A DNA stretch of 58,345 bases from Leucoraja ocellata (taxonomy: Eukaryota): assembly GCA_036785375.1 (NCBI GenBank), contig JAWMAR010001544.1:186001-244345 (forward strand), in the 5' to 3' direction. Below are positions 1-58,345 of this stretch, piece after piece. The first letter of the stretch is position 1. Every line of letters starts with the position of its first letter. The notes beneath the pieces were generated by a model. The model worked only from the letters and a program-made list of their open reading frames with translations. It ran no database searches and was not told the DNA's origin. Made by a program: the position numbers and the translations under genes.

Positions 1-279
1 TTAGAGAAACATTTTATGTTTAAATGACATTGGGAGCCACAGACAAACATGGATTCAAATTCTCTTCCTAATAAATCCATGGATTAAACGTTATTCCAAA
101 ACTACAACTGTTCCGAAATCTCCCCATTATACATTCAACGCATTTTCCAAATGGGAAAAAATCGTGTTCTTTGACATAAAACAGGTTAGGCAGCAACTGT
201 GGAATGAGAAAACCAAGCATTTTCCATGTCGACTATCATTGGGGGACTAAACCATGGCGAATTCAGTAGAGGTATAGCA

Positions 280-525
280 TAGAAATAGACCCTTCTGCCA
301 ACAAAATCCAGGGCCACTCACAAGTTCCACGTTATCACACTATCGCATTCACCCCCGACCCACCCGGGTCAATCACCCAGGTCACTTAACCTGCAAACCT
401 GCACTCTTTTGGGTTGTGGGAGGAAAGCTGAGCACCAGTAAGAAACCACAGGGAGAACGCACAGTTCTCACCGTCTGCACCTGATTTCGGGAACGAAGTC
501 TGGTCTCTGGCGCTACAACTTGTCA
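280..525 (-). mobile_element. Degenerate V-SINE (HE1-like); paralog at about 27300-27545
   Basis: V-domain-like TTTCCTCCCACAACCCAAAAGA and a CR1-like 3' end on the minus strand. Confidence 0.55.
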
Positions 526-1083
526 TTCGGCTCCCCTCTATGGGACTTGTCTTTCGCCACAGGCTGCGTGACCCTCGAGGCGTTTGCAACATTTACTGTT
601 CCTATTTATGATTTCTAGTAATATATTCTTATTTTTATTTTTAAACATATAACTTCTTTGCGTTCATTGAAATAACATAATCGGACAACAGAAATACCCG
701 GTCGCTGCCACTCGAATTGAACGTACAAACACGTCAAACTGCGCAACAATATCGTCTCCTACAGTGACCAGCTGAATCATACCGCCGATGGGATGAATCA
801 CATAACACAAATTTGCTGAACCTCCACAAAAATCCAAATATCTCTGTCTAAAAACCACCGAAATTCATTGTTCCAATGACCACAGAGCCAATCATTGTTG
901 AAATAAAGATGAATAACACAATACACGTGGATTAACATTTCCATATAATGTGAATTTCCTTCAGTTCCTCTGTACCTAGTACACCCGGTACATTGTCATC
1001 TATAGATCGCGTTTCACGGATTTTGCTTTCTTAGCTTTGCTGTAACATTGGTTCACATGGCCAACTCATTGTACTTCAAGATA

Positions 1084-1179
1084 GACAAAACAAGTTGGAG
1101 TAACTCAGCGGGAGAGGCAGAGTTGCTCCAGCTTTGTGTCAATCGGCAGCGTAAATCAGCATCCACTATTCCTTCCTAT
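1084..1179. mobile_element. Short Penelope-derived insertion with an 18-bp target duplication
   Basis: TCATTGTACTTCAAGATA at 1066-1083 and 1180-1197 flanks a GGAGTAACTCAGCGGG...GAGTTGCTCCAGC hairpin. Confidence 0.6.
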
Positions 1180-1378
1180 TCATTGTACTTCAAGATATAT
1201 AACTGCGCAATTAACCCTGACCCTTGCACTTCTGTGTTTTGCTGCAAGATATTTTTACTTCTTCCGTGCAAGTTTTGTTAGCGATTGGATTAAAGGTGGC
1301 AAGGCGATTTCACCAATTAATACATACACTTTAAATACTTGAACATTTTACACCCAGGATTTATCCGTTACTATGTTT

Positions 1379-1598
1379 AAGAAGGAACTGCAGATGCTGG
1401 AGAATCGAAGGGTACACAAAAAAGCTGGAGAAACTCAGCGGGTGCAGCAGCATCTATGGAGCGAAGGAAATAGGCAACGTTTCGGGCCGAAATCCTTCTT
1501 CAGACTGAATAAGGGTTTCGGCCCAAAACGTTACCTATTCCTTCGCTCCATAGATGCTGCTGCACCCGCTGAGTTTCTCCAGCTTTTTTGTGTACATG
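1379..1598. mobile_element. Penelope-derived palindromic element with minimal hammerhead motifs; 18-bp TSD
   Basis: Inverted repeat 1412-1595 centred near 1504; TSD TTATCCGTTACTATGTTT at 1361-1378 and 1599-1616; paralog 28382-28553 lacks part of one arm. Confidence 0.75.
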
Positions 1599-2003
1599 TT
1601 ATCCGTTACTATGTTTGTTTCATATGCGCTGAGAAGAAACAAACTGAGACCAAGTACCCGCTGTTGATTAGAAAATACAGTTCGATGCATCGCAGATCAA
1701 GGACCACAACAATCTCAAACAATTAGAAAGCATAGTGAAAGCAAATTGATGCAAAATGTTCCACTAATTTGGAACTAAACCGCATCCACTTCATAGTCAA
1801 AGGATCGAAAGTCATAGCACATAATGCGTTTAAATCGGCAATCTCACTGCAGCAAAATCACATAACATTCTAAAGCAACATCGATCCAACATTGCAATGA
1901 ATGGGTAATTAATGTAGAAGAACAATTTAAGATAATTATTGGAAATATAGGTTAAAATTACAACTGGATACATCTAGAGACTGAATAGGATAAAGTTTCT
2001 TAC

Positions 2004-2051
2004 CGCTGGTTACCGTCACCATGGTTCCTCCTCCCCAGTAGTCAAGATAGG
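2004..2051 (-). CDS. IGHJ: JH of cluster A (YLDYWGGGTMVTVTS) with 23-RSS at 2052-2090
   Basis: WGxG motif, GTAAGA donor at 2003, RSS CACGGTG-23 nt-ACAATAACA. Confidence 0.95.
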
Positions 2052-2416
2052 CACGGTGTTACATTCTATGGGGCTCTTCACACAATAACATGATCTGCAC
2101 AAGGCAGGCAAAAAAAGAACAAAAATCCTGTCATTATTCGTATTTCACATCTAAAGCAGATGCCATTGCTCTTTGAAAACAATGAATGCATTAAAAAAAT
2201 CATTTCCAACAATAATCACATACCACGGCCCCGTGTATTAAACAGGGCAGTGAAATGTGATAAGAATCATCTACATATAAAATATAAATTAACTCAAATT
2301 ACCTCTACAATAAAATATGCGGAAATATTCCTGGACATGTTTATGCTCCTGTTGTATGAAATATTAAATTGAAAATATCATATACTGGCCCAGATCACAG
2401 TATTATGGGTTGCGGA

Positions 2417-2481
2417 TGTTTTTGTATTGGTAGGAACCGCTGTGCCATATAGTCACAGTGAAACATGTCATGTCAAATACT
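2417..2481 (-). other. D2 segment of cluster A (core ACTATATGG, 2445-2453) with 12/12 RSS
   Basis: 5' RSS: heptamer 2454-2460, 12 nt, nonamer TCAAATACT 2473-2481. 3' RSS: CACAGCG 2438-2444, 12 nt, ACAAAAACA 2417-2425. Confidence 0.92.
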
Positions 2482-2733
2482 TCGCTCTTCAAGAACTGAT
2501 GCATGTACAGCTAACAGAGGATGGATGTCCCAGGGGACTCTTCGCTGTCACTTATAAAGCTAAACGCTGTTCTTCTAAAGCTCATATAAAATAACGTTAA
2601 TTGTTCGGAAGACAGTTGGACATTTCTCAAAACAATCCATGTAACTTTAAGTGGTGAAAATTCATTAGAATTTGCTTCACACGGCCTATCCTCCGGTGCT
2701 TGTAGGTTGGAGCAGGATACAACTAGGTGCCCA

Positions 2734-2771
2734 GGTTTTTGTACGAGGAAGTCGCTGTTTGCAGCACTGTG
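2734..2771 (-). promoter_or_regulatory. 22-bp-spacer RSS 3' of D1 (cluster A)
   Basis: CACAGTG-22 nt-ACAAAAACC; spacer identical to the D1 3' RSS of cluster B (29693-29730). Confidence 0.95.
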
Positions 2772-3085
2772 ACCCCACTGTATACTCGCACAGTAATAGA
2801 CAGCGGTGTCTTCGATCTTCAGGTTCCTGGCGATCACGGTGAACATATTATTCGAATTGTCTTTGGACGGAGTAAATCGGCTCTCGATCCCTGGAGCGAA
2901 TGACTTGTCAGAAGAAGAGTAGTAGTAAAGCAGCCACTCCAGCCCCTGCCCGGGGACCTGACGGACCAAAGACATATAGGTGCTGCTAAGAGTGAACCCG
3001 CTGGTTTTACAGTTCAGTGTGATGGAGCCTCCAGGAACCGCGGTCCCTGTCTTGGGCTGAGTGAGAACGATCTCGGAATGGACAC
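2772..3085 (-). CDS. IGHV: IgH cluster A V exon already joined to D1 ([10 protein letters not shown]...YYCASIQWG)
   Basis: ttgcag acceptor at 3086; open V domain with both Cys, [11 protein letters not shown] and EDTAVYYC. After TGTGCGAG the sequence runs straight into TATACAGTGGGGT and the D1 3' RSS, with no V RSS and no V-D1 spacer. Confidence 0.95.
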
Positions 3086-3263
3086 CTGCAAGTTAAAAAA
3101 AAGGCATGAATGGCGAGGATAAAATATTGACCATTACTCCCCCACTCTAATTATCAATATGAAATAAATTGGGAGGGTTCTAGAGTGGGTAGAAGGGGAA
3201 TGGTGTCTGTAGGGGATATAGCACTGAGAAACGTGTGAGGAATTTGTCCAACTCATTACTCAC

Positions 3264-3309
3264 GGACTATTAACGCCAGGAACAGACTGAGTGAAACCGC
3301 CGACATCAT
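3264..3309 (-). CDS. IGHV: IgH cluster A leader exon (MMSAVSLSLFLALIV)
   Basis: ATGATG start, hydrophobic signal peptide, phase-1 GTGAGT donor at 3263; nearly identical to 30624-30669. Confidence 0.93.
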
Positions 3310-4416
3310 CCCGCTAGGAAGTGTGACCCGGTTGTTTCTGTACAGAACCTCGCAACAAACCCACTGCAAGGAAGTTGGACTTCGGCCCCTCTTAGAGAGA
3401 ATTAAATACCCGGCAAAAGTGGGCGCGGCTGTGGGTGGGACCAGTGGTGCCGCGGGCGGAGCTGAGACACGGCTCCAAACTCAACAGCGAGATGGACTCA
3501 CGATATCACATCTATTAACTGATACACATGCACACGAGGTTAATAAAACAGCATGCTATTCCACCCCTTACATAATATAAACTCACGGTATAGTTGTAAA
3601 TAAGATGGTTGAAAGATTGGTCTCATCGTGCAGTTTTTCGTAAAATAAGTTCGGAATTCCTCAAATTTATATTAAAATGCTTCGTGGTGTGCGTGTGCTT
3701 GCGTGTGTGAGAGGGAGAGAGAGGAGAGAGGAGAAAACATATTTGAGCAAGAANNNNNNNNNNNNNNNNNNNNNNNNNNNNNNNNNNNNNNNNNNNNNNN
3801 NNNNNNNNNNNNNNNNNNNNNNNNNNNNNNNNNNNNNNNNNNNNNNNNNNNNNNNNNNNNNNNNNNNNNNNNNNNNNNNNNNNNGACATAAAATGCTGGA
3901 GAAACTCAGCCGGGACAAGCAGCATCTCTGGAGAGAAGGAATGTGTGACGTTTTGGGTCGAGAGCCTTCCCCAGACCTCCAGAGACACTGCCTGTCCCGC
4001 TGAGTTACTCCAGCATTTTGAGTCTAGCTTCATTTAAAGCAGCATCTGCAGTTCTTTCCTACACATTCGTTGTTATCAATATGAGCCGTTCGAACAATAT
4101 TGGGACTGTCCATTCCAATATCAAGATCCATTTATTTGTCACATGTCCCAGTTGCTACAGTGAAATGTGTGGTCACCGTACAGCCATACAGATAAAATGT
4201 CAATATCGAGATTGGTTACAAAAAAGGCAGTAGAGGAAATTGATAACAAAGCAAACACAAAATTCTATTAAAATGTCATGAAGAGGTCGGAAGGAAATTA
4301 ATGGATGGCATAGTGCAGGAGGGGAATTGTAGATCTGTGGAGCGATTGGAGAAATGATCGGCATTAGGGATGATTCATGTGGTGTTGATTTTCAGATGCT
4401 GCTTCCAATGAACAAA

Positions 4417-5003
4417 GAAAGATAGAAACAGAAAATAGGTGCAGGAGTAGGCCATTCGGCCCTTCGAGCCTGTACCGCCATTCAATATGATCATGGCTGA
4501 TCATCCAATTCAGTATCCCGTACCTGCCTTCTCTCCATATCCCCTGATCCCTTTAGCCACAAGGGCCACATCTAACTCCCTCGTAAATATAGCCAATGAA
4601 CTGTGGCCTCAACTACCCTCTGTGGCAGAGAATTCCACAGATTCACCACTCTCTGTGTGAAAAATGTTTTTCTCATCTCGGTCCTAAAAGATTTCCCCTT
4701 TATCCTTAAACTGTGACCCCTTGTCCTGGACTTCCCCAACATCGGGAATAATCTTCCTGCATCTAGCCTGTCCAACCCCTTAAGAATTTTGTAAGTTTCT
4801 ATAAGATCCCCCCACAATCTTCTAAATTTTAGCGAGTACAAGCCGAGTCTATCCAGTCTTTCTTCATATGATAGTCCTGACATGCCAGGAATCAGTCTGG
4901 TGAACCTTATCTGCACACCCTCTATGGCAAGAATGTCTTTCCTCAGATTTGGAGACCAAAACTGTACGCAATACTCCAGGTGTGGTCTCACCAAGACCCT
5001 GTT
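4417..5003 (-). mobile_element. CR1 LINE 3' fragment
   Basis: [15 protein letters not shown]...VVNLWNSLP C-terminus and CR1-type 3' UTR. Confidence 0.85.
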
Positions 5004-5138
5004 GAATGAAGGCACATTCTAACCAATCAATCAATGAGCATATTAGTTGGATAGTGTTTCAATGGACTGGTAGGGCGGATGGTGTAGAAAAATCTAATAG
5101 AGATATCTGAAGAAATATCACTGTACTCACTCTATACT

Positions 5139-6420
5139 AACCTGGCCCTCAACACCAGCAAAACTAAGGAATTGGTTGTGGACTTTAGAAGTAGTAGGAT
5201 GGGACCCACAGCCCCGTTTATATCAACGGGTCAATGGTTGAAAGGGTCAAGAGCTTCAAATTCCTGGGCATGCACATCTCTGAAGATCTTTCCTGGGCCG
5301 AGAACACTGATGCAATTATTAAGAAAGCACATCAGCGCCTCTACTTCCTGAGAAGATTACGGAGAGTCGGTTTGTCAAGGAGGGCTCTCTCTAACTTTTA
5401 CAGGTGCACAGTAGAGAGCATGCTGACTGGTTGCATCGTGGCTTGGTTCGACAACTTGAGCACCCTGGAGAGGAAAAGACTACAAAAAGTAGTAAACGCT
5501 GCCCAGTCCATCATCGGCTCTGACCTTCCTTCCATCGAGGGGATTTATCGCAGTCGCTGCCTCAAAAAGGCTGGCAGTATCATTAAAGACCCACACCATC
5601 CTGGCCACACACTCATCTCCCTGCTACCTTCAGGTAGAAGGTACAGGAGCCTGAAGATGGATCATCAATCAGGCAAGCAAAATAACTGGCAAAACTCAAA
5701 ATCAATGATCAGTACTCCACACCCAGGCAGTTAAAAGGAAAGCCAATCTCATTACACAGGATCCCACCCACCCTCTGCACAAGTCTTTCCAACTTCTGCC
5801 ATCAGGCCGCCGATATAAAGTCCCCCTATCCAAGAAAAACATCCACAAAAACTCATTCATACCCATTGCCATAAACAGCTTAAATAGAAAATGAACAATG
5901 GACAAATTAACCCTGACGCATTGTCACTTTACACGTATCCACAACTTTTATCTTGTCTATTTTTACAGTTTTTAATCTTTATATTTGCTTTTAAGATCGA
6001 TACACACTGTGTGTGCTCGCAGAAATCTGTGTTGTATGACTGCTTATCAGTACATTGTCCTGTCTGTATGTTGACCCACGTCAAAGAAGATTTTCTGTTA
6101 CGACAGACAATAAAGTTTTCTGAATCTGAATCTGAATCTGAATCTGAACAACCAGGTTCAGGAATAGCTACTTCCCCACAGCCATCAGGCTATTAAACCT
6201 GGCTCGGACAAAACTCTGAACATTAATAGCCCATTATCTGTTATTTGCACTTCATCAGTTTATTTATTCATGTGTGTATATATTTATATTACGGTATATG
6301 GACACACTGATCTGTTCTGTATTCATGCCTACTATGTTCTGTTGTACTGAAGCAAAGCAAGAATTTCATTGTCCTATCAGGGACACATGACAATAAACTC
6401 TCTTGAATCTGGAATCTTGA
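5139..6420 (+). mobile_element. Rex1/Babar-like LINE 3' fragment interrupted by a second LINE 3' end (about 5658-6147, (GAATCT)n tail)
   Basis: VERVKSFKFLG...KKAHQRLYFLRRL...[10 protein letters not shown]; the uninterrupted paralog is at about 31955-32890. Confidence 0.8.
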
Positions 6421-6544
6421 GTTATCTGAGGAGATAGATAGAAACAGTAGTTACCCGATTTGTGAGGAAAACACAAGGAGTATTGAAAATTGTAATGTGC
6501 ATATGGGCAATTATAGTTTCCTGTACTCCAACATAGCATTCTTC

Positions 6545-7604
6545 TTAAACTTAAAGCACATGGTATTGGGGGATCAGTATTGATGTGGATAGAGAACTGG
6601 CTGGCAAACAGGAAGCAAAGAGTAGGAGTAAACGGATCCTTTTCACAATGGTAGGCAGTGACTAGTGGGGTACCGCAAGGCTCAGTGCTGGGACCTCAGC
6701 TATTTACAATATATATTAAAGATTTGGACGAGGGAATTGAATGCAATCTCCAAGTTTGCGGATGACACGAAGCTGGGGGGAAGCGTGAGCCCCGCAGCTT
6801 CCACAGTTTAAGGATAAGGGGGAAATTGTTATTTAAATGGTGGCCGATTAGGAAAAGGGGAGATGCAACGAGACCTGGGTGTCATGGTACACCAGTCATT
6901 GAAAGTGGGCATGCAGGTGCAGCAGGCAGTGAAGAAAGCGAATGGTATGTTAGCATTCATAACAAAAGGATTTGAGTATAGGGGCAGGGAGGTTCTACTG
7001 CAGTTGTACAGGGTCTTGGTGAGACCACACCTGGAGTATTGTGTTCAGTTTTTGTCTCCTAATCTGAGGAAAGACATTCTTGCCATAGAGGGAGTACAGA
7101 GAAGGTTCATCAGACTGATTCCTGTGATGTCAGGACTTTCATATGAAGAAAGACTGGATAGACTCGGCTTGTACTCGCTAGAATTTAGAAGATTGAAGAG
7201 GGATCTTATAGAAACTTACAAAATTCTTAAGGGGTTGGACAGGCTAGATGCAGGTAGATTGTTCCCGATGTTGGGGAAGTCCAGAACAAGGGGTCACAGT
7301 TTAAGGATAAGGGGGAAATCTTTTAGGACCGAGATGAGGAAAACATTTTTCACATAGAGAGTGGTGAATCTCTGGAACTCTCTGCCACAGAAGGTAGCTG
7401 AGGCCAGTTCATTGGCTATATTTGAGAGGGAGTTAGATGTGGCCCTTGTGGCTAAAGGGATCAGGGGGTATGGAGAGAAGGCAGGTACAGGATACTGAGT
7501 TGGATGATCAGCCATGATCATATTGAATGGCGGTGCAGGCTCGAAGGGCCGAATGGCCTACTCTTGCACCTATTTTCTATGTTCTATGTTTCTATGTTTC
7601 TATG
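6545..7604 (+). mobile_element. CR1 LINE 3' part with internal deletion; paralog about 33010-34350 has a doubled 3' end
   Basis: [12 protein letters not shown] and MQRDLGVMVH... motifs; (CTATGTTT)n tail. Confidence 0.85.
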
Positions 7605-7829
7605 ACTTGAATTTTAATTTATCATTGTGTGAGAATCTAAGCACATCAGGTGCACTTTTATTTACCCGGTAAGGGACTCCATTCGGTCCCGGTGCAGATG
7701 AAGCCTTTCCACGCCATATTACTGCTTCCACTTCCTTCCACTTTTGTGGCAAAACATCTAACTCTAACATCTGTCTCCTAAGGTGGTAACTCTGGAGGGA
7801 GACACGGGCCCGATACTGGGGCCCATGAC

Positions 7830-9309
7830 GACTGAGGATTGGCGGGTAGCAAACGTAACCCCACTTTTTAAGAAGGGAGAGAGAGAGAAAACGGGGAATT
7901 TCAGACCAGTTAGTTTAACATCGGTAGTGGGGAAACTGCTAGAGTCAGTTATTAAAGATGGGATAGCAGCACATTTGGAAAGTGGTGAAATCATTGGACA
8001 AAGTCAGCATGGATTTACGAAAGGTAAATCATGTCTGACGAATCTTATAGAATTTTTCGAGGATGTAACTAGTAGCGTGGATAGGGGAGAACCAGTGGAT
8101 GTGGTGTATCTGGACTTCCAGAAGGCTTTCGACAAGTTCCCACATAAGAGATTAGTATACAAACTTAAAGTACACGGCATTGGGGGTTCAGTATTGATGT
8201 GGATAGGGAACTGGCTGGCAAACAGGAAGCAAAGAGTAGGAGTAAACGGGTCCTTTTCACAATGGCAGGCAGTGACTAGTGGGGTACCGCAAGGCTCAGT
8301 GCTGGGACCCCAGCTATTTACAATATATATTAATGATCTGGATGAGGGAATTGAAGGCAATATCTCCAAGTTTGCGGATGACACTAAGCTGGGGGGCAGT
8401 GTTAGCTGTGAGGAGGATGCTAGGAGACTGCAAGGTGACTTGGATAGGCTGGGTGAGTGGGCAAATGTTTGGCAGATGCAGTATAATGTGGATAAATGTG
8501 AGGTTATCCATTTTGGTGGCAAAAACAGGAAAGCAGACTACTATCTGAATGGTGGCCGACTAGGAAAAGGGGAGATGCAGCGAGACCTGGGTGTCATGGT
8601 ACACCAGTCATTGAAAGTAGGCATGCAGGTGCAGCAGGCAGTGAAGAAAGCGAATGGTATGTTAGCTTTCATAGCAAAAGGATTTGAGTATAAGAGCAGG
8701 GAGGTTCTATTGCAGTTGCACAGGGTCTTGGTGAGACCACACCTGGAGTATTGCGTACAGTTTTGGTTTCCAAATCTGAGGAAGGACATTATTGCCATAG
8801 AGGGAGTGCAGAGAAGGTTCACCAGACTGATTCCTGGGATGTCAGGACTGTCTTATGAAGAAAGAATGAATAGACTTGGTTTATACTCTCTAGAATTTGG
8901 GAGATTGAGAGGGGATCTTATAGAAACTTACAAAATTCTTAAGGGGTTGGACAGGCTAGATGCAGGAAGATTGCTCCCGGTGTTGGGGTAATCCAGGACA
9001 AGGGGTCACAGCTTAAGGATAAGGGGGAAATCCTTTAAAACCGAGATGAGAAGAACTTTTTTCACACAGAGAGTGGTGAATCTCTGGAACTCTCTGCCAC
9101 AGAGGGTAGTCGAGGCCAGTTCATTGGCTATATTTAAGAGGGAGTTAGATGTGGCCCTTGTGGCTAAGGGGATCAGAGGGTATGGAGAGAAGGCAGGTAC
9201 GGGATACTGAGTTGGATGATCAGCCATGATCATATTGAATGGCGGTGCAGGCTCGAAGGGCCGAATGGCCTACTCCTGCACCTAATTTCTATGTTTCTAT
9301 GTTTCTATG
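7830..9309 (+). mobile_element. 5'-truncated CR1 LINE (RT domain to tail)
   Basis: ORF 7783-8991 with YLDFQKAFD, GVPQGS and FADD motifs; (CTATGTTT)n tail. Confidence 0.92.
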
Positions 9310-10137
9310 ACAGGCCCACTCAGTATTCAAACAACGTAAGGTCCGAAAACACAAGGCCCATTCAGTGTTGGTGTTGCATGATGCCACAGAAAGTAGGCCC
9401 AATCTCTATTCAATGTACTCTGGGCCCAATCACTTTAGTCAAGGTTACCCTGATAGTGCGCTGAATGGGCCAAATGCAATCAGCCGAGAGTAGTCCAGGA
9501 TACCCAACTAGTGGGATGAGTGGCTTTGTGGCTCCATGTGGCCTATTCTTATTTTGGGGGCCGATACTAACTCACTCACCCGCCATCAAAGGCCCAATCA
9601 ATGTCTAAGTGAAAGCGCACCCAAGATGGGTACCAGGCAAATCGATCTGAACTAATTTACAATCCTTTGGAGTCATGCAATCCCAGCTAATTCCAGAAAT
9701 GGTGGAACACGAGGAAAAACTAGAGCACATTTAGAGCAAGGTGCTGGTTCCTTTGATAAACAAATATAGCAAACTAGGTTAGGCTTTTGTAGTTCCGCTT
9801 TTATTTGTGATTTAACAGAAACATATTACAGAGATGTTTTTAAAAGCATAACACGAAGTGGTCAAAACAACTGAATTCCACACTGAGACCAGGTACATTG
9901 AACATGTAGCTTGAGAGTCAAAGGTTAGCTCTGAATTAAGGACAATTGAGCAAAAAAGGAGTAAATAGATATTTGCTCATATGCAGAATGTGTGCAAGCG
10001 TTGGATTGTTGGGTATGTATTTACACATGCATTGACATTACATTTATTTACAGGCCTTCGGTTAGGCCGCACTTGCAGTATAGTGTGGAGGTCCAGGTCG
10101 TCCCTTCGAGGGAATAATGTGGAGGCTTTGGAGAAGA

Positions 10138-48420: not shown

Positions 48421-51400
48421 GATTCTGAAAGCATTTGACATGGTCTCCGACCCGTGGAGCTGGAGACCACCACCCGACCCGGGGAGCTGGAGACCACCAC
48501 CCGACCCGGGGAGCTGGAGACCACCACCCGACCCGTGGAGCTGGAGAACGCCACCCGACCCGTGGAGCTGGAGACCGCCACCCGACCCGTGGAGCTGGAG
48601 ACCACCACCCGACCCGTGGAGCTGGAGACCACCACCCGACCCGTGGAGCTGGAGACCACCACCCGACCCGTGGAGCTGGAGACCACCACCCGACCCGTGG
48701 AGCTGGAGACCACCACCCGACCCGTGGAGCTGGAGACCACCACCCGACCCGTGGAGCTGGAGAACGCCACCCGACCCGTGGAGCTGGAGAACGCCACCCG
48801 ACCCGTGGAGCTGGAGACCACCACCCGACCCGTGGAGCTGGAGACCACCACCCGACCCGTGGAGCTGGAGACCACCACCCGACCCGTGGAGCTGGAGACC
48901 ACCACCCGACCCGTGGAGCTGGAGACCACCACCCGACCCGTGGAGCTGGAGAACGCCACCCGACCCGTGGAGCTGGAGACCACCACCCGACCCGGGGAGC
49001 TGGAGACCACCACCCGACCCGTGGAGCTGGAGAACGCCACCCGACCCGTGGAGCTGGAGACCACCACCCGACCCGTGGAGCTGGAGACCACCACCCGACC
49101 CGTGGAGCTGGAGACCACCACCCGACCCGTGGAGCTGGAGAACGCCACCCGACCCGTGGAGCTGGAGACCACCACCCGACCCGTGGAGCTGGAGACCACC
49201 ACCCGACCCGTGGAGCTGGAGACCACCACCCGACCCGTGGAGCTGGAGAACGCCAGGTAAGCCCCGGGGCTGGAGACCATCAGCAGAGCCGCGGGGCTGA
49301 AGACCGCCTGCGGAGTAACGCAGACGCGGAGCAACGGAGCGGCAGAACACCAGCGCACCAAGCCAGCTCGGCCCACCAGAAGCACCAACAGACGGTGACG
49401 GGTACGAAAACACCGCCGGGGACGCAGAGGTGGGTTAAAGGCCAGGTTAGAGCTAGCCCCACACAGGGCAGCGATTCCTAGCCTTTTCCTCGCCAACGTG
49501 CGCTCACTGGCAAACAAAATGGATGAACTCCGGCTAAGGATCACCTCCCACAACCGGATCAAGGACTGCAACATCCTGATCTTCACTGAAACTTGGCTCA
49601 ACACTGACGTTCCTGACAGCGCCATCCAGCTATCGGGGCGTCATTTACTCCGAGCGGACAGGACATCAGACTCTGGTAAGACCAGAGGGGGGGGCCTGTG
49701 CATTTATGTAAACAAAGCATGGTGCACGGACTCCACCATCATCGAGAGTCACTGCTCAGCTAACCTTGAGTTCCTCTTGGTTAGATGCAGACCGTTCTAT
49801 CTGCCCAGAGAGTTCACCTCCACTGTTGTGACTGCAGCCTATATCCCTCCTGATGCTAATGCCAAGCTTGCAATGAAAGAGCTGCATACTGCCATTAGCA
49901 AACAACAGACGCACAACCCCGAGGCAGCCTTCATTGTTGCGGGTGACTTCAATCACTCCAACCTGAAGACTGTACTCCCCAAATTCCACCAACATGTATC
50001 CTTCCCCACTAGAGTAGACAAGACACTGGACAAAGTCTACACCAACATGGCTGAAGCTTACAAAGCCATCCCCCTCCCCCACCTTGGTCAGTCTGATCAC
50101 GTCTCATTGTTCCTGCTCCCTAAGTACTCCCCACTCATCAGACGGGTTAAACCAACTGTAAGGACAGTTAAAGTCTGGTCAGAGGAAGCGGACTTCACAC
50201 TTCAGCAGTGTTTTGGAAACACTGACTGGAAGGCATTTGCAGCCCAGGCCACCCTTGACTCTCACACGGACATTGATTCCTATACATCCTCTGTTCTGGA
50301 CTTTATAAACTCCACCATCAATAGTGTCACCTCCCTCAAACAGGTGACCATATACCCGAATCAGAAGCCATGGATGAACAGCGAGGTCAGGCTACTGCTG
50401 AAAGCACGGGACACCGCTTTCAGGTCAGGCGATGCTCGAGCCTACAGTTCATCCAGGGCTAACCTGAAGAGGGGCATCAGGAAGGCCAAGCACTGCCATA
50501 AGCTCAGGATTGAGGAGCACTTCAACAACAACTCCGACCCCCGACGCATGTGGCAAGGCATCCAGGCCATCACGGACTACAGACCCTCCAACATCACCCC
50601 CACATCCAGCGACGCCTCCTTCCTTGAGGAGCTGAATCACTTCTATGGCCGCTTCGACAGGGACAATCTAGAGACAGCCATCAAGGCTGTGCTACCTGCC
50701 GATCACCAACCCCTCACACTCACCCCCTACGACGTGTACGTGGCACTGAGTAGGACTAATGCACGTAAGGCTGCTGGCCCTGACGGCATCCCCGGGCGCG
50801 TGCTCAGTGCCTGTGCTGCGCAGCTGACAGACGTCTGGACTGACATCTTCAACCTGTCACTTGCCCAAGCAGTTGTCCCCACTTGCCTTAAAGCCACCTC
50901 CATCGTGCCAGTGCCAAAACACTCAACTGCGGCAAGCCTCAACGACTTCCGCCCAGTTGCACTTACCCCCATCATCACCAAGTGCTTCGAGAGGCTGGTC
51001 CTGGCACACCTCAAAAGCTGCCTACCCCCCACACTGGATCCCTATCAGTTTGCCTACCGCAAGAACAGGAGTACGGAGGATGCCATCTCAACGGCATTTC
51101 ACTCCGCCCTCTCCCACCTCGAGAACAGAGACACTTACGTAAGAATGCTGTTCATCGATTACAGCTCAGCATTCAACACCATTATACCCTCTAAACTGAT
51201 GACCAAACTCGGTAACCTGGGCATCGACCCCTCCCTCTGCAACTGGATACTGGACTTTCTAACCAACAGACCCCAGTCTGTGAGGTTAGACAAGCACACC
51301 TCTTCAACCCTCACCCTGAACACCGGCGTTCCTCAGGGCTGTGTGCTGAGCCCCCTCCTCTACTCCCTCTTCACCTATGACTGCACACCTGTACATGGTA

Positions 51401-52265
51401 CTAACACCATCATCAAGTATGCAGATGATACAACGGTGATTGGCCTCATCAGCAACAACGATGAGCTGGCCTACAGGGAGGAGGTCCAGCACTTAGCAGC
51501 ATGGTGCGCTGACAACAACCTGGCCCTTAACTCCAAGAAGACCAAGGAGCTCATTGTAGACTTCAGGAAGTCCAGAGGCGGCACACACACCCCCATCCAC
51601 ATTAACGGGACGGAGGTGGAACGTGTTTCTAGCTTCAGGTTCCTGGGAGTCAACATCTCCGATGACCTCTCTTGGACCCACAATACCTCTACTCTGATCA
51701 AGAAGGCTCATCAGCGTCTCTTCTTCCTGAGGAGACTGAAGAAGGTGCATCTGTCTCCTCAGATCCTGGTGAACTTCTACCGCTGCACCATCGAGAGCAT
51801 CCTTACCAACTGCATCACAGTATGGTATGGCAACTGCTCTGTCTCCGACCGGAAGGCATTGCAGAGGGTGGTGTAAATTGCCCAACGCATCACCGGTTCC
51901 TCGCTCCCCTCCATTGAGTCTGTCCAAAGCAAGCGCTGTCTGCGGAGGGCGCTCAGCATCGCCAAGGACTGCTCTCACCCCAACCATGGACTGTTTACCC
52001 TCCTACCATCCGGGAGGCGCTACAGGTCTCTCCGTTGCCGAACCAGCAGGTCGAGGAACAGCTTCTTTCCGGCCGCTGTCACTCTACTAAACAACGTACC
52101 TCGGTGACTGCCAATCACCCCCCCCCCCCCCCGGACACTTATTATTTTTTTTTTTTATTCAAATCGTTTGCTATGTCGCTCTTCAAGGGAGATGCTAAAT
52201 GCATTTCGTTGTCTCTGTACTGTACACTGACAATGACAATTAAAATTGAATCTGAATCTGAATCA
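48421..52265 (+). mobile_element. Near full-length Rex1/Babar-like LINE (APE-RT ORF 49498-51876, one premature stop, (GAATCT)n tail)
   Basis: LANVRSL.NKMDEL, FTETWL, VAGDFN, SDH and YADD motifs; frame continues past TAA 51874 to about 52107. Confidence 0.93.
48447..49255 (+). repeat. 27-bp minisatellite, about 30 copies (CCGACCCGTGGAGCTGGAGACCACCAC)
   Basis: Directly visible; reads (VELETTTRP)n in ORF 48454-49260. Confidence 0.97.
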
Positions 52266-52329
52266 TTGTCAAGGTGAATTATCATCATTTATTCACATTT
52301 AAACTGTCTGACATGTCATTTTTACCATA

Positions 52330-52792
52330 TTATGCTGTTTATCATATGCTGAGAGAATGGAGCAGCTGGGCTTGTACACTCTGGAGATTTGAAGGATGAG
52401 AGGATATCTTATTGAAATATAAAATTATTCAGGGTTTGGACACGCTAGAGGCAGGAAACATGTTCCCGATGTTGGGGGAGTCCAGAACCTGGGGCCACAG
52501 TTTAAGAATAAGGGGTAAGCCATTTAGAACGGAGATGAGGAAACATTTTTTTGCACAAAGTCTGGCGAGTCTGTGGAATTCTCTGCCTCAGAGGGCAGTG
52601 GAGGCCGGTTCTCTGGATACTTTCAAGAGAAAGCTAGATAGGGCTCTTAAATATAGTGCAGTCAGGGGATATGGGGAGAAGGCAGGAACGGGGTACTGAT
52701 TGGGGATGATCAGTCATGATCACATTGAATGGCGGTGCTGGCTCGAAGAGCCAAATGGCCTACTCCTGCACCTATTGTCCATTGTCTATTGT
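52330..52792 (+). mobile_element. CR1 3' fragment
   Basis: KIIQGLD...LWNSLPQ...GYGEKAGTGY*; (CTATTGT)-type tail. Confidence 0.85.
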
Positions 52793-52875
52793 TGCGTATG
52801 GGACATGCTCCAGGGAAATATTTGTAATGCGATTTCATAAACAACAATGTTGTACACTGAAAAATATTATAGTAA

Positions 52876-53207
52876 TGCCACTGTCCCACTTAGCAAACCT
52901 GAACGGAAACCTCTGGGGACTTTGCACCCCACCCAAGGTTTCCGTGCGGTTCCTGGAGGTTGCAGGTGGTTGCCGGAGGTTGCAGGTAGTGGAATGTAGA
53001 CAAAAATGCTGGAGAAACTCAGCGGGTGCAGCAGCATTTATGGAACAAAGGAAATAGGCAATGTTTCGGGCCGAAACCCATCTTCTTGCTGGTAGTGGAA
53101 GCAGGCAGGGAGACTGACAAAAACGTCTGGGAACCGCACGGAAACCTTAGGTGGGGCGCAAAGTCTCCAGAGGTTTCTGTTCTGGTTTCCTAAGTGGGAC
53201 AGGGGCA
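52876..53207. mobile_element. Long-TIR MITE, PIF/Harbinger-like, with a nested Penelope-derived piece (about 52997-53088)
   Basis: TGCCACTGTCCCACTTAG... / ...CTAAGTGGGACAGGGGCA arms of about 80 bp; flanked by TAA/TAG; nested insert flanked by GGTAGTGGAA repeats. Confidence 0.75.
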
Positions 53208-54129
53208 TAGGATCATGACTAGACATGATCAATAACGATTGCAGCAAGGTAGGCCATTAGGCCCTTAAAACTGGTTCAGCCTTCAACCCAATCATTGCTG
53301 ATCGTCATGTGTCCGATTCTTCCAAATATTATTAGATCCCTCCAACTCCAAGAACTGCATCTAGCAGATTTGTGAATGGATGTAATGAGTATTAATCATT
53401 TACACTTCTCACTTCCAGTCCAGAGTGGCTTTGGGTCCAAACTGTCAGAGAGCACAATTAAATGATGAATCCTAAAGACCCATTGGTTAACCAATTGCGT
53501 CGCCAGTTGTGGGTATGAGACACGTGTTGCTGGGCAGATCTTGGAGTTGTTAGTTTGCTGTCAGCAGCTCTGTGCATCGGGCTCTGTACATTCTGTACAT
53601 TCATTTCTCTAAATAATCCACAGGTGCTTCCGTTCTCCTCCTGCTCTTTGCTAAGGGTGGAGTGTTGGACTCCAGCCACATCATATGTGGGGGAAAGGTG
53701 AAATCAAATGGAATCAGAATAAATATGAAATGCCATTCATTTTTTAAAATTCAGCCTGAACGGCGAGTTGTGAGGCTAATAACATTGTGAGACACAGATG
53801 TGGCAGGGAAAACGTAACATTTTGGACAATCATTCATGATCAAGTTTATAATAACATATTTTATTGTCATTGCACATATGTGCATAGAGATTTAGTATGC
53901 AGCTTTCATCCGATGTTTCTATGTTTCTAACGTATAATCTGAGATCAAACGGCCCACTCGTGTGATCTATCTGTTATCTTTTGTACTCCTATGTTATATC
54001 AAATCCATTTTAAATCGCTGCCATATCGATCAGGTTCCCCGTGGCTTCTCCAAGACTACATGTCCATTAAATCCATGTGGGGAAAACTAAATTAACTTTA
54101 TTAACGCCTCACACTAATTGTTTGTGTTT

Positions 54130-55930
54130 ATGTGGCTCTGCACAAACGGTCTTTGTTATCATAAGAGTACGCATTGAATAAATGATAGAATGACTAATAG
54201 CATAAACATAGAAACATAGAAATTAGGTGCAGGAGTAGGCCATTCGGCCCTTCGAGCCTGCACCGCCATTCAATATGATCATGGCTGATCATCCAACTCA
54301 GTATCCCGTACCTGCCTTCTCTCCATACCCCCTGATCCCCTTAGCCACAAGGGCCACATCTAACTCCCTCTTAAATATATATAGCCAATGAACTGGCCTC
54401 AACTACCCTCTGTGGCAGCGAGTTCCAGAGATTCATCACTCACATAAGGAAGGAATGCTGAATCAGAATATCCCCCCTCTTCTACATTTTCTGTGGCGAA
54501 ATTATGAATGATGGGCAAGAGGTCACCATGCAACTGAAAGGAAACACCTGTGTCGGCCGTGCTGCTAAATTAACCAGGCACTTGCAGTCTGCTGCTCAAA
54601 CACTGAAAACTGTGATGATGAATTACAACTAACAAAATAAAAAACTACCTCGCAATCTATATCTCGCAAACTTCCAGCTACCAATCGTATTGGTTGCATG
54701 CTGCATCATTTCAATTAAACTGTCAGGAGTATCAATTCTGATCGTGTAAATCCCGGCTACTGTGTTTGATTGGGATTAACTTTCACGTTTACAGTGGGAT
54801 CAATGTCTCTTAGATTCTGTATGGAATCTGTTTAGAGATTATCTGACATAAGGTAGTTCATATAGTGGGTATGATTGCTAGTCACACACCACACAGATGA
54901 GTAGGATATCGTAAAATACCGAATGGATACTCATTATATTCTAGTTTAGCGAAGGCCAGAGGTGTCCACATTGTTCCCCTTTGCACACTGAAGCCGCGTA
55001 CATGAAGTGAGCGCTTCTGCGTGAAGGTCACTGGATGATATAATGTAGGCGTGTGTGAAAATGTAAAACATATCTGGGATGATCAGTGGGGTCTGGATTC
55101 CATGTTCTTTAGGCAGAGCACACAGACGTTTTACAAATCGACAAATGCTGTGATCCATGTGTTTCCCCGCATATTTTCCTGCACCAGTCATCTCTTTCTG
55201 ACTATTGAGTGTGGTAGAAATACTCCTTGGGCACATGCACTGCCCTACGCTTATGTTAAACCTATCAACCCTTATGATTTAATTGTCAATTAATTGTATA
55301 TTTCACATTGTTTTAGTAAATGAATGCACCGTAATACAACAAAACCAATGATTCAATGATTCAATGATACTTTATTGCCACATGCAGCTAGGTGCAGTGA
55401 AATTCTTTATTTTATCATATAATCTAGTAAATTCGCACAGCAGACCTCACCCGAGGTAATGTACAAATAGTCGTCATGTTTCTGGGCCCAAGAAAGTTAC
55501 AAAATGTCTATTGAACTGACATCAATGACAGGTCAATCAAAAGTCAATGTCTTTGCACGGATAGAATCAGTCCTTGATTTAACCATTTAATCACAGCTAA
55601 GCATTATCGGTATATCTGCTGGAGTCACTCCACGGGCAATGACACCACTGGTAAATACATGGTTATCTCCATAAACATTGCTCGTTCCAATTCGAGTAGA
55701 GGGATGTACTACTAATATAGTGAGCAAAGGCCTTGCAACTGTTTTTCGGACAAATATTATAGGGGAGGGTAATCCTTGACGAGACCCAATGACAAAGTTC
55801 ACTTGACTCTCTCCCATGAAATGCACTGGGACAAATGCAGTGTTGGTTGGATGCGGAGACGAGATCCCTCCATACACTATAAATCGCACGGAGCGTGTAT
55901 TTAATGTGATGCTCCTGCTCATGTCCTAAT
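54130..55930 (+). pseudogene. Possible heavily decayed Ig C1-set exons (tentative)
   Basis: Frameshifted motif remnants only; see the finding at the same coordinates. Confidence 0.3.
54205..54440 (-). mobile_element. CR1 3' tail fragment
   Basis: Reverse complement of the CR1 3' UTR seen at 9070-9309. Confidence 0.88.
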
Positions 55931-56215
55931 GTGCACACTGCTACACAGTTGCACAGATCCAGGTTCGATCCTTACCTCTGGAGCTGTCTGTGTGGAGGTT
56001 GCCACCCGCGTAGATTTACTCCGGGGGCTCCGGTTTCCTACCACATCCCAAAGATATACGGATCTGTAGGTGTAATGGGCTGTGTATTATTGCCTTTTAT
56101 ATGTTCGATGTGGATGAGAGTGGGATAACAATAAACTAGTGTGAACAGCAGGTCGATGTTCACCATGGACTCGTTAGGCACAAGGGCCTGTATCCATGCG
56201 GCATCCCAAAAATTA
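55930..56215 (+). mobile_element. V-SINE (HE1-like)
   Basis: B-box-like GGTTCGATCC, V-domain CTCCGGTTTCCTACCACATCCCAAAGA, CR1-like 3' end. Confidence 0.7.
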
Positions 56216-56931
56216 CAATTAAATATAGTCACAAGGATAGATACCCAAAGGGGCTATTTCCATTATTTCTCATGAATGCTTCTCTTGCACTGCTCACTCT
56301 TCTACGCCCGAAAATATTCTCAGGTCATTGAAAATGTAGATCATGAAGATCGTGTTAAATCCAATAAAGAGGCATAAACATTGGCCAGAGGAAGCAGCAA
56401 ACCGGAGGACTGGGAGACATTTAGAATTCAACAGAGGAGGACATTGAGGGGGGAAATAGAGCATGAAAGAAAGCATGCGGAGAATTTAACAACTGACTGT
56501 AAAATCTTTTAAAGATATGTGAAGAGGAAGAGATTAGTGAAGGCAAATATAGGTCCCTTACAGTCAGAAACGGGTGGATTTATAATGGGAATTTATAATG
56601 GGAAACATGAAAAGGCAGACTAGTTAAACGAGTACTTTAGTTTTGTCTTCACTAAGGACGACACAAACAATCTCCCGGAAAAACTAGGGGAGCGAGGATC
56701 TACTGGCAGGCAGTGACTAGTGGGGTGCCGCAAGGATCGCTGCTGGGACTCCCGTTGTTTACAATATATATTAATGATTTAGACGATGGAATTAAATGAA
56801 ACCATAAATTTGCGGGTGACACAATGCTGGGTGGTAGTGTGGGCTGCGAGGAAGATTCTATGAGGCTGCGGGGTGACTTGTATAGGTTGGTTGAGTGGGA
56901 AGAAGCAGGGCAGTGCTGTTTAATGTGGATT

Positions 56932-58345
56932 AATAGTAAGATTAAACGAGAACTTACCAGTTTGAAGTTTGATCTTTATTTTATGAGGAGTTACGATGAG
57001 GGATTACATGAAGACCCTGCCAGCACGCATGCACGACATTCTTCAAAGCAGCGGTGTGGAATCACAGTAAAAATAAACATAGTAAGATAAGAAGAACTAG
57101 GATACCAGTTGACCTTTATAATAGAGGGTGGGAGCGGAGGGCACGTAATCCCTCATCGTAACTCCTTATAAAATAAAGATCAAACTTCAAACTGGTAAGT
57201 TCTCGTTTATCTTACTATTTTACTTCGGAGTCACGTGAGTGACTACGTGAAGATTTTAAAGATCTGTGATTTCATGCTGTGGAACAAGTCCATGCTTCAC
57301 TCACTGCCTTAGTTGACCAGGGAGGAAGTATGTTATCATATTCAGACATGAATAATGACAATAGTAACCTCCCTCACCCGGGAGGAACTATGAACAGAAC
57401 TTAACATAGAGTTCGTAAATTCCCGCGATCTGGTAATGGGTTAGTACTAAATGTGTGGAAAATTGCTACATTGACCATCCTGCAACCGCTAGGATGTGGT
57501 CCCGCTAACTTCCATGACCCTGCTGCTGAGGTTGTTGCAGCCTTGGTGGAGTGATTTGAAATGTCAGTATTTACTCCTGTATAAGCCAGACCCATAATCA
57601 TCTGAAGATGGTCTGAAGTGATACCTTCTTTTGATGCTAGATGTAACTAACAATATTGCTAGTTCAGAGTCTCTAGGCTCTAGTGATCTAACATTCTGGT
57701 GTAGATGTGTGACCATACACAATCGAAGGTTCATGGGATATGTGAACATCTAGTTTGAGATCTGGTGCCCCTGGTCTATACTGCTTGACTAAGTCATAAC
57801 ATAAGTGTTATTTATCCTGCAGATGTAATCATCCTATCCAGTCAACGTTTATGTAATGACAGGACCCGTTGTGCTGCATGCAGGGCTATGAGCATAACCA
57901 CATATAAGTGAGTTAGCCCAAGGACAGGGATGTAGCTGGAGCCCTTCAGCGAAGCGACGTAAGCGCAACGTTAACACCCCATATTTCTGCGTCCCTGGGC
58001 CTGGGAGTTTTCGAGTTGCAGATTTCCTTCATAATCTAGAACTCAGAGGGTGACCTCCCCAGAGTGGATTCTACTCCTCCCAGCCAGTATGATGAAGCAC
58101 TTTAGGTATGGTAGATGGCACTTTAGACATCATGATTTGTCAAGCCCTCATATGAGCCTGAACTACAAGACGTCAGTCATCGTGCCAAATATGCAATATA
58201 TCATAAAACAAATACCTCCCATCTCCTTATGCGGAAATATTAATATTTTTTGGTGCTATCCCTGCGATCTGCAGCGAGCACGTTCATGGTTGGTTTAACA
58301 ACCCCAGCCGCAGGAACGGTCTTCTCAGTCTCTGTAAGTCAAAGA
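56932..58345 (-). mobile_element. Second, more decayed DIRS1-like element (3' terminus plus YR remnant), running off the window
   Basis: Same terminal/internal complementary pair (56932-~57010 vs ~57142-57219) as 40027-40323; HSTKAATTSAA remnant. Confidence 0.88.

Follow-up and report, generated by a model that had tools for sequence, protein, structure and literature searches.

The window analysed here, 58,345 nucleotides of the forward strand of a Leucoraja ocellata contig (GCA_036785375.1, JAWMAR010001544.1, positions 186,001 to 244,345), contains two IgM heavy-chain clusters, A and B, which lie in tandem on the minus strand and are 95-97% identical to each other. They stand about 27 kb apart, as a previous reading of the letters by a model (the sequence-only reading) had given. 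The organisation is of the cluster type. Cluster B is complete and runs from leader through V, D1, D2, J and the C exons to a transmembrane-like ORF; its four C exons were all matched as C1-set domains in Pfam (E=6e-10 to 6e-21). Cluster A presents a leader, V, D1, D2 and J. The window start falls inside the J-C intron of cluster A, the C exons of which lie beyond it, and runs of N are present in the window. The features of both clusters are collected in Table 1.

Table 1. Features of clusters A and B; positions are counted from the first letter of the window.
Feature	Position	Strand	Description
Cluster A leader exon	3264..3309	-	ATGATG..., 46 nt, then GTGAGT donor; 96-97% identical to cluster B leader
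Cluster A V exon	2786..3085	-	open frame, ends TGTGCGA (Cys-Ala); Pfam V-set E=7e-16
Cluster A junctional GTA	2783..2785	-	palindromic to the first three bases of D1, TAC
Cluster A D1	2772..2782	-	TACAGTGGGGT, complete and fused to V; occurs once in the window (exact match)
Cluster A D1 3' signal	2734..2771	-	CACAGTG 2765-2771, 22-nt spacer 2743-2764, nonamer ACAAAAACC 2734-2742; intact
Cluster A D2 and signals	2417..2481	-	D2 2445-2453 ACTATATGG; 5' 12-RSS: heptamer 2454-2460, spacer 2461-2472, nonamer 2473-2481; 3' 12-RSS 2417-2444
Cluster A J and 23-RSS	2004..2090	-	J 2004-2051 YLDYWGGGTMVTVTS, GTAAG donor; heptamer 2052-2058, spacer 2059-2081, nonamer 2082-2090
Cluster B V exon (unjoined paralog)	30147..30450	-	ends TGTGCGACAGA; Pfam V-set E=7e-16
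Cluster B V 23-RSS	30108-30146	-	CACAGTG, 23 nt, ACAACAACG
Cluster B V-D1 intervening segment	29744..30146	-	403 bp, from V 23-RSS to D1 5' 12-RSS; absent in A
Cluster B D1 5' 12-RSS	29744-29771	-	GGTTTTTGT, 12 nt, CACTGTG
Cluster B D1	29731-29743	-	TACAACAGGGAGT
Cluster B D1 3' RSS	29693-29730	-	CACTGTG, 22 nt, ACAAAAACC
Cluster B constant region	14946..24706	-	CH1 24449-24706; CH2 within 22671-23105; CH3 within 20360-20932; CH4 and secretory tail within 18237-18662
Cluster B transmembrane-like ORF	14946-15227	-	no Pfam match; assigned from a hydrophobic stretch only

Comparison of the window with itself by BLAST showed that positions 1-7594 are repeated at 27020-34065 in collinear blocks of 95-98% identity. 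Substitutions alone separate A from B by 1.8-3.0% in the cluster core and by 4.6-5.0% farther upstream. A further 14 indel events were counted in 6318 aligned bases, and the differences are found across the whole 7.5-kb duplicated unit. One stretch of A, 4144-4700, has no counterpart in B and represents a transposon difference. Divergence over 7.5 kb, in places far removed from the V promoter, shows A to be a locus of its own rather than B in mutated form. The sequence-only reading had called the duplication recent, which holds in a relative sense only, given 1.8-3% substitutions in the core and up to 5% upstream.

The clusters lie among mobile elements. LINE-type ORFs with endonuclease and reverse transcriptase are found around and between them at 10600-13890, 43790-46135 and 49498-51876, and an ORF at 10600-11535 shows a GDSL-lipase/esterase-like domain, as in some LINE ORF1 proteins. 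The minus strand at 40530-43578 carries a 642-aa ORF with an RVT_1 reverse-transcriptase match, and the ORFs after it give a weak SAM-like match of the phage-integrase type; the element resembles a retroelement of the DIRS (tyrosine-recombinase) type. At 48447-49308 about 30 copies of a 27-bp unit (96% match) are arrayed in tandem inside long ORFs of both strands, beside a retroelement ORF, and a second array with a 30-bp unit lies at 47377-47658.

The recombination signals of both clusters were compared with the textbook heptamer and nonamer consensus. The V nonamer of cluster B, ACAACAACG, shows two departures from the consensus ACAAAAACC, and the D1 3' heptamer reads CACTGTG in B as against CACAGTG in A. 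No exact match to the promoter octamer was found within about 450 bp upstream of the leader, in A and B alike, so that the promoter has no bearing on the reading of the joint.

Alignment of the two clusters with BLAST and MAFFT gave a single large gap in the cluster core. It sits at V-D1, where A 2781/2786 faces B 29739/30151 and 411 bp are absent. Cluster A lacks the 403-bp signal-to-signal segment that divides V from D1 in cluster B, and retains D2, J and their signals. A regular expression for RSS-type sites found six in the 58-kb window, all within the two clusters (two in A and four in B), compared with a mean of 0.02 and a maximum of one in 100 shuffles. The only RSS-type sites of B that are absent from A are the V 23-RSS and the D1 5' 12-RSS. 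The breakpoints in A lie 0-4 nt from the heptamer borders, and by a rough estimate a random deletion would have both ends so placed, no more than 4 nt from the two borders, with a chance of about 5e-5.

The sequence-only reading was accurate on this region. It had placed the segment, including both signals, at 29744-30146 of cluster B, which coincides exactly with the 403 bp from one coding end to the other, and had stated that precisely this segment is absent from A, leaving an in-frame CASIQWG; BLAST, MAFFT and the RSS scan showed this to be correct to the base. D2 and J of A, described as unjoined with intact RSS, were indeed found with both segments and their signals intact. The consensus 22-RSS said to be left on A corresponds to the consensus-like heptamer-22-nonamer signal on D1, and the weak V nonamer of B had been rightly described; a functional meaning of its bypass by the join is speculative. 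Separately, a re-inserted copy of the excised segment or a germline signal joint was ruled out within the window, where the 403-bp segment has no second copy (best other match 19 nt) and where no head-to-head heptamer pair was found with up to two mismatches.

Sequencing reads were consulted as Logan contigs. Searching found 24 public runs, the best of which held 0.55 of the sampled words, and four were used: X1, X3 and X4, which are DNA runs from three studies, and X24, a bulk RNA run. Over this multi-copy family the contigs are short, the pieces listed being 92-421 letters long, contigs resembling human DNA were dropped, and holes in the coverage prove nothing.

At the joint, cluster A reads ...TATTACTGTGCGA GTA TACAGTGGGGT CACAGTG, then 22 nt and ACAAAAACC (2734-2800), and the frame stays open throughout, giving ...YYCASIQWG. 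The V end of A is 4 nt shorter than that of B. In X1 and X4 there are contigs that agree with A as far as 2782 and go on with CACAGTGAGACAGACCCGCACAAAAACC..., and the loose letters shown (26 in X1 and 30 in X4, out of 211 in all in X4) are identical to the D1 5' RSS of cluster B. Because these contigs leave A at 2782 into a B-type 12-RSS, the germline D1 of A's lineage is TACAGTGGGGT. With the border of the unjoined D1 at 2782, D1 in A is full-length and GTA next to it a palindromic (P) addition of 3 nt. GTA is the reverse complement of the first three bases of D1, TAC, and the chance of a 3-nt palindrome is 1 in 64.

A palindrome of P nucleotides arises when a RAG-made hairpin is nicked off-centre. 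On the letters of the joint, GTA can be taken for P nucleotides left when a hairpin coding end was opened, and so for the probable mark of a RAG hairpin joint. Its G could alternatively be the last V base, if the ancestral V end of A was unlike that of B, or an N base. The joint bears the coding-end marks of V(D)J recombination, with a trimmed V end and P nucleotides (GTA next to TAC) against a full-length D1, and it is explicable without untemplated (N) bases. A processed transcript copy is excluded, since the leader intron, D2 and J are all retained in A. We conclude that the deletion in cluster A is a V(D)J-type coding joint, and an origin as a RAG-type VD1 joint is well supported.

Cluster B had been presented as a near-identical paralog of A, the two forming a pair of 'before' and 'after' states. 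The first description applies to the flanks and the V frameworks, with their 1.8-3.0% substitutions, and in the V end at 2786-2900 there is a single difference between A and B. It does not apply to D1, whose 13-nt tract is TATACAGTGGGGT in A but TACAACAGGGAGT in B, with differences between the two at several places. B is hence a paralog, close in its flanks and unjoined, but not literally the 'before' state. Judged from the contig letters, the proper precursor is the unjoined D1 that appears in X1 and X4.

The V exons of A and B differ by 13 bases in nine events, seven replacement and two silent, and all four events in the CDRs are replacements. Tandem substitutions make up three of the nine events in V compared with 10 of 164 elsewhere (Fisher p=0.02), and the three in V, at 2901-2903, 2971-2972 and 2980-2981, all fall in CDR1 or CDR2. 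Other read contigs also leave A inside the CDRs, with loose ends at 2900, 2928 and 2970. The ratio of seven replacement to two silent events, the occurrence of tandem substitutions outside V as well, and the contigs departing in the CDRs together lead us to read the V differences as ordinary paralog diversification rather than as a sign of a somatic joint, although the CDR differences may have a hypermutation-like origin.

Collectively the data indicate that cluster A is quite probably a partly germline-joined IgM heavy-chain cluster of a cartilaginous fish, in the configuration VD1-D2-J. From the assembled letters we infer that the joint is germline, as it is present in the assembly consensus and as A differs from B along 7.5 kb. 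The joint would have arisen after the lineage of A split from that of B, and cluster A would be expressed. The proposal of a pre-joined VD1-D2-J cluster in the sequence-only reading is thus borne out in its structure, its in-frame joint and its RAG-type anatomy, but the joint is not bridged by the contigs listed in X1, X3 and X4.

More precisely, none of the 24 pieces listed for these three runs (there are 248 further pieces) bridges 2783-2786, and in X4 the depth is zero at 2807-2948. Forty places were listed at which contigs carry letters other than those of A; 20 of these coincide with differences between A and B, and the letter is that of B in 20 out of 20. At ten A/B-different places (1825, 1992, 2074, 2159, 2298, 2413, 3451, 3563, 3573 and 3648) X1, X3 and X4 show the B letter only. 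Either the letters that A has at these ten places are peculiar to the assembly, or the samples of the three runs lack cluster A; the exact cluster A was in either case not found in them. An X1 contig at 2622-2719 (depth 16.3, no differences) carries the A letters at 2688 and 2692.

A contig in X3, of depth 101, joins J to the 5' RSS side of D2 (2050 to 2454) with eight letters between, which shows a D2-J-joined form at high depth in another sample of these fishes. This form, and a joint in A that calls for no N bases, add indirectly to the case for germline status. In the RNA run X24, 0 of 12.9 million records could be placed, which is no test of expression.

Protein searches were made with two queries. 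The 154-aa ORF that runs from V over the joint into the RSS gave seven matches, the best at 62% identity, and none spans the joint. The V-D1 exon gave 48 matches, the best at 64% identity, among which there was no independent copy and no cDNA-like protein with CASIQW. The closest relatives of V are the VH of Chiloscyllium, Heterodontus and Scyliorhinus at 61-64% identity, followed by Callorhinchus at 58%.

A more dynamic version of the germline reading, which we think unlikely, holds that the V-D1 joint is a very young RAG event still segregating, with joined and unjoined versions coexisting, and that a small loss at D2 is a second RAG footprint. The suggestion of a segregating joint comes from X1 and X4, where this very D1 is found unjoined, beside a flank that matches A. 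At D2, A has ACTATATGG where B has TATACTATATGG (2445-2460 versus 29401-29419), so that A is 3 nt shorter (TAT), and the three missing bases abut the 5' heptamer exactly. The state of A looks derived, since D2 begins with TATAC in other read contigs as well (loose ends at 2448 and 2453). Of the 14 indel events, 0.013 would be expected to fall on a border of this kind, of which there are six. Judged from these letters, the loss could be a germline open-and-shut RAG cut or could be due to chance, and a single 3-bp indel makes thin evidence. If both elements were true, germ-line cutting of Ig clusters by RAG would be a recurrent and present-day process in this species, which genotyping could address directly.

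A competitor to inheritance of the joint is that the assembly caught a lymphocyte VD-D-J rearrangement of an unjoined cluster. The available parts of PMC2435157 document VD-D-J as a lymphocyte intermediate in the nurse shark, very frequent in thymocytes, and report that partly rearranged loci can carry tandem hypermutations. A somatic joint would also suit the unjoined form of the same D1 in X1 and X4, the lack of a bridging contig among the pieces listed, and the enrichment of tandem substitutions in V with their location in CDR1 and CDR2. It nevertheless appears quite unlikely for several reasons. At any locus the consensus of an assembly is set by most of the reads, and every lymphocyte joint should be unique. 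Outside its joint, and promoter-proximal hypermutation aside, a somatic copy should be identical to a germline cluster of the same animal, and B, the only unjoined relative in the window, does not fit that expectation. The differences between A and B run over 7.5 kb, far past the reach of hypermutation, and rise to 4.6-5% far upstream. Furthermore, ten tandem events lie outside V, other contigs leave A within CDR1 and CDR2, and the joint requires no N bases.

About as improbable, in our judgement, is a germline joint brought into A by gene conversion or unequal crossing-over, with an older joined cluster as its source, or one that reflects A and B units which were already different; in both cases A and B would not be the two states of a single event. 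The contrast between D1s that differ at several places and flanks that differ by 2-3% would fit such a history, as would the multi-copy nature of Ig clusters, seen here in contig depths of up to hundreds with many variants. Opposed to this, the 3' part of V (2786-2900, one difference) and the 3' flank of D1 are as close to B as the rest, with no visible boundary of a conversion tract, and the substrate that an event in place requires is known from an unjoined cluster that has this D1 beside a B-type 5' RSS.

We consider it very improbable that A and B are two haplotypes of one cluster misassembled in tandem, with the joint confined to one allele. The duplicated unit is long and collinear, the window begins in the J-C intron of A and there are N runs in the window, all of which would be compatible with misassembly. 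A divergence of 1.8-5% with 14 indel events and transposon differences is, however, high for alleles, and the entire constant region of B stands between the two units, as in a tandem array. An ordinary deletion of the V-D1 spacer by replication slippage or end joining without RAG deserves next to no credence: deletions of such size do occur between paralogs (14 indel events) and nothing more specific speaks for it, whereas both ends lie at heptamer/coding borders, the 3-nt insert is palindromic, the frame is kept and there is no evident microhomology between the two borders in B.

Under the preferred reading of a RAG-made germline joint, the following sequence of steps is proposed. The starting point would have been an ordinary V-D1-D2-J cluster in an ancestral germ line, which RAG cut at two signals, the V 23-RSS and the D1 5' 12-RSS, and the signal-ended piece of roughly 400 bp would have been lost. 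Both hairpin coding ends would then have been opened and ligated, with V trimmed by a few bases and D1 presumably retained at full length together with the 3-nt palindromic addition. The product seen in cluster A is an in-frame V-D1 exon with the D1 3' 22-RSS, followed by D2 with two 12-RSS and J with a 23-RSS. By the 12/23 rule a lymphocyte is therefore expected to need two rather than three rearrangements at cluster A, and the start of its CDR3 to be largely fixed.

Germline-joined antibody genes are classic evidence for RAG acting outside lymphocytes and reshaping antigen-receptor loci in evolution. As reported in the available parts of the literature cited here, germline VD-, VDD- and VDJ-joined H-chain clusters of sharks have been known since 1988 (horned shark, Kokubu et al. 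1988, as cited in PMC2193156, PMC5192425 and PMC4279169), and Ig clusters of cartilaginous fish are described as partly (VD-J, VD-DJ) or fully (VDJ) germline-joined through RAG in germ cells (PMC5192425, PMC4279169). A RAG and hairpin origin of germline joints was argued in 2000 by Lee et al. (PMC2193156). The attribution of such IgH clusters to RAG in germ cells, which the sequence-only reading had put forward as established, agrees with what these three sources state (PMC2193156, PMC5192425, PMC4279169), and the joint of cluster A is consistent with this published view (PMC2193156).

The joined clusters of the horned shark, as the citing papers present them, resemble cluster A in being of the IgM type, in carrying a genomic V-D fusion and in having downstream segments with signals. 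They differ in that A fuses D1 only and leaves D2 and J free (VD-D-J), whereas the reviews name VD-J, VD-DJ and VDJ; they also come from another species, the V of A being 61-64% identical to shark VH. Our literature search found no paper naming a germline VD-D-J form separately, with the 1988 horned-shark work known through the papers that cite it.

The same configuration is known somatically. According to the accessible text of Malecek et al. 2008 (PMC2435157), the nurse shark somatic 1R intermediates are VD-D-J, identical in configuration to cluster A, and the deleted interval is similar (roughly 400 bp). These intermediates are confined to the DNA of lymphocytes, that of erythrocytes yielding the germline band (PMC2435157), whereas the joint of A is in a genome assembly; the distinction rests on tissue of origin.

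Further parallels, again as far as the available parts of the sources describe them, come from the nurse shark and the chicken. Nurse shark IgM1gj (PMC5192425, PMC4279169) shares with A a part of CDR3 that is fixed in the germline, and for germline-joined genes such as this an expression advantage early in life has been proposed (PMC5192425, PMC4279169). IgM1gj is, however, fully VDJ-joined and lacks one C domain, whereas cluster A still needs two rearrangements. Chicken VH pseudogenes (PMC2193156) likewise have a fused VD in the germline, but they are promoter-less donors for gene conversion, whereas A possesses a leader and an intron and, farther downstream, D2 and J together with their signals.

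Closest in the kind of evidence are the nurse shark NS4 VJ genes, which in the parts of PMC2193156 at hand comprise joined and split members similar enough for reconstruction, as with A and B, and show RAG-like hairpin joints that are recent and not archaic. The NS4 genes are light-chain genes with a one-step VJ joint, studied in several libraries and animals and with expression in pups, whereas A is a partial heavy-chain joint known from an assembly. The same source describes germline joints of H chains as hard to dissect, with varied junctions (PMC2193156); unlike those, the heavy-chain joint of A is easily read base by base.

The value of cluster A lies in this legibility. The trimmed V, the 3-nt palindrome and the complete D1 can each be assigned per base, with an unjoined paralog 27 kb away and a matching unjoined D1 in reads. 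Cluster A is thereby well suited for teaching and as a test case, and it offers a convenient target for learning if joints of this kind are fixed or polymorphic; the accepted picture stays unchanged. The phenomenon is already known from the sharks; cluster A is a further example, whose modest merit is a heavy-chain joint readable base by base beside an unjoined paralog.
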